In this document: in pieces, positions 1-49,961 of the stretch
Layout of the letters: each line of letters begins with the position of its first letter
Numbering within the stretch: position 1 is the first letter of the stretch
NCBI GenBank assembly: GCA_903871905.1
Contig: CAIQIV010000586.1
Coordinates: 1 to 49,961, forward strand
Origin: an uncultured Chloroflexota bacterium
GTDB taxonomy: Bacteria; Chloroflexota; Anaerolineae; Anaerolineales; UBA4823
DNA: 49,961 nucleotides
Reading direction: 5' to 3'
Notes under the pieces: model-generated
What the model saw: the letters and a program-made list of their open reading frames with translations, nothing else
Databases searched by the model: none
Told to the model about the DNA's origin: nothing
Program-made: the position numbers and the translations under genes

Positions 1-16
1 AAGGAGATTTTAAGTT

Positions 17-226
17 ATGTCAGACCGGATCGTCGGTACAGTTAAATGGTTCAACGGCAGCAAGGGTTATGGTTTCATTTCCCGCGAAGATGGACCGGAT
101 GTTTTTGTTCACTTCTCTGCAATCCGGGGCGATGGCTATCGCTCCCTGACCGAAGGCCAGAAGGTGGAGTTCTCCGTCGAAAAAGGCCCCAAGGGTTTGC
201 AGGCAGCCAACGTCGTTTCTTTGTAA
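17..226 (+). CDS. cspA: Cold-shock protein, CspA family
   Basis: 69-aa ORF with both cold-shock-domain RNA-binding motifs (KGYGFI, VFVHF). AAGGAG at 1-6 lies upstream of ATG 17. A strong hairpin terminator follows. Confidence 0.95.
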
Positions 227-245
227 GAACGGGATTCGGTGAAAT

Positions 246-284
246 AATCACCCCGGAGAGCGCTCTCCGGGGTGATTTTATTTC
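246..284. terminator. Bidirectional intrinsic terminator between convergent cspA and degV-like genes
   Basis: Perfect 14-bp stem AATCACCCCGGAGA (246-259) / TCTCCGGGGTGATT (264-277) with a 4-nt loop, flanked by a T-rich run downstream and an A-rich run upstream. Confidence 0.8.
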
Positions 285-304
285 AAATTCGAGGATCTGT
301 ACGG

Positions 305-1168
305 TTAAAAAAGACCGCTGAAGACCGCCGGGTCGCCTACTCCCATCCCTACAACAGTGGGGCCTGTGTGCGCTCCCAGGACCGGGGCAACAACATTAAC
401 CGGGTCAAATTGACACTTGAATTTTTTGTTGATCGCCTCGCGCAGGAATTCCACCCCCTCCATGTCATCTCCGTGCAGCAGTTGGACGCGCAGCGCTTGC
501 CCCTCAGGGAACATTTGGGCCACAATTTCGGGGATTCGGTTAAGGGCACGCTTCCAGGTGATTTCCTGGGCGAAGGATTCGTACATTCCTTTGATTTTCT
601 CTGGACCGATGATAGGCTTGATATTCAGCATCGAGGCAACCAGGCCTTTCATGTGACTGATCCTCCCGCCGTGGATCAGGTACTTCAATGTTTTCAGGGT
701 AAACAGGCCCTGGGTGCGCGGCTGCATCTGCTCGAGCTGGGCAATAATCCGCTCTTTACTCCAGTTGAGCTGAACAGCATGCGCCGCGGCCTGAACCATC
801 CAGCCCAGCGGGCTGGAGAGGGTCATTGAGTCGAAGAAAGTGACATGAGCCTCAGGGACCATTTCTGCCCCGGCGCGCGCTGTATTCAATGTGCCGCTCA
901 AACCTGAGGAGATGTGAATGGACAGGATATCCGGATCGGTTTGGGCAAGCTGGCGGTAGAGCGCTGCAAAGTCTCCTGCGGCAGGTTGAGAGGTGGTCGG
1001 GAAGCTCTCGGTGTTTTCGAGTAAGTGATAAAATTCTGCTGGCTGTAAATCGATCCCACTCTGGTAATTCTTGCCATCCAGGTGAATGGACAGCGGGACT
1101 GCGTGCACTTGCAGTTCCTGAAGCATTGCAGGGGTTAAATCGGCAGCACTATCCGTAACAATTTGCAT
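305..1168 (-). CDS. DegV family fatty-acid-binding protein
   Basis: ORF 305-1240. The DegV-like N-terminus MQIVTDSAADL begins at ATG 1168, with GGAGAA 6 nt upstream. The 24 upstream codons look non-native. Confidence 0.85.
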   Translation of the reverse strand: MQIVTDSAADLTPAMLQELQVHAVPLSIHLDGKNYQSGIDLQPAEFYHLLENTESFPTTSQPAAGDFAALYRQLAQTDPDILSIHISSGLSGTLNTARAGAEMVPEAHVTFFDSMTLSSPLGWMVQAAAHAVQLNWSKERIIAQLEQMQPRTQGLFTLKTLKYLIHGGRISHMKGLVASMLNIKPIIGPEKIKGMYESFAQEITWKRALNRIPEIVAQMFPEGQALRVQLLHGDDMEGVEFLREAINKKFKCQFDPVNVVAPVLGAHTGPTVVGMGVGDPAVFSGLF

Positions 1169-1428
1169 GATCCGTTCTCCACAACAATTGAATTGCCAGG
1201 AGCGAATAGAAATGCCCTGGTAAAGGTTAATTATATACAAGATTCATGATAAATTGATTAAGTTCAGCTAATTATTCCAGCATGCCGATGGAATACAGGT
1301 TGAAATTGACGCGTCCAGCAAGATGATCCCCTGTCAAAGCAGATCCGGGTTGGTGGGGTAGGGTAGTTGATTAAGAAAGTCTAACCGAGCAGCGGCGCCG
1401 TGTATCACGAATGGAGTGAATCAGAGAG

Positions 1429-1434
1429 TACAAT
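1429..1434 (+). promoter_or_regulatory. -10 box TACAAT placed 6 nt before the ATG (leaderless-transcript candidate)
   Basis: TACAAT at 1429-1434 and ATG at 1441, with no Shine-Dalgarno possible in between. The -35 is poor. Confidence 0.35.
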
Positions 1435-1440
1435 ACGCCA

Positions 1441-2694
1441 ATGCTAAACAGAAGCGGGCTCAGGCCCAGGTGGATCCTTGGTGTTGTTGCCATTGCCTGC
1501 CTGGGGTTGGCCCTGTTTTATTGGTTCCCCCAGGTCAACCGCCGGCTTGCCTGGCGCCTGGATTTTGGCCTGGCTTATTTGAGGGGTGTGATCAACCCGG
1601 TTGGCCCGATGCCAACCGCTTTACCCCAGCCGCGCCTCTCGGTCACGCACCACCCGACCCAGACCCCTGAACAACCAGCCACCCCGCAGCCAACGGCAGC
1701 GGTTACCTCTATCCCCCAGCCCTCCCCAACCCCGCTGCCGAACTCAATTGTCCTGCCTGCCCCGCTCTGGGAGAAGCAGGACATTAACAACTGTGGACCT
1801 GCCAGCCTGGCCATGTACCTGCGCTATTATCAATGGGAGGGGGACCAGTTTGATGTGGCTACGGTGTTGAAGCCGCAGCGTGAGGACCGCAACGTCAATG
1901 TGGATGAGCTGGCTTACTATGTGCGCAACCATGCCGGCTGGCTGCATGTTGAATATCGCGTAGGAGGCAATCTCGCACTGCTCAAGTCTCTGCTGGCTGT
2001 AGGGATCCCGGTGATGATTGAAGAAAGTTTTTATTTTGAGGAGCCATACTGGCCGGACGATGACCTGTGGGCGGCGCACTATTTCCTGGTCACCGGGTAT
2101 GACGATGCTGCTCAGGAGTTCACTGGCCAGGACAGCTTTTATGGCGCAGACCGTAAAGTGGCCTACCAGAAGCTGGACAGCTACTGGCAGGCGTTCAATC
2201 GGGTGTATCTGCTGGTCTTCCCGCCGGCGCAGGAGCAGGTGGTCCAGTCCCTGCTGGGAGAGGATTGGGATGCGGATGCAAACCGGCAGCGAACCCTGGA
2301 GCATTCCCAGCAGGAGACCGAGCAGGATCCCCAGAACGCCTTTGCCTGGTTTAACCTTGGTTCTAACCTGGTCTATTTTGAACGGTACCTGGAGGCCAGC
2401 CAGGCTTATGATACTGCGCGCAACCTGGGGCTACCCCAGCGCATGCTGCGCTACCAGTTTGGTCCGTTCATTGCCTATTTCCATACCGGGCAGATCGATA
2501 CGCTGCTGAAGCTGACCAGTTATGCGCTGGAGCTGACACCGAAATCTGAAGAGGCCTGGCTGTGGCATGGATGGGCGCTCTACCGGCAGGGAAAGACGAA
2601 CCAGGCTGTGGCTGATTTTGAGCGCGCCCTGGCAGAAAACCCGAATTACCTGGATGCGCAGTATGCCCTGAATTTTGTCCAGCAGAACCGCTAA
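1441..2694 (+). CDS. Membrane-anchored peptidase C39-like domain / TPR repeat protein (paralogue of the 44803-48780 genes)
   Basis: 417 aa. N-terminal TM helix (ILGVVAIACLGLALFYWF), then a Pro/Thr-rich linker. Papain-like core with NNCGPASLAM, AAHYFLVTGYDD and GQDSF as Cys/His/Asp candidates. C-terminal TPR-like repeats. Confidence 0.8.
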   Translation: MLNRSGLRPRWILGVVAIACLGLALFYWFPQVNRRLAWRLDFGLAYLRGVINPVGPMPTALPQPRLSVTHHPTQTPEQPATPQPTAAVTSIPQPSPTPLPNSIVLPAPLWEKQDINNCGPASLAMYLRYYQWEGDQFDVATVLKPQREDRNVNVDELAYYVRNHAGWLHVEYRVGGNLALLKSLLAVGIPVMIEESFYFEEPYWPDDDLWAAHYFLVTGYDDAAQEFTGQDSFYGADRKVAYQKLDSYWQAFNRVYLLVFPPAQEQVVQSLLGEDWDADANRQRTLEHSQQETEQDPQNAFAWFNLGSNLVYFERYLEASQAYDTARNLGLPQRMLRYQFGPFIAYFHTGQIDTLLKLTSYALELTPKSEEAWLWHGWALYRQGKTNQAVADFERALAENPNYLDAQYALNFVQQNR

Positions 2695-2821
2695 TCTGGA
2701 AGATAGAATCGTGCTATACTTAAAGTCTATACCTGGAGGTCGAAGCTGCCTGCCATCGTAAGCAGACCTCTCAGAACATGATGATAATATACAGAGACAA
2801 GAAACCAAACAGGAGAATGGT

Positions 2822-5428
2822 ATGAATTTGGAAGCATCAAATACCCCGCGCTCCTCAAAGGGGAAAACCGGGCGCATGCGAGGTTTGGTACTGAGTTTGC
2901 TCACCATCCTGGTCCTGGCAGGGCTGCTGGCAAGCTCGGTGATCGGCCCGGTCGTTGCCGATCCGGAAACACCTGGCGCGGGAAATACAACCTGGTATAA
3001 ATACGATGTCGACGCCCCGCCGATGATCTCCAACTTTTCTGGCCGGAGCCTGCGCTACAGCCCATCGGGCTTCCCGGCTGTGGCCTACGGCGGTGATCAC
3101 CTTTACTATTCCTATTGGAGCGGCACCCAGTGGCTTACCAGCGTGGTGGACAGCAGCCCGGGTGTGGGCGCCTATGCTGCCCTGGCGTTTGACAAAAGCA
3201 GCCGCCCGCGTATTGCTTATTACGACTCGATCAACCTGGCGCTCAAGTTTGCCTATTGGAACGGCTCTGCCTGGGTCATCCAGACGGTAGATCGCTCCAT
3301 GGCGCCGCAGCAGGCCCAGTCGATCCAGAAGACCAACGCCTGGCGTGAGCGGCTGCGCACGGATGAAACGCTGCGTGACCTGGCTCCTTCGGGCACCCCG
3401 GCTGATCCGCCTGGGGTGGGCCTGTATGTCTCCATCGCCATTGACAACATGAACCGTATCCACCTCAGTTATTATGATAATCAGCCGGAGCTGGATACAG
3501 AGGAGATTGGTAAGCTGAAGTATGCATACTGGGATGGCGGGATCTCTGGTTGGAAGATCGTCACCGTCGACCACCGCAACGATGTGGGCTCGTATACTTC
3601 GATAGCGATCAAAAGCGATGGCCAACCGGCGATCAGCTACATGATTGAAAAATATGACGACCTGAGATTTGCAGAGCGCGCTGCCAATGGAGAATGGACG
3701 ATCACCGCAGTCGATGATGGTGACAGCTACGTGGGACCCTTCAGTTCCCTGGTTTTTGACAGCACAGGCCTGCCGCATATCAGTTATTACGACTTTGGCA
3801 ACGGCGACCTGAAATATGCCACGCGCAAGGGTGATGGCAACTGGAAGCTCACCACCCTGGACAGCGATGGCGATGTAGGCCTTGGCTCTTCCATTGCCAT
3901 CGATCCGGATGATCGGATCGTCATCAGCTATGTGGACAAAACCAACGACAGCCTGCGTCTGCTGGAAGGCCCGGGGTGGACTTCCTCGGGAAACCTGTTT
4001 ACTGGCCATGTAGACCGCTTTACCTCTGCTTCCATTCACTACCGTAATGACGCTATTGCCTCTTTCTCACGGCCCAGCATTGCCTATCTGTATTGGGCGA
4101 CCGACTCTTACACGTCGCTTGACCTGGAACTGCGCATGGCAACTCTGGATGGCGGCACCTGGTATGACAGCTTTATCAACCGCACCGGGAAAGTTGGCGT
4201 GGCGTCCTCACTGGATTTGGACAAGAATTCCTGGCCGCACATCGCCTACTTCAGCGATACGCTGGACAACTTGAAATATGCCGGTTTCTTTAAGCCATAC
4301 CTGGCTTATCCGGTGTACTCCTGGTACTACAACAAGATCACTGATCCCTTTGCTGGCGGCTTCTGGCCATCCCTGCGCCTGGATAAATACGGGCGTGAGC
4401 GGGTGGCATATTATGACAGCAAGCTGGGGGGACTGCGCATGGCTTATCGCGACTACAATGTCCCCTTCTGGTGGAATACCTGGAAGCTGCTGGATATTGA
4501 TTACGATTATGATGTGGGTTACTATCCCTCGCTCGCCATCGATAACAATGATTGGATGCACTTTGCTTATTACGACGCCACCTGGGGTGACCTGAAGTAC
4601 GCTGTCTACAACTGGTACGGCAGCATCCAGGTTACCCGCCTGGACGAGACGGGCGACGTGGGCAAGTTTACCTCAATGGTCCTGGATATCAATAATAACC
4701 CTTACATCTCATACTACGATGTGGATAATCACCAACTCAAGCTGGCGTACATTACCCAGATCGGAGCCTGGACGACAGAAGTGGTGGATGTTTTGCCCGA
4801 ACCGCCGGTAGATATGGATGTTGAAGTTTACAACTCCATCGCACTGGACGTCAACGGCGTTCCCCATATCACCTATTATGATCCGATCAACGGCGATCTG
4901 AAATATGCTTATATGACCGCCAGCGGTTGGAATATCTCGATCATCGACAGTGTTGGAGATGTCGGACGCTACAGCTCGCTGGTCATCGACCAACAGAACA
5001 TGGAACAGCTCTGCTATTATGATGGCACCAACGGCGACCTGAAGTATGCCAAGGGCCCGGCCGGGAACTGGACCATCGAGTTCGTTGATACAGTTGGCGA
5101 TACCGGGTTGTGGTGCTCGCTGAAGGTCACCAACCTGGGTGAGCCAGTTATGTCGTATTATGACCTGTTGGGTGGCGATCTCAAGATAGCTGCCTCATAT
5201 CCGCTGCCGTGGAATTACAAGGGCAGATGGTCGTTCGCGCCGATGACGATGTTCCACTTCAAGGCGACACCTGGTTGGGCATCACCCACGCCTCCGACCG
5301 TGGAACCGACGCGTAAGCCGGATGTGATCCAGGGCTTCCCCCCGGGTGGCGCAGAAATCACCCCCGTGCCACCTGGTGAGCGTCCGCCCAGCACGCCAGC
5401 CATGTCGCCGACACCATTGAAGCCCTGA
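2822..5428 (+). CDS. Secreted/anchored repeat protein, probable double beta-propeller, Pro-rich C-terminal tail
   Basis: 868-aa ORF with AGGAGA 5 nt upstream of the ATG. N-terminal hydrophobic anchor or signal (GLVLSLLTILVLAGLLASSVIG). 14 tandem repeats of the type VG.y.SiaiD..g.phISYYD..nGDLKYA. Confidence 0.85.
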   Translation: MNLEASNTPRSSKGKTGRMRGLVLSLLTILVLAGLLASSVIGPVVADPETPGAGNTTWYKYDVDAPPMISNFSGRSLRYSPSGFPAVAYGGDHLYYSYWSGTQWLTSVVDSSPGVGAYAALAFDKSSRPRIAYYDSINLALKFAYWNGSAWVIQTVDRSMAPQQAQSIQKTNAWRERLRTDETLRDLAPSGTPADPPGVGLYVSIAIDNMNRIHLSYYDNQPELDTEEIGKLKYAYWDGGISGWKIVTVDHRNDVGSYTSIAIKSDGQPAISYMIEKYDDLRFAERAANGEWTITAVDDGDSYVGPFSSLVFDSTGLPHISYYDFGNGDLKYATRKGDGNWKLTTLDSDGDVGLGSSIAIDPDDRIVISYVDKTNDSLRLLEGPGWTSSGNLFTGHVDRFTSASIHYRNDAIASFSRPSIAYLYWATDSYTSLDLELRMATLDGGTWYDSFINRTGKVGVASSLDLDKNSWPHIAYFSDTLDNLKYAGFFKPYLAYPVYSWYYNKITDPFAGGFWPSLRLDKYGRERVAYYDSKLGGLRMAYRDYNVPFWWNTWKLLDIDYDYDVGYYPSLAIDNNDWMHFAYYDATWGDLKYAVYNWYGSIQVTRLDETGDVGKFTSMVLDINNNPYISYYDVDNHQLKLAYITQIGAWTTEVVDVLPEPPVDMDVEVYNSIALDVNGVPHITYYDPINGDLKYAYMTASGWNISIIDSVGDVGRYSSLVIDQQNMEQLCYYDGTNGDLKYAKGPAGNWTIEFVDTVGDTGLWCSLKVTNLGEPVMSYYDLLGGDLKIAASYPLPWNYKGRWSFAPMTMFHFKATPGWASPTPPTVEPTRKPDVIQGFPPGGAEITPVPPGERPPSTPAMSPTPLKP
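3053..5203 (+). repeat. 14 tandem protein-level repeats (about 45-55 aa each) inside the 868-aa CDS
   Basis: The core [IV][SA]Y[YV]D ... L[KR][YFLI]A was counted 14 times, for example RIAYYDSINLALKFA, HISYYDFGNGDLKYA, HITYYDPINGDLKYA, VMSYYDLLGGDLKIA. Confidence 0.6.
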
Positions 5429-5462
5429 GGCAGTCCGCCGGGTGTCTTTTAGCCAAAAATGG

Positions 5463-5499
5463 GCAGGCCTGGAGAATGAATCCTGGCCTGCTTCTTTAT
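5463..5499 (+). terminator. Intrinsic terminator after the repeat-protein gene
   Basis: GCAGGCCTGGA (5463-5473) / TCCTGGCCTGC (5481-5491) with one mismatch, followed by TTCTTTAT. The T tract overlaps the stop of the convergent LuxR gene. Confidence 0.6.
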
Positions 5500-6149
5500 A
5501 TGGCGATCAACCCTTGCTGCGCGCCGATGCGCACTGCCTGAGCGCGGTTGGTGGCGCCTAATTTGGAATAGATAGACGTCAGGTGAAATTTTACCGTATG
5601 GTCGCTGATCCCTAACTCGGCGGCGATTTGCTTATTCGCCAGCCCGCGCGCTATGCACTGCAGCACCTGACCCTCGCGCTCGGTCAGCGCTTCTACTGGG
5701 AGAGAAGGCTCAGCAAGCCCGCCGGTTGCCAGCCGCGGCAGGCTTGCTCGCAGCAGCTCAGGCGCTCCTACCCATAATCCCTGGGAAACTGCCTGGAGCG
5801 CGGATTGCAGCTCCTCGGGTGAAACGTCTGCCAGCAGAACCCCCCAGCCGGTCAGTGGGAGATTGGAAAGCCGGCGCGATAGCATGGGATCGTCGGTCAG
5901 CACCAGGACCGCCAGGCTGCCTGCCCGGCGCCGCACGACCTGCTCCAGGTCGGGGGGAGAAAAACCGCCGCCGATCAACAACACCTCCGGTTCCCGGGAG
6001 GCAAAATCCAGGTTGTGGAGCGTGGCAGCTTCCAGGATAATGGAGAACCCGTCTGGTACTGTTTCTCCGATCCCGAAGTTCCCCACCAACATGGCGCGCA
6101 AACCAGCTCGTAGGGCCTGGGTGGGGGCGATGATTGCAACCCTGGTCAA
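5496..6149 (-). CDS. LuxR/NarL-type HTH regulator with degenerate (pseudo-)receiver domain
   Basis: C-terminal LuxR HTH (LTEREGQVLQCIARGLANKQIAAELGISDHTVKFHLTSIYSKL). The N-terminal receiver-like fold lacks the acidic pair (IIAPTQ), the phospho-Asp (VLLIGGGFS) and the Lys (GVLLAD). TTG start overlaps the upstream stop (TTGA). Confidence 0.8.
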   Translation of the reverse strand: MTRVAIIAPTQALRAGLRAMLVGNFGIGETVPDGFSIILEAATLHNLDFASREPEVLLIGGGFSPPDLEQVVRRRAGSLAVLVLTDDPMLSRRLSNLPLTGWGVLLADVSPEELQSALQAVSQGLWVGAPELLRASLPRLATGGLAEPSLPVEALTEREGQVLQCIARGLANKQIAAELGISDHTVKFHLTSIYSKLGATNRAQAVRIGAQQGLIAI

Positions 6150-6775
6150 ATCTTGCTCCCCAGGACCTGGCGGAGATATTCAACTGCGATATGGCTGGGG
6201 ATGGCGAGGCTTTGATCTCCGCCGATAATAAGCGTATTGATCCCCACCACCGCCCCGGCAGCGTTGATTAATGGGCCGCCGGAGCTGCCTGGCGCCAGGG
6301 AAGCATCCGTGCGGATGATATCAATTCTACCCCGTTTCCCGTGCGTGGAGGCGGTGGTCAGGGCGCTGATCACCCCACTGGTCACTGCTCCGGTGACTCC
6401 CCATGGGTGCCCCAGGGCTAGCACCAGCTCGCCCACGCGCAGGAGATGCGAATCAGCAATCTGCGCCGGCGGCAGCGGCAGGTGCTCAACCAGGAGGACC
6501 GCCAGGTCGATCTCGGGATCCTGGTCTATCAGCCGCGCCGCCAGCTGAGTACCATTGGAAAGGCGCACGCTCAGTTTCCCGTGGGCCGCTACGTGTCGGT
6601 TGGTCAGGATCACTCCTTCTGGGTGCCAGATGATGCCTGCACCGAAACCATCCGGCGGCGTAGATTGGCCGTTTCCGTTGATCTGGATGGTGACCACGCT
6701 GCGCTGAACGCGGCGCACGGTTTCTCCCAGCATCTCCGCCATCCGATCATTGAGCAAGGCCGGTGCAGTGGTCAT
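6146..6775 (-). CDS. Trypsin-like serine protease (S1C/HtrA-like core, no PDZ)
   Basis: 209 aa. Catalytic triad contexts TNRHVAAH, IDLAVLLV and GSSGGPL. ATGA overlap with the upstream gene. Confidence 0.85.
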   Translation of the reverse strand: MTTAPALLNDRMAEMLGETVRRVQRSVVTIQINGNGQSTPPDGFGAGIIWHPEGVILTNRHVAAHGKLSVRLSNGTQLAARLIDQDPEIDLAVLLVEHLPLPPAQIADSHLLRVGELVLALGHPWGVTGAVTSGVISALTTASTHGKRGRIDIIRTDASLAPGSSGGPLINAAGAVVGINTLIIGGDQSLAIPSHIAVEYLRQVLGSKI

Positions 6776-7680
6776 TTTCGCTCACCGATCACCACGGTCA
6801 GGGTGGTGGGCTGCCCGCCGCGTAATACCTGGATGAGTGCGGGCTGCCCCACGACCTGCCCATTGAGGCGGTAAAACAGGTCATCGGGATCAGATACCGG
6901 CTCTCCACCAATACCAACCAGGATATCCCCTACCAACAGCCCTCCGCTGCTTGCCGGGCTGCCAGCCTCGATATGTACCAGCAGCAGGCCGCTGGCTTGC
7001 TGGTTGCCCAGGGCCTCCTGTTGGGAGGTGGGGAGCTCAACCGGTTGGCTGCGCACACCCAGGTAGCCGCGGCGAATATGTCCGTGGAGCGCCAGAGTCT
7101 CGGCAATTTTCCAGGCCAGCGAGGCCGGGATGGTCAGGGAGACGTCATGCGCCAGGCCGGAGGTGTTTAGCCCCAGCACGGACCCGGCTGCATCGATCAG
7201 CGGGCCGCCGGAAAACCCGGGATAAAAAATGGTGTCCGTGCGCAGGTACTGCTCCAGCAGCCCGCCGCGGCCGGTGCGCACTGGGCCGCCGATGGCGCTC
7301 ACCACGCCCAGGCTTGCCTGAACACCTTCTGGTGTAGGCCGCCCGACTGCCATCACCATCTGACCGACGCGGGCGGCACTGAGCAGCGGTTTGGCGGGCA
7401 TTAGCCCGCCTTGAGCCAGGCGCAGTAGGGCCAGATCGTTGCTTGCATCGCGCCCGGCGACGATGGCCCGCACCTGGCTGCCATCCGGGAGGCCTACCTT
7501 TACATCCTCCTCTCGTTCAACAATATGATCAGCCGTCAGCACCAGGTCGGTACTGAAGACGATGCCGCTCGCCGGATAACGACGGCGGGCATCCACCAAC
7601 ACGGTTGAAGCAGCAGCTTTTTCCACTGCATCAGCCATAGCCGCAGACAGGGCAGCAAATGGATTTGGTTCTTGTGACAT
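6772..7680 (-). CDS. HtrA/DegP-family serine protease with one PDZ domain
   Basis: Triad contexts TADHIV, NDLALLRL and GFSGGPL, then a PDZ-like segment GLLLVHIEAGSPASSGGLLVGDILVGIGG. The ORF opens at TTG 7719, but AGGAG (7690-7694) favours ATG 7680 (alternatively 7686). Confidence 0.85.
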   Translation of the reverse strand: MSQEPNPFAALSAAMADAVEKAAASTVLVDARRRYPASGIVFSTDLVLTADHIVEREEDVKVGLPDGSQVRAIVAGRDASNDLALLRLAQGGLMPAKPLLSAARVGQMVMAVGRPTPEGVQASLGVVSAIGGPVRTGRGGLLEQYLRTDTIFYPGFSGGPLIDAAGSVLGLNTSGLAHDVSLTIPASLAWKIAETLALHGHIRRGYLGVRSQPVELPTSQQEALGNQQASGLLLVHIEAGSPASSGGLLVGDILVGIGGEPVSDPDDLFYRLNGQVVGQPALIQVLRGGQPTTLTVVIGERK

Positions 7681-7784
7681 GGTCATGTACTCCTGAAAAA
7701 ACTCGGTTTGATGACCCAATCATACCTGTCTGATGAGTGGCAGGTACCGGAAGAACAGGCAGGGATGGACCTGGACTTTTGGCC

Positions 7785-7824
7785 AGGTAGAAATAGCTGC
7801 GGGCGTTATGAGTCGCCCGCAGCT
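7785..7824 (-). terminator. Intrinsic terminator downstream of clpB
   Basis: Perfect 11-bp stem AGCTGCGGGCG (7795-7805) / CGCCCGCAGCT (7814-7824). The minus-strand tail is ATTTCTAC. Confidence 0.6.
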
Positions 7825-7835
7825 GGGTTGTGCCG

Positions 7836-10433
7836 CTATTCTTCCAGGATCTCAGCCTGGAGGACTGTGGTGAACTCCAGCCCTTGCGGGCTGCGATCGA
7901 CACGGATGGTGTCGCCCTGCCTGAACTCGCTGGATAGGATACGCATGGCCAGTGGATCCTGCAGTTCGCGTTGGATGGTTCGTTTCAGCGGCCGTGCACC
8001 AAAATCGGGGTCAAACCCCTCGTCTGCCAGGTACTCACGGGCTGCTTCACTGACTTCCAGCTTGAAACCGCGACCAGAAACCAGGGCACTCAGGTGTTTT
8101 AGCTGGATGTCCACGATCTGCGCCAGGTGGATGCGGGTCAGGCTGTGGAAGATCACGACCTCGTCGATGCGGTTGAGAAACTCTGGCCGGAAGTGTGCCT
8201 GCAGGATGCGGGTGACCTGGTCGCGGCCCGGGGCGTTGTCAGTATGGGAACCCATCCACAACTCATTGCCCAGGTTGCTGGTCATGATCACCAGGGTGTT
8301 GCGGAAATCGACGGTGCGCCCCTGCCCATCTGTCAGGCGCCCATCATCCAGAAGTTGCAGCAGCACATTGAATACTTCGGCATGGGCTTTCTCAATTTCG
8401 TCGAACAGCACCACGCTGTAGGGTTTGCGGCGCACCGCTTCGGTGAGCTGCCCGCCTTCCTCATAGCCGACGTAGCCAGGAGGGGCGCCGACCAGGCGGG
8501 ATACGGTGTGCTTCTCCTGGTACTCGCTCATGTCGATGCGTACCATAGCGTGCTCATCGTCAAAGAGAAATTCAGCCAGGGCGCGGGCAAGCTCTGTTTT
8601 CCCTACACCGGTTGGCCCCAGGAAAATGAACGAGCCGATCGGGCGATTGGGGTCTTGCAGCCCAGACCTGGCGCGGCGTACCGCGTTTGATACCACCCGA
8701 AGCGCCTCTTCCTGGCCTACAACCCGCTCATGTAGCCGCTCTTCCATGTGAATCAGCTTTTCCGTCTCGCCTTCCATCAGGCGGCTGACCGGGATGCCAG
8801 TCCAACGGCCTACGATATGGGCGATCTCCTCTGCGTCGACCTCTTCCTTCAACAGCGCTCCCTGCTGTTGGATCAGTTTCAGGTGTTTTTCACCTTCTAG
8901 CAGCTTATTTTCCAGGTCCCTTAGCACCCCATAACGCAGGCGAGCGACGGTTTCCAGCTGGTTCTGGCGTTCGGCGCGCTCCATTTCCAGGCGGGTCTGC
9001 TCAATTTGTTCCTTCAAGCCTTGCAGTTTAGTGATGGCATCCTTCTCGGACTGCCAGCGCGCATTAACCTGGCTTTGCTTTTCCTTGAGGTCAGCCAGTT
9101 CGCGTTCCAGTTTTTCCATCCGTTCGCGCGATGCAGCGTCCTTTTCCTTGCCCAGAGCCTGGCGTTCAATCTCCAGTTGCAGGATTTGCCGGTCGATCTC
9201 ATCCAGGGCCTGTGGTTTCGAGTCAATCTCGGTTCGCAGGCGGGCGGCTGCCTCGTCGATCAGATCAATGGCCTTGTCGGGCAGGTGGCGGTCGGAGATA
9301 TAGCGGTTGGACAGCACTGCTGCAGCGATCACCGCTCCGTCAGTGATGCGGACGCCATGATGTACTTCATACCGCTCTTTCAAACCTCGCAGGATGCTGA
9401 TCGTCTCCTCTGGGCTGGGCTCATCCACCATGACAGGCTGGAAGCGTCTCTCCAGAGCAGGATCCTTTTCCACGTGTTTTCGGTACTCGTTGGTGGTGGT
9501 GGCGCCGATCATGTGCAGTTCGCCGCGTGCCAGAAGAGGTTTTAGCATATTGCCAGCATCCATAGCGCCTTCGGCAGCTCCCGCGCCGACCACGGTATGC
9601 ATTTCGTCGACGAATAAGATGACCTGGCCTGAGGCTTCGGTGATCTCTTTTAGGACAGCTTTTAACCGCTCCTCAAACTCGCCGCGATACTTGGCCCCGG
9701 CAACCAGGGCGCCCATGTCCAGCTGGATCAGGCGCTTGTTCTTGAGGCCTTCCGGGACATCCCCGTTGACCATGCGCTGTGCCAGGCCTTCTACAATAGC
9801 GGTTTTCCCGACCCCCGGATCCCCGATTAGCGCCGGGTTGTTTTTTGTTCGCCGGGAGAGGATCTGCACCACCCGGCGGATTTCTTCGTCCCGCCCGATC
9901 ACCGGGTCTACCTTCCCCTGGCGGGCCTGGGCGGTCAGGTCGCGACCGTATTTCTCGAGTGCCTGGTATGTTCCCTCAGGATTCTGAGTGGACACCCGCT
10001 GCGCGCCGCGCACACTGACCAACGCTTTGAGAATCGCATCTTTGGTCAGCCCGAACTGGCCCAGGCGTTTGCTCTCACTGCTTTCGGAAAGGCCCAGAAG
10101 CAGATGCTCAGTCGAGATATATTCGTCCTGCATTCCCTTTGCATAGCGTTCGGCCGCTTCCAGTACTTCCATGGCTGGACGAGAGATCCCAACCTCGGTG
10201 CTGGCGCCATATACCCGCGACCGGTTGCCAAGGTCCTGGGTGATCTCTTCACGCAAACCAGTGGCGCTCCCGGAAATCCTGGTGACCAGGGCCGGAACAA
10301 CGCCATCCTCCTGCATCAGCAGCGCCAGGAGCAGGTGAGCCGGCTCGATTGCCTGGTGGCTGTACTCCCGCGCCAGACGCTGGGCTGCAAAGATGGCTTC
10401 TTGAGATTTTTGTGTGTATTTATCAAGATTCAT
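7836..10433 (-). CDS. clpB: ATP-dependent chaperone/disaggregase ClpB
   Basis: 865 aa. Clp N-domain, two AAA+ modules (Walker A GDPGVGKT and GPTGVGKT) and a long coiled-coil middle domain between them. Confidence 0.97.
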
Positions 10434-10476
10434 GATTCCAGTTTCCTTCTACCAATAAATTTTTACTATTCAATTG

Positions 10477-10884
10477 TTATCCCTGACCCGCCGGCTTAAC
10501 CAGGATGGCGAGGGTGGCTGGCTCTGCTTTTCTGAACCTGCTGATGATATCAAAGGCACGCTTCAGCCAGCCGTATTTCTGAACCAGCAGGGTGTTGATC
10601 CTGGCTGCCTGGGCTTCGCTCACCAGTCGCGCTTCGGCTGCTACCCAATTCCCTTTCAAGCCTCCCCGGCTGTCGCAAGGGGCAATGCGCACCTGGGGGT
10701 TATTGCGGATTCGCTTGACCTTTCCGGAATGTGCTTCCGTGCGCACATAGATAATGCCAATCTCTTCGACAAACCACACCGGTGTGAGCACCGCTACCCC
10801 GCTCTTCCGCAAGGTCTCAAGGTTCAGGTAATCCTGGCCAGAGAAAGGTCCCAGGGGGGATGATTCAGAAGCATTGGCCATCAT
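10477..10884 (-). CDS. PPOX-class (pyridoxamine 5'-phosphate oxidase-like, probably F420-dependent) oxidoreductase family protein
   Basis: Split-barrel PPOX pattern (LETLRKSGVAVLTPVWF..IYVRTEAHSGKVKRIRNNPQVRIAPCD). Start moved to ATG 10884, which has AGGAG upstream. Confidence 0.7.
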   Translation of the reverse strand: MMANASESSPLGPFSGQDYLNLETLRKSGVAVLTPVWFVEEIGIIYVRTEAHSGKVKRIRNNPQVRIAPCDSRGGLKGNWVAAEARLVSEAQAARINTLLVQKYGWLKRAFDIISRFRKAEPATLAILVKPAGQG

Positions 10885-11036
10885 GACAGATCTCCTGTGA
10901 AAAATATAATAGTCAATCCGAGTGTATCCGTGAATTGTTGGAATCATATCAACAAACGGTTAACAGGGCGATAGATGTATCTGGGTCTGCTTGATTCAGG
11001 ATATACTTGGATGGAAACGGTCCTATTGAGAGAAAG

Positions 11037-11840
11037 ATGGCGCGAGTTCAAAGGGAATCCATGGATTTGAATACGGGCAAATTCCAGGTGTACAGGTTTG
11101 GATTGGTCCCTTACCTGGACAGCTGGCAGCTTCAGGATCGCCTTGCAGCAGAGCTTGGCCAGGGGGAACGACCTGCGGCGCTGCTGTTATTGGAACACCC
11201 GCATACATTTACTTTCGGCAGGCGAGGCAGTGTGAAAAACCTGCTTTGGAACCAGGCAGAGTTGGAGAAGCGTGGGGTCAGCCTGTATTGGGTGGATCGA
11301 GGCGGCGACGTCACCTACCACGGCCCTGGCCAGCTCGTCGGGTATCCCATCATATCCCTGGTCCGTGAGGGTATTATACTGCCGGTTGGAAATGAGAAGA
11401 AACAACCGCAGGTGGATTACATTGGCTACCTGAGGCGCCTGGAACAGGTTCTGATCCAGGTCTGTGAGCGATTTGGAGTCCAGGGGCAGCGGCTGGATGG
11501 TATGACGGGGATATGGGTTGAGAATAAAAAAAGCACCGTTGAACAGCCGGTACAAATGCGTTATTCCAAACTGGCCGCCATTGGGGTAAAGGTTGATGCC
11601 AGGGGGGTGACGCGCCATGGATTTGCATTGAATGTTAACCCGGTGATGGAGTATTGGCAGGGAATTGTTGCCTGTGGATTAGCTGGCTATACAGTGACCA
11701 GCCTGGCAGAACAGTGTCCTTCCACTCCAGAGTTAGAAGAAGTGATGGACGCCGTGGTTACAGCTTTTGGTAATGTTTTTGGCCTGGCCTGTGTTGAGGC
11801 GCCGGGTGAAGGCGCATTCACCCCGAATTGGCATCGGTAA
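11037..11840 (+). CDS. lipB: Lipoyl(octanoyl) transferase LipB
   Basis: Motifs HPHTFTFGRRG, DRGGDVTYHGPGQLVGYPI, KLAAIGVKV, HGFALNV and ACG. The start is ambiguous (TTG 11007, ATG 11037 or ATG 11061). Confidence 0.9.
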   Translation: MARVQRESMDLNTGKFQVYRFGLVPYLDSWQLQDRLAAELGQGERPAALLLLEHPHTFTFGRRGSVKNLLWNQAELEKRGVSLYWVDRGGDVTYHGPGQLVGYPIISLVREGIILPVGNEKKQPQVDYIGYLRRLEQVLIQVCERFGVQGQRLDGMTGIWVENKKSTVEQPVQMRYSKLAAIGVKVDARGVTRHGFALNVNPVMEYWQGIVACGLAGYTVTSLAEQCPSTPELEEVMDAVVTAFGNVFGLACVEAPGEGAFTPNWHR

Positions 11841-11847
11841 AATTGAA

Positions 11848-11926
11848 GGACCTCACACTTTAGTTAGAATGTGGAGGCCCTTTTTCACTGGGTAACCTGC
11901 AGCCAGGCAGGTTGTTCCTGGCTGCA
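11848..11926. terminator. Terminator region between convergent genes (two hairpins)
   Basis: Imperfect hairpin 11848-11879 followed by TTTTT (11881-11885). Perfect 10-bp inverted repeat TGCAGCCAGG (11898-11907) / CCTGGCTGCA (11917-11926). Confidence 0.45.
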
Positions 11927-11945
11927 AGGGCCAGGATTTTTCCGA

Positions 11946-12719
11946 TTAGCTGTGGTAGCTTGTAGAGGTGCGCTGCCCGGAAGCATTTAGGGTTCGTACA
12001 CCCTGGGCTGGCTGGTTTGATCCGCTCATGGAGAGGGAATGATATGTCGGTTCGGGCCGGGTTGAAGCTGATTCCGATTGTGCCCCAACTTTTGGCGCCG
12101 GGCTGTAGCTGCGCATCCCGGCAGCAGGCGGAGCTGCGCTTGCAGAAGACGCTCCCAGCATGCGGCCTGGGGCAGACAGGCCACCCGCTCGCGGTTGGCT
12201 GTATCCATTTGGCTTTTCACCGATGGTAAACAGGCGGTCGCCAGCAACAGAGAATGTGCCAATAATCAAAACCCGGATCAACCAGACCAGCACCGCCACG
12301 AAAATGGGTACCACCCGCAGCAGGGTGGGGCGGTCAATCACTGCATTCCCCAGTGTCTCGTGATTCAAAATTGCGATGGAAATTCCCCACCAGGTGAGCA
12401 TGGCGTTCATTGTCGCTGCCAGCAGCCAGGCGCCAAACAGGTACCAGACCTCGTTGACCTCTCCATTGGATTCCGTAGGTGTAAACAGGCGGGCGATCCC
12501 AGCAAAATCAATACAGCAGAAGGCAATAGCCAGGATAGTGGCCCATTTGATCCCGGCGAATTTAAGATCACCCAAAAGGTCCGAAAGGGCAAACACGGTA
12601 GTGCTATAATTAAAAATCTCGAAGGCAAATAATGCGGCTACAATGATTAATCCAAAAGCGAGCCCTCTTTGGATGCGGATATGGTTATTGGATGTGAAGG
12701 ATTGGCTGACACTGCCCAT
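11946..12719 (-). CDS. Hypothetical integral membrane protein with disordered Ser/Ala/Pro-rich C-terminus
   Basis: 257 aa with about 4 predicted TM helices. GGAGAT lies upstream of the ATG. No recognisable domain. Confidence 0.7.
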   Translation of the reverse strand: MGSVSQSFTSNNHIRIQRGLAFGLIIVAALFAFEIFNYSTTVFALSDLLGDLKFAGIKWATILAIAFCCIDFAGIARLFTPTESNGEVNEVWYLFGAWLLAATMNAMLTWWGISIAILNHETLGNAVIDRPTLLRVVPIFVAVLVWLIRVLIIGTFSVAGDRLFTIGEKPNGYSQPRAGGLSAPGRMLGASSASAAPPAAGMRSYSPAPKVGAQSESASTRPEPTYHSLSMSGSNQPAQGVRTLNASGQRTSTSYHS

Positions 12720-12830
12720 GGTGTATCTCCTTTTTTGGAAAGGCTCTGATCTGTTTGAGAACTTGTGTTCTATGTTGAGTGTTATTATAGACCGTATGTT
12801 CTATTTGTCAAGGGTGATTTCTAAAATTTT

Positions 12831-14441
12831 GTGATGATAGCGGCTAATTCCCTGAATCATATTTATGTTCTCCTGGCAGAGCACCACCCGGGTGATATGC
12901 GCCTGATCCGCGAGATGTTAGTCTATGTGCCATCTGGAATCCAGAATGCCGTTCGTTTTCATCTGCTGCGGGCAAGTCGCCTGGTGCAGGCCGAGATGAT
13001 TTTGGATACACAACAGGTGAATGTTTTATTGTTGGACCATGCACTGCCTGATGGGAGCGGGGCGGAGACGGTCCGGTTCCTGGCAAAGAAATATCCCCAC
13101 CTGCCGATCCTATCATTGGTTGCAGCGGGAAGCGAAGATCTTGGGGTCGAAATGATCCGTTCAGGTGCGCAGGACTGCCTGGTCAAAGGCCGTTTTAACC
13201 AGGATGTATTACGACAGGCTATCCACTATGGGATTGAGCGCAAACGGATGACGGAAATGTTGCAGCGGCTCAATAACGAGTTGGAGTTCCGGGTCCTGGA
13301 ACGTACTCAGGAACTGGCGGATGCAAACCAGGCGCTGCAGGATGAAAAGATAATGCTTCGTTTTCATCACCAGCGGATCAAATCTCTGGCTGACCTGTCT
13401 CAGAAGTTAGCCGAAATTACTCCTGAGTATCCCGGGATTCTCGATCTGGTGACGCGGTGGACTGCGGAGCAGATGGATGGCGTGTGTGCAGTGAGCCTGA
13501 TCACAGAGGATGTGGAGTGGGTGAGCCGGGCTGTGCGGCCCTCTGCACGCACCAGCAGTGAGCTCACTGCGGATCCAGTTCTTCGATTTGAGCAGCATTA
13601 TTCGACTGCTTTGCCTTTGCAAGCTCATGGAGAGATTCTGGGAGAAATCATGGTTACCCGATCTGCGCTTTCAGGTCCTTTTTCCGAGGATGATATCCAA
13701 TTCCTGGTAGGCATTGCTGACCGGATCGCCCAATCGTTGCAAAATGCCAGGCTTTTTGCCCAGATCACCAACAGCAGGAAGAGCTTGAGTATTTTATCCA
13801 GCCGCCTGGTAGAAGTGCAGGAAAAGGAGCGGCGCGATATCGCCCGCGAGCTGCATGATGAGATTGGTCAGGAGTTGACGGGCCTGAAGTTGATGCTTAA
13901 AAGATTCTCGAGTTCCAATATTCAGCGGCAGCGGGCAGATTTTATGGAGGCAGAACAGCTGGTCAACAGCCTGCTGGGAAAGGTCCGTGAGTTGTCTTTA
14001 AATCTGAGACCGGCTATGCTTGATGACCTGGGGCTACTGCCGGCCCTGCTCTGGTTGGTCGATCGGTATTCTGCCCAGACCAGTATCGAGATTCTCTTTC
14101 GTCATTTGGGGATCGAGCACATGCGCTTTTCCCCTGGTGTTGAGACGGGTGCTTTCAGGATTATCCAGGAAGCCATGACCAATATTGCCCGTCACGCCGC
14201 TGTGAACAGGGCCAAGGTGGCGGTAAGGGCGGAAGATTCTTTATTGAGAATCTTCGTCGAAGATAATGGAAAAGGCTTTGATCCGGAAATTGTTCGGCTG
14301 ACAGGTACCAGTTCCGGCCTGACAGGGATGCAGGAACGAGCGATATCCCTGGGAGGCAGCTGCTCGATCTATTCGGCGCTAGGCAAGGGAACCCGATTGG
14401 TGGCTACACTTCCTATTAACGATGAAAAGGATTACCGATGA
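12831..14441 (+). CDS. Hybrid sensor histidine kinase: N-terminal receiver + GAF-like + HisKA_3/HATPase_c (NarX/DegS class)
   Basis: REC (VLLLDHALPDGSG), H-box IARELHDEIGQEL, N box EAMTNIARHA, G1 VEDNGKGF, G2 GLTGMQERA. Start is GTG 12831 or ATG 12834; TAAAAT lies at 12822-12827. Confidence 0.88.
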   Translation: MMIAANSLNHIYVLLAEHHPGDMRLIREMLVYVPSGIQNAVRFHLLRASRLVQAEMILDTQQVNVLLLDHALPDGSGAETVRFLAKKYPHLPILSLVAAGSEDLGVEMIRSGAQDCLVKGRFNQDVLRQAIHYGIERKRMTEMLQRLNNELEFRVLERTQELADANQALQDEKIMLRFHHQRIKSLADLSQKLAEITPEYPGILDLVTRWTAEQMDGVCAVSLITEDVEWVSRAVRPSARTSSELTADPVLRFEQHYSTALPLQAHGEILGEIMVTRSALSGPFSEDDIQFLVGIADRIAQSLQNARLFAQITNSRKSLSILSSRLVEVQEKERRDIARELHDEIGQELTGLKLMLKRFSSSNIQRQRADFMEAEQLVNSLLGKVRELSLNLRPAMLDDLGLLPALLWLVDRYSAQTSIEILFRHLGIEHMRFSPGVETGAFRIIQEAMTNIARHAAVNRAKVAVRAEDSLLRIFVEDNGKGFDPEIVRLTGTSSGLTGMQERAISLGGSCSIYSALGKGTRLVATLPINDEKDYR

Positions 14442-15082
14442 GTATTTCCATTGTTATTGCCGATGATCACCAGATCGTGCGCAAGGGAATCCGCGCTCTT
14501 CTAGAGATGGAACAGGGTTTTTGCGTGGTGGGTGAAGCCAGCGATGGCCTGTCTGCAGTACAGATGGTGGACAAATTGGAACCGGATATCCTGATCCTGG
14601 ACTTGATGATGCCGGGACTGGGGGGGCTGGAAGTTGCCCGGCAAGTGCATCACAGGAAACTCAAAACCAGGATAATTGTGCTCTCCATGCATGCTAATGA
14701 AGCGTACGTATTGGATGCGTTGCGCAATGGGGTATCAGGTTATGTGCTTAAAGACGCCAGTACGGATGATCTGGTGAGTGCCGTGATCCAGGTTGCCAGC
14801 GGGCAGCGCTTTTTGAGCGCCCCAATCTCAGAGCGCGCCATCCAGGTGTATATCCAGAAGGCCAGCGAGCAGGGAGCCGATCATTATGAAACATTGACTG
14901 AACGGGAGCGGGAAGTTCTGCACCTGGTTGCAGAAGGGCTGAGCAGTACTGAAATAGCCACCCGCCTGTCTCTCAGTTCGCGTACCGTGGAAGATCACCG
15001 CAATCATTTGATGCGCAAGCTAAACTTGCACAACCAGACAGACCTGATCCGTTTCGCTTTGCGCCGGGGGATCATCGAGTAA
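14438..15082 (+). CDS. NarL/FixJ-family response regulator (REC + LuxR HTH)
   Basis: IADDHQIV and ILILDLMMPG receiver motifs. HTH is LTEREREVLHLVAEGLSSTEIATRLSLSSRTVEDHRNHLMRKL. ATGA overlap with the kinase gene. Confidence 0.93.
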   Translation: MSISIVIADDHQIVRKGIRALLEMEQGFCVVGEASDGLSAVQMVDKLEPDILILDLMMPGLGGLEVARQVHHRKLKTRIIVLSMHANEAYVLDALRNGVSGYVLKDASTDDLVSAVIQVASGQRFLSAPISERAIQVYIQKASEQGADHYETLTEREREVLHLVAEGLSSTEIATRLSLSSRTVEDHRNHLMRKLNLHNQTDLIRFALRRGIIE

Positions 15083-15118
15083 ATCAGCATCCCTATAAAT
15101 CGATGGTTATTTCTTGGC

Positions 15119-15143
15119 CCCTGTGAGAAATCACGGGTTTTTT
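15119..15143 (+). terminator. Intrinsic terminator after the two-component pair
   Basis: CCC(T)GTGA - GAAA - TCACGGG hairpin followed by TTTTTT (15138-15143). Confidence 0.6.
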
Positions 15144-15280
15144 GCGGTCAGTTATCCGTATTCTTACGGTGGATCAGCATCAGCAATGAAGTTAAGATAG
15201 GGTTGTAATGAAATCCGGTGGATTTTGCCTGTCCGAACAGTCTGAAGCATTTCACAGGGTGAGGAGGAAGATTTATAGTC

Positions 15281-16048
15281 GTGTGCAATATGGAAGAAAA
15301 ATCAGTTAATGATCCTCATCTCTGTCTGATGGTGCAAACGGATTTTGAGCAGATGGTGAACATACTGCGGCATGATTTACAGGACACACTGCGCCTGGTG
15401 ATCAGTTATTTGCGCTTACTGGAAAATCATCGTATGCAGTTGAGCCCAAATGATCGAGAATTTCTTTCCTATGCCCTGGACAGTGCAGATCGTTGCCAGC
15501 ACCTGGTGAGTGGACTGCTGGCTTATGCCAGGGTGGCTGGCGCGCCTGTTTCCCGGACTATGGTTGACTGCCAGGAGATGATAGAACAGGTTGTGGAAGA
15601 TATGCAACTGGTGATTGAGGACACGCAGGCGGTAATCCAATACCGGGATTTGCCAGTGATTGAAGCCGATCCAGAGCAGATGGAGCTGGTTTTCCACGGA
15701 ATTATTGAAACAGCCGTGCATCACTGCCGGGATTGTCCGCCCCATGTGCAAATCAGCGGCGATCCGACTGGCGAGGGCTGGGATTTTACCATCCATATGA
15801 ATGGGCCAGAAATTGAGCCCGGGGCAGTGGATAAGTTGTTCTCGCTGTTCACGCCTGTGTCGCCGGTGGTAAAAGACCCGGGAGTAGACCTGGCGATTTG
15901 TAAAAGGGTTATCCAAAACCATGATGGAAAAATCTGGGCAGCCTCACGGAATGTGGATGGAGTCACAATTGGTTTTTCAATTCCCAGGGCAGACCGGTCC
16001 CTCAACCCTGAAGTTGTTACCCATGTTGAGAATAAGAAAGGAGAGTAA
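15281..16048 (+). CDS. Sensor-less histidine-kinase-like protein (HisKA His present, ATP-binding boxes degenerate)
   Basis: 255 aa. H-box ILRHDLQDTLRLV. The N box reads GIIETAVHH, G1 reads HMNGPE and G2 reads DPGVDL. GAGGAGG lies 13 nt upstream of GTG 15281 (alternative start ATG 15290). Confidence 0.75.
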   Translation: MCNMEEKSVNDPHLCLMVQTDFEQMVNILRHDLQDTLRLVISYLRLLENHRMQLSPNDREFLSYALDSADRCQHLVSGLLAYARVAGAPVSRTMVDCQEMIEQVVEDMQLVIEDTQAVIQYRDLPVIEADPEQMELVFHGIIETAVHHCRDCPPHVQISGDPTGEGWDFTIHMNGPEIEPGAVDKLFSLFTPVSPVVKDPGVDLAICKRVIQNHDGKIWAASRNVDGVTIGFSIPRADRSLNPEVVTHVENKKGE

Positions 16049-16051
16049 AAG

Positions 16052-18502
16052 ATGTTACGATGGTTTGATAATTTGCGTATGGGCCGGAAGCTGATATTAT
16101 CATTCTTGATTGTGGCGCTTCTGGCCGGTGGGGTGGTTGGGGGTTTGGCTTACTATAATCTGATGCAGATGCAAAACATTCTGCACGAGATCACCCTGCA
16201 GCGTGTTCCTTCGGTGAAGAATGCGACCGGGGTGGAGCGTTATGCTTTGCGCACGATTATGGACGAAAAGATGTATCTGCTGGCTGCCAACGATTCGCGC
16301 ATGAATAAAGATACTTACCAGCAGTCAGCAATGAAGAACATTGAGGAGATTGTCAAATACCTGGATGAGGTCGACAAGGTGGCCAGGGAATATAACGACC
16401 AGGACCTGCTGGGAAAATCCCAGGAAGTGCGCAAAGTCACCGAGCAGTACCGTGGGTTGTACAACCAGGGCGTTAGCAAGCTGAACGAGCAGCAGAAGAT
16501 GGCTACGGTCATGGTGGAGAATGGCGTCCAAGTTACCGACCTGGCAAAGGCGTATTTCAACGATGTGGTCGGGAAGACCGATGAGCAGTCTTTACAGGCA
16601 TTGCCCATCCTGGTCAGCATCTGGGATACCGCTCTTGAGACCCGTCTGAATCAAAACAAGTACATGCTGTATAAGGATCAGAAATACTATACTGCTCTAG
16701 AGGATGGGATCAAGAAGCTGGGCACTTTTTACCAGGACCTGGAAAAGGTTACCACGGATGCCACAGGTTTGCAGCGTATAAAGGATGCCCAACAGGCAAC
16801 AGATGATTACTATTCAGCTGCACAGGAGTGGGTCAAGGCAGATAACGAGCTGAATCAGATCCTGGAACAGATGGCGACAATAGGGACCCAGGTTCAGGAA
16901 AACGCCATGGCTGCCGAGGATGCCGGCTGGCAAGCTGCGGATCTAAGCCGCGATGCGGCTGATGCGGCTTCGAAGCGGGCGGTGACGGTCACCATTGTTG
17001 CAGTTGTGCTGGCCATCCTGGCTTCCGTTGGCTTGGGATTCTGGATCTCGCGTACCATCACCACCCCGCTAGGGATCGCGGTATCAACTGCCCAGTTGTT
17101 GAAGGAAGGCGACCTGGCCAGGGATATGACCGATGGGGAAAAAGACCGGGTGAGGCTGCGCAAGGATGAGATTGGGGACCTGGGTAAAGCTTTTGATGGT
17201 CTGATTAATTATATGCAGGGTATGGGTGAAGTGGCTTTTCAGGTAGCTCAGAACGACTTAACGGTGACGGTCAAACCGAAATCTGCAAAGGACGAGCTGG
17301 GCAATGCCTTCCTGAAAATGATCAATGGTCTGCGGGACACGGTTGCCCAGGTTGCCGCCAATGCCCGGAACCTGAACGCAGCCTCGGATCAACTGGCTAC
17401 TGCAGCCAGTCAGGCAGGGCAGGCCACCAGCCAGATTGCCACCACGGTCCAGCAGGTGGCGCGCGGCACCGCCCAGCAGTCTGAGGCGGTCACTCGGACA
17501 GCGGCTTCGGTGGAGCAGATGGGGCGGGCAATTACTGGTGTGGCCAGAGGGGCACAAGAGCAGGCTGAGTCGGTCAGCAAGGCATCGGCAATTACCTCCC
17601 AAATCACGGCTGCCATTGAGCAGGTTTCAGGCAATGCCGATGCGGTCACCCGTGATTCAGGGAGCGCAGCCCAGGCTGCACGCTCAGGGGTGAGAACAGT
17701 CGAAGATACTATCCAGGGAATGCACTCCATCAAGGACAAGGTTGGCATCTCGGCCCAGAAAGTCCAGGAGATGGGGCAGCGATCGGACCAGATTGGAGCA
17801 ATTGTCGAAACCATCGAAGATATTGCCTCGCAGACCAACCTGTTGGCGCTGAATGCAGCTATTGAGGCGGCGCGCGCTGGAGAGCATGGCAAGGGCTTCG
17901 CGGTGGTGGCAGACGAAGTCCGCAAACTGGCTGAGAGGGCTGGCGGGGCAACCAAAGAGATTGGCGCCCTGATCAAGAGCATCCAGAAAACCGTAGAGGA
18001 AGCAGTTACTGCAATGAACGAAGGGGCGCGCGAGGTGGAAGTGGGTGTTGCCAGCGCCAACCAGGCCGGCCAGGCATTGGAGGATATTTTGCAGGCGGCA
18101 GAGGCGGTCTTCCAACAGGCCAACCAGGCATCCCAGGCTTCTCAACGTATGGCTGCTGCCTCGAATGAGCTGGTTGAGGCGGTGGATTCGGTCTCGGCGG
18201 TGGTGGAAGAAAACACTGCAGCCACGGAGGAGATGGCTGCCGGCTCTAACGAGGTGACGCAGGCAATCGAAAATATTGCCAGCGTCAGCGAGGAAAACAG
18301 TGCCGCGGTGGAGCAGGTCAGCGCCAGCGCTGAAGAGATGAGCGCCCAGGTTGAAGAGGTCACTGCATCTGCTCAGGCATTGGCTGAAATGTCGGCTGTG
18401 CTGCAAGACCTGGTTTCAGCTTTCAAGCTGGACAGCAGCGAAACTGCTTTACCGGTTCAGGGGGGGAGAAAGGCCTCCGGTGCTGTAAGGAGCGGGCGGT
18501 AG
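16052..18502 (+). CDS. Methyl-accepting chemotaxis protein (two TM segments, large extracytoplasmic domain, HAMP, MA domain)
   Basis: 816 aa. Signalling hairpin [48 protein letters not shown]. Only 3 nt separate it from the upstream gene. Confidence 0.95.
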
Positions 18503-18575
18503 GTGCGCCTGCTGGCTGCTTACTTCCCTCTCGAATGGATGAATGGTGCACAAATTCTTAAGGAGATAAATAGCT

Positions 18576-19016
18576 ATGGAATACCAGGTGGTTGTTTTTG
18601 AACTGGAAAAAGAATATTTTGGGGTGGATATTGCGGTAGTTGAAGGGATTATCAAGATGCAGCCCATCACCATCATCCCCCATGCACCTTACTATATTGA
18701 GGGTGTTATTAACCTGCGCGGCTCCATTCTTCCTGTGATGGATTTGGGTAAAAGATTTGGCATGGGTGGGCGGAGTTTGGATCAAAACAGCCGGATCGTG
18801 GTGATCGCTCTGCCGGGCGCCAAGGCAGGCATGATCGTCGATGGCGTTTCCGAGGTGCTGCGCATTCCGGATGAATCCATTGAAACGACACCTCCAATGG
18901 TGACGGACGTTGATTCTGTTTATATCACTGGGATCGCCAAGGTGGATGAGCGTTTGGTCATCCTGCTGGATCCAGAAAGGATCATTGACCCGGAGAAGCA
19001 TCTGACCCAGGTATAA
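18576..19016 (+). CDS. cheW: Chemotaxis coupling protein CheW
   Basis: 146 aa. CheW pattern EYFGVDIAVVEGII...GVINLRGSILPVMDLGKRFG. AAGGAG RBS. Confidence 0.93.
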   Translation: MEYQVVVFELEKEYFGVDIAVVEGIIKMQPITIIPHAPYYIEGVINLRGSILPVMDLGKRFGMGGRSLDQNSRIVVIALPGAKAGMIVDGVSEVLRIPDESIETTPPMVTDVDSVYITGIAKVDERLVILLDPERIIDPEKHLTQV

Positions 19017-19057
19017 CTGGGATTTTTCCCGGTACTTTATACAGGCTCAACAGGCTT

Positions 19058-19087
19058 GGGGCTGTCCGAAAAGTAATGGACAGCCCC
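19058..19087 (+). terminator. Hairpin after cheW (probable terminator)
   Basis: Perfect 10-bp stem GGGGCTGTCC / GGACAGCCCC with a 10-nt loop. The T tail is weak (TTCAAT). Confidence 0.45.
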
Positions 19088-19148
19088 TTCAATATCCAGG
19101 AAGGGTGAGATTTATAATCCATCTCTCTTCATTAAATATGAACATGCG

Positions 19149-19157
19149 TGCTATAAT
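19149..19157 (+). promoter_or_regulatory. Extended -10 promoter element TGcTATAAT
   Basis: TGCTATAAT at 19149-19157, with a weak -35 TTCATT at 19128-19133. Lies 30-48 nt upstream of the candidate starts of the next gene. Confidence 0.5.
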
Positions 19158-19186
19158 TTGCAGCGAGGTGCAAGCTTGTTCAAGGG

Positions 19187-21394
19187 TTGTTGAAGATAGA
19201 TGTTATGCTGGAATTGAGGGATTTTTTTCATCTTCCGCAGATTGATGAGTGGATCCGGACCATGCTGGCAGCCGGACCGGGGCTGCGGCTGATTGCAGGG
19301 CCTGATGCCAGGCTGGGTCAGCATGCCGACTATCGCGATGGTTTTCGTCCCAGCGGCAGATCTGCCCTGTTCTGGTTGTTGATGGATATGTTCCTGGCAG
19401 AATCACCTTCAAAAACCTGCATCGTTGTGACACAGGACAGGCAGAATGTCCGCATTCAGCGCGAGTTCCGCCGACGTGTCCAGGTGTTTGCCACCACCCC
19501 ATCGAACTCCTATGTGAATCAAATTGCCCTGGCTATGGCTCGTCGCCCTCAACTGTTGGTGGTAGACCGGTTTGAACCAGATACGGCTCCAATTATCCTC
19601 CAGGCGGCTAACCTGGGGTTGGTAGTCCTTTCGCAGATGGATACGGTCTTGTGGGGCAGTGGAGTGTGCAGCCAGTTGGTTGAGATGGGTTTGACCTCTG
19701 TCCAGCTTGCCAGCCTGGCCTGGGTGGTGGCAGTCCACCGGCTGCCAGGGTTGTGCCCGCACTGCAGGCGGGAGGTGCTTGAACTGGATTCAACAGGTGA
19801 GCAGCCTGGAACCATGTTTATCAGCCCGGGCTGCCAGGCCTGCCGAGGGAGCGGGCGCCAGGGAGATGTGGCTGCCTTTGACATCTTGCATCTTCCTCGC
19901 GGGGCTCACGGTCAGGGCGAGCTGGTCAGCCAGGTGGCCATGCAGGATTACCTGGAGCGCCTGGCTGTCCTGGGGCATATTGACCAGGAGAGCAGCCGGT
20001 ATTACTGCACCGATCAGCTGCGCCGGGCATTTCAACTTCTGACCTGGCGCGAGCAGGTCCTGGCTGAGAAATCTTCTGCATACGAGCGTAAGATGGCAGA
20101 GCTGGAGGCTGCAAACAGGGTACTGCAGCAGCGAACAACTTCCTTGTTTTCCTTGGAGGAGATTAGCCAGGCGCTGATCGCCTCGGTTGACCTGCCAGAT
20201 TTGGCAGACCGTGTCTGCCGCCGCGCCCGGGATGTGTGCGGCGCCGATCGAGCCATCCTCTTCTTTCACAACTCACAGCGGCAGGTGGAAGTCCTGGCAG
20301 TTGGGGGATGGCCTGCAGTGCTGCTGCACCAGAGGCTGCAGCCGGAGGCGCTGGCAGAGATCACGAAGGGCAATGATCCGGTGGTCCTCCAGCGCTGGCC
20401 GCCCAGCATCCCGCAGCCAGAACTGCCCCGCAACTTGTACTTGAGGGCGGGGCTTTACGTGCCTTTGGTGACACAGAACACCAGTTCAGGGGGGTTGCTG
20501 GTTCATTCCACCCTGAAGAGTTTTTTCTCGCCGGGTGAGATTGCCTTACTTAAAGCGCTTGCCAATCAGGCGGCGTTGGCTTTCCAGCGCGCCAGGATGG
20601 TGCAGGATCTGCAGGCCAAGATAGCCCTCCTGGAGACCGCCCAATCCGAGCTGGCCAAGAAGGAGAGATTGGAGCGCGAGCTGGAATTAGCGCGCCAGGT
20701 TCAGCAGAGCCTGCTGCCAACCACCTTCCCGGAGATGCGCGGTTTCCGTTTCGCCGCACGCAACGAGCCCGCCCGCCAGGTTGGGGGGGATTTTTATGAT
20801 GTTTTTGCCCTGGATGAGCAGCATTTTGGCATCGTGGTTGCAGATGTTTCAGATAAAGGGATGCCGGCCGCTTTGTATATGGCCCTGACACGCAGTCTGC
20901 TGCTGGCTGAAGCCCGGCGAGAACGTTCGCCGCAAAAGGTTGTACGGGATGTGAACCAGCTGCTGCTTGAGCTGGGCCAACCGGACATGTTTGTCACCCT
21001 GTTCTATGGCGTGGTGGACTGTATCAGCCGGCGGCTGATTTACACCCGTGCCGGTCATGATCACCCCTTCTGGGTGCATGATGCCCAGGTTCACTTCCTG
21101 GGGGGGAGGGGCGCAGCGCTTGGGATCCTGGATTCTGCTGAATTGGAAATGACAGAAGAATGGGTCGATCTGGCTGCAGGGGATCGCCTGGTGCTTTACA
21201 CCGATGGATTGACCGATGCCTTGAATGTTGCAGGCGAGCTATATCAGCGGGAAAGGTTGGCGGCGCTGGTGCAGTCAGCAGGTCATCTCCCGGCTGAACT
21301 GCTGTGCGAGGTGATCTTTGCCTCGTTGATGGAGTTCCAGGAGGGCGCTGAGCAGTATGATGACATGACACTGCTGGTGGTGGAAGTGCTCTGA
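19187..21394 (+). CDS. Fusion protein: degenerate GspE/PilB-type secretion-ATPase domain + coiled coil + GAF + PP2C/SpoIIE phosphatase
   Basis: 735 aa. The N-terminal part follows T2SS-E topology with the Cys4 motif retained (CPHC..CQAC) but with altered Walker A, Walker B, Asp and His boxes. C-terminal SpoIIE motifs are GGDFYDVF, VVADVSDKGMPAALYM, YTRAGHDHP, LYTDGLTDA and DDMTLLVVEV. Start is TTG 19187 or ATG 19205. Confidence 0.8.
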   Translation: MLKIDVMLELRDFFHLPQIDEWIRTMLAAGPGLRLIAGPDARLGQHADYRDGFRPSGRSALFWLLMDMFLAESPSKTCIVVTQDRQNVRIQREFRRRVQVFATTPSNSYVNQIALAMARRPQLLVVDRFEPDTAPIILQAANLGLVVLSQMDTVLWGSGVCSQLVEMGLTSVQLASLAWVVAVHRLPGLCPHCRREVLELDSTGEQPGTMFISPGCQACRGSGRQGDVAAFDILHLPRGAHGQGELVSQVAMQDYLERLAVLGHIDQESSRYYCTDQLRRAFQLLTWREQVLAEKSSAYERKMAELEAANRVLQQRTTSLFSLEEISQALIASVDLPDLADRVCRRARDVCGADRAILFFHNSQRQVEVLAVGGWPAVLLHQRLQPEALAEITKGNDPVVLQRWPPSIPQPELPRNLYLRAGLYVPLVTQNTSSGGLLVHSTLKSFFSPGEIALLKALANQAALAFQRARMVQDLQAKIALLETAQSELAKKERLERELELARQVQQSLLPTTFPEMRGFRFAARNEPARQVGGDFYDVFALDEQHFGIVVADVSDKGMPAALYMALTRSLLLAEARRERSPQKVVRDVNQLLLELGQPDMFVTLFYGVVDCISRRLIYTRAGHDHPFWVHDAQVHFLGGRGAALGILDSAELEMTEEWVDLAAGDRLVLYTDGLTDALNVAGELYQRERLAALVQSAGHLPAELLCEVIFASLMEFQEGAEQYDDMTLLVVEVL

Positions 21395-21419
21395 CGGTTT
21401 CGGAGGGTATAATAAGAGT

Positions 21420-22880
21420 ATGGCAAAAACCCGTACCCAATATGTCTGCCAGCAGTGCGGTCGGTCTGCCCCACGAGCGATGGGGCGCTGCCCACAGTGC
21501 GGTACCTGGAACTCGATGGTGGAGGAGGTGGTTGAGATCACCCCGGTCCCGGCAGCCGCGCATGCGGGGCGCGGCCTGGGAGGGCGTTCTTCTCCTCGCC
21601 GCCTGTCGGAGATCAGCGGTGATTTTGAAGCGCGTCTGCCGCTCTCGATCGGCGAGTTTGCCCGCGTCCTGGGTGGGGGGATTGTGCCAGGCTCGGTGGT
21701 GTTGTTAGGAGGCGATCCAGGGATTGGGAAGTCAACCCTGCTGCTGCAGCTGGCGCTGGAGATGGCGCAGCAGGTGCGTGTCCTGTATGTGTCAGGAGAA
21801 GAGTCAGAGCGCCAGATCAAGATGCGCGCTGTGCGTCTGCTGCGCAATGGGAACGGTGAGGATGAGAAAGATGATAGCGGAGGGATTGCCTCGATGCCGG
21901 AAGAACTGCTCCTGGTAACCGAAACCAACTTGAATGTGATCCTGGAGCATGTCACAGAGGTCAAGCCATTATTGTTGATCCTGGATTCGGTCCAGACCAC
22001 CTACCTGCCAGAGCTAGACTCGTCCGCGGGTTCAGTGACCCAGGTGAGGGAGACTGCCTCACGCTTGCGGGAGCTGGCAAAAACCAGTGGGGTTGCCGTA
22101 TTCCTTATCGGGCATGTCACCAAGGAAGGAGCGATTGCTGGCCCGCGCATCCTGGAGCACATTGTCGATACGGTTCTGTACCTGGAAGGAGACCGTTTCC
22201 AGTCTTACCGTCTGCTGCGCTCGGTCAAGAACCGCTTTGGCGCCACGTCTGAGGTGGGGGTCTTTGAGATGCGCGAACGGGGGATGGTGGAGATCACCAA
22301 TCCATCGGAAGCTTTCCTGGCAGAGCGCATGATCAATGCTCCTGGCTCTGCCATCGCGGTGACCATGGAGGGCACTCGCCCACTCCTGGTGGAGATCCAG
22401 GGCTTGACCAGCCCGACCTCCTTTGGCAACCCGCGGCGTACGCCAAATGGGATCGACTTTAATCGCCTGCTGTTGACGGTTGCCGTGCTCACCCGGCGGG
22501 TGGGGCTTCATCTGGGGGAACAGGATATCTTTGTCAACGTAGTGGGAGGCATGGCAGTCAGCGAGCCGGCAGCGGACCTGGCAGTTGCCGCCGCGGTGGC
22601 TTCTTCCATGCGGAATATTTCAGTGCGAGCAGATACGGTGTTGATTGGTGAAGTAGGCCTGTCTGGCGAACTGCGCATGGTAGGGCAGATGCCTGCCCGC
22701 CTGCGGGAAGCCGCCAAGCTTGGCTTTCGCACCGCCATCGTGCCCCGCCGCCTGAGGGCGATTGAACCGTGGCCGCAGGGCATTCAGGTGGTGGAAGTGC
22801 GCTCTTTGCGCCAGGCCCTGGAGCAGGCGTTTGTGGATGATGGTAAGGGGAAAGATGCTGCCTCACCCCGGGACCAATAA
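21420..22880 (+). CDS. radA: DNA repair protein RadA/Sms
   Basis: C4 zinc finger (CQQCG..CPQCG), Walker A GGDPGIGKST, KNRFG motif, and a Lon-like C-terminal domain. GGAGGG RBS. Confidence 0.96.
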   Translation: MAKTRTQYVCQQCGRSAPRAMGRCPQCGTWNSMVEEVVEITPVPAAAHAGRGLGGRSSPRRLSEISGDFEARLPLSIGEFARVLGGGIVPGSVVLLGGDPGIGKSTLLLQLALEMAQQVRVLYVSGEESERQIKMRAVRLLRNGNGEDEKDDSGGIASMPEELLLVTETNLNVILEHVTEVKPLLLILDSVQTTYLPELDSSAGSVTQVRETASRLRELAKTSGVAVFLIGHVTKEGAIAGPRILEHIVDTVLYLEGDRFQSYRLLRSVKNRFGATSEVGVFEMRERGMVEITNPSEAFLAERMINAPGSAIAVTMEGTRPLLVEIQGLTSPTSFGNPRRTPNGIDFNRLLLTVAVLTRRVGLHLGEQDIFVNVVGGMAVSEPAADLAVAAAVASSMRNISVRADTVLIGEVGLSGELRMVGQMPARLREAAKLGFRTAIVPRRLRAIEPWPQGIQVVEVRSLRQALEQAFVDDGKGKDAASPRDQ

Positions 22881-22919
22881 CCTGGTCCCATCCCAGGTGT
22901 TGGATACCTGATCCCTGGA

Positions 22920-23879
22920 ATGATGGAGGCAGTGTCTGTGTTTCATATTGGATATGTGCCGGTCCGAGGCCGGCTGATCCTGGCCCCGATGGATGGGTAT
23001 TCCAATCTGCCGTTTCGTTCTATTTGCCGTGAATTGGGGTCGGCGCTGAGCTACACCGAATTCATCAATGCCCTGGATATATTACAATCGCACCCCCGCA
23101 TCTTTCGGAAGTTTGCTTTCCTGCCTCAGGAGAGGCCGGTGGTCTTCCAGATTTTTGACAGCGATCCGCAGCGGCTGTTGGAGGTGGCGCTGCGCCTGCA
23201 GGAATATGAGCCAGATGTGATCGATATCAACATGGGCTGTTCGGATAACAACGTGGCTTTTCGCGGGGCAGGCGCAGGGCTGCTGCGCTCACCGGAAACC
23301 GTGGCGACCATCTTTCGCACTCTTACCCGCGCCTTGAATGTTCCAGTGAGTGGAAAGATACGCCTGGGCTGGGATGAGCAAACCCGCAATTACCTCCAGA
23401 TCGCCCGGATTGTTGAGGACAACGGGGGAGCCCTGCTGGCGGTCCATGCACGTACCCGCTCGCAGAAATATGCTGGAAGGGCAGACTGGGATGCTATTGC
23501 CGAGGTCAAGCAGTCGGTTTCGATCCCGGTGGTGGGGAATGGGGATGTGTGCAGCTTGGGAGATGTCGAGGCGATGCTCAACCATACTGCCTGTGATGGG
23601 GTGATGATTGGACGGGCGGCGATCGGCAACCCGTGGATCTTCTCGGGTTTGAACCGAGAGGCAGTCCCTTTTGATCGGGTCTATTTCGTCATGCGGGACC
23701 ACCTGCAGCGGATGTTGGATTTTTATCACGGTGAGTATGGTCTGGTCTTGTTTCGCAAACACGCCCGGCGCTATCTTTCACTGTATTCACTGCCGCCAGA
23801 TTTGATGCGCTGCCTGATGACTACTGATTCGGTACCGGAGTTTCTGGAGAGCCTGCATTTAGTGGGTAATTATTTATAA
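22920..23879 (+). CDS. dus: tRNA-dihydrouridine synthase
   Basis: LILAPMDGYSNLPFR and DINMGCS (catalytic Cys context), with an FMN TIM-barrel pattern throughout. Confidence 0.9.
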   Translation: MMEAVSVFHIGYVPVRGRLILAPMDGYSNLPFRSICRELGSALSYTEFINALDILQSHPRIFRKFAFLPQERPVVFQIFDSDPQRLLEVALRLQEYEPDVIDINMGCSDNNVAFRGAGAGLLRSPETVATIFRTLTRALNVPVSGKIRLGWDEQTRNYLQIARIVEDNGGALLAVHARTRSQKYAGRADWDAIAEVKQSVSIPVVGNGDVCSLGDVEAMLNHTACDGVMIGRAAIGNPWIFSGLNREAVPFDRVYFVMRDHLQRMLDFYHGEYGLVLFRKHARRYLSLYSLPPDLMRCLMTTDSVPEFLESLHLVGNYL

Positions 23880-24008
23880 CCAGGTTCAGCATCTCACCAG
23901 GGGAATGGAACTGCTGCTGATTGGCTGGATGTTCCATGCAATCCCCATGTTATTCTCATGGATTATCGGGTAAACTTCAGGTAATTCTTGGTGTTTAGAG
24001 ACGAGCAA

Positions 24009-24647
24009 ATGGCCAAAAAAGTATTGCCAGTTGAGTGGTTGAGCCTGGGTGCTGCGGCGGAATTGTTGGGAGTGCATCCCAGCACGGTACGCAGCTGGTC
24101 GGACCAGGGCAAGTTGCCGGTGCACCGCACCCGGGGGGGACACCGCCGCTACCTGCGCAGCGAAGTGGAGTTATGGATGGCGTCGCAGCGCATGGAAGGT
24201 TTTTCTGAACTGCACCTGGCGTTGCAAATGGCGCTGCGCAATACACGCTACCACATCAGCGAAGGCCGGCTGGCGGAGGAAGCCTGGTACAACCTGCTGG
24301 ATGAGGAGGCGCGCCAGCAGTACCGCATGAGTGGGCGGTCCATGCTGGAAGGACTGCTCAGCTACCTGGCCTCGGATGGGGCTACGGCAGACGCCGAGGC
24401 GGATGCCCTGGGCTATGAATATGCCTCGCGCGGCAGGCGGTATGGGCTGAACACGGTGCAAGCCACGCACGCTTTCCTGTTCTTCCGGGGTGTGCTGCTT
24501 GAATCCATGCTGACCGTGTACGAGGCGGCTGCGGTGCGCTCCCCGCATGCCTGGGGAGACCTCTTTCGCAAGGTGAACGATTTTACCGATCGCATCCTGA
24601 TTACCCTGTTGGAAACTTATGAAGCTTATCAGAAAGTGACACGCTAA
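24009..24647 (+). CDS. MerR/excisionase-type HTH DNA-binding protein with uncharacterised C-terminal domain
   Basis: N-terminal HTH LSLGAAAELLGVHPSTVRSWSDQGKLPVHRTRGGHRRY. The ORF opens at TTG 23988; the first ATG is at 24009. Confidence 0.7.
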   Translation: MAKKVLPVEWLSLGAAAELLGVHPSTVRSWSDQGKLPVHRTRGGHRRYLRSEVELWMASQRMEGFSELHLALQMALRNTRYHISEGRLAEEAWYNLLDEEARQQYRMSGRSMLEGLLSYLASDGATADAEADALGYEYASRGRRYGLNTVQATHAFLFFRGVLLESMLTVYEAAAVRSPHAWGDLFRKVNDFTDRILITLLETYEAYQKVTR

Positions 24648-24651
24648 AGTT

Positions 24652-25185
24652 ATGACTGACCAGTTGGTACATGTTTCTCAATCTGTCTTAAATTTTTCCC
24701 CACTGCTGCGCGTGCGCCGCAACCATGGGCTGGAACATGCCACGCTGCATGTGCTGGCAGACCGCTTTCCGAAAGTTCCGTTTGCCGGTCATTCGGACCT
24801 CTTTGGCTTTTGGATAGTTGGAGATGTCAGCTCGGAGGATTTGTACGCCGCGGTGCTCGAGGCCCTGAACCGGCTGCGAAATGGGGAAGAAGGCCTGGCG
24901 GTTCACCCAAATTGCGGGACAAATTATGTGGCTGCGGGCTTGCTATCTGGTTTTGCGGTCTGGGTTTCTATGTTGGGGACCGGGCGTCCCTTGAAGGAAA
25001 AGCTCGAACGGCTGCCGCTGGCTCTGGTGGTTGCGACCCTGGCATTGATGGTTTCACAACCAGCCGGCCAGCTTCTGCAGAGCCATGTCACCACCTCAGG
25101 GCAGCCTGGAAAGATGCGGGTGATCCAGATCTCGACCTCTTATTCAGGAAAGGTGAAGGCTCACCGCGTGGTCACCGAGGGGTAA
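24652..25185 (+). CDS. Conserved hypothetical membrane protein (NHGLEH / HPNCGTN motifs)
   Basis: 177 aa with hydrophobic segments in the C-terminal half. His/Cys-containing motifs suggest a metal site. Lies 4 nt after the previous gene and 4 nt before holA. Confidence 0.6.
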   Translation: MTDQLVHVSQSVLNFSPLLRVRRNHGLEHATLHVLADRFPKVPFAGHSDLFGFWIVGDVSSEDLYAAVLEALNRLRNGEEGLAVHPNCGTNYVAAGLLSGFAVWVSMLGTGRPLKEKLERLPLALVVATLALMVSQPAGQLLQSHVTTSGQPGKMRVIQISTSYSGKVKAHRVVTEG

Positions 25186-25189
25186 GGGC

Positions 25190-26179
25190 ATGGAGCCACA
25201 CATCCAGGTTTTGTTTGGCGATGATGAACTGGCGATTACGGAATATGTGAAAAGCCGGGAAAAAGAGCTCGGCGACCCGGTAACGGCTGAGATGAACATT
25301 ACCCGGCTGGACGGCAGGACGTTCAATCCGGATGAGCTGCTGCGCGTGGCGGCTGCCATGCCGTTTCTTGCCAGCCGCAGGATTGTTGTGATTTCAAATT
25401 GCTGGGGGAGATTTAAGCAATTAGAAGATGCTCAGCGGAGTTTTCTGGCAAACCTTGAAAAAATACCTGCTACCACACTGTTGTTACTGACTGGTGTGCT
25501 TGAAGAAAAGCGGGATGTGAAGAAATTTCTTCCAAAATGGTTTACTGATTGGGCCAGTAAGCATCCTGGTAAAGTAAAACTGGATGGCACTTTTACTACA
25601 CCAGCGGGCAGGGAACTAGAAAAATGGATTGAGAAGCGGGCGGTGGATTTGGGTGGAAAAATATCTCCAGATGCGGCAGCTTTGATGGTCAGTATGGTTG
25701 GGGAAGAGCCGCGCCAGCTCGATCAGGAGGTGTTGAAACTGCTGACATATGTGAACTTCAAGCGCAAAGTTGAGCCAGATGATGTGGAGAAGTTGATTGT
25801 CAATTCTGCGCAGGTAAATATCTTTGAATTGGTTGATGCAATCAGCGACCAGAATAAACATAAAGCAGTCCGATTGTTACATCGTATGCTTGATGACGAA
25901 GATCCTTTTATGTTGTTTGCGATGATCATTCGCCAATTTCGCTTTCTTCTCTTGGTAAGGGATTGTTTGGACCACTCTGCGCAGCTATTTGATGTAGGGA
26001 AAGCGTTTGCTCTAAGTGATTGGCAATTGCAAAGATTCTCGTCCAGCGCCCGCCGGTTCGCGCTGCCGCTGCTTGAGACCGTTTACCGCCGTTTGTTAGA
26101 GATCGATGAAATGGTAAAAACAGGGAAAATGGAGCTGCCTCTGGCACTGGAAACCTTTGTGGTGGGGTTCACCAGCTGA
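25190..26179 (+). CDS. holA: DNA polymerase III subunit delta
   Basis: 329 aa. HolA-like layout (LFGDDELAI N-terminus; IFELVDAISDQNKHKAVRLLHRML..FMLFAMIIRQFRFLL). GAGGGG RBS. Confidence 0.8.
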   Translation: MEPHIQVLFGDDELAITEYVKSREKELGDPVTAEMNITRLDGRTFNPDELLRVAAAMPFLASRRIVVISNCWGRFKQLEDAQRSFLANLEKIPATTLLLLTGVLEEKRDVKKFLPKWFTDWASKHPGKVKLDGTFTTPAGRELEKWIEKRAVDLGGKISPDAAALMVSMVGEEPRQLDQEVLKLLTYVNFKRKVEPDDVEKLIVNSAQVNIFELVDAISDQNKHKAVRLLHRMLDDEDPFMLFAMIIRQFRFLLLVRDCLDHSAQLFDVGKAFALSDWQLQRFSSSARRFALPLLETVYRRLLEIDEMVKTGKMELPLALETFVVGFTS

Positions 26180-26220
26180 CGGGAGAAGCATGGAACCCGG
26201 CGCCGGCTTCTCCCGTCTTT
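26180..26220 (+). terminator. Hairpin after holA (probable terminator)
   Basis: 10-bp stem CGGGAGAAGC (26180-26189) / GCTTCTCCCG (26206-26215) with a 16-nt loop, then TCTTT. Confidence 0.45.
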
Positions 26221-26265
26221 GAACCGCTCTGGCAGTCAGGGCTGCCAGGTTAAAATTGGAAAAAC

Positions 26266-26535
26266 CTATTCCTTGCTGCCTACACCGATCCACAGGTGAT
26301 TGGGCAGGACGGAACGGGTGGGATGTACCTCCACACCGGCGGAGCGGTATACAGGTAGGTTACTGAGTCCATGGTTCGTGTCTGGGCTGCCATGGGCAGT
26401 GAGCATGCTGGGGTGCACGAAGCATACCGTCGGGGTTGCGCCATATTTGTTGCGATAGTAGGATGCAGCCCGCTCGATTTTGCTGCTCAACTCGGCTTTG
26501 GGGTCATTATCGAACCATAACATTCCGATGTTCAT
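26266..26535 (-). CDS. Small conserved hypothetical protein
   Basis: 89 aa. Purine-rich RBS (GGAAGTGAGAG) upstream of the ATG. Lies 18 nt downstream of the P-loop ATPase gene on the same strand. Confidence 0.6.
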   Translation of the reverse strand: MNIGMLWFDNDPKAELSSKIERAASYYRNKYGATPTVCFVHPSMLTAHGSPDTNHGLSNLPVYRSAGVEVHPTRSVLPNHLWIGVGSKE

Positions 26536-26553
26536 CTCTCACTTCCTTTTCTG

Positions 26554-27432
26554 TTAATTATTGTCAAGGATCCAGAACCGCAGCCAGTCTATTCCGAACG
26601 GAGTACAGGCCTGATCGCCAGCTGTGCAGGGTGGGATCTGATTCAGACCGAAATAAGAGCGGATAATCCTGTCCTTACGTAGATGGGTAAAAAAATGTGA
26701 GCGAAATGACGAGAGCAAGGGACGATCAATTGTGCCAATGCTCTCTGCATCCAAGACGGCGAAAGTCCAGATACCGTACCGAGGCCCATGGCGGGCGATG
26801 GATGCCAGGCGCAGGTAATTTTCTTCGTCCAACCATTGCAGGCAGGAGGCCAGGTCATCGATGGCCAGGATCACCCTGGTATTTCCTGGCTGGTTGCGGC
26901 GGCGCTCTTCAACCTGTCGGTTCAGATTCATAATGAGATCGAGCATCGTACTGTGGTTGGGGGTCAGGTACTCCAGGCAGTTTTTATTACCGGTCAATGC
27001 CAGGTAATCGCCTGGTTCGCGGGTGATTAGAGAAAAACCGATAGCATCCTCTGGAAAGGTCATCTCCACGGATTTTAGCATGGTGCGCAGCAGGCGTGTC
27101 TTCCCCGACTGCCGATCTCCCAGGATCAGGATGGAACCAGGGGAGGGGTTGGTCAGGTCGATGGTCAGCGGCATGCCATCTTCACATAAACCGACAACGA
27201 CTGAATGGGAAGGGAGTGGGCCGGTTTGTTCAGCAAGTTCAGCCAGGTTTTTGGGGAGAGCAAGCAGGAGAGGATCAACCAACGTATCTGGCTCAAATTC
27301 GGGATATTCGGCATTCTGGAAGTCCTGCCCTTCAGGGGAGGATGGTGCAGTTGTCATGCGCCTATCCTGTGACTGCCTGAAATGGCTTAAAGACTTAAGA
27401 CTGCGCAGTACATTTTCGCCGGTAACATACAT
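26554..27432 (-). CDS. Stand-alone FtsK/SpoIIIE-like P-loop ATPase domain protein
   Basis: Walker A ILILGDRQSGKTRLL, Walker B-like RVILAIDDLASCL, and RHGPRYGIWTFAVLD resembling the FtsK RA.GIH motif. Start moved to ATG 27432, which has AAGAGGTG 6 nt upstream. Confidence 0.6.
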   Translation of the reverse strand: MYVTGENVLRSLKSLSHFRQSQDRRMTTAPSSPEGQDFQNAEYPEFEPDTLVDPLLLALPKNLAELAEQTGPLPSHSVVVGLCEDGMPLTIDLTNPSPGSILILGDRQSGKTRLLRTMLKSVEMTFPEDAIGFSLITREPGDYLALTGNKNCLEYLTPNHSTMLDLIMNLNRQVEERRRNQPGNTRVILAIDDLASCLQWLDEENYLRLASIARHGPRYGIWTFAVLDAESIGTIDRPLLSSFRSHFFTHLRKDRIIRSYFGLNQIPPCTAGDQACTPFGIDWLRFWILDNN

Positions 27433-27470
27433 CTCAGCACCTCTTTCTCGATAATAGAACATTCGTTCTT

Positions 27471-27499
27471 ATTATACAATTCAAGCGCTGAGATGTCAA
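27471..27499 (-). promoter_or_regulatory. Consensus sigma70-type promoter for the P-loop ATPase operon
   Basis: On the minus strand: TTGACA (27499-27494), a 17-nt spacer, then TATAAT (27476-27471). About 32 nt of leader precede ATG 27432. Confidence 0.7.
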
Positions 27500-27545
27500 T
27501 ATGTTTTTTAATTGAATCTGGCAATGATTAGCCTCGGCATGATCT

Positions 27546-28790
27546 CTATGCCAGGCTCCTCCAGAAGCTGATGCTTTCAATATGGTATGTTTGAGGGAAC
27601 ATGTCCACCGGTGTGATGTGCTCTATCTGATAACCTCCGGCGATTAATCTTGCTGCGTCACGCGCCAGAGTGGCAGGATCACACGAAATATATACCAGAT
27701 GAGGTGCATGCATGCCGAGGATAGAATCCAATGCCGGTCGTCCTAAACCTGCCCGCGGCGGATCGACAATTACCACATCCGGATGGACTGCAAGATGTGG
27801 AAGCGCTTCCTCTGCGCTTGCCTGGTACAGCTCGACGTGGTCAAATTCGTCCAGGTTAGTAGAAAAATCATCGCAGGCCAGGGGTGATATCTCTACACCA
27901 ACGACCTGGCTTACCAGAGGCGCCAGAAATGCGGAGAACAGGCCGACCCCGCAGTATACGTCCAGGATAATCGATTTAGGATTCAATGGCAGCTCATTCA
28001 GCAGCAGGTTGACCATCTTTTCTGCCATTTGCGTATTCACCTGGAAAAAGGAACCAGCAGAAACATAAAATGGCCGCCCCAATACCTCAATAACGACATG
28101 GTCACTGCCTGCCAGGACGACCATCTGCTCTTGAAAGAGGTGAACCGCTGAGATCGGCAACTCTTCCACTAACAGTTCTGGAGCCTCAGGCAGACTGCTT
28201 TCCAGGATCAACTGGATATCCTCATCCCTTCCCAGGCGAATTCCTAACCTTTCCAATCCAGGGATTACTTCCAGATCCAGCTGTTGCCAGATGAAAGTGA
28301 TCGGCTCTTCCGGAAGATAGCAATTCTGGACAGGAAATATCTGATCTGAACGGCTGTGGTGAAATCCCAACTTCCCATCAGGCGCCTGCCCAAATTGGAT
28401 GTGATTGCGATATTTAAAAGGTTCAGAGGCGGCCAGGATGGTACGCAGGGGAGGATTCTCTAGGTGAGCAATGCGCTTGAGCTGGTCAGCCAGGACCTGG
28501 GTTTTCACCTGCAGCTGAAAGGGGTAGGAAAGATGCTGGTAATGGCAGCCGCCGCATTCACCGAAGTGGGGACAGCGAGGCTGGATGCGTTCGGGTGCCG
28601 GTTCCAGCACCTCTAACAGCTGAGCCCGGGCATGGCTGCGTTTTTGCTCTATTACACGAGCACGAACCCGCTCCCCTGGCAGGGCAAATGGGATAAAGAC
28701 TGCCCGGCCGTCATCCATGCGGCCTAGAGCTTCGCCGCCGTACGCGTGGGTGATTAATGTTGTCTCAAAATCGGTGTATTTGCTGGTCAT
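27546..28790 (-). CDS. 23S rRNA (uracil-C5)-methyltransferase, RumA/RlmD (TrmA) family
   Basis: TRAM-like N-terminus, Cys cluster CPHFGECGGCHYQH, SAM motif I DVYCGVGLFS, and the catalytic Cys in YISCDPAT. Confidence 0.9.
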   Translation of the reverse strand: MTSKYTDFETTLITHAYGGEALGRMDDGRAVFIPFALPGERVRARVIEQKRSHARAQLLEVLEPAPERIQPRCPHFGECGGCHYQHLSYPFQLQVKTQVLADQLKRIAHLENPPLRTILAASEPFKYRNHIQFGQAPDGKLGFHHSRSDQIFPVQNCYLPEEPITFIWQQLDLEVIPGLERLGIRLGRDEDIQLILESSLPEAPELLVEELPISAVHLFQEQMVVLAGSDHVVIEVLGRPFYVSAGSFFQVNTQMAEKMVNLLLNELPLNPKSIILDVYCGVGLFSAFLAPLVSQVVGVEISPLACDDFSTNLDEFDHVELYQASAEEALPHLAVHPDVVIVDPPRAGLGRPALDSILGMHAPHLVYISCDPATLARDAARLIAGGYQIEHITPVDMFPQTYHIESISFWRSLA

Positions 28791-28807
28791 TGTCTCTCAT
28801 AAAAAGA

Positions 28808-28813
28808 TATAAT
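28808..28813 (+). promoter_or_regulatory. -10 box TATAAT placed 7 nt before the ATG (leaderless-transcript candidate)
   Basis: TATAAT at 28808-28813 and ATG at 28821, with no SD. Possible -35 TGGTCA at 28784-28789 (18-nt spacer). Confidence 0.4.
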
Positions 28814-28820
28814 CCGCTTC

Positions 28821-30656
28821 ATGCGTCGTTTATGGATACCACTTGTGTTATTGACCCTGGCATGCCGTGCAGTAATCCCAGATCGGCCCACTCCTATGCC
28901 AACGGTGGCACCCGGAGGGGTTGAATTATTTCAGCAACCCACACTGACACCTTTTCTCCCATCCGCTCAGACCGCTACCGTCACCGTCACCCCTGAACCT
29001 ACTTATACTATCCCCACCCCGGCGGTCACCCCTACACCAGCCGGGTCCTCCTTCCAGGTCCGTTTTCACCCAGATGGACCGCTTTATGTCGGTGACCAGG
29101 TCAGCCTGGAAGTGGTTGCCCCACCGGATGGGGATTACAAGGAGAAAAAGCTTGAGGTGAGATACGGTGATGAAGAGGGCAGGCTGCTGGGTGAAGCCAT
29201 ATTTCAACCTTTTGGCCTTTCGCAGCGCATCCAATCAACCCTGTGGTGGGTCTGGGATACAATGTCCCTGCCAGCTGGTAAGCACCAGATTTATTTCAAG
29301 GTTCTTCCAGATGGGGAGGACTGGACCGAAGCTGTCGAACTTTTGCCTGCGGACCAGATGCCCATGCCTGGCGCGCACTGGTCAAGCGCCGAAAGTGAGT
29401 GCTGCGTAATTCATTATATCACGGGCACTTTAGCCGAACGTGACCTGGCCCGTCTGGTAGTCATGGTGGACGAACAAGCTCGAAAAGCCGGCCAGCGGCT
29501 TGGGGTGACGCTGAAGGAGCGGGTGAATATCACTTTCTTTCCCCGGCTGTTGGGTCATGGTGGCTTTACCAACCATGAGATCTTTATCTCATACCTGGAC
29601 CGGCATTACACAGCGACGGACCCTTCAATAATCATTCACCATGAATTGGTCCACAGGCTGGATGCGCAAGCCGGGGGGGATTTCCGTCCAACCATGCTGG
29701 TAGAGGGCCTGGCGGTCTATTTAAGCGGCGGTCATTTCAAACTTGAGCCGCTGATGTCGCGTGCGGCCGCGCTTCTGGCACCGGCACCTGGATGCGTGGA
29801 AACCCCGGCGGTGAAAGGATCTGATCCAACCCCAGGACCAGGGAGCAGGCCGGGCTGTGGGCTGGATGTATATTATCCACTGACCCAACTGGCAGATAAT
29901 TTTTATCCCTCGCAGCACGAGATTGGTTATCTGGAGGCCGGCGCGCTGGTAGAGTTCATGATAAAGACCTGGGGTTGGGATGCGTATAATGCCTTCTATC
30001 GGGATATTCACAAAGTACCTGCACCGGTTGGCCAGCCTCGGGAGGGATATGAGCAGTCCCAGGCGCTGGATAAGGCACTGCAGAATCATTTCCATCTGTC
30101 CCTGGATGAACTGGACAGCCGCTTTCAGGAAGCGCTGCGACAGGAAAACCTGACCCCGACAATGGCGGAAGATGTGCGGCTGACCATTGATTATTATGAT
30201 ACAGTACGGCGGTACCAGCAGTACCTGGATCCTTCGGCATATTTCCTGACCGCCTGGCTGCCGGATGGCCAAAAGATGCGAGAGAAAGGGATTGTGGCAG
30301 ACCTGAGCCGGGCCCCCTCAGGAGCAGAAAATTCTGCAATTGAGACCCTGTTGGTTGCGGCAAACTCGGCGTTGGTCCAGGGCGATTATGCCAGGACCAG
30401 TTCTCTGTTAGATGCGGTCAATGCCACGCTGAAGATGTATGCTCCCCACAGCGATGGTCCTACTACGCTGGCTGGCAGCTTTCAACTGTTGTCGTCTGAA
30501 AGTTTGATGCTTACATCCGATGGCAGGTTCAACTTGGCGGCAATCTCCACAGCCTTGATAATGCCAACCGGTACAGGGCAGGCAGTGTGTGCGCAGTATT
30601 TCGGCGCCAGCTCAAGTGTCTGCGGACCTGCTCTACGGAAGGTAGCTTCCTGGTAG
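28821..30656 (+). CDS. Putative lipoprotein with peptidase-MA-like (HExxH..E) zinc-metalloprotease motif
   Basis: 611 aa. Lipobox-like signal MRRLWIPLVLLTLAC, a Pro/Thr-rich linker, then HHELVHRLDAQAGGDFRPTMLVEGLAVY (HExxH plus a downstream EG.A). The last 58 codons overlap the convergent gene. Confidence 0.7.
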   Translation: MRRLWIPLVLLTLACRAVIPDRPTPMPTVAPGGVELFQQPTLTPFLPSAQTATVTVTPEPTYTIPTPAVTPTPAGSSFQVRFHPDGPLYVGDQVSLEVVAPPDGDYKEKKLEVRYGDEEGRLLGEAIFQPFGLSQRIQSTLWWVWDTMSLPAGKHQIYFKVLPDGEDWTEAVELLPADQMPMPGAHWSSAESECCVIHYITGTLAERDLARLVVMVDEQARKAGQRLGVTLKERVNITFFPRLLGHGGFTNHEIFISYLDRHYTATDPSIIIHHELVHRLDAQAGGDFRPTMLVEGLAVYLSGGHFKLEPLMSRAAALLAPAPGCVETPAVKGSDPTPGPGSRPGCGLDVYYPLTQLADNFYPSQHEIGYLEAGALVEFMIKTWGWDAYNAFYRDIHKVPAPVGQPREGYEQSQALDKALQNHFHLSLDELDSRFQEALRQENLTPTMAEDVRLTIDYYDTVRRYQQYLDPSAYFLTAWLPDGQKMREKGIVADLSRAPSGAENSAIETLLVAANSALVQGDYARTSSLLDAVNATLKMYAPHSDGPTTLAGSFQLLSSESLMLTSDGRFNLAAISTALIMPTGTGQAVCAQYFGASSSVCGPALRKVASW

Positions 30657-30802
30657 GGATCCACCTGAGGCAGCTGCTCTGCCAGGCGGCGGATGCTGGC
30701 GCACTCGCTCTCAATGTGAAGATTTACTTTCCGATCTTCCATGGTGGCGATGACAGTGGACTTTAAACCACATGCGCCAGGGTGGATCTCTGCTTTTGCC
30801 AT
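30482..30802 (-). CDS. Small Cys-containing conserved hypothetical protein
   Basis: 106 aa with AGGAGA 6 nt upstream of the ATG. Cys residues occur in the contexts PGACGL, ESECAS and YCAHTACPVP. Confidence 0.65.
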   Translation of the reverse strand: MAKAEIHPGACGLKSTVIATMEDRKVNLHIESECASIRRLAEQLPQVDPYQEATFRRAGPQTLELAPKYCAHTACPVPVGIIKAVEIAAKLNLPSDVSIKLSDDNS

Positions 30803-30871
30803 GTCGTTCTCCTGAATAACTGGTTAAGGAATTGGTTTGAAATTATACCATAAAGGGATGATTTGTCCAAA

Positions 30872-30900
30872 AGAAAAGTGGGCGTTGAGCCCACTTTTCT
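30872..30900 (-). terminator. Intrinsic terminator after the FHA-domain gene
   Basis: Perfect 12-bp stem AGAAAAGTGGGC / GCCCACTTTTCT with a 5-nt loop. The minus-strand stem runs into a UUUUCUUUUGG tail. Confidence 0.7.
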
Positions 30901-30922
30901 TTCACCAGTTTGTTGGTAGAGG

Positions 30923-31606
30923 CTACGGACAGCCCGGGAAAAATTGTTGGAATGGGGTAGAACAGTACAGGTTTAGATAATCAAAGACAAAGGCTGCACT
31001 CATGAGACAGCAGAGCATAATCACCAGGCAGCCGCAGCCGATGAATATCCAGGTGCGACTTCTGGGTTTTTCTTCATCGACCTGGGCGGGTTCAACCGGT
31101 CCCGGTGGCACCTGGCCCGCATACACCGGAGCTGGTTCCGGGTAAACAGGCTGCGGCTGCACCGGGGCTGGAGGCATGGGATATTCAACGGGTCGCGTGG
31201 GTGGGACGGGAGCTGGTTGAACTGGCACCGGGACGGGGGCTGGCTCTGGGTAGGTCGGGGTTTCGGCAGGGTGAAGGGGCAGGGTAGCGTCGGGATCAAA
31301 ACTGTCTGCGTAAAATTCGAGGCTGATGTTTTCGCCAAGAATGATGATCTCACCTGGGCGCAGCAGGTGAGGGCCCAACAGGCGCTGCGCATTGACCATG
31401 GTTCCGTTGGTAGAACCCAGATCTTCAATCAGGTAGCTGCCGGATTGGGAGGTCAAGCGGGCGTGTTTGCGCGAGACTTCTGCGTCGCCAATAATGATAG
31501 CATTGGAAACATCTCGCCCGATGGTGATTACAGGTAAGGTCAGGTCGTACACTTTTCCCGGCCTGGGTCCTTGCAATACTCGGATGCGGTAAATCTGCGC
31601 AGTCAA
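30923..31606 (-). CDS. FHA domain protein with Pro-rich linker and C-terminal TM anchor
   Basis: FHA core ITIGRDVSNAIIIGDAEVSRKHARL..YLIEDLGSTNGTMVN. C-terminal helix WIFIGCGCLVIMLCCLMSAAFVF. TTG start with GGAGGA 4 nt upstream. Confidence 0.88.
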   Translation of the reverse strand: MTAQIYRIRVLQGPRPGKVYDLTLPVITIGRDVSNAIIIGDAEVSRKHARLTSQSGSYLIEDLGSTNGTMVNAQRLLGPHLLRPGEIIILGENISLEFYADSFDPDATLPLHPAETPTYPEPAPVPVPVQPAPVPPTRPVEYPMPPAPVQPQPVYPEPAPVYAGQVPPGPVEPAQVDEEKPRSRTWIFIGCGCLVIMLCCLMSAAFVFDYLNLYCSTPFQQFFPGCP

Positions 31607-31635
31607 GGTGTCCTCCTTACATGGATGGTAAGCTA

Positions 31636-31664
31636 AGTGTACTCACATTTAGTTTGACTGTCAA
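31636..31664 (-). promoter_or_regulatory. Sigma70-type promoter for the FHA gene
   Basis: On the minus strand: TTGACA (31664-31659), a 17-nt spacer, then TACACT (31641-31636). The -35 lies inside the 17-bp palindrome. Confidence 0.55.
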
Positions 31665-31667
31665 ACT
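31651..31667. promoter_or_regulatory. Perfect 17-bp palindrome AGTTTGAC-T-GTCAAACT (operator candidate)
   Basis: 8-bp arms around one central base, in the divergent intergenic region between the FHA and amidohydrolase-like genes. Confidence 0.4.
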
Positions 31668-31747
31668 GATTTTCCATTTTGAGCCGATAATTTTTACATT
31701 TTGAGATATGCTTTACGCGTTTTCCATTGCGCGATCGACCAGGTATC

Positions 31748-31756
31748 TGATATAAC
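31748..31756 (+). promoter_or_regulatory. Extended -10 TGaTATAAC placed 6 nt before the ATG (leaderless-transcript candidate)
   Basis: TGATATAAC at 31748-31756 and ATG at 31763, with no SD. Confidence 0.4.
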
Positions 31757-31762
31757 ACGGTT

Positions 31763-32482
31763 ATGGATGAGCTGCTTTCAGAACTGGTTATGCTTGAGGA
31801 GGATATTCTGTATATTACGCCGGCGGTTGATGGCGAGCCGGAATTTTCTTATGAGCCTGGGACCGTGCCTGTTCTGCTTTCAGCCCCCCATGCCGCCAGT
31901 CACACTCGCCAGGGTGTGTTGAAAGAGGAGGATGAATATACTGGTGGCCTGGTGCGTTTAGTGGCCAGGTTGAGTGGAGGTCATGCCATCTATGCCCGGC
32001 GCAAATCAATGACTGACCCCAACTGGTATCCGGATGCGCCATACAAAGAATTGTTGAAGAGAATCATCCTGGAATCGGAAATCCGGTTTGTGATGGATAT
32101 CCATGGTGCAGCGTCTGACCATGCGTTTGGGATCGCTATTGGGACTGCGGGTGGTACCAGCTGCCCTCGCGAGCGGCCCATGATTATCCAGGCTTTGCAA
32201 AAATTTGGCCTGGGGCCAGACCAGCCGAGGTTTGAAAAATTAGACCTGGATAATATTTTCCCGGCAAAAAAGAAGGGAACCATCACGCATTTTGCCTGGT
32301 ATGAGCTGGGATGCCCGGCGGCGCAGTTTGAGATCAATGGCTGTTTGCGCACGGTTCAACGGCGCGGGGATGCGTCCAATCCTGAGACATTCCGGGGTGA
32401 TCCAGCCAGGATCATCAACACAGTCCAGGCTCTGACGTACCTGGTACAGGTGCTGGGGCTATCTTCGTTGGGTGAATGTTGA
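31763..32482 (+). CDS. N-formylglutamate amidohydrolase (FGase)-family protein, putative
   Basis: 239 aa. VLLSAPHAASH, RRKSMTDPNW and VMDIHGA resemble the FGase-family metal and substrate motifs. Assignment is by motif memory only. Confidence 0.5.
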   Translation: MDELLSELVMLEEDILYITPAVDGEPEFSYEPGTVPVLLSAPHAASHTRQGVLKEEDEYTGGLVRLVARLSGGHAIYARRKSMTDPNWYPDAPYKELLKRIILESEIRFVMDIHGAASDHAFGIAIGTAGGTSCPRERPMIIQALQKFGLGPDQPRFEKLDLDNIFPAKKKGTITHFAWYELGCPAAQFEINGCLRTVQRRGDASNPETFRGDPARIINTVQALTYLVQVLGLSSLGEC

Positions 32483-32579
32483 GTAATCGTTGGGAAATTG
32501 TAGGCCAGGCGTCAAGCAGCTTTTCCAGTCTCTGATAAAATCAATATCGAAGGGCGGTTTCTCTTCTTCTCCTCCTTAA

Positions 32580-32621
32580 CGAGAGTCAGGTACGGCGAAC
32601 CTGGCTCTCGTCAATTTAATT
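32580..32621 (+). terminator. Hairpin terminator after the amidohydrolase-like gene
   Basis: CGAGAGTCAGG (32580-32590) / CCTGGCTCTCG (32600-32610) with one G-U pair, followed by TCAATTTAATT. Confidence 0.5.
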
Positions 32622-32686
32622 GAAAATCGATTCGATAATGAATGTTTATGTTAGTTGTTATGCAATAGTAAATGCGAAACAGGGTC

Positions 32687-32715
32687 TTGACAAAACAAAA
32701 TTATTACTGTAATAT
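32687..32715 (+). promoter_or_regulatory. Near-consensus sigma70 promoter for the OmpR-type regulator
   Basis: TTGACA (32687-32692), a 17-nt spacer, then TAATAT (32710-32715). About 37 nt of leader precede ATG 32759. Confidence 0.6.
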
Positions 32716-32758
32716 GATAATAACGTTACTTGATGGAATCTAATCTGGGGTACTTCTT

Positions 32759-33538
32759 ATGGCAAATCCAATGCTCGATCAAAGTTCGGCAACCGCTCAT
32801 GGTCCAGCGGAAATGGGAATGGACCTGGATTCGCTTGTCGGGGCGCCTTCTCGGAAAAGGGTAATGGTTGTTGATGATGACCCTGACACTGTGTTTTTGG
32901 TTAAACTTTTACTGCGCCGCCAGGGGTACGATGTCCTGGGCGCCCTGGGGGGCATGGAGGCAGTAAAAAAATGTGCCAGCCTGGCGCCGGATCTGGTGTT
33001 GCTGGATTTGATGATGCCCGGCATGGATGGTTGGGAGACCATGCGGGACATGAGGCAGTTCAGCAATGCGCCGGTGATCATTGTGTCTGCAAAAGGCACT
33101 AAAGATGATGTCATCCAGGGGCTGCAGTCAGGAGCTGACGACTACATCACCAAGCCATTCCATGACGGTGAGCTGCTTGCTCGGGTGCAGAATGTATTGC
33201 GCCGCAATGTCCAGACCGCGGTAATGCACCGGATGATATTTTCTGATGTGGGCCTGACCATCGATCACGATACGAAAACGGTGACCATTAATGGCAGTGA
33301 TGCCCGGCTGACACAGCGCGAATTTGAGATTTGTGCTCTCCTGGCGCGACATGCTAACGAAACCGTGACTCACGAAACGATCGGGGCAGAGATCTGGGGC
33401 GAGTACAATAGCGATGTACACAATCGAATCCGCTACCTGATCTATTTACTGCGCCGCAAGCTGGAGAAGGATTACCGGAACCCGCACATCATCCTGACCC
33501 GTGATGGGTTGGGATATATGCTGCGCACGAAACCATAG
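32759..33538 (+). CDS. OmpR/PhoB-family response regulator (orphan, about 30-aa N-terminal extension)
   Basis: REC (VMVVDDDPD, LVLLDLMMPGMDG, SAKG, DDYITKPF) plus a winged-helix domain (LTQREFEICALL .. GLGYML). No kinase gene is adjacent. Confidence 0.92.
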   Translation: MANPMLDQSSATAHGPAEMGMDLDSLVGAPSRKRVMVVDDDPDTVFLVKLLLRRQGYDVLGALGGMEAVKKCASLAPDLVLLDLMMPGMDGWETMRDMRQFSNAPVIIVSAKGTKDDVIQGLQSGADDYITKPFHDGELLARVQNVLRRNVQTAVMHRMIFSDVGLTIDHDTKTVTINGSDARLTQREFEICALLARHANETVTHETIGAEIWGEYNSDVHNRIRYLIYLLRRKLEKDYRNPHIILTRDGLGYMLRTKP

Positions 33539-33550
33539 ATCACTCGCTGC

Positions 33551-34258
33551 CTATGGGAGCAGCTCCGCTCTTACAAACAGGCGTCCCCAGGAAGAGATCC
33601 CTATGCTGGCGATGCATGTTTGTAAGGTGAGGTGGTGTTCTCCCATGTAAAACTGTGAAAACACTTCACTGGATGTGAGTTTGTTTCCGGTTGAAAGATC
33701 AATTAAATCAGATTGTGGATTGACCGGTTCCAACGCCTGGAACCGGTCGATGCTTTTTATCTGGTAGCGGCGGATGGTTCCATCTCCATAAACGATGTCG
33801 ATTTCCTGCTTGGGCGCCAGGTCGAAGAATTCCGACCCGGCTTTGTCATTGTGCGCCAGCAAGCCGGTCACTCCAAACACAGCGGCAACATAAAACTGGG
33901 TCGTAGGATTGGCTTCTGAGGAGACATAATTGGATTGATTCTGCGGCTGCTGGATCACGGCGAGAGCAAACAGATCCTGGACATACACGCCGCGTACAAG
34001 ATTGCTTTGTCCATTTGCTACGCTGTGGAGAAATTCTTCCAGGGTTGGAACCCGATTTGCTATGTCAGGGGAGGATGGCTGGGTAGACGGGACGCTTACC
34101 AGGCTGACTGTGTCCCCAATGATGGGCAAGAAGACAACCGGGACAACAGGTGCATGGGGAGATGCCAGCACTTTTGCCTGAACGTCTGGAGTGGCTGCCA
34201 GGAGCAGCAGGAAGGTCGCCATGGCTACTGAGAGAATGCGCAGGTGAACGGATCTCAT
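33551..34258 (-). CDS. Secreted sortase-like transpeptidase-fold protein (divergent)
   Basis: Signal/anchor LRILSVAMATFLLLLAATPDVQA. Ordered His/Cys/Arg contexts LLAHND, HHLTLQTCIA and GRLFVRAE. GAGGAG RBS. Confidence 0.5.
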   Translation of the reverse strand: MRSVHLRILSVAMATFLLLLAATPDVQAKVLASPHAPVVPVVFLPIIGDTVSLVSVPSTQPSSPDIANRVPTLEEFLHSVANGQSNLVRGVYVQDLFALAVIQQPQNQSNYVSSEANPTTQFYVAAVFGVTGLLAHNDKAGSEFFDLAPKQEIDIVYGDGTIRRYQIKSIDRFQALEPVNPQSDLIDLSTGNKLTSSEVFSQFYMGEHHLTLQTCIASIGISSWGRLFVRAELLP

Positions 34259-34290
34259 GAAATACTCCTCAACCTGTACTCTGCGACCCC

Positions 34291-34320
34291 AAAAAGCGGC
34301 CTGGTTATCCCAGGCCGCTT
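34291..34320 (-). terminator. Intrinsic terminator forming the expression platform of the riboswitch-like leader
   Basis: On the minus strand: AAGCGGCCUGG - GAUAA - CCAGGCCGCUU followed by UUU then GGGG. Lies 33 nt upstream of the sortase-like ATG. Confidence 0.75.
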
Positions 34321-34354
34321 AAGCTTTTCTGAATGGATGGTGTAGTGACGTTTT

Positions 34355-34450
34355 CGGCGGCCTGGCGGTCATCTTCGTGTATAAACTCACGAACTTAGAC
34401 CCATGGCTTTGCGTCCCCAGCTTTCGCTGGGTTTGCCATTCTCGTTACGC
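34355..34450 (-). promoter_or_regulatory. c-di-GMP-I (GEMM) riboswitch-like aptamer
   Basis: The minus strand reads AAUGGCAAACC-CAGC-GAAA-GCUG-GGGACGCAAAGCC-AUGGGUCUAAGUUCGUG..CACGAAGAUGACC. This carries the GGCAAACC and GGGACGCAAAGCC cores, a GAAA-capped first hairpin, and a second hairpin with a receptor-like internal loop. Confidence 0.7.
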
Positions 34451-34487
34451 TTTTTCTAAGGTACTTTAGTACAGTTGAACCTGCCTA

Positions 34488-34515
34488 AGTATAGTCGTTT
34501 TTTGCTTTTTGAGAA
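34488..34515 (-). promoter_or_regulatory. Candidate promoter for the riboswitch-like leader
   Basis: On the minus strand: TTCTCA (34515-34510), a 16-nt spacer, then TATACT (34493-34488). Confidence 0.35.
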
Positions 34516-34538
34516 GAAAAGCAAACAAAAGTGTAAGG

Positions 34539-35132
34539 CTATATAGCAGGAAGATCATCCCGGGTCAGCCAGCGCTGGAGCCCCTGGGGATGGCGGTGGT
34601 TTTCGAGCAGGTCTAACAGCCCTCCCGGTGTCCCCGCATGGTGGAACAGCGAGCGATGCTCGTCATAGATAAAGCCTTCCGCTCGGGCTCGTTCAACCGC
34701 CTCCAGGATGAGGTCGTAATAGCCGCGGGTGTTCAGCAGGCCAACTGGTTTTTGGTGCAGCCCGATTTGAGCCCAGGTCAGGATTTCAAAGAATTCTTCC
34801 AGGGTACCGTAACCTCCGGGAAGAGCAATAAAGGCATCCGCCAGTTCTTCAAGGCGCGCTTTGCGCTGGTGCATGGTGTCAACGATCTCCAGCCTGGTTA
34901 GCTTCGGGTGCGCTAAGCGCGGCGTGTTAAATATCTCGGGGATCACACCGATCACGGTACCACCGGCCTGTAAGGCTCCGTTGGCGACAGCGCCCATTAA
35001 CCCGGTGCTGCCTGCGCCGTAGACAATTTCTAACCCCCGTTGTGCTGCTTCAGCACCCATCTGGTGTGCAGCTTCCAGGTAATCCGCATGGATCTTTTCT
35101 GACGATCCACAATAAACGCACAGCGTTTTCAC
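34539..35132 (-). CDS. LOG-family cytokinin riboside 5'-monophosphate phosphoribohydrolase (TIGR00730 type)
   Basis: VYCGSS, GAGSTGLMGAVANG and PGGYGTLEEF motifs. GTG start with GGAAGG upstream. Confidence 0.9.
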   Translation of the reverse strand: MKTLCVYCGSSEKIHADYLEAAHQMGAEAAQRGLEIVYGAGSTGLMGAVANGALQAGGTVIGVIPEIFNTPRLAHPKLTRLEIVDTMHQRKARLEELADAFIALPGGYGTLEEFFEILTWAQIGLHQKPVGLLNTRGYYDLILEAVERARAEGFIYDEHRSLFHHAGTPGGLLDLLENHRHPQGLQRWLTRDDLPAI

Positions 35133-35219
35133 ATCTACCTTCCTGTAGCAGTAAAATGGGTTGTATAATTCTGATTGCGGGTGTCAATTATAGCACCAGT
35201 ATGAGAGGAGAGGGAGCAG

Positions 35220-36116
35220 ATGAAGCCGCGGTTGGCATTCGTATTGAGCGGCGGCGGCGGGCGTGGTGCACTGCAGGTTGGTGCGCTGCGTGCCTTGTTT
35301 GAAGCCGGTATTTTCCCGGAAATGTTAGTGGGGACCTCGATTGGAGCAGCCAATGCAGCATTTATCGCGCTGCACGGCATGAGCCTGGGCAGTGTAGACC
35401 GGCTGGTTGAAGTTTGGCACTCGGCAGCGCAGAGCGACCTGCTGCCGGCTAACTACTTTTGGCTGACTTTGAGGGCGTTATTTCGTTGGCCGGCCACGGA
35501 TACCACCTCACACCTGCGCGATTTTTTGGTCACCAATGGGCTCCGGCCGGATTTGCGCTTTGAGGACCTGACCTGTCCATTGTATGTGGTGGCTGCAGAC
35601 CTGAACTCGGGCCAGCGCGTGGTTTTCGGTGATGATCCCGGATATTCGGTTCTTGAGGGGGTGCTGGCTTCAACGGCACTTCCTCCATGGGTGGCGCCGC
35701 TGGAACGCGAAGGCCGCTGGCTGATGGATGGCGGGGCGGTGAGTAACCTGCCTCTTGAAGCGGCCATGGAGCGCGGGGCACAGCAGATCATTGCCCTGGA
35801 TCTGTCCGATTGGCGGGATATTCCTCTGGAGACGCAGGGATTTGGCCCTTTTCTGGGCAAGCTGATGACTACTGTGGAAATGCGGCATACTGAGCTGGAA
35901 CTGGCCCTGGTCCAATCCCAGGAGGTGGAAGTCCGGCATGTCCTGCTGCGTGCAGTGCAGCCTGTACCGCTGCAAGAGTTCCGTTTCTCCCTGGACCTGA
36001 TCGAACAGGGGTATGAGATTGCCTGCCGCCAGGTGCAACACTGGCAAATAGAGTATCCAGAGCCCTGGTGGAAGCGGCTGGCGCGTGTTACCCAGGAGCG
36101 AATCAGGCGATTGTGA
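35220..36116 (+). CDS. Patatin-like phospholipase
   Basis: Oxyanion GGGGRG, nucleophile GTSIGA (GxSxG) and the catalytic Asp in MDGGAV. GAGGAGAGGGAG RBS. Confidence 0.92.
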   Translation: MKPRLAFVLSGGGGRGALQVGALRALFEAGIFPEMLVGTSIGAANAAFIALHGMSLGSVDRLVEVWHSAAQSDLLPANYFWLTLRALFRWPATDTTSHLRDFLVTNGLRPDLRFEDLTCPLYVVAADLNSGQRVVFGDDPGYSVLEGVLASTALPPWVAPLEREGRWLMDGGAVSNLPLEAAMERGAQQIIALDLSDWRDIPLETQGFGPFLGKLMTTVEMRHTELELALVQSQEVEVRHVLLRAVQPVPLQEFRFSLDLIEQGYEIACRQVQHWQIEYPEPWWKRLARVTQERIRRL

Positions 36117-36187
36117 GGTGATCATCGTATATGATCGTAGTAAAATAGTGATTGGGTATTGATCAATCATACGAAGCAGGAATTTTT

Positions 36188-37060
36188 ATGAGCAGAGTGG
36201 CGGTCGTAACGGATAGCTGTGCCAGTATCCCTGAAAAGCTGCGTGATTCGCTGAATATTCAATGGGTTGCATATTATATTCACGTCGGCCAGGAAGTCCT
36301 GCGTGACCTGGCCACCGTGCAGCGAGATGAGTTTTTAAAATGGCTGGAAACTGCAAAAATCCTGCCCACTACCGCCAGCCCGGGTCCGGGCGATTATCTG
36401 CGCCTGTACGAATCGCTGGCCAAAGAGCAGGGTTTTCAGGAGATTGTGAGCATTCATATTACCTCAAAAGGCAGCAGCGCTTACCAGGCGGCGACTGTGG
36501 CGCAGTCGATGGCGCAGGAAACCCTGCCTGGTGTACGGATTGAGGTGATCGATACGCTGAACGTCTCTTTATGCCAGGGGTGGATGGTGATTGAAGCGGC
36601 GCGCGCTGCCCTGGCCGGGAAGAGCCTGGACGAGATTGCAGCCTTGATCCGGAAAATGATCCCGATTACCCGCATGATCCAGACCGCGGACACTTTGAAA
36701 TACCTGTATATGGGGGGACGTATCGGTAAAGCCCAGCAACTGATGGGGACGCTGTTGAATATTAAGCCATTGATTGGCATGGTGGATGGGGTGATAATCC
36801 CTCTGGGCCAGGCCCGCAGCCGCCAGCGGGCATACCAGATGATGGTAGAAATGGTTGAGGCAGCGGTAGGCCCCAAGGGCAAAATCAAGATTGCCTATGT
36901 ACACGCCGGGGCGCGCCAGGAGGTAGAGCGATTAAGAGACCTGGTGGAGGAACGCCTGACCGTAATTGAATCCTTTTTCGCTGAGCTTTCCCCGGCCTTA
37001 GCCGTGCATACCGGCCCTGGGACGGCAGGCCTGTGTTATTTTCCGGTTATGGAGGACTAG
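36188..37060 (+). CDS. DegV family fatty-acid-binding protein (second copy in the window)
   Basis: MSRVAVVTDSCASIP N-terminus at ATG 36188 (the ORF opens at 36152). DegV-like throughout. Its TAG stop shares the palindrome CTAG with the convergent amidase stop. Confidence 0.88.
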   Translation: MSRVAVVTDSCASIPEKLRDSLNIQWVAYYIHVGQEVLRDLATVQRDEFLKWLETAKILPTTASPGPGDYLRLYESLAKEQGFQEIVSIHITSKGSSAYQAATVAQSMAQETLPGVRIEVIDTLNVSLCQGWMVIEAARAALAGKSLDEIAALIRKMIPITRMIQTADTLKYLYMGGRIGKAQQLMGTLLNIKPLIGMVDGVIIPLGQARSRQRAYQMMVEMVEAAVGPKGKIKIAYVHAGARQEVERLRDLVEERLTVIESFFAELSPALAVHTGPGTAGLCYFPVMED

Positions 37061-38559
37061 ACGGCATTTTCTGAAATGAGTCTGGGTGGGGGATGAAAAC
37101 CTCCGGCGACCTCGGCGATCTGCCCGGCAACTGCCAGCAGGTTCATTTCATCCCAGCGTCTTCCCAATACTTGCACCCCGATGGGCAGGCCGGCACGGGT
37201 GATCTGGATAGGGATGGTTACGACCGGGTGACCGGTCAGGTTAAAGATGCCAGCACAGGCAATCCCGGCGGCAACCTGCCCCACCTGGGTACCGTCGATG
37301 TCTGTTTGCAGTCGCAGGGGGTCGCTCAACTGGTGCGGCGAAGCCTTAAGATCCTGGGGAAAGGCTGGACGTGGAAAAACCGGCGCCAGCCAGGCATCCC
37401 ATTCCTGTAGGAATTGTTCAATCTGGTTGGTCATTTCGGTCCGCAGTTCCATCAGCCGGGCTATTCCGGGGCGCAGGCAGGCCGCAGCCGCGCCCCCGAT
37501 CCATCCGCTCAGGATCGGCCTCACCGGGCGGCGCGGCGCAGGCGCCCAGGAGAACGCCAGTTGAGAGGTCCTGGTGAAGAAGTTTGCCTCGACAAAGTCC
37601 AGGCTGCTCATTAACTGGGCGCTCAATTCCCAGGCCTGCTCCAGGTTGATCCCGGGCGCGGCTTGATATTGTACCTGGGCGCCCTGATCTGCCAATTGGG
37701 CGGCAAAACTTCGCACAGCCTGGCTGACCTCAGCGTTGATCGGGAAGTCACCCCAGGTGTCGCTCCAGGCAATACGCCGCTGGTGCAGCATGCGTTGAGG
37801 GGAGGTCTGCAGCCCGGGCTTGTCTCGGTCGGCAATTGCCATCAGTGCCAGTCGCAGCCCGGCTATGGAGCGAGCCGTGGGGCCTATTGAGCGCAGCTCA
37901 CCTAAAGCCTGCCAGCCGGCAAGCCAGTGCGCTGGATCCCTGCGGGTGAGGTAACCCTGGCTGGGTACCCGTCCGGCAGTTGTTTTTAGTGCGAAAACTC
38001 CGCAGAAATGGGCAGGAATGCGCAGAGAGCCCGCCAGGTCTGAACCGATGTCCAGCGCAGTGAAGCCGGCGGCCACTGCAGCCGCGCCGCCGCTGCCTCC
38101 AGCAGTCAGGTCGGATTTCCAGGGATTAGCTGTTCTCCCAAACAGGTAATTGCTGGTTTGCTGGCTGCGGTCCTGGGGGGAAACATTGGTCTTGCCAAGG
38201 ATGATCGCCCCTGCCTGGCGCAGCCGGGAGGCGACCACTGCGTCCTGACCGGGTATGTTCTTGGAAAAAGATGGGTCGCCCGCGGTCGAGCGCAGGCCCT
38301 GGGTTTCGAAGTTATCTTTCAGGGTGATGGGAACCCCGTGCAGCGGTCCCCAGGTTTCCCCGGCTGCCAGCGTCCGATCTGCTTCGCGGGCGCGCTGCAG
38401 GGCGCCCATCTCATCCAGCGTGGCAATGGCATTGATCGCCGGGTTATGGCGGGTGATCTGCGCCAGGTAGGCCTGGACGGACTCCTCTGCCGACACCTGG
38501 CGCTCGCGAATTGCCTGGGCAAGCTGGCTGGCGGGTAGAAAGACCAGGTCGCTGTTCAA
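37057..38559 (-). CDS. Amidase-signature family amidase (GatA-like fold)
   Basis: 500 aa. ITLKDNF (Lys), GGSGGAAAVAAG and GSDLAGSLRIPA signature. TTG start overlaps the upstream stop (TTGA). Confidence 0.9.
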   Translation of the reverse strand: MNSDLVFLPASQLAQAIRERQVSAEESVQAYLAQITRHNPAINAIATLDEMGALQRAREADRTLAAGETWGPLHGVPITLKDNFETQGLRSTAGDPSFSKNIPGQDAVVASRLRQAGAIILGKTNVSPQDRSQQTSNYLFGRTANPWKSDLTAGGSGGAAAVAAGFTALDIGSDLAGSLRIPAHFCGVFALKTTAGRVPSQGYLTRRDPAHWLAGWQALGELRSIGPTARSIAGLRLALMAIADRDKPGLQTSPQRMLHQRRIAWSDTWGDFPINAEVSQAVRSFAAQLADQGAQVQYQAAPGINLEQAWELSAQLMSSLDFVEANFFTRTSQLAFSWAPAPRRPVRPILSGWIGGAAAACLRPGIARLMELRTEMTNQIEQFLQEWDAWLAPVFPRPAFPQDLKASPHQLSDPLRLQTDIDGTQVGQVAAGIACAGIFNLTGHPVVTIPIQITRAGLPIGVQVLGRRWDEMNLLAVAGQIAEVAGGFHPPPRLISENAV

Positions 38560-39980
38560 GAAGGCGGCTGCACTTCCGCCGGCATTGGGCAGTGATAGGG
38601 CGTTTCTTGCATGGCAAGCTCAAACTCCTCACGCGCTTTTTGAATATGAAGCGGGTTATCGAGCAGGTCCACCGCGGTGAGAGCCATGATCCTGGCAGCA
38701 TGCAGCATGCCTTTGTGCCCGATAGACATGCCGGCCGCGGCGGCAAAGCCCCACCCATGAGCCGGCGCCCCGGTAGGAGCACAGGTGGTGCGCAGCAGGC
38801 TGAGCGGGGCAACCCGGCTCAAGTCGCCTACATCCGTCGAGCTGGTGCGAATGGCGCCTTCGTCCAGGCTGGGGAAGTTCTCGGAGATCAGGGCGCGGCC
38901 GCGAAACCTGGCCAGCAGCTCGCCGTAGCCCGCCGGTGGGCGCAGCGTTTTGAACAGGGCTTCCACGTTCCCGGCTGGGTAGCGATCATTGATCCCCTGG
39001 GCAAAAGCCAGCTCTTCTGGGGTATACTCGATCGGGCCTATCCATTTCATCGCTTCGTACTGCAAATCTGCCAGGTAATGGTTATTGAGCAGGCTGGAAA
39101 AGGCAGAATCGAAGATGATTTCCATTTGTGTCTCGGTCATCATCGCAGCCCCCGCCGCGACTTTGCGCACGCGCTCGGTGACCTGTTCCAGCGTGTCCGG
39201 TTGGTGCGCCCTGATCAGGTAAGAAACCTCAGCCTCAGCCGGAACGATATTGGGAGCATCCCCGCCATGCGTGATAGCATAGTGTATGCGGACGTCTGAG
39301 GTGACGTGTTCACGCAGATAATTGACCCCTACGTTCATCAGCTCAACTGCGTCCAGGGCGGAGCGTCCCAGGTGCGGCGCGCTCCCGGCATGGGCAGCGA
39401 TGCCATGGAAGCGGAAACGCAGATGGTAGATACCCAGGTTGCTGCCTTTCATGGCGTAATTTGCCTGGTCCGGGTGGAAGTTCAGGGCGGCATCCAGGTC
39501 ATCGAATGTCCCGGCGCGCGCCATGAATGTCTTGGCGCCGCCTCCCTCTTCCGCCGGGCAGCCGTAATAGCGCAGGGTACCCGGTTTCCCGTTTGCCTCC
39601 AGCCAGTAACGAGCCGCCGCCGCGGCTGCCAGGCAGCCGGTTCCCAGCAGGTTGTGCCCGCAGCCGTGCCCGGGACCGCCAGGGACAACCGGCTCTGGAG
39701 ATGTCTGGACTTTCTGGGATAAGCCAGGCAGGGCATCATACTCCCCCGCAAAGCCAAGCACCGGCCTGCCGCTGCCCCACCCGGCGCAAAAGGCGGTTGG
39801 CATCCCTGCCACGTTCCAGGTGATTCGGAAGCCCTGGCTCTCCAGGTAATCGGCCTGCAGTCGCGAAGAGAACACCTCTTCCCAGGCAAGCTCCGGCCTG
39901 GCCCAGATTTGATTGGCAAGATGGATGAATTCATCTGCATGTTCGCCCAACCAGCGAATGACGTCTTGTTTGGTCTTCAA
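38556..39980 (-). CDS. M20-family amidohydrolase, AbgB (aminobenzoyl-glutamate hydrolase subunit B)-like
   Basis: IWARPELAWEE, GEYDALPGLSQ and GHGCGHNLLG motifs. The ORF opens at TTG 40007, but AGGAGA (39986-39991) lies 5 nt before TTG 39980, and that start gives an AbgB-like N-terminus. Confidence 0.85.
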   Translation of the reverse strand: MKTKQDVIRWLGEHADEFIHLANQIWARPELAWEEVFSSRLQADYLESQGFRITWNVAGMPTAFCAGWGSGRPVLGFAGEYDALPGLSQKVQTSPEPVVPGGPGHGCGHNLLGTGCLAAAAAARYWLEANGKPGTLRYYGCPAEEGGGAKTFMARAGTFDDLDAALNFHPDQANYAMKGSNLGIYHLRFRFHGIAAHAGSAPHLGRSALDAVELMNVGVNYLREHVTSDVRIHYAITHGGDAPNIVPAEAEVSYLIRAHQPDTLEQVTERVRKVAAGAAMMTETQMEIIFDSAFSSLLNNHYLADLQYEAMKWIGPIEYTPEELAFAQGINDRYPAGNVEALFKTLRPPAGYGELLARFRGRALISENFPSLDEGAIRTSSTDVGDLSRVAPLSLLRTTCAPTGAPAHGWGFAAAAGMSIGHKGMLHAARIMALTAVDLLDNPLHIQKAREEFELAMQETPYHCPMPAEVQPPS

Positions 39981-40051
39981 CCTATTCTCCTGAAGCTGGA
40001 ATAACAACTGAATTATAACTTAAGCGAAGATTGGCGTTTGCCTGCTTTGCC

Positions 40052-40079
40052 TTGACAGGTTGTGCCTGGTTTATATAAT
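40052..40079 (+). promoter_or_regulatory. Consensus sigma70 promoter for the MFS transporter gene
   Basis: TTGACA (40052-40057), a 16-nt spacer, then TATAAT (40074-40079). This implies a leader of about 105 nt. Confidence 0.65.
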
Positions 40080-40192
40080 CAGGTGCGGAATAGTCTGAAA
40101 TGTGTGGAGAAGATCCGGCGGTTCTGTCCGGAGGGAGAAAGGGGCATGTCATCCTGGACCACCATTGATATTGGAGGAAGGAGATTTTGTAG

Positions 40193-41593
40193 ATGAGTGA
40201 ACATGACAGCCCTGTGGCGGAGGGACAGAAGGAGCGCCTGGATTTTAAAAAAGCCCTGCCGATTTTTGTGATTGTGCTGATCGACCTGTTGGGGCTGACG
40301 GTGATTATTCCCCTGCTGCCGCTGTACGCCGCTTCGTATGGCGCGGCCCCGTGGTTGATCGGCGTACTGGGTGCTACGTACCCGGTTATGCAGTTCATCG
40401 GCGCCCCTGTTCTTGGCCGGCTGTCTGACCGCTACGGCCGCCGTCCCATTTTACTGGTCTCCCAATTAGGAACCTTCATTGGGTTTCTGGTATTGGGAGC
40501 AGCCCACAGCCTGCTGGGGCTGTTCCTGTCGCGCATCATTGACGGCCTGTCCGGGGCAAATATCTCCACCGCCCAGGCAGCGATCAGTGACATTACCACG
40601 GATAAGACGCGCACCCAGGGGCTAGGCCTGATTGGAGCGGCTTTTGGCCTGGGATTTGTTGCCGGTCCAATCATTACCTTTGCCGCCCTGCATTTCAGTG
40701 GGAATGACTACCGGGTCCCGGCATTTGTGGCCGCGGGTTTTTCACTGCTCTCGATTTTGCTGACCTGGTTCTGGCTGCCGGAAACGCGGCAGGCGGGTGT
40801 TACAGGCTCGGCCCCGGTAAAGTCGCCGTTCTCCATGCAGGCTATGCTGCAGGCGGTCAGCCATCCGCAGGTTGGCCTGCTGTTGGTGCTGATTTTTGCC
40901 CAGCAGATTGCCTTCGGAGGGTTTGAGCAGATGCTGGCGCTGTTCACGCTGAGCAACCTGGGGATGAATGCCTCGGCAAATGCGGTGATTTTTGTCTTTG
41001 TGGGAATCCTGGTGGTCCTGGTCCAGGGAGGTTTTATTGGCCCCTGGAGCCGCAGGCTGGGGGACAGGCGGTTGATTTTGATCGGGCTGGTGCTGCTGGC
41101 GGCCGGGTTGGTGCTGACTGGGCTGACCCCTGCACAGCCAATGCCGGGCTATTCGCGACCGGCATTGGCGCAGGAGATGCAGGCAAGTGGAGAAGGCGGC
41201 GCGCCGGGAGATACTGTCAGCCATGGCCTGGCGGTTGACCTGCCGGATGACCAGCATAACGGTTGGATGGGGATTGCCTGGATCCTGGCGGCCATGATCC
41301 CGGCTTCGGTGGGCAGCGCGCTGCTGCACCCCAGTATCAACAGCCTGATCACCAGGCGGGTGACGCGGGATGAGATTGGCGGCATCCTGGGGGTATCTGC
41401 TGGGTTCTTGAGCCTGGCCAACGCCCTGGCGCCGCTGCTGGCTGGGGCGATCTTCCAGGCATTCGGCCCGCGGGCCCCGTTTATGTTGGGAGGGGTAATG
41501 CTTGCGCTGCTGTTTTTTGTCGCCCTGCGGGGCATTCAGACCGGCCGTGAAGAGGGGGCGCAGCCGGCTCTGCCTGCTGAACCAGCCGGCTGA
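40193..41593 (+). CDS. MFS transporter (12-14 TM)
   Basis: 466 aa. MFS motif A GRLSDRYGRRPILL, with many TM helices. GGAGGAAGGAG RBS. Confidence 0.93.
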   Translation: MSEHDSPVAEGQKERLDFKKALPIFVIVLIDLLGLTVIIPLLPLYAASYGAAPWLIGVLGATYPVMQFIGAPVLGRLSDRYGRRPILLVSQLGTFIGFLVLGAAHSLLGLFLSRIIDGLSGANISTAQAAISDITTDKTRTQGLGLIGAAFGLGFVAGPIITFAALHFSGNDYRVPAFVAAGFSLLSILLTWFWLPETRQAGVTGSAPVKSPFSMQAMLQAVSHPQVGLLLVLIFAQQIAFGGFEQMLALFTLSNLGMNASANAVIFVFVGILVVLVQGGFIGPWSRRLGDRRLILIGLVLLAAGLVLTGLTPAQPMPGYSRPALAQEMQASGEGGAPGDTVSHGLAVDLPDDQHNGWMGIAWILAAMIPASVGSALLHPSINSLITRRVTRDEIGGILGVSAGFLSLANALAPLLAGAIFQAFGPRAPFMLGGVMLALLFFVALRGIQTGREEGAQPALPAEPAG

Positions 41594-41625
41594 ACAGCCT
41601 GCAGCAAAGAATATGAAAAAGTGTT

Positions 41626-41658
41626 GGGACGCGGCGCAGAAACCTGCTGCCGCGTCCC
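41626..41658. terminator. Bidirectional terminator between convergent MFS and ArsR-family genes
   Basis: Perfect 10-bp stem GGGACGCGGC / GCCGCGTCCC. The plus-strand tail is ATTTCT and the minus-strand tail is AACACTTTTTC. Confidence 0.65.
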
Positions 41659-41678
41659 ATTTCTGTCCAGGCTGGGTA

Positions 41679-42296
41679 TCAACTGCTGTTACGCTGCCAG
41701 GGCTGCCAGGTCACCTGGGGCGGGTCGTTGCGCCAGTATTCACCGCCCCCGCCCTGCCGGCTCATCAGGCCAAATTCCACCAGGTTGCGCCGCAGCCCGG
41801 CGGTGTCCTCGTGGAATTTTGACAGGATCTCGTTCACCTGTTTTTCGCTGTAGCGCACACCCGGATCGAAGGAGCGCACCACGTAGCGCAGGATGGCTTC
41901 ATACTTCTTCTGCTGCACAGGGAAGCTTTTGATGCGCCCCTCTTGCGTCAGGTAATTGTGCAGCACCTTGCGATCATAGGCGTCGGTGTCGACATCGGCA
42001 GCCGCTGGTGCAGGGAGCTCCTCGCGGGTCAGCAGGCGCTGCGCCATGGTTTCCAGGGCCTTGGTTTCCAACTGGTAGATGCTGTAATAGCCTTCGGCGC
42101 GGGCACTGACCAGGCCCACCCGGCTCAAGCGGGCCAGGTGATGCGAGACGGTGGAAGGGTGGATTTGCAGAATTTCTGCGATTTGTTCCACGCTCAGCGG
42201 CTCGCGTGCCAGCAAGCCGACGATCTTTAATCGGTTAGCGTCGGCCAGGGCTTTAAAGAAAGCCAGCAGCTCAGTGGAGGTGTTTGGATCGTCCAT
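41679..42296 (-). CDS. ArsR/SmtB-family HTH regulator fused to a DUF2087-type C-terminal domain
   Basis: FKALADANRLKIVGLLAREPLSVEQIAEILQIHPSTVSHHLARLSRVGLV, then GRIKSFPVQQKKYEAILRYVV..YSEKQVNEIL. GGAGAT RBS. Confidence 0.88.
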   Translation of the reverse strand: MDDPNTSTELLAFFKALADANRLKIVGLLAREPLSVEQIAEILQIHPSTVSHHLARLSRVGLVSARAEGYYSIYQLETKALETMAQRLLTREELPAPAAADVDTDAYDRKVLHNYLTQEGRIKSFPVQQKKYEAILRYVVRSFDPGVRYSEKQVNEILSKFHEDTAGLRRNLVEFGLMSRQGGGGEYWRNDPPQVTWQPWQRNSS

Positions 42297-42312
42297 TATT
42301 AAATCTCCGTGA

Positions 42313-42340
42313 AATTAATTTGATATTCATCAAATTAATT
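42313..42340. promoter_or_regulatory. 12-4-12 perfect inverted repeat, operator candidate for the ArsR-family repressor
   Basis: AATTAATTTGAT (42313-42324), ATTC, then ATCAAATTAATT (42329-42340). Lies between the -10 box and the start codon of the ArsR-family gene. Confidence 0.5.
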
Positions 42341-42365
42341 ATACTCATATCGTTTTTTTTGTCAA
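42338..42365 (-). promoter_or_regulatory. Consensus sigma70 promoter of the ArsR-family gene
   Basis: On the minus strand: TTGACA (42365-42360), a 16-nt spacer, then TATAAT (42343-42338). Confidence 0.7.
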
Positions 42366-42433
42366 GAGGTGAGCCAACAAGCCATGATCCTGGCGGCCCG
42401 TTTAGGAATCCCCCGGAAGGGTCACCTGGGTGT

Positions 42434-42470
42434 AGAAAACAAGCAGCGCGGGGAATTTTTCACCCGCGCT
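42434..42470 (-). terminator. Intrinsic terminator closing the 48780-42517 gene cluster
   Basis: AGCGCGGG (42445-42452) / CCCGCGCT (42463-42470). The minus-strand tail is GCTTGTTTTCT. Confidence 0.6.
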
Positions 42471-42516
42471 GGGATAGTTCTGGTAATACCTGGCCAGAGA
42501 ACAGCTGTACGTCAGC

Positions 42517-43452
42517 TCATGCCTGGCGGTCGATGCGGCTGTAAAACAGCATCTGCTCCGTGGTCTGCTTGATCTGCATCGAGAAGATGCCGGATGGGCT
42601 GTAGCTGGGCTTGAGTCCGGTGGTCTGGCCCCAGACCAGGCGGCCGGAGACATCGAACCAATCGTTGCCATCGCCGCCGGCATACACGGCATCCCCCATG
42701 GGGGTCAGGCTGAGCGCGCTGCTGGCGTCATCCCGTACGCTGGAGGCAAACAGCCCGCCCTCTTCACTCCATTCTTTGGATCCCGCGCCAAGGGCCTTGA
42801 TGTGCTGTGAGCCTTTAAAGATGTCCACTTGCTCGATGATGCCATTATCCTTGGCGGTGAAGGTCACCCGGGTGCCGTCTTCCAGCATCAGCGTGGTGTG
42901 CGAGTCGCTGGATTTCAGGTCAGAAAACTCACCGTTGCGGTTGCCTTCCTGGTCCGAGGTATCGACATGTGGGTCGCCCCAGATGGTGGTGCTTTTGTTG
43001 GACCATTTGTCGATGATGCTGAAGGTTGATCCATCTTTGAATTCGAAAGCATAGCGGTCACTTTCCGCCAGGTTGCGGTTGCGCACCACCAGACCCTGCA
43101 CCGGGGCCCAGGATTTGAACTCAATCGAGATTTCGGTGGTCGTCCGGGTAGCGGCCACCATCTGTTCCTGGCGCACAACCTGGGAAGGGGGCTCCTTGCG
43201 CAGATCATCCAGGCGGCGGATCAGGTCTGCCAGCCGGATGCGGTTGTCATCCCGCGCGGCTGCCCGCTGGCTACCATTCTCCACGCGCCTGGCGCCGGGA
43301 TCGAGCAGCGCCCTTTCTTCATCCATCAATTCTTTGGCTGATTTTGTTTTTACTTTTTTCCCCGCGCGCCGGGCGGCGGCCTGTTCATTCAATAGCAACA
43401 TCCGCCTTACGACCATCCAATTTGCCAGAGAGTCATCAACTCCGAGAGCCAT
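42517..43452 (-). CDS. Hypothetical protein with WGDPHVD motif (DUF1521 / metal-inducible autocleavage-like)
   Basis: The ORF opens at TTG 43473, but ATG 43452 has GGAGGTG 4 nt upstream. WGDPHVD is encoded at 42981-42961. No signal peptide. Confidence 0.65.
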   Translation of the reverse strand: MALGVDDSLANWMVVRRMLLLNEQAAARRAGKKVKTKSAKELMDEERALLDPGARRVENGSQRAAARDDNRIRLADLIRRLDDLRKEPPSQVVRQEQMVAATRTTTEISIEFKSWAPVQGLVVRNRNLAESDRYAFEFKDGSTFSIIDKWSNKSTTIWGDPHVDTSDQEGNRNGEFSDLKSSDSHTTLMLEDGTRVTFTAKDNGIIEQVDIFKGSQHIKALGAGSKEWSEEGGLFASSVRDDASSALSLTPMGDAVYAGGDGNDWFDVSGRLVWGQTTGLKPSYSPSGIFSMQIKQTTEQMLFYSRIDRQA

Positions 43453-43551
43453 CGTCCACCTCCATGCGGACAAATACGCATCCTGCTATGTTCTGTTATC
43501 GACCGGGTGGACAGAAACTTTAGTGAGTTTGGGCTCAATTACAGTTGAAGA

Positions 43552-44796
43552 TTATTCTGGCTGCTGGCGGATCAGGGCATCGGCAAGCTGGTTCAGGCGT
43601 TGTGCATCTTCGGGAGCGGTGTGGTTGGCCTGCCAGTACAGGTCCAGCAGCTCCAGAGGGGCGAGGCTGCCGATAGCTTGGTCGCCGGGCAGGCGGATGC
43701 GGCTCTCCATGCGCGGCCGCCGCACCACCTGGAAGTCAAAGGACGCCTCGGCATACTCACGCAGCGAGGCCTCATCAATCAGGGCTTCCCACTCCTTAGG
43801 GTAGTCAATGGTCAGGCGGACAATGGCATCCTGGAGTTTGGCAGGCTCAGGAAGGGCGGACAGCAGCCGGCTGGTGATGTCTGCTGGCGGCGCCCCGTTG
43901 CTTTCCAGATTCACCGCCCGGTCCACAAAGCGGCGGATGCCCTGCAGGATACGCCACTCCACCTGGGAGCGGCCGCGTTCCACCTGGGCGATGATGAAGT
44001 ATTTATCGTCGCCAGCCTCGCCCCAGTCTACCCGTTCGATGGAGCCGGGGTAGATCACCGGCGGGTGGGAGCCCTCGTTCAGGTCCTGGGCTTTGTGAAT
44101 GTGCCCCAGGGCGACGTAATCCAGGCGCGGGTCACAAACCAGTGAACGCGGCAGGACCAGGTCACGGCCCAGCATCACACTGCGTTCGCCGCCATACACC
44201 GCACCCTGGATGGAACAGTGCGCCGCCATCAACAGGGGCAGAGACGGATCCACCCGGCTCTCAAACCATTTTCCGATAAGCAGGTGGATTAATTCTGAAA
44301 GGTCCTCATAGACCTGCTCCATGTCGCCTGGCAGGTTTCCCTGCCTGGCCAGGAAGGAGGAGCGCGGCGCCCAGGGCAGAGCCATCAGCTGCAGCGGGAC
44401 GCCGTCCAGGTCCTGCGGGCCCAGGAAGGCCGGCTTTTCAATCACGTGGACAAAGGGCACCTGCAGCGTGTCGAAAGCTTCCATGGCGTGGGCGCGGCCC
44501 AGGGCGGGCGCCAGGTCGTGATTTCCGACCAGCAGCACGGTGGGGATGCGCGCCTGCGCCAGGCGCATGATGCGCTTCCCCCATTCACGTTGGAAGGTGG
44601 GAGATGGATTGCGATCCCGGTAGGCGTCCCCGGCAAAGATCACCAGATCCACATGTTCATCGATGGCGGATTGGATGATCGTGTCCAGGGACTTGAGAAA
44701 GTCCATCACCCGCGCCGGCAGACCGCTGCCGGGGTCATGGCGGCCGTAGTTGATCATATCGATATGGGCGTCGGCAAAGTGCAGGATCTTTGGCAT
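43552..44796 (-). CDS. sbcD: SbcD/Mre11-family nuclease (calcineurin-like metallophosphoesterase)
   Basis: Motifs HFADAHID, FAGDAYRDRNP, VGNHD, AAHCSIQG and GHIH, with an SbcD-like C-terminal domain. Only 6 nt separate it from the upstream gene. Confidence 0.85.
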   Translation of the reverse strand: MPKILHFADAHIDMINYGRHDPGSGLPARVMDFLKSLDTIIQSAIDEHVDLVIFAGDAYRDRNPSPTFQREWGKRIMRLAQARIPTVLLVGNHDLAPALGRAHAMEAFDTLQVPFVHVIEKPAFLGPQDLDGVPLQLMALPWAPRSSFLARQGNLPGDMEQVYEDLSELIHLLIGKWFESRVDPSLPLLMAAHCSIQGAVYGGERSVMLGRDLVLPRSLVCDPRLDYVALGHIHKAQDLNEGSHPPVIYPGSIERVDWGEAGDDKYFIIAQVERGRSQVEWRILQGIRRFVDRAVNLESNGAPPADITSRLLSALPEPAKLQDAIVRLTIDYPKEWEALIDEASLREYAEASFDFQVVRRPRMESRIRLPGDQAIGSLAPLELLDLYWQANHTAPEDAQRLNQLADALIRQQPE

Positions 44797-44802
44797 AACT
44801 TT

Positions 44803-46104
44803 CTAAGGTGTCACGCCCAGGAGCTGGAGCTGCTCCAGGCTGGGTTGGAAGCGCGGGTGGTATTTGATGCTGGCCTTGAAGTCGTCGATGGCGCCCTGGG
44901 TATCGCCCAGGGCCAGCCGGGCGCGCCCGCGCCAGTAGTAGCTTTCCTCAAGGATCGGCTCGTTGCTGGCATCCAGGGTGCTGGTCGCCAGGTCAATCAC
45001 GTCCTGGTAGCGCTGGCTGTAATAATAAGCGAAGTATGGACCGGTCTGGTACCACAACATACGCCAGGGGCGCTCCTTCTCAGGAATGTTGGGATAATTA
45101 GCAAAAGCCGCATCGTACGCTGTTGCGGCGGCGGCATAATCCTTCATGTTCATCAGACTGCTGCCAACATTGTACCAGGCAAAATACAGGTCGCGACCGC
45201 TCAGGATCTGAGTTTCGTCCTGGGCTTTTTGCAGCGCAAGCTGGTAGTTCACGTTGGGATCTGCCTGCGCTCCCAGGATGGAGACCACCTCTGCCTGGCG
45301 CTCGGGTGGATAGATCACGATGTACTGGTAATTGAAGGCGCGCCAGTTATGGAGCAGGTCCTCATAGGGATACGGTTGATTTGGCCCCAGATAGGAGTCC
45401 TGCACCCGGAATTCTGATTTCGCGTCGTCATAAGCGGTGACCACCTCGTAATGTCCCATCCAGCCATCAAACTTTGGCCCTTCGAAACCTTTTTCAACGA
45501 TCACTGGGAAACCGGCAGCGATGAAGCGCTTGAGCGTCTCCAGGTCTCCAGCCACGCGTTGGACAGCTTTGAAGGTGGTCTTCTGCTCCACAAAGTCGAC
45601 CATTTCCCAGGGCATGACGTTCTTATCGCGCGGGTTCGGTTTCATGTAGGCGGCGGTATCCCGCTGGTCGCCCTTCCAGCCCCAGAAAGAAAGCGCCATG
45701 GCCAGGTTGGCGGGACCACAGTTGTTCCACTGCTGGTACTCATGCACCACGCCGCTCAAGGTGACTGCCGGCGGCACGGGGGAAGGGGTGGGGGTAATGG
45801 TGGGAGTGAGGGTCGGTGGCTCGGTGGGGGCTGGAGTGCCGGTCTGGGTCGGCTCAGGGGTAGGACTGGGAAAAGGCGTGCCGGTTGGCTGGGGAGAGGC
45901 CAGCGCAGCCTCGCCAGTATGCTGGCTGGAGGGGACAAAGACCACCTTCTCGGGCGGGTTGAGCGCATACTTGATCCGTGCCTGCAGCTCGCGCAGGCGC
46001 ACATCGGCCCGATCTTTTACGGCTGGCACCTGGTAGACCAACAGCAGGCACAGGCAGGAGAGCACAATACCGATCATGAGAAACCCAATGAGCCTTCGAT
46101 TCAT
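44803..46104 (-). CDS. Membrane-anchored peptidase C39-like / TPR protein, tandem paralogue A
   Basis: Start set at ATG 46104 (MNRRLIGFLMIGIVLSCL). The 42-codon upstream extension of the ORF overlaps the previous gene. Motifs NNCGPANLAMALSFWGW, WMGHYEVVTAYDD and QDSY, with TPR at the C-terminus. Confidence 0.82.
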   Translation of the reverse strand: MNRRLIGFLMIGIVLSCLCLLLVYQVPAVKDRADVRLRELQARIKYALNPPEKVVFVPSSQHTGEAALASPQPTGTPFPSPTPEPTQTGTPAPTEPPTLTPTITPTPSPVPPAVTLSGVVHEYQQWNNCGPANLAMALSFWGWKGDQRDTAAYMKPNPRDKNVMPWEMVDFVEQKTTFKAVQRVAGDLETLKRFIAAGFPVIVEKGFEGPKFDGWMGHYEVVTAYDDAKSEFRVQDSYLGPNQPYPYEDLLHNWRAFNYQYIVIYPPERQAEVVSILGAQADPNVNYQLALQKAQDETQILSGRDLYFAWYNVGSSLMNMKDYAAAATAYDAAFANYPNIPEKERPWRMLWYQTGPYFAYYYSQRYQDVIDLATSTLDASNEPILEESYYWRGRARLALGDTQGAIDDFKASIKYHPRFQPSLEQLQLLGVTP

Positions 46105-46126
46105 ATTGCCACCAGTCTTTCCCCTG

Positions 46127-47461
46127 TTATGGGTTTGCACCCAGTCGATTGAGCTGGTCCAATGCTGGAGCGAAGCCGGGATGGAACTGCAGGGCGGTTC
46201 GCAGGTCGGCAACGCCGCCGCTGGTGTCACCCAGGCTGGCGCGCGCCATTCCCCGCCAGTAATAAGTCTCTTCCAGGTTCTTTTCGCTCTGCATGGCGTT
46301 GAGGGTCGTATCGGCCAGGTTGATCACGTCATAATAACGTCCGGCGTAGAAATAAGCGAAATAGGGACCGGTTTGATACCACACCATGCGCCAGGGCCGT
46401 TCGTTTTGCGGGATGGATGGGTATACCGTATAAGCCTGGTCATAGGCTTCGGCTGCGCCGGCGTAATCCTGCAGCGCCACCAGGCTTGAGCCGCGGTTGA
46501 ACCAGGCAAAGAACTTCTGCAGGCTGTCTTCCTGCGTGTAGATTTCTTCCGAGGCAAGCCGGGCGGCGTGCTCGTAGTTGCTGGATTCAGAGGCATCCGT
46601 CCCCAGGATTTGCTGCACCTCGGCCTCTTTTTCCGCCGGGTAAATCACCAGGTAAGCGTAGTTAAAAGAGCGCCAGCCTTTGATCATCGCTTCATAAGGG
46701 ACCTTAAAGTCTGCCCCGGTGAACGAGTCCTGGGCAATGAACTGCAGCCGGGCATCATCGTAGCCGGTCACCACCTGGTAATGTCCCATCCAGCTCTTTA
46801 CCCCGCTGAGATCGGTGAGATAAGTCCCCTTCTCGACCAGCACCGGGAACCCCGAACTGATGAAACGCTTCAACAGATCGAGGTCGCCGGCCAGGCGGGC
46901 CTGGGCGCGAAGATCCGTCTTCTGGGTGACATAATCCACCATCTCGTAGAGCATGACATTTTTATCTTTGGGGTCCGGTTTGATGGCAGGGCCAACCACG
47001 TCGCGATCGCCATTCCAGCCCCAGAAGGACAGCGCCATTGCCAGGTTTGCCGGGGCGCAGTAATTCCAGCGACCATGTTGGTCTTCGTATTTCACGCCCT
47101 TTAGGGCGGCGCGAGTGGGCAGCGGGGCCAGCGTGGGGCCAGGCAGGGTTTGTTCGGGCTGGGCGGCAGGCTGCAGTGGAGCCGGGACAGCCTGGAGATC
47201 CGGAGCATCCGGGACGGCGGTGGGTGTGACTGCTGCTGGGGGCAGGGTGGCTCCCGGGGTGACATGCACTGCTGGCGGAGGCAATGCGCTGGCTTTTTGC
47301 GGCACGAAGACCGCCTGCTCCGGGGGGTTGAGCATATATTTGACGCGCAGCACCTGCTCGTCCACCCGCCAGGCCAGTCGTTCATGCACCGGCGGCAGGA
47401 AATATATCCCGGCGCACAGCAGCGGCAGGCTCATGAGGAGCAGGGCTGTGCGCCGCTTCAT
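46127..47461 (-). CDS. Membrane-anchored peptidase C39-like / TPR protein, tandem paralogue B
   Basis: Start set at ATG 47461 (MKRRTALLLMSLPLLCAGIYF), which overlaps the upstream stop as ATGA. Motifs WNYCAPANLAMALSFWGW, WMGHYQVVTGYDD and QDSF, plus TPR. Confidence 0.82.
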   Translation of the reverse strand: MKRRTALLLMSLPLLCAGIYFLPPVHERLAWRVDEQVLRVKYMLNPPEQAVFVPQKASALPPPAVHVTPGATLPPAAVTPTAVPDAPDLQAVPAPLQPAAQPEQTLPGPTLAPLPTRAALKGVKYEDQHGRWNYCAPANLAMALSFWGWNGDRDVVGPAIKPDPKDKNVMLYEMVDYVTQKTDLRAQARLAGDLDLLKRFISSGFPVLVEKGTYLTDLSGVKSWMGHYQVVTGYDDARLQFIAQDSFTGADFKVPYEAMIKGWRSFNYAYLVIYPAEKEAEVQQILGTDASESSNYEHAARLASEEIYTQEDSLQKFFAWFNRGSSLVALQDYAGAAEAYDQAYTVYPSIPQNERPWRMVWYQTGPYFAYFYAGRYYDVINLADTTLNAMQSEKNLEETYYWRGMARASLGDTSGGVADLRTALQFHPGFAPALDQLNRLGANP

Positions 47462-48780
47462 GGAAGGGCGATCCCCAGGCTGCTCAGCTGCTGGCGCGGC
47501 AGGGAATAATTCGGGTTGAGGCTGGCGGCGCGCTGCAGGTCGGCGATCCCGCTTTCTTGCTCGCCAATCGCCAGGCGCGCCATGCCGCGCCAGTAGAGGG
47601 ATTCTTCCAGGGTGGGGGTAGCCAGGTACGCCAGGGTGGTATTGGCCAGGTTGATCACATCCTGGTAGCGCCCGGCGCCGTAGTAGGCGGCATATGGCCC
47701 CTGCTGGTACCACAGCATGCGCCAGGGACGGTCTGCTTCCTCAACGCGCGGATACAGGGCAAAGGCCAGGTCGTAAGCCTGGGCAGCCCCGGCATACTCT
47801 TGCAGCTCCGCCAGACTGGTTCCCAGGTTGAAGTAGGCGAAAAACAGGTCGCGGCCAAAGAACTGCTTGCTTTCCTGGATCGCCCGGTCTGCAGCCGCGC
47901 GCAGGTTGTATTCCGCGTCGGCGTCCGGTCCCAGCACCATCAGCAGCGCGGCCTCGCGGGCGGGTTCATAAACGACCACATACACGTAGTTGAAATCCCG
48001 CCAACGCTCCTGCATCTGGTCATAGGGCAGGGGAAAATCGGGCATGATGTAAGCATCCTGGGTGATGAATTTGCCGCGGCGGTCATCATAGCCGCTGACC
48101 AGCTCGTAATGCCCCATCCAATCTTCCTTGGGCAGCTCGAAACCCTTTTCTACGATCACCGGGAACCCGGCCGCGGTCAGCCTTTTGAGCAGCTCGATGC
48201 TGCCGCCGTAGCGCCGCATGGCTTTGAGCCCGGCCTGGGTTTCGACAAAGGTGACCATCTCAGATGGCGAGACGTTCTTGTCATCAACATCATCCGCAAG
48301 GGGGCGCAGGTAGGAGCGGGTCTTGATCTGGTTGCCCTTCCAGCCCCAGTATGACAGGGCCATGGAGAGGGTCGCCGGCCCGCAGTTGTTGAATTTTTGA
48401 TACTCGTGGGTGATTCCCTTGAGCACCACGGCAGTGGGGATGGCGGTGGGCGTGGGGCCAGGCGTCGGTGAGGCGGTAGGGGTTTCGCTGGGAGCAGGCA
48501 GTGTGGCCGTTGCGGGAGATGGGAGCAGGGTAGGTGTGGCTGAAGCAGGTTCGGCCACAGGCGGTGTGGTGGGCGAAGCGGCCGGGAGAGTGGGGAGCGG
48601 GTTCTGCTGCTGAGGGATGAAGACCGCCTGCTGCGGCGGGTTCAAAGCATAATAGACCTGGGTACGCCAGCTTTCCAACCGCCAGGCAAGTCGATCATGT
48701 ACCGGGGGCAGGTGATATACCAGGATGGCGATCAAACACAGCGCCAGCAGCCCGGCTGCTATCCAGATTCGAGAGCGCAT
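47458..48780 (-). CDS. Membrane-anchored peptidase C39-like / TPR protein, tandem paralogue C
   Basis: The ORF opens at ATG 48789, but that codon lies inside a TGaTATAAT box. ATG 48780 (MRSRIWIAAGLLALCL) sits 7 nt after the box. Motifs NNCGPATLSMALSYWGW, WMGHYELVSGYDD and QDAY, plus TPR. Confidence 0.82.
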   Translation of the reverse strand: MRSRIWIAAGLLALCLIAILVYHLPPVHDRLAWRLESWRTQVYYALNPPQQAVFIPQQQNPLPTLPAASPTTPPVAEPASATPTLLPSPATATLPAPSETPTASPTPGPTPTAIPTAVVLKGITHEYQKFNNCGPATLSMALSYWGWKGNQIKTRSYLRPLADDVDDKNVSPSEMVTFVETQAGLKAMRRYGGSIELLKRLTAAGFPVIVEKGFELPKEDWMGHYELVSGYDDRRGKFITQDAYIMPDFPLPYDQMQERWRDFNYVYVVVYEPAREAALLMVLGPDADAEYNLRAAADRAIQESKQFFGRDLFFAYFNLGTSLAELQEYAGAAQAYDLAFALYPRVEEADRPWRMLWYQQGPYAAYYGAGRYQDVINLANTTLAYLATPTLEESLYWRGMARLAIGEQESGIADLQRAASLNPNYSLPRQQLSSLGIALP

Positions 48781-48787
48781 GGGGGCC

Positions 48788-48796
48788 ATTATATCA
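48788..48796 (-). promoter_or_regulatory. Extended -10 TGaTATAAT, 7 nt before ATG 48780 (leaderless-transcript candidate)
   Basis: The plus-strand sequence ATTATATCA at 48788-48796 reads TGATATAAT on the minus strand. Confidence 0.45.
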
Positions 48797-48848
48797 CGAA
48801 CGAACTCCCGGTAATTTTGCTAATATTTATCATAATAATCCAAGATTG

Positions 48849-48857
48849 TGGTACAAT
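48849..48857 (+). promoter_or_regulatory. Extended -10 TGgTACAAT, 9 nt before ATG 48867 (near-leaderless candidate)
   Basis: TGGTACAAT at 48849-48857, with no SD before the ATG. Confidence 0.4.
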
Positions 48858-48866
48858 CGGCGCATT

Positions 48867-49961
48867 ATGTTAGCCGGTACCTATGGAAAAAGCCAGGCTC
48901 GCCTGCTGCTCAAAGTGCAGTGGCTGGTGTTACTCATCCTGTGTGGATCGACGCTGGTGGGTGGATATATGTTCCTGGACCGCATCTGGGGAGGCGGGGA
49001 TAAAGCCGTGCGCTGGGCCATCCAGGCGCTGCTGGTCCTGGCTTATTTGCTGTGGGTGCTTTGGGCAAACCTGGAGGCCAATGTGCGGCCCGGCGAGGAG
49101 CAGCTGCTGCCTGCCCTGGGAGCAGGGAACTGGATGACGCTGGCGCGCGGCGTATTGATCGCCGCTCTGGCCGGTTTTCTGTTTTCTCCACGCCCGCCGG
49201 GTGCGGCTGCCTGGCTGCCCGGATCGATCTATTTCCTGGCCGTCGCCGCCGATTTTCTGGATGGGTACCTGGCGCGCCTCACCCGGCATGTCACCTGCCT
49301 GGGGGAGAGGCTGGATATGGGGCTGGACGGGCTGGGGGTGCTGGTGGCTGCCGGGCTGGCGGTTGGCTATGGACAGGCTCCTGCCTGGTTTATTCTGGTA
49401 GGCCTGGCGCGCTATCTCTTTCTCCTGGGCCTGTGGCTGCGCCAGCGCCTGGGGAAACCGGTGTATGACCTGTCTCCGTCGGTCAGCCGGCGCACCATGG
49501 CCGGGCTGCAGATGGGCTTTATGGCAGTGATGCTGTGGCCGCTTTTCTCCCCGCCCGGGATCCGCCTGGCGGCCGCCTGTTTTGCCCTGCCGTTCCTGGC
49601 CGGCTTTACCCGGGATTGGCTGACCGCCAGCGGGATGCTGCGCGGCCAGCCGGGGGCGGCAGCGCAGCGCATCCCCTGGCTGACCCTGGCGCTGCGCTTT
49701 GCGGCGGTCCTGCTGGGTGTAGGCCAGCTGGTTCTATCAGTACAGCAGTTTTCCTCCCTGGCGCAGCAGTTGGATGCGACGGGTGCGCCCTGGTCAGAAT
49801 GGGCCGTGTGGTTGTGGATAGGGCTGCAGGCGGCAGTCACTGGCATGATCGCCGCGGGTGCGCTGGGACGGGTGTCAGCTGGCGCCGGCCTGGTGCTGCT
49901 GGGCCTGGCCCAGCTGATCCAGCCTCTGGGCGTGCAGCAGGTGCTTCTTATCCCCATCTAT
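48867..49961 (+). CDS. CDP-alcohol phosphatidyltransferase family membrane protein (3' end outside the window)
   Basis: This frame is missing from the ORF track because it has no stop in the window. My own translation runs from ATG 48867 for 365 codons to the window end. It contains the family signature D-x2-DG-x2-AR-x8-G-x3-D-x3-D as DFLDGYLARLTRHVTCLGERLDMGLD, and it is multi-TM throughout. Confidence 0.8.
   Translation, partial: MLAGTYGKSQARLLLKVQWLVLLILCGSTLVGGYMFLDRIWGGGDKAVRWAIQALLVLAYLLWVLWANLEANVRPGEEQLLPALGAGNWMTLARGVLIAALAGFLFSPRPPGAAAWLPGSIYFLAVAADFLDGYLARLTRHVTCLGERLDMGLDGLGVLVAAGLAVGYGQAPAWFILVGLARYLFLLGLWLRQRLGKPVYDLSPSVSRRTMAGLQMGFMAVMLWPLFSPPGIRLAAACFALPFLAGFTRDWLTASGMLRGQPGAAAQRIPWLTLALRFAAVLLGVGQLVLSVQQFSSLAQQLDATGAPWSEWAVWLWIGLQAAVTGMIAAGALGRVSAGAGLVLLGLAQLIQPLGVQQVLLIPIY

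Follow-up and report, generated by a model that had tools for sequence, protein, structure and literature searches.

The locus studied here, which lies in a 49,961-nucleotide stretch of DNA (hereafter the window) from an uncultured Chloroflexota bacterium, raises the question of whether its chemoreceptor (MCP) and CheW signal through CheA or through the small histidine kinase-like protein whose gene precedes theirs. An earlier note had suggested the latter, namely a receptor array coupled to a DHp protein rather than to CheA. Our analysis leads to a different answer: the MCP and CheW are probably an ordinary module on the genome's CheA, and the kinase-like protein (hereafter the pseudokinase) is probably a genus-restricted DHp accessory that works independently of ATP.

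Layout and expression signals of the operon

Open reading frame prediction places three plus-strand genes, for the pseudokinase, the MCP and CheW, between a terminator and a strong hairpin, with gaps of 3 nt between the first two and 73 nt between the last two. The features of the locus are as follows.

15120..15143, plus strand: intrinsic-terminator-like hairpin (15120-15137) followed by a T-run, closing the upstream REC-GAF-kinase/NarL unit (consensus scan; fold of -13.5 kcal/mol)
15251..15279, plus strand: promoter-like site TTCACA-17-TATAGT, with 10/12 consensus matches, 10 nt 5' of the ATG at 15290
15281..16048, plus strand: putative soluble pseudo-histidine kinase, DHp (HisKA) plus degenerate CA (HATPase_c)
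16037..16045, plus strand: Shine-Dalgarno sequence of the MCP gene, AAAGGAGAG, which coincides with the final three pseudokinase codons (K-G-E)
16052..18502, plus strand: MCP of 816 aa, with TM1, a helical periplasmic domain, TM2, HAMP and a signalling domain
17663..18202, plus strand: MCP signalling domain
18560..18565, plus strand: Shine-Dalgarno sequence AAGGAG for cheW, read from the sequence (ACGGAG in the relative L044, which keeps the GGAG core)
18576..19016, plus strand: CheW coupling protein of 146 aa (Pfam CheW, 136 bits)
19006..19087, plus strand: operon end, with two hairpins: a small one at 19006-19021, which has a T-run, and a strong one at 19058-19087

The genes had been described as a terminator-bounded operon with these same gaps, and the open reading frames, Pfam domains and hairpins agree with that description. 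The upstream terminator hairpin is kept in L044, the genome that encodes the 88% identical homologue of the pseudokinase, where a T-to-C change improves one pair. At the downstream end, the stem of the hairpin at 19058-19087 is perfect over 11 bp (-22.3 kcal/mol, z = -3.6) and no U-run accompanies it; the hairpin at 19006-19021, with its T-run, is weaker. No known RNA element turned up in the leader or between the genes when positions 15000-19300 were scanned against Rfam.

The first reading frame is 255 aa long from the GTG at 15281, but the start is probably the ATG at 15290 (252 aa), the ME.. position at which homologues P0002 and P0003 begin. In L044 the -35 box of the predicted promoter is identical and the -10 box is TACAGT, whereas the GAGGAGG Shine-Dalgarno sequence of the window's pseudokinase gene is not kept, a pattern in keeping with a start at 15290 that has a short leader or none. 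The Shine-Dalgarno sequence of the MCP gene is identical in L044, and the K-G-E C-terminus recurs in the 70% identical homologue, though the remaining tail varies. Because of the shared predicted promoter and the location of the MCP ribosome-binding site within the last codons of the pseudokinase gene, synthesis of the pseudokinase would be tied to that of the receptor, and this tight layout argues for a functional link between the two.

A REC-GAF-HisKA_3 kinase (12831-14441) and a NarL-type regulator (14438-15082) adjoin the trio upstream; this pair and the downstream PP2C fusion are separate transcription units from it. As outputs of the trio, an alternative that the earlier note had offered, neither of them gains or loses by these data. 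The neighbourhoods of the PP2C fusion are not conserved in four related genera, where its orthologues occur without the trio, and PP2C synteny is uninformative on the origin of the trio.

The first gene encodes a sensor-less class-I protein with a degenerate ATP site

The pseudokinase matches the Pfam families HisKA (33 bits, above cut-off) and HATPase_c (44 bits). Hydropathy reveals no transmembrane segment, and no Hpt (P1), H-kinase_dim (P3) or CheW-like (P5) domain was found in the 255-aa protein by Pfam at E <= 0.01; a hidden CheA-like or CheW-like protein, a candidate that we considered, was rejected for want of such domains. The AlphaFold2 model (pLDDT 86, pTM 0.78) consists of a DHp hairpin and an alpha/beta sandwich, and Foldseek matches it to class-I kinase cores, including those of the known non-kinases RetS and DivL. 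The motifs that bear on its activity are the following.

15371..15373, plus strand: codon of His31, the putative phospho-acceptor, in the H-box RHDLQDTL
15686..15724, plus strand: former N box LVFHGIIETAVHH, with Asn replaced by Thr144; the HHCRDC motif extends into the next four codons
15791..15814, plus strand: former G1 box IHMNGPEI, with Met173 in the place of Asp and Glu in that of the second Gly
15875..15898, plus strand: former G2 box and ATP lid DPGVDLAI, with GxGxGL lost

We compared these boxes with those of solved kinases (HMMER alignments), of the nearest intact homologues and of about 104 paralogous CA domains, and all three comparisons bear out the earlier note's reading of an intact H-box beside degenerate ATP boxes, in a class-I DHp protein that has no sensor, whose ATP site is dead as judged by sequence, and that is a candidate pseudokinase, phosphotransfer or phosphatase module. 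The H-box has changed from SHDLQEPLR to RHDLQDTLR with its His retained, and this His31 takes the same alignment position as the catalytic His in HK853 and in the BphP kinases. The three ATP boxes of an active class-I kinase are not kept. The N box has gone from QNLIGNAIKF to HGIIETAVHH, which replaces the Mg-binding Asn by Thr, and the G1 box from DNGIGI to HMNGPEI, which replaces the adenine-binding Asp by Met. In the G2 box and lid, YPGTGIGLAIC has become KDP---GVDLAIC, so that the glycines are gone and the lid is three residues shorter than in intact homologues. The genome is a MAG, fragmented into 865 contigs (completeness 92.6%, contamination 8%), in which gene counts are lower bounds; of its roughly 104 CA domains, no other has lost the N-box Asn and the G1 Asp together. 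With the sensor region and every ATP-binding determinant lost, the protein would be unable to autophosphorylate and, judging from its sequence, we infer that it neither binds ATP nor acts as a kinase.

A young family under purifying selection

The pseudokinase has only two homologues, of 88% and 70% identity, the lineage of the second being known from sample ERZ1426840. In an exhaustive HMMER search of 1.84 billion representatives the family fell into a single 50%-identity cluster, and neither 60 related genomes nor a 5.8-billion-protein index yielded members beyond the two close homologues. A pattern search gave no match in 185,579 species genomes, and JGI metagenome contigs added no members. 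The order of the trio is conserved in L044 and probably also in the 70% relative, a conservation confined to the genus. The nearest relatives outside the family are intact SHDLQEPLR-type sensor kinases, at no more than 40% identity, so the loss of the ATP site is recent and independent of that in ChpT (see below). The best match of solved structure is the kinase module of a Deinococcus bacteriophytochrome (8sgk and 8avv, E about 2e-12). We take the pseudokinase to be an offshoot, restricted to the genus, of the SHDLQEPLR-type sensor kinases, the family to which the bacteriophytochrome kinase modules also belong.

The gene is under purifying selection. Measured against L044, its dN/dS is 0.21 for the whole gene, 0.054 for the DHp domain (residues 20-88) and 0.195 for the CA domain, and the two homologues share 97% and 84% identity with it in the DHp domain and 87% and 67% in the CA domain. 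The substituted residues Thr144 and Met173 have themselves been kept in all three family members, as has the stretch H148-C149-x-x-C152; the G1 box of the 70% homologue reads M-L-G-P-G compared with M-N-G-P-E here. His31 is likewise invariant across all homologues but, with only three members in the family, its conservation and that of the DHp domain carry limited weight.

These data bear on the possibility that the pseudokinase is a passenger, i.e. a truncated kinase duplicate that landed 5' of the MCP gene by chance, has no receptor-linked function, may be decaying, and is kept in part for the promoter and the MCP ribosome-binding site that it carries. The tiny size of the family would fit such a history, as would the fact that the pseudokinase is the fastest-evolving member of the trio (dN/dS against L044 is 0.05 for the MCP and 0.03 for CheW); and in a genome with about 104 kinases and 20 MCPs, both lower bounds, one chance adjacency is not unlikely. 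We nonetheless consider a relic unlikely, although we give it some weight, since its dN/dS is far from neutral, above all in the DHp domain, the reading frame is intact at 70% identity, the substituted Thr144, Met173 and Asp203 are conserved in their own right, and the predicted fold is confident.

Likely mode of action of the pseudokinase

The explanation that we favour is that the pseudokinase, stripped of its sensor and ATP site, is kept by selection mainly on the DHp domain with its phospho-acceptor His, which suggests that it most likely acts without ATP through this four-helix-bundle domain. It may be a histidine phosphotransferase of the ChpT/Spo0B kind, shuttling phosphoryl groups between receiver domains, or else it may dephosphorylate or bind a response regulator, and our results do not tip the balance between phosphotransfer and phosphatase activity. 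Circumstantially, no fewer than 150 receiver domains are encoded in the genome, some 40 within ORFs of at least 600 aa. Hpt domains were found in only five long ORFs, and no stand-alone Hpt protein was found in the genome; as gene counts in this MAG, these are lower bounds.

The closest parallels in architecture are ChpT of Caulobacter crescentus and Spo0B of Bacillus subtilis, which like the pseudokinase are small, soluble and sensor-less, with a DHp hairpin bearing a His and a C-terminal Bergerat-like domain. The pseudokinase shares their combination of a sensor-less DHp domain and a CA-like fold without ATP binding, the loss of binding being predicted from its degenerate boxes. In ChpT, which is built like a class-I kinase, the Bergerat fold is atypical and binds no ATP, and the protein works as a phosphotransferase (PMC3433190). 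The pseudokinase, for which Pfam gives HisKA and HATPase_c alone (E <= 0.01) and no ChpT-type family, is not homologous to ChpT at the family level, and it is linked to chemoreceptor genes, which ChpT is not.

DivL of Caulobacter and RetS of Pseudomonas resemble the pseudokinase in having a class-I core without normal kinase chemistry; they are pseudo-histidine kinases that act by binding partners. Both are large proteins with sensor domains, whereas the pseudokinase has none, and DivL has a Tyr in place of the His, whereas the pseudokinase keeps the His and the adjacent Asp. A DivL-type reading was rejected as a first choice on account of the retained His31. As to its parent family, the bacteriophytochrome-type modules (COG4251-like, SHDLQEPLR, e.g. 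BphP of Deinococcus radiodurans), these have PAS/GAF/PHY or transmembrane sensors and intact N, G1 and G2 boxes, and the pseudokinase has neither. DrBphP itself acts as a phosphatase, and no kinase activity is detectable in it (PMC8292422).

A more specific version of the DHp-based mechanism can be imagined, in which the pseudokinase would be a receptor-associated, ATP-independent relay, made in fixed proportion with the MCP, that takes phosphoryl groups from, or passes them to, CheY-P or another receiver, and so links the array to a two-component output or serves as a receptor-specific phosphate sink; the former ATP pocket with its HHCRDC motif might then be a metal or redox sensor. Taken as a whole, this scenario is speculative and we think it quite unlikely. 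If the partner is CheY or another receiver, the locus would represent a new coupling of chemoreceptor expression to phosphorelay wiring; if it is not a receiver, the protein would be one more orphan pseudokinase. The locus remains of interest for its pseudo-histidine kinase, which is very young, is maintained by selection and has intact ancestors that are readily recognised, and which provides a clean natural example of a sensor kinase reduced to a DHp-only signalling part, as happened long ago to ChpT and Spo0B.

There is also a slim chance that the pseudokinase works for the two-component genes next to it, for instance by exchanging phosphoryl groups with the REC domain of the upstream kinase or with the NarL regulator, and thereby links receptor expression to them. 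The genes are adjacent and co-oriented, their synteny is kept in L044-L046, and the REC-GAF kinase has an N-terminal receiver without an assigned donor. However, a conserved terminator and a separate promoter-like site divide the two units, and the synteny is known at genus depth only. In addition, NarL-family regulators do not usually pair with HisKA-type DHp domains.

The MCP and CheW as probable parts of a CheA pathway encoded elsewhere

CheA, CheY, CheR and CheB are indeed absent from the window, as the earlier note observed, but the absence does not extend to the genome, where contigs C372 and C711 carry them. A complete CheA is split over the two, with P1-P2 at the end of C711 and P3-P4-P5 at the end of C372, and beside its parts lie genes for CheC, CheD, CheY, CheB, CheR, an HDOD protein, two CheX and an MCP. 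These contigs were assigned to the same organism by bin membership, similar G+C content and near-identical MCP tips. The che cluster contains no cheW; the only two stand-alone CheW proteins found in this MAG, a count that is a lower bound, are that of the window and one on C555.

The window's MCP has the domains of a conventional receptor (Pfam 4HB_MCP_1, HAMP and MCPsignal, the last at 146 bits), with two transmembrane segments predicted by hydropathy at about residues 14-36 and 309-335 enclosing some 270 periplasmic residues. Its 42-residue hairpin tip is shared, exactly or almost so, by the genome's other MCPs: it is the same in six of them and shares 41 of 42 positions with that of the che-cluster MCP, the signalling domains of these two receptors being 75% identical without gaps. 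The near-identical tips and the lack of a cheW in the che cluster lead us to infer that the window's MCP and CheW physically assemble with the genome's CheA. They would thus be an ordinary receptor-plus-coupling module that joins the cell's chemoreceptor array and signals via the genome's single canonical CheA-CheY pathway.

Direct coupling of the MCP/CheW array to the pseudokinase, with an output independent of CheA, now seems very unlikely. It drew on the arrangement of the genes (one operon, a 3-nt gap, an MCP ribosome-binding site inside the pseudokinase gene), on the retention of this arrangement in the 88% and probably the 70% relative, and on the lack of a cheA in the window. Against this, the pseudokinase has no P5/CheW-like domain or known array-docking surface, and a dead kinase could not make a phospho-signal alone; the genome has a complete CheA pathway, itself in want of a cheW; the MCP tip matches those of the other 19 MCPs; and the MCP-CheW pairs of relatives manage without a kinase-like gene. 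A canonical CheA elsewhere and a trio not conserved as a unit are what the earlier note itself had named as counting against its proposal, and this is essentially what we found. The locus gives no demonstration of a CheA-independent chemosensory pathway, and the MCP and CheW are probably routine parts of a normal pathway. That the pseudokinase is still active and binds ATP unconventionally is scarcely credible, for although a Bergerat fold is predicted confidently and an F-box-like LFSLF motif and a G-x-x-L core remain, the lid is shortened and the N-box Asn, G1 Asp and lid glycines, each individually needed in studied GHKL kinases, are all lost.

The MCP-CheW pair, in contrast to the trio, is a conserved unit that recurs in motile Chloroflexota. 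The sensor domain of the MCP has no homologue in the 60 nearest genomes, as might be expected since CheW was found in only 7 of 37 relatives. MCP orthologues with 56-68% full-length identity occur either with CheW or alone, and no kinase-like gene or remnant was found near those of L051, L052, L054 and L055. The trio holds together within the genus only; orphan MCP-CheW loci lack an upstream kinase-like gene, and only the window's genus has added one. L052 and L055 have the MCP alone, and in L054 it lies in an MCP cluster with CheW. A comparable locus is that of L051, where, with no cheA in the vicinity, a cheW of 59% identity follows the 68% orthologue after about 70 nt; this pair is one of three MCP-CheW pairs in tandem.

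Boundaries and anatomy of the operon

The three open reading frames of the trio lie on the plus strand where the earlier note had placed them, and are bounded as follows:

15120-15143, hairpin with T-run, upstream boundary
15251-15279, promoter-like TTCACA-17-TATAGT
15281-16048, plus strand, gene 1 (HisKA and HATPase_c by Pfam)
16052-18502, plus strand, gene 2, MCP (4HB_MCP_1, HAMP and MCPsignal)
18576-19016, plus strand, gene 3, CheW (CheW domain)
19006-19021, weak hairpin with T-run, downstream boundary
19058-19087, strong 11-bp hairpin, downstream boundary

By NCBIfam, gene 1 resembles many sensor kinases, but only below threshold. The MCP has two hydrophobic segments enclosing about 270 periplasmic residues, and none was found in the gene 1 protein. 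Gene 1 ends in K-G-E, and these three codons double as the Shine-Dalgarno sequence of the MCP gene, AAAGGAGAG; TAA comes next, then 3 nt and the ATG. This junction is identical in the syntenic metagenome locus L044, which carries an 88%-identity homologue of gene 1, and the K-G-E end is kept in the 70% homologue despite an otherwise variable tail. Read from sequence, the case for an operon is well founded. Since the -35 and -10 boxes of the promoter-like site are kept in the 88% relative, the Shine-Dalgarno sequence of gene 1 is not, and the two homologues begin at the ME.. methionine, the true start is probably the ATG at 15290, with a short or absent leader; the -10-like TATAGT lies 10 nt 5' of this ATG (15274-15292). 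The intergenic stretch just 3' of the terminator (15143-15215) differs from that of the 88% relative at 2 of about 73 nt (about 97% identity), which is above the roughly 90% identity of the flanking coding DNA. It has no Rfam match and may serve as an operator or form a small structured element.

A kinase fold with a degenerate ATP site

Comparison of the gene 1 protein with solved kinases (HMMER) and its nearest intact homologues (alignment) showed that the H-box, SHDLQEPLR in the latter, reads RHDLQDTLR, with the His and its acidic neighbour kept. The N box has gone from QNLIGNAIKF to HGIIETAVHH (Thr in place of the Mg-binding Asn), G1 from DNGIGI to HMNGPEI (Met in place of the adenine-binding Asp), and the G2/lid region from YPGTGIGLAIC to KDP---GVDLAIC, with the G2 glycines gone and the lid shorter by 3 residues. 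About 104 CA domains from the same genome were aligned; 77 have all scored positions, a handful lack one, and only the gene 1 protein lacks both the Asn and the Asp. The earlier note was correct in describing this protein as a degenerate kinase whose H-box is intact. Given what is established about the GHKL fold, a protein that has lost the pocket's Asn and Asp together with the lid glycines should not bind ATP, and this is what we infer for the gene 1 protein.

AlphaFold2, given an alignment that includes paralogues, yields a confident model (pLDDT 86, pTM 0.78) in which a DHp helical hairpin and an alpha/beta sandwich can be seen. Its Foldseek neighbours are class-I kinase cores (ZraS, HK853 and bacteriophytochrome kinase modules), with RetS and DivL likewise among the matches. 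Directly 3' of the former N box lies the motif HHCRDC (15719-15736, residues 147-152 of the 255-aa form), of which H148, C149 and C152 (H-C-x-x-C) are invariant in all three family members; conserved cysteines number six in all. Reading this motif as a metal or redox site in what was once the ATP pocket would be purely speculative.

Gene 1 is maintained and very narrowly distributed

Against L044, the dN/dS of gene 1 (0.21) is close to that of the neighbouring REC-GAF kinase (0.17) and of lipB (0.22), and above that of the MCP (0.05) and CheW (0.03). Within gene 1 it is 0.054 for the DHp and 0.195 for the CA-like domain, and identity to the two homologues is 97% and 84% in the DHp vs 87% and 67% in the CA domain. 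The replacement residues Thr144, Met173 and Asp203 are themselves invariant in 3/3 family sequences. These figures indicate that gene 1 is maintained, with constraint centred on the DHp.

Across 60 genomes from the host's family and order no orthologue was present; the best matches there are 33-35% identical segments of long kinases. An index of 5.8 billion proteins yielded only the 88% and 70% homologues, scanning 185,579 species genomes and the JGI metagenome contigs by pattern added no members, and an exhaustive search with HMMER among 1.84 billion cluster representatives returned gene 1's own 50% cluster and no other. The next matches are at most 40% identical and all longer sensor kinases; those inspected have intact boxes and PAS or transmembrane sensor regions. 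The neighbourhood of the 88% homologue, found on four metagenome contigs, is fully syntenic (REC-GAF kinase, NarL regulator, pseudokinase, MCP, CheW, PP2C fusion, RadA, Dus); the 70% homologue is on a 1.6-kb contig, and the next gene begins 5 nt after it.

The MCP and CheW probably belong to a canonical CheA pathway

The earlier note had proposed that the receptor and CheW are wired to the gene 1 protein instead of CheA. The pseudokinase part of this interpretation, a dead ATP site with a kept H-box, stands; the CheA-less array does not, as a genome-wide check for cheA, cheY, cheR and cheB located a canonical pathway outside the window. The host genome (G000), a 6.1-Mb MAG of 865 contigs and 92.6% completeness, contains 20 MCP genes, four CheW-domain matches, one CheA dimerisation domain, and four matches each for CheR and CheB. 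On contig C372 (L015/L004, G000:C372:22285-31838), CheA P3-P4-P5, CheC, CheD, CheY, CheB, CheR, HDOD, two CheX and an MCP are encoded on the same strand, CheA running off the contig end. The rest of CheA, P1 (Hpt) and P2, is encoded at the end of C711 (G000:C711:4568-5241), where the frame stays open as far as the contig end; an assembly gap divides a single CheA between C711 (P1-P2) and C372 (P3-P5). There is no cheW within the C372 cluster, and the assembly has only two stand-alone CheW proteins, the window's and one on C555. The 42-residue hairpin tip of the window MCP is identical in six other MCPs and differs at one position from that of the che-cluster MCP, with signalling domains 75% identical and gapless. 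The simplest reading is that the window MCP and CheW would be regular components of the one CheA array; as such they are ordinary.

A third CheW domain, on C48, is fused to a long N-terminal region beside a ParA-like ATPase. At this locus (L003, G000:C48:2520-4245) the ParA/MinD-type ATPase gene overlaps the start of the gene for a 316-aa protein whose long N-terminus is rich in Pro and Glu and which ends in a CheW domain. The pair resembles the ParC/ParP array-positioning system, in a Chloroflexota genome.

Nor is the trio conserved as a unit beyond the genus. MCP sensor-domain homologues (45-64% identity) occur in many Chloroflexota MAGs. A 68% full-length MCP orthologue lies within three tandem MCP-CheW pairs (L051), a 64% orthologue (L052) and one of two 56% orthologues (L055) stand alone, and the other (L054) belongs to an MCP cluster that also encodes a GAF protein and a CheW; tblastn found no kinase-like gene or remnant in these four loci. 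What is conserved is the MCP-CheW module, with about 70 nt between the two genes; the kinase-like gene was added to it recently. The MCP sensor domain has no match in the related genomes because chemotaxis is patchy in this lineage, CheW being present in only 7/37 genomes of the same family and order (G001-G050). The window's organism, with its 20 MCP genes, is an outlier among its relatives. L051 (GCA_964387025.1, CAYLUZ010000004.1, 369-8912), where more MCP genes follow the three consecutive pairs, is an unusual amplification of receptor-plus-adaptor modules.

Possible role of the gene 1 protein

Because the DHp with His31-Asp32 is kept and strongly constrained, the protein would be expected to act there, through chemistry or binding. 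One fitting precedent for an ATP-independent, kinase-shaped protein is ChpT (PMC3433190): built like a class-I kinase with an atypical Bergerat domain, it does not bind ATP or autophosphorylate, and it passes phosphate from CckA to CtrA and CpdR. A second is the kinase module of the Deinococcus bacteriophytochrome, which among solved structures gives the gene 1 protein its best sequence match; this module behaves as a phosphatase only (PMC8292422). Circumstantial support for a phosphotransferase comes from the host genome, which encodes at least 150 receiver domains (about 40 in ORFs of at least 600 aa), an Hpt domain in only five long ORFs and no stand-alone Hpt protein. Its partner may be CheY, the neighbouring REC-GAF kinase/NarL pair or something unrelated. 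The gene 1 pseudokinase is a new, very narrowly distributed case of a known kind, a kinase-shaped protein that would work without ATP; its interest is modest, and proof of a receptor-linked role in phosphotransfer or as a phosphatase would raise it.

Neighbouring units

The units next to the trio are set apart by the conserved terminator upstream and the hairpins downstream. The downstream PP2C fusion (19187-21394) combines a T2SS-E/PilB-like region that is incomplete, covering Pfam profile positions 197-322 only, with GAF and a SpoIIE-type PP2C. Its full-length orthologues (44-52% identity) in four related genera have unrelated neighbourhoods, none with the pseudokinase-MCP-CheW trio. In the N-terminal receiver of the REC-GAF-HisKA_3 kinase (12831-13230), the Pfam receiver profile matches only from position 24, and the phospho-acceptor pocket may be atypical, since LLAEHH replaces the usual acidic pair.

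What the first reader, a model, noticed from the sequence alone, without database searches (positions are those of the whole stretch)
19187..21394. Catalytically degenerate GspE/PilB-type ATPase domain fused to GAF and PP2C (SpoIIE) phosphatase
Residues of roughly 25-235 follow the order of type II/IV secretion ATPase (T2SS-E) motifs, but every catalytic box is altered. Walker A GPTGSGK[ST] reads GPDARLGQ. The Asp box (EDP.E) reads QDRQN. The Walker B region (D..mvGE.RD) reads LLVVDRFEPD. The His box (TGHLV.STLHT) reads LGLVVLSQMDT. The tetracysteine zinc motif is retained (CPHCRRE...CQACRGSGRQGD), as is the following GR-like segment. A coiled coil, a GAF domain and a complete SpoIIE-type PP2C follow (GGDFYDVF, ADVSDKGMPAAL, AGHDHP, YTDGLTDA, DDMTLLVVEV). 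A dead secretion-ATPase scaffold used as the input domain of a Ser/Thr phosphatase is not an architecture I know to be described. It lies directly downstream of the MCP/CheW operon and has its own extended -10 promoter (19149-19157). No STAS or anti-sigma partner-switching genes are nearby.
Basis: partly seen in the sequence, partly recalled or inferred. Interest (0 to 1): 0.6.

Follow-up and report, generated by a model that had tools for sequence, protein, structure and literature searches.

The report
Dead pilus-ATPase domain on a phosphatase
This gene encodes a signalling protein phosphatase whose front end is a secretion/pilus motor ATPase domain that has lost its catalytic residues and has apparently been re-used as a control module; the combination occurs in a minority of Anaerolineae (Chloroflexota) genomes and I found no paper describing it.

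Summary
The gene most likely starts at ATG 19205 and ends at 21394 (729 aa). It encodes a GspE/PilB-type ATPase C-domain with its zinc subdomain, a 60-residue helix, a GAF domain, a second 60-residue helix, and an intact SpoIIE-type PP2C phosphatase.

- **Fold:** Pfam T2SSE scores 37.3 bits against a cut-off of 24.9. The AlphaFold model (pLDDT 87.6) matches PilF, GspE and PilB at Foldseek E 6e-19 and TM 0.72-0.74. A profile-profile comparison gives 99% probability.
- **Degeneracy:** This is a family trait. None of 111 full-length members has GxxGxGK[ST]. Walker A is split by a 14-50-residue insertion and ends in a conserved P-S-G-R-S (Lys to Arg), not GPDARLGQ.
- **Distribution:** One copy each in 22 of 401 sampled Anaerolineae genomes.
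- **Context:** No gene neighbour is conserved, so the MCP/CheW adjacency is incidental. None of the 22 carriers has a real PilB/GspE.
- **Modularity:** One relative joins the same N-domain/helix/GAF unit to an adenylate/guanylate cyclase. This suggests an exchangeable input module.
- **Likely function:** A non-hydrolysing regulatory domain that controls a dimeric PP2C acting on phospho-STAS proteins encoded elsewhere. The signal is unknown.
- **Status:** Public records call it only 'SpoIIE family phosphatase' or 'RsbU', and I found no literature. It is a new variant of a known kind.

The parts
19149..19157 (+). TGCTATAAT, an extended -10-like element 48 nt upstream of ATG 19205. Function is unverified.
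   Evidence: Read directly from the sequence. The sigma-70 scan found no -35/-10 pair.
19205..21394 (+). Whole gene (729 aa + stop): pseudo-ATPase, helix, GAF, helix, PP2C phosphatase.
   Evidence: ORF list. The start is set by the alignment of 22 homologues. Pfam domains. Full-length AF2 model with pLDDT 84.2.
19205..19996 (+). GspE/PilB-type ATPase C-terminal domain with the zinc-binding (CM) subdomain, catalytically degenerate (residues 7-270 of the TTG-numbered ORF).
   Evidence: Pfam T2SSE 37.3 bits. Profile against PDB sequences: PilF/GspE/PilB at E 4e-15. AF2 plus Foldseek: E 6e-19, TM 0.72-0.74. hhalign 99%.
19298..19363 (+). Split Walker A remnant: G38-P-D, then a poorly predicted insertion, then P55-S-G-R-S59 at the N-terminus of the helix (Lys to Arg).
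   Evidence: hhalign columns. pLDDT is below 50 in the insertion. At the Lys position, 98 of 108 members with a residue there have R.
19553..19573 (+). Walker B equivalent, LLVVDRF (VGEI in active enzymes). The catalytic Glu is replaced by Arg.
   Evidence: hhalign. The Glu position across the family is R54/Q19/E10/H7/K7.
19616..19645 (+). His-box equivalent, GLVVLSQMDT (TGHLV.STLHT in active enzymes). Both His are lost.
   Evidence: hhalign. Family column counts.
19754..19843 (+). Tetracysteine zinc motif, C190-P-H-C ... 22 residues ... C216-Q-A-C.
   Evidence: Regex on the translation. The four Cys are present in 107-108 of 108 aligned members. The CXXCX21-40CXXC definition comes from PMC5061722.
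20003..20182 (+). 60-residue helix (residues 273-332) carrying the invariant ELEAANRVLQQRT block. I read it as a coiled-coil signalling helix.
   Evidence: AF2 secondary structure. Invariant a/d-spaced residues L306, A309, V312, L313, T317, L320, L323. The S-helix assignment rests on my own knowledge and was not tested.
20189..20587 (+). GAF domain.
   Evidence: Pfam GAF 41.3 bits, GAF_2 38.8 bits.
20531..20713 (+). Second long helix (residues 449-509) linking GAF to PP2C. It contains KERLERELELARQVQQSLLP.
   Evidence: AF2 secondary structure. Invariant residues.
20744..21391 (+). SpoIIE/RsbU-type PP2C phosphatase domain with intact metal-binding motifs (GGDFYD, ADVSDKG, YTDGLTDA, DDMT).
   Evidence: Pfam SpoIIE 162 bits. 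Closest solved relatives are P. aeruginosa RssB 3eq2 at E 3e-20, SiaA 6k4e and SpoIIE. The Asp residues are invariant in 22 sequences.

Best explanation
The gene encodes a cytoplasmic, stand-alone signalling Ser/Thr phosphatase of the SpoIIE/RsbU (PP2C/PPM) type. Its N-terminal input module is derived from the C-terminal ATPase domain of a GspE/PilB-type assembly ATPase and has become a pseudo-enzyme.

Shown here:
- The fold and the zinc subdomain are kept.
- The N2 domain, which supplies arginine fingers and builds the hexamer ring in real motors, is absent.
- The P-loop is interrupted by a variable insertion, and its Lys is Arg.
- The Asp-box, Walker B Glu and both His-box His are replaced, and several of these positions vary within the family.

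Inferred:
- The domain does not hydrolyse ATP. It acts as a regulatory or sensor module.
- Its state is passed through a conserved 60-residue coiled-coil helix to the GAF domain, and through a second long helix to the PP2C.
- This would follow the linker-mediated dimer mechanism described for RsbU, RsbP and RsbZ (PMC12143880), in which ordering or rotation of the crossing helices sets the PP2C switch helices and so the Mn/Mg site.
- The conserved remnant P-S-G-R at a helix N-terminus, together with conserved acidic residues at the Walker B and His-box positions, points to one of two things: a retained anion or phosphate-ligand site, or an internal salt-bridge network that stands in for bound nucleotide.
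- The most likely substrate is a phosphorylated STAS (anti-anti-sigma type) protein encoded elsewhere in the genome. That would make this one input branch of a partner-switching network.

The signal sensed is not known.
For: Identity of the N-domain:
- Searches agree on a GspE/PilB-type C-domain.

Degeneracy as a family trait:
- None of 111 full-length members has GxxGxGK[ST].
- The Walker A Ser/Thr position is S49/A26/G13/T7 and the Walker B Glu position is R54/Q19/E10/H7/K7. This is relaxed constraint on catalysis.
- PSGR, D127, D152-T153 and the four Cys stay conserved.

Purifying selection on the whole architecture:
- At least 42 full-length copies occur in species-representative genomes, all Chloroflexota and mostly Anaerolineae.
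- The gene is single-copy in 22 of 401 genomes of the class.

Module behaviour:
- One relative (P0068) has the same N-domain, helix and GAF but a PAS plus class III cyclase output.
- Another variant adds a C-terminal GNAT domain.

Architecture:
- The model shows two 60-residue helices bracketing the GAF domain, with invariant a/d-spaced residues.
- This matches the coiled-coil-linked PPM architecture of PMC12143880.

Phosphatase and its likely partners:
- The PP2C is intact.
- The genome holds 13 STAS hits, three small RsbW-like kinases and about ten SpoIIE hits. One STAS-RsbW pair, on contig C844, has no phosphatase beside it.
- RsbW-like kinases occur in 20 of 22 carriers against 185 of 379 non-carriers (Fisher p = 9e-5).
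Against: - No biochemical data exist. Nucleotide binding cannot be excluded by sequence alone. Arg can still contact phosphates, and four members keep Lys.
- No partner gene is linked in cis in any of 42 loci, so the substrate assignment is by analogy only.
- The full-length model has pTM 0.45, so the arrangement of the domains is not predicted. No dimer model could be made.
- The cyclase-fused variant rests on a single 8.8-kb metagenome contig.
Confidence: 0.6

Rival explanations
1. The N-domain still binds ATP or ADP, or hydrolyses ATP slowly, and works as an energy-charge sensor that gates the phosphatase. This would be analogous to the energy-stress branch (RsbP) of the Bacillus general stress response.
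For: The P-loop end S-G-R-S is conserved at the helix N-terminus, and an acidic residue is conserved at the Walker B position (D87/E19 of 108). Four members have Lys at the Walker A position.
Against: A 14-50-residue variable insertion interrupts the P-loop. The Mg-binding Ser/Thr is Ala or Gly in about a third of members. The catalytic Glu position is variable and both His-box His are gone. The N2 domain with the arginine fingers is absent, since the protein begins at the start of the C-domain.
Confidence: 0.2
2. The N-domain is a docking or 'poison-subunit' module. It inserts into, or binds to, a secretion or pilus ATPase ring or its platform, and so places the phosphatase at a pilus or secretion machine.
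For: The fold is that of a ring-forming motor subunit. EpsE variants with a defective CM domain are dominant negative, possibly through mixed oligomers (PMC5061722). Carrier genomes do encode CpaF-like ATPases.
Against: None of the 22 carriers has a PilB/GspE-type ATPase. Their best hit to the PilB model is 62 bits, whereas real PilBs in the same class score 426-539 bits. No pilus, T2SS or Tad gene is enriched among 141 flanking genes of 42 loci. The N2 domain that mediates ring contacts is missing.
Confidence: 0.1
3. The retained Zn-Cys4 subdomain is the sensor. Oxidation or zinc loss changes the N-domain conformation and switches the phosphatase, so the protein is a redox or metal input to a stress response.
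For: The four Cys are the most strictly conserved feature of a domain in which all the catalytic boxes decayed. Zinc release changes the conformation and activity of EpsE (PMC5061722).
Against: The same four Cys are equally invariant in active PilB/GspE enzymes, where they are structural. Their conservation therefore does not point to redox sensing. Six of 111 members have fewer than two CxxC.
Confidence: 0.08
4. The N-domain is an inert relic that only supplies dimerisation or solubility. The GAF domain alone is the sensor.
For: GAF-PP2C proteins work without such a domain (PMC12143880). The N-domain is less conserved than the rest of the protein, with mean column identity 45% against 55% overall.
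Against: Family-specific residues at the former active site (PSGR, D127, D152-T153), the N-terminal DFFHLP block and the connecting helix are nearly invariant over sequences that share only 35-45% identity in this domain. The module also travels together with GAF to another output domain.
Confidence: 0.1

Closest known systems
RsbU / RsbP / RsbZ-type general-stress-response PPM phosphatases (SpoIIE family, PF07228). The closest solved PP2C domains are P. aeruginosa RssB (3eq2/3f7a) and SiaA (6k4e).
   Same: The C-terminal PP2C has intact metal-binding Asp motifs. The N-terminal regulatory domains are joined by long helices. A GAF domain precedes the phosphatase, as in RsbZ. Partner-switching components are present in the genome.
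   Different: The outermost input domain is a secretion-ATPase C-domain. The input domains listed for these phosphatases in PMC12143880 are PAS, receiver, GAF, HAMP and RsbU-N. No STAS, RsbW or sigma gene lies in cis in any of 42 loci.
GspE/EpsE, PilB and PilF assembly ATPases of type II secretion and type IV pili (PF00437, GspE/PilB subfamily with the CM zinc domain).
   Same: The C-domain fold is the same (TM 0.72-0.74). The order of all motifs is the same. The CXXC-X22-CXXC zinc motif is kept, as are the shared QRL and G.G..(E/D) structural motifs.
   Different: There are no N1 or N2 domains. Walker A is split and has K replaced by R. The Asp box, Walker B Glu and His box are lost. There is no association with pilus or secretion genes, and carriers lack any active PilB/GspE.
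Tandem MshEN + 2 x T2SSE proteins of about 1000 aa. These were the best-scoring non-family hits in the representative search.
   Same: They have PilB-type C-domains with the tetracysteine motif. In several (P0128, P0132, P0134) only one of the two domains matches GxxGxGK[ST]. In P0172 (739 aa, no MshEN hit, two T2SSE stretches) neither does. Partial degeneration of T2SSE domains is therefore not unique to this family.
   Different: They keep at least one canonical Walker A (except P0172), the N2 regions and the MshEN domain, and they have no GAF or PP2C. Per domain they score only 53-79 bits against the family profile, and Anaerolineae PilBs score 38-52 bits. No specific ancestor can be named.

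Membership tests
GspE/PilB-type secretion ATPase (PF00437 T2SSE) | Sequence and profile match to the family, and the RecA-like C-domain fold | tested here: met
   Pfam 37.3 bits against a cut-off of 24.9. Profile against PDB sequences E 4e-15. Foldseek E 6e-19, TM 0.72-0.74. hhalign 99%.
GspE/PilB-type secretion ATPase (PF00437 T2SSE) | Walker A G-x-x-G-x-G-K-[ST] | tested here: not met
   The motif is split by an insertion and reads G-P-D ... P-S-G-R-S. None of 111 family members has the motif.
GspE/PilB-type secretion ATPase (PF00437 T2SSE) | Asp box (E-D-P-I-E), Walker B Glu (V-G-E-I-R-D) and His box (T-G-H ... L-H-T) | tested here: not met
   They read QDRQN, VDRFEP and LGL ... MDT. These positions are variable or replaced across 115 members.
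GspE/PilB-type secretion ATPase (PF00437 T2SSE) | Tetracysteine CM zinc subdomain (CXXCX21-40CXXC), which marks the assembly-ATPase subfamily | tested here: met
   C190PHC-X22-C216QAC. The Cys are invariant. The definition is from PMC5061722. Zinc binding itself cannot be tested here.
GspE/PilB-type secretion ATPase (PF00437 T2SSE) | N2 domain preceding the C-domain (hexamer contacts, arginine fingers), and gene linkage with platform, pilin or secretin genes | tested here: not met
   The protein starts at the beginning of the C-domain: residue 21 (query column 15 in M7 numbering) aligns with column 16 of the active C-domain profile, which begins 32 residues before Walker A. No such genes are found among 141 neighbours of 42 loci.
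SpoIIE/RsbU-type PP2C phosphatase (PF07228) | Full-length HMM match | tested here: met
   162 bits against a cut-off of 25, covering profile positions 2-191 of 192.
SpoIIE/RsbU-type PP2C phosphatase (PF07228) | Metal-binding Asp residues in the GDxxD, DVSG/DxG, TDG and DD motifs | tested here: met
   D535/D538, D553/D556, D673/D677 and D725/D726 are invariant in 22 sequences. They are aligned with RssB 3eq2. Which motifs are the metal ligands comes from my own knowledge.
SpoIIE/RsbU-type PP2C phosphatase (PF07228) | Phosphatase activity on a phospho-Ser/Thr substrate | not testable with these tools
   This needs an enzyme assay.
Partner-switching module (PP2C + STAS + RsbW-type kinase) | STAS and anti-sigma kinase genes adjacent to the phosphatase | tested here: not met
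   None lies on the 49,961-base contig, and none among 141 neighbours in 42 loci. Such genes exist elsewhere in the genome: 13 STAS hits and three small RsbW-like kinases.
GAF domain (PF01590) | HMM match above the cut-off | tested here: met
   GAF 41.3 bits (cut-off 22.4), GAF_2 38.8 bits and GAF_3 32.6 bits.
Signalling helix (S-helix) / coiled-coil linker | A 40-60-residue helix between an input and an output domain, with heptad-spaced conserved hydrophobic residues and an (E/Q)RT-like motif | tested here: inconclusive
   A helix at 273-332 is predicted, with invariant L306/A309/V312/L313/T317/L320/L323 and the QQRT motif. No S-helix model or dimer prediction was available. The assignment is from my own knowledge.

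The most novel reading that the evidence does not exclude
A PilB/GspE motor-ATPase C-domain has been converted into a portable sensory input domain. It would bind a phosphate-bearing ligand at the remodelled P-loop, or switch through its Zn-Cys4 subdomain. It now drives different signalling outputs (a PP2C phosphatase, and in one relative a nucleotide cyclase) in bacteria that no longer have the parent motor. That would add a new class of input domain to the bacterial signal-transduction repertoire.
Probability: 0.4. Interest if true: 0.7.

Novelty: new variant of a known kind. Interest (0 to 1): 0.55.

Why it matters
Bacterial PPM/PP2C phosphatases are built from exchangeable input domains joined by coiled-coil linkers. 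The known inputs are PAS, GAF, HAMP, receiver and RsbU-N (PMC12143880). A secretion-motor ATPase domain used as an input would extend that list. It would also be a clear bacterial example of a pseudo-enzyme recruited for signalling.

The family is small, single-copy and well conserved, and the N-domain model is confident, so it is a tractable target for ligand screening and structural work. It could also show what regulates stress or sigma-factor networks in Anaerolineae, a largely uncultured group common in digesters, sediments and wastewater systems.

Tried and rejected
- **Conserved operon partners.** A tblastn of the window's neighbours (HK, MCP, CheW, RadA, Dus and others) against 42 homologous loci found none next to the homologues. 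All-against-all clustering of 464 flanking ORFs gave no cluster in more than 4 loci. A Pfam scan of 141 nearest neighbours showed no enriched family. The MCP/CheW and radA adjacency is therefore incidental.
- **A regulator or poison subunit of a resident PilB.** Rejected. None of the 22 carriers has a PilB-type ATPase. The apparent exclusion from the 25 PilB-positive genomes of the class is not significant (P = 0.23).
- **Motif mapping against the genome's own T2SSE proteins.** They are too distant to align. Their strongest PF00437 matches cover profile positions 3-276 only, and I read them as CpaF-like. I used active PilB-like C-domains from the representative search instead.
- **Origin of the domain.** Per-domain HMM scores against tandem T2SSE proteins (53-79 bits) and Anaerolineae PilBs (38-52 bits) do not single out an ancestor.
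- **Phylogenetic profiling of a candidate substrate system.** The RsbW-like kinase of contig C844 has homologues in 205 of 401 genomes. That is too widespread and paralogous to pin down a specific partner, and only a general enrichment in carriers was seen.
- **Literature.** Three full-text searches for the domain combination found nothing relevant.
- **Artefactual fusion.** Rejected. The full-length architecture recurs in at least 42 independent assemblies.
Full report
**1. The observation**

The + strand ORF 19187-21394 is present. It translates without stops to 735 residues from a TTG. All 21 homologues recovered from a 5.8-billion-protein collection start at the position of M7, with a conserved ML.L.DFFHLPQ block. 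The real start is therefore most likely ATG 19205, giving 729 aa. The 710-aa gene call on record for this contig starts at M26 and would remove nearly invariant residues.

Pfam gives SpoIIE at 162 bits (residues 544-734), GAF at 41 bits (335-465) and T2SSE at 37.3 bits (residues 106-236, profile positions 197-322 of 370). All are above their gathering scores. NCBIfam gives only sub-threshold partial hits to PilB, GspE and TfpB over the same stretch, and to RssB, SiaA and SpoIIE over the C-terminus.

**2. The N-terminal domain is a GspE/PilB-type C-domain**

- A profile of the first ~280 residues of 21 family members finds PilF, GspE/EpsE and PilB among PDB sequences at E 4e-15 to 3e-12. PilT and DotB score more weakly.
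- An AlphaFold2 model of residues 7-283 is confident, with pLDDT 87.6 and pTM 0.86. Only the loop at model residues 37-43 falls below pLDDT 50.
- Foldseek against the PDB returns T. thermophilus PilF, Vibrio GspE/EpsE and Geobacter PilB at E 6e-19 to 1e-15. TM scores are 0.69-0.74 over 285-300 columns, which is the whole domain.

**3. Motif-by-motif state**

I aligned the family profile (A2) with a profile of eleven active PilB-like C-domains (A3). Each carries GP[TA]GSGKT; ten read GPTGSGKT and one GPAGSGKT. All carry EDPIEY/ENPIEY, VGEIR, TGH..STLH and CxxC..CxxC. hhalign gives probability 99% and E 9e-18 over 220 columns.

| Motif | Active enzymes | This protein |
|---|---|---|
| Strand before the P-loop | tTGPT | IAGPD |
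| Insertion | none | 14 residues here, up to about 50 in relatives, poorly predicted |
| End of Walker A | G-S-G-K-T | P55-S-G-R-S59 |
| Asp box | EDPIE | QDRQN |
| Walker B | VGEIRD | VDRFEP |
| His box | TGHLV.STLHT | LGLVVLSQMDT |
| Zinc motif | CXXCX21-40CXXC | C190PHC-X22-C216QAC |

The Walker A reading (GPDARLGQ) takes the insertion for the motif and misses the K to R remnant.

Counts across 115 distinct full-length members:

| Position | Residues found |
|---|---|
| Walker A Lys | R98, H4, K4, L2 |
| Walker A Ser/Thr | S49, A26, G13, T7 |
| Walker B Glu | R54, Q19, E10, H7, K7 |
| First His-box His | mixed L/V/I/R/T |
| Second His-box His | D89, E9, N8 |
| The four Cys | 107-108 of 108 |

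None of 111 full-length members has GxxGxGK[ST]. Variation at positions that must be fixed for catalysis, alongside strict conservation elsewhere, is the pattern expected of a pseudo-enzyme that is still under selection for another role. The protein also has no N2 domain, because it begins at the start of the C-domain.

**4. The rest of the protein**

The full-length model has pLDDT 84.2. Its pTM of 0.45 means the domains are individually confident but their mutual arrangement is not. It shows:

- the N-domain (7-270);
- a 60-residue helix (273-332);
- GAF (336-448);
- a second 60-residue helix (449-509);
- the PP2C (520-734).

The first helix carries the invariant block ELEAANRVLQQRT, with a/d-spaced invariant hydrophobic residues. 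From my own knowledge this resembles a signalling helix; I did not test that. All PP2C metal-binding motifs are invariant. The closest solved relatives are P. aeruginosa RssB (E 3e-20), SiaA, SpoIIE and Rv1364c.

**5. Distribution**

- The family is small. It gave 23 clusters at 90% identity in the word-indexed search.
- About 116 representatives at 50% identity score E<1e-30 among 1.84 billion. Many of those are fragments.
- In species-representative genomes, 42 loci match across essentially the whole length of the protein. All come from Chloroflexota MAGs, mostly labelled Anaerolineae, Anaerolineales, Promineifilum, Thermoflexales or Ardenticatenaceae.
- In an even sample of the window's class, 22 of 401 genomes (14 of 216 genera) carry it. 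Each has one copy, apart from one split across two contig ends. Most carriers are 4-6.5 Mb genomes. None of the other genomes of the window's own order has it.
- Sources name it 'serine phosphatase RsbU' or 'SpoIIE family protein phosphatase'.
- Three full-text searches found no paper on the combination.

The second refutation condition ('common and already annotated') is only trivially met. Automatic Pfam strings list the domains, but nothing describes the architecture.

**6. Genomic context**

The gene follows an HK-like/MCP/CheW run. A terminator-like site overlaps the end of cheW (19006-19021). A perfect 10-bp hairpin lies at 19058-19087. TGCTATAAT lies at 19149-19157, but no -35/-10 pair was scored. 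radA starts 25 nt after the stop codon.

None of these neighbours accompanies the homologues in 42 loci. No ORF cluster recurs in more than 4 loci. No Pfam family is enriched among 141 nearest neighbours; the commonest are ABC_tran and Response_reg at 6 each, and there are no STAS, RsbW, sigma or pilus genes. The gene is a free-standing unit, and the MCP/CheW position carries no functional weight.

**7. Relation to pilus and secretion machines**

The window's genome is a MAG of 865 contigs, 92.6% complete and 8% contaminated. Apart from this gene it has only distant T2SSE proteins. Their strongest PF00437 matches cover profile positions 3-276, and I read them as CpaF-like.

In the 21 other carriers the best hit to the PilB model is 62 bits. 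The only hits reaching the zinc-subdomain part of the model are the phosphatase genes themselves. Real PilBs in the same class score 426-539 bits and occur in 25 of 401 genomes, none of which is a carrier. With these numbers zero overlap is expected by chance 23% of the time. I therefore claim only that carriers lack the parent motor, not that the two exclude each other. This argues against the idea that the domain joins or regulates a PilB/GspE ring.

**8. Evidence that the N-domain is a portable input module**

One relative (P0068, 825 aa) matches the family profile at E 1e-73 over positions 1-293. It has the same N-domain (with a PGGRS remnant), the same conserved helix and the same GAF. 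It then continues into PAS and a class III adenylate/guanylate cyclase instead of PP2C. It is a complete ORF inside an 8.8-kb contig with housekeeping neighbours. It is a singleton, and a second search found no further cyclase fusion, so I treat it as suggestive. A second variant adds a C-terminal GNAT domain and has four members on separate contigs.

**9. Likely output**

The genome encodes 13 STAS hits, three small RsbW-type kinases and about ten SpoIIE-type phosphatases. Two modules, on C829 and C283, have their own phosphatase. The STAS-RsbW pair on C844 has none beside it. RsbW-like kinases are found in 20 of 22 carriers against 185 of 379 non-carriers (p = 9e-5). A partner-switching substrate is therefore plausible but unassigned.

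**10. Mechanism proposed**

Following the RsbU, RsbP and RsbZ model (PMC12143880), N-terminal sensor domains control PPM dimers through crossing coiled-coil linkers. On that model I propose a dimeric phosphatase in which the pseudo-ATPase domain sets the state of the first helix, GAF integrates a second input, and the second helix sets the PP2C switch elements.

- **Shown:** domain identities, degeneracy, conservation, lack of linkage, and absence of a parent motor.
- **Inferred:** non-hydrolysis, the dimeric relay and the STAS substrate.
- **Unknown:** the signal.

The conserved PSGR at a helix N-terminus, together with acidic residues at the Walker B and His-box sites, could form an anion or ligand site, or a salt-bridge network replacing the nucleotide. 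The rivals are a nucleotide or energy sensor, a docking subunit, a Zn-Cys redox switch and an inert relic. They are listed with their tests.

**11. Earlier notes of this scan**

- Another first-stage reader flagged the same fusion in a different genome and also read 'LLPSGRTT (Lys to Arg, with an insertion)'. This agrees with the hhalign result I obtained independently here.
- A note on this window describes the upstream HK-like/MCP/CheW unit, bounded by the 19058-19087 hairpin.
- A note from a third genome (a CpaF-type ATPase next to STAS and a kinase-GAF-phosphatase) is an untested lead for a link between secretion-type ATPases and partner switching.

**12. Verdict**

The protein is a new variant of the modular SpoIIE/RsbU phosphatases with an input domain I could not find described. 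Interest is moderate.

Noticed in passing
L081:5001-7478 (protein P0068): An 825-aa protein with the same degenerate N-domain, conserved helix and GAF, but followed by PAS and a class III adenylate/guanylate cyclase domain instead of PP2C. It is a singleton on one 8.8-kb ENA contig, with housekeeping neighbours.
   Followed up: partly
protein P0036 (921 aa) and cluster members P0175, P0176: A family variant with an extra C-terminal GNAT acetyltransferase domain after the PP2C. It has four members on different contigs.
   Followed up: partly
proteins P0125-P0147 (about 1000 aa) and P0172 (739 aa) from the representative search: Tandem secretion ATPases with MshEN plus two T2SSE C-domains, each with its own tetracysteine motif. 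In P0128, P0132 and P0134 only one domain matches GxxGxGK[ST]. In P0172 (no MshEN hit) neither does. These may be further, separate cases of degenerate T2SSE domains.
   Followed up: no
window 15281-19016: A soluble HisKA/HATPase_c protein (255 aa), an 816-aa MCP (4HB, HAMP, MCPsignal) and CheW lie in one same-strand run. No cheA, cheY, cheR or cheB was found in the ORFs scanned between 12.8 and 26.2 kb. This is the subject of another first-stage note.
   Followed up: no
window 19006-19021 and 19058-19087: There are two hairpins between cheW and the phosphatase gene. One is a terminator-like stem with a T-run overlapping the cheW stop. The other is a perfect 10-bp GC-rich stem (GGGGCTGTCC / GGACAGCCCC) without a T-run.
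   Followed up: no
window 21420-22880: radA (Zn-ribbon, AAA_25/KaiC-like, Lon_C/ChlI) starts only 25 nt after the phosphatase stop on the same strand, so it may be co-transcribed. This adjacency is not seen in any of 42 related loci.
   Followed up: partly
genome contig C844:10474-11256 (- strand): An RsbW-like kinase (137 aa) and a STAS protein (122 aa) form a pair with no PP2C phosphatase or sigma factor beside them. They are flanked by a WD40-like lipoprotein and a large secreted protein. The pair is a candidate orphan partner-switching module.
   Followed up: partly
genomes G380 and G399 (same genus), ORFs of 717-732 aa: Family members whose match to the N-domain profile stops at position ~190, before the zinc subdomain. 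Six of 111 members overall have fewer than two CxxC motifs. This may be a sub-lineage that has lost the zinc motif.
   Followed up: no
window 24652-25185: A DUF6391 protein (134.8 bits) sits between a MerR-type regulator and holA. Its function is unknown.
   Followed up: no
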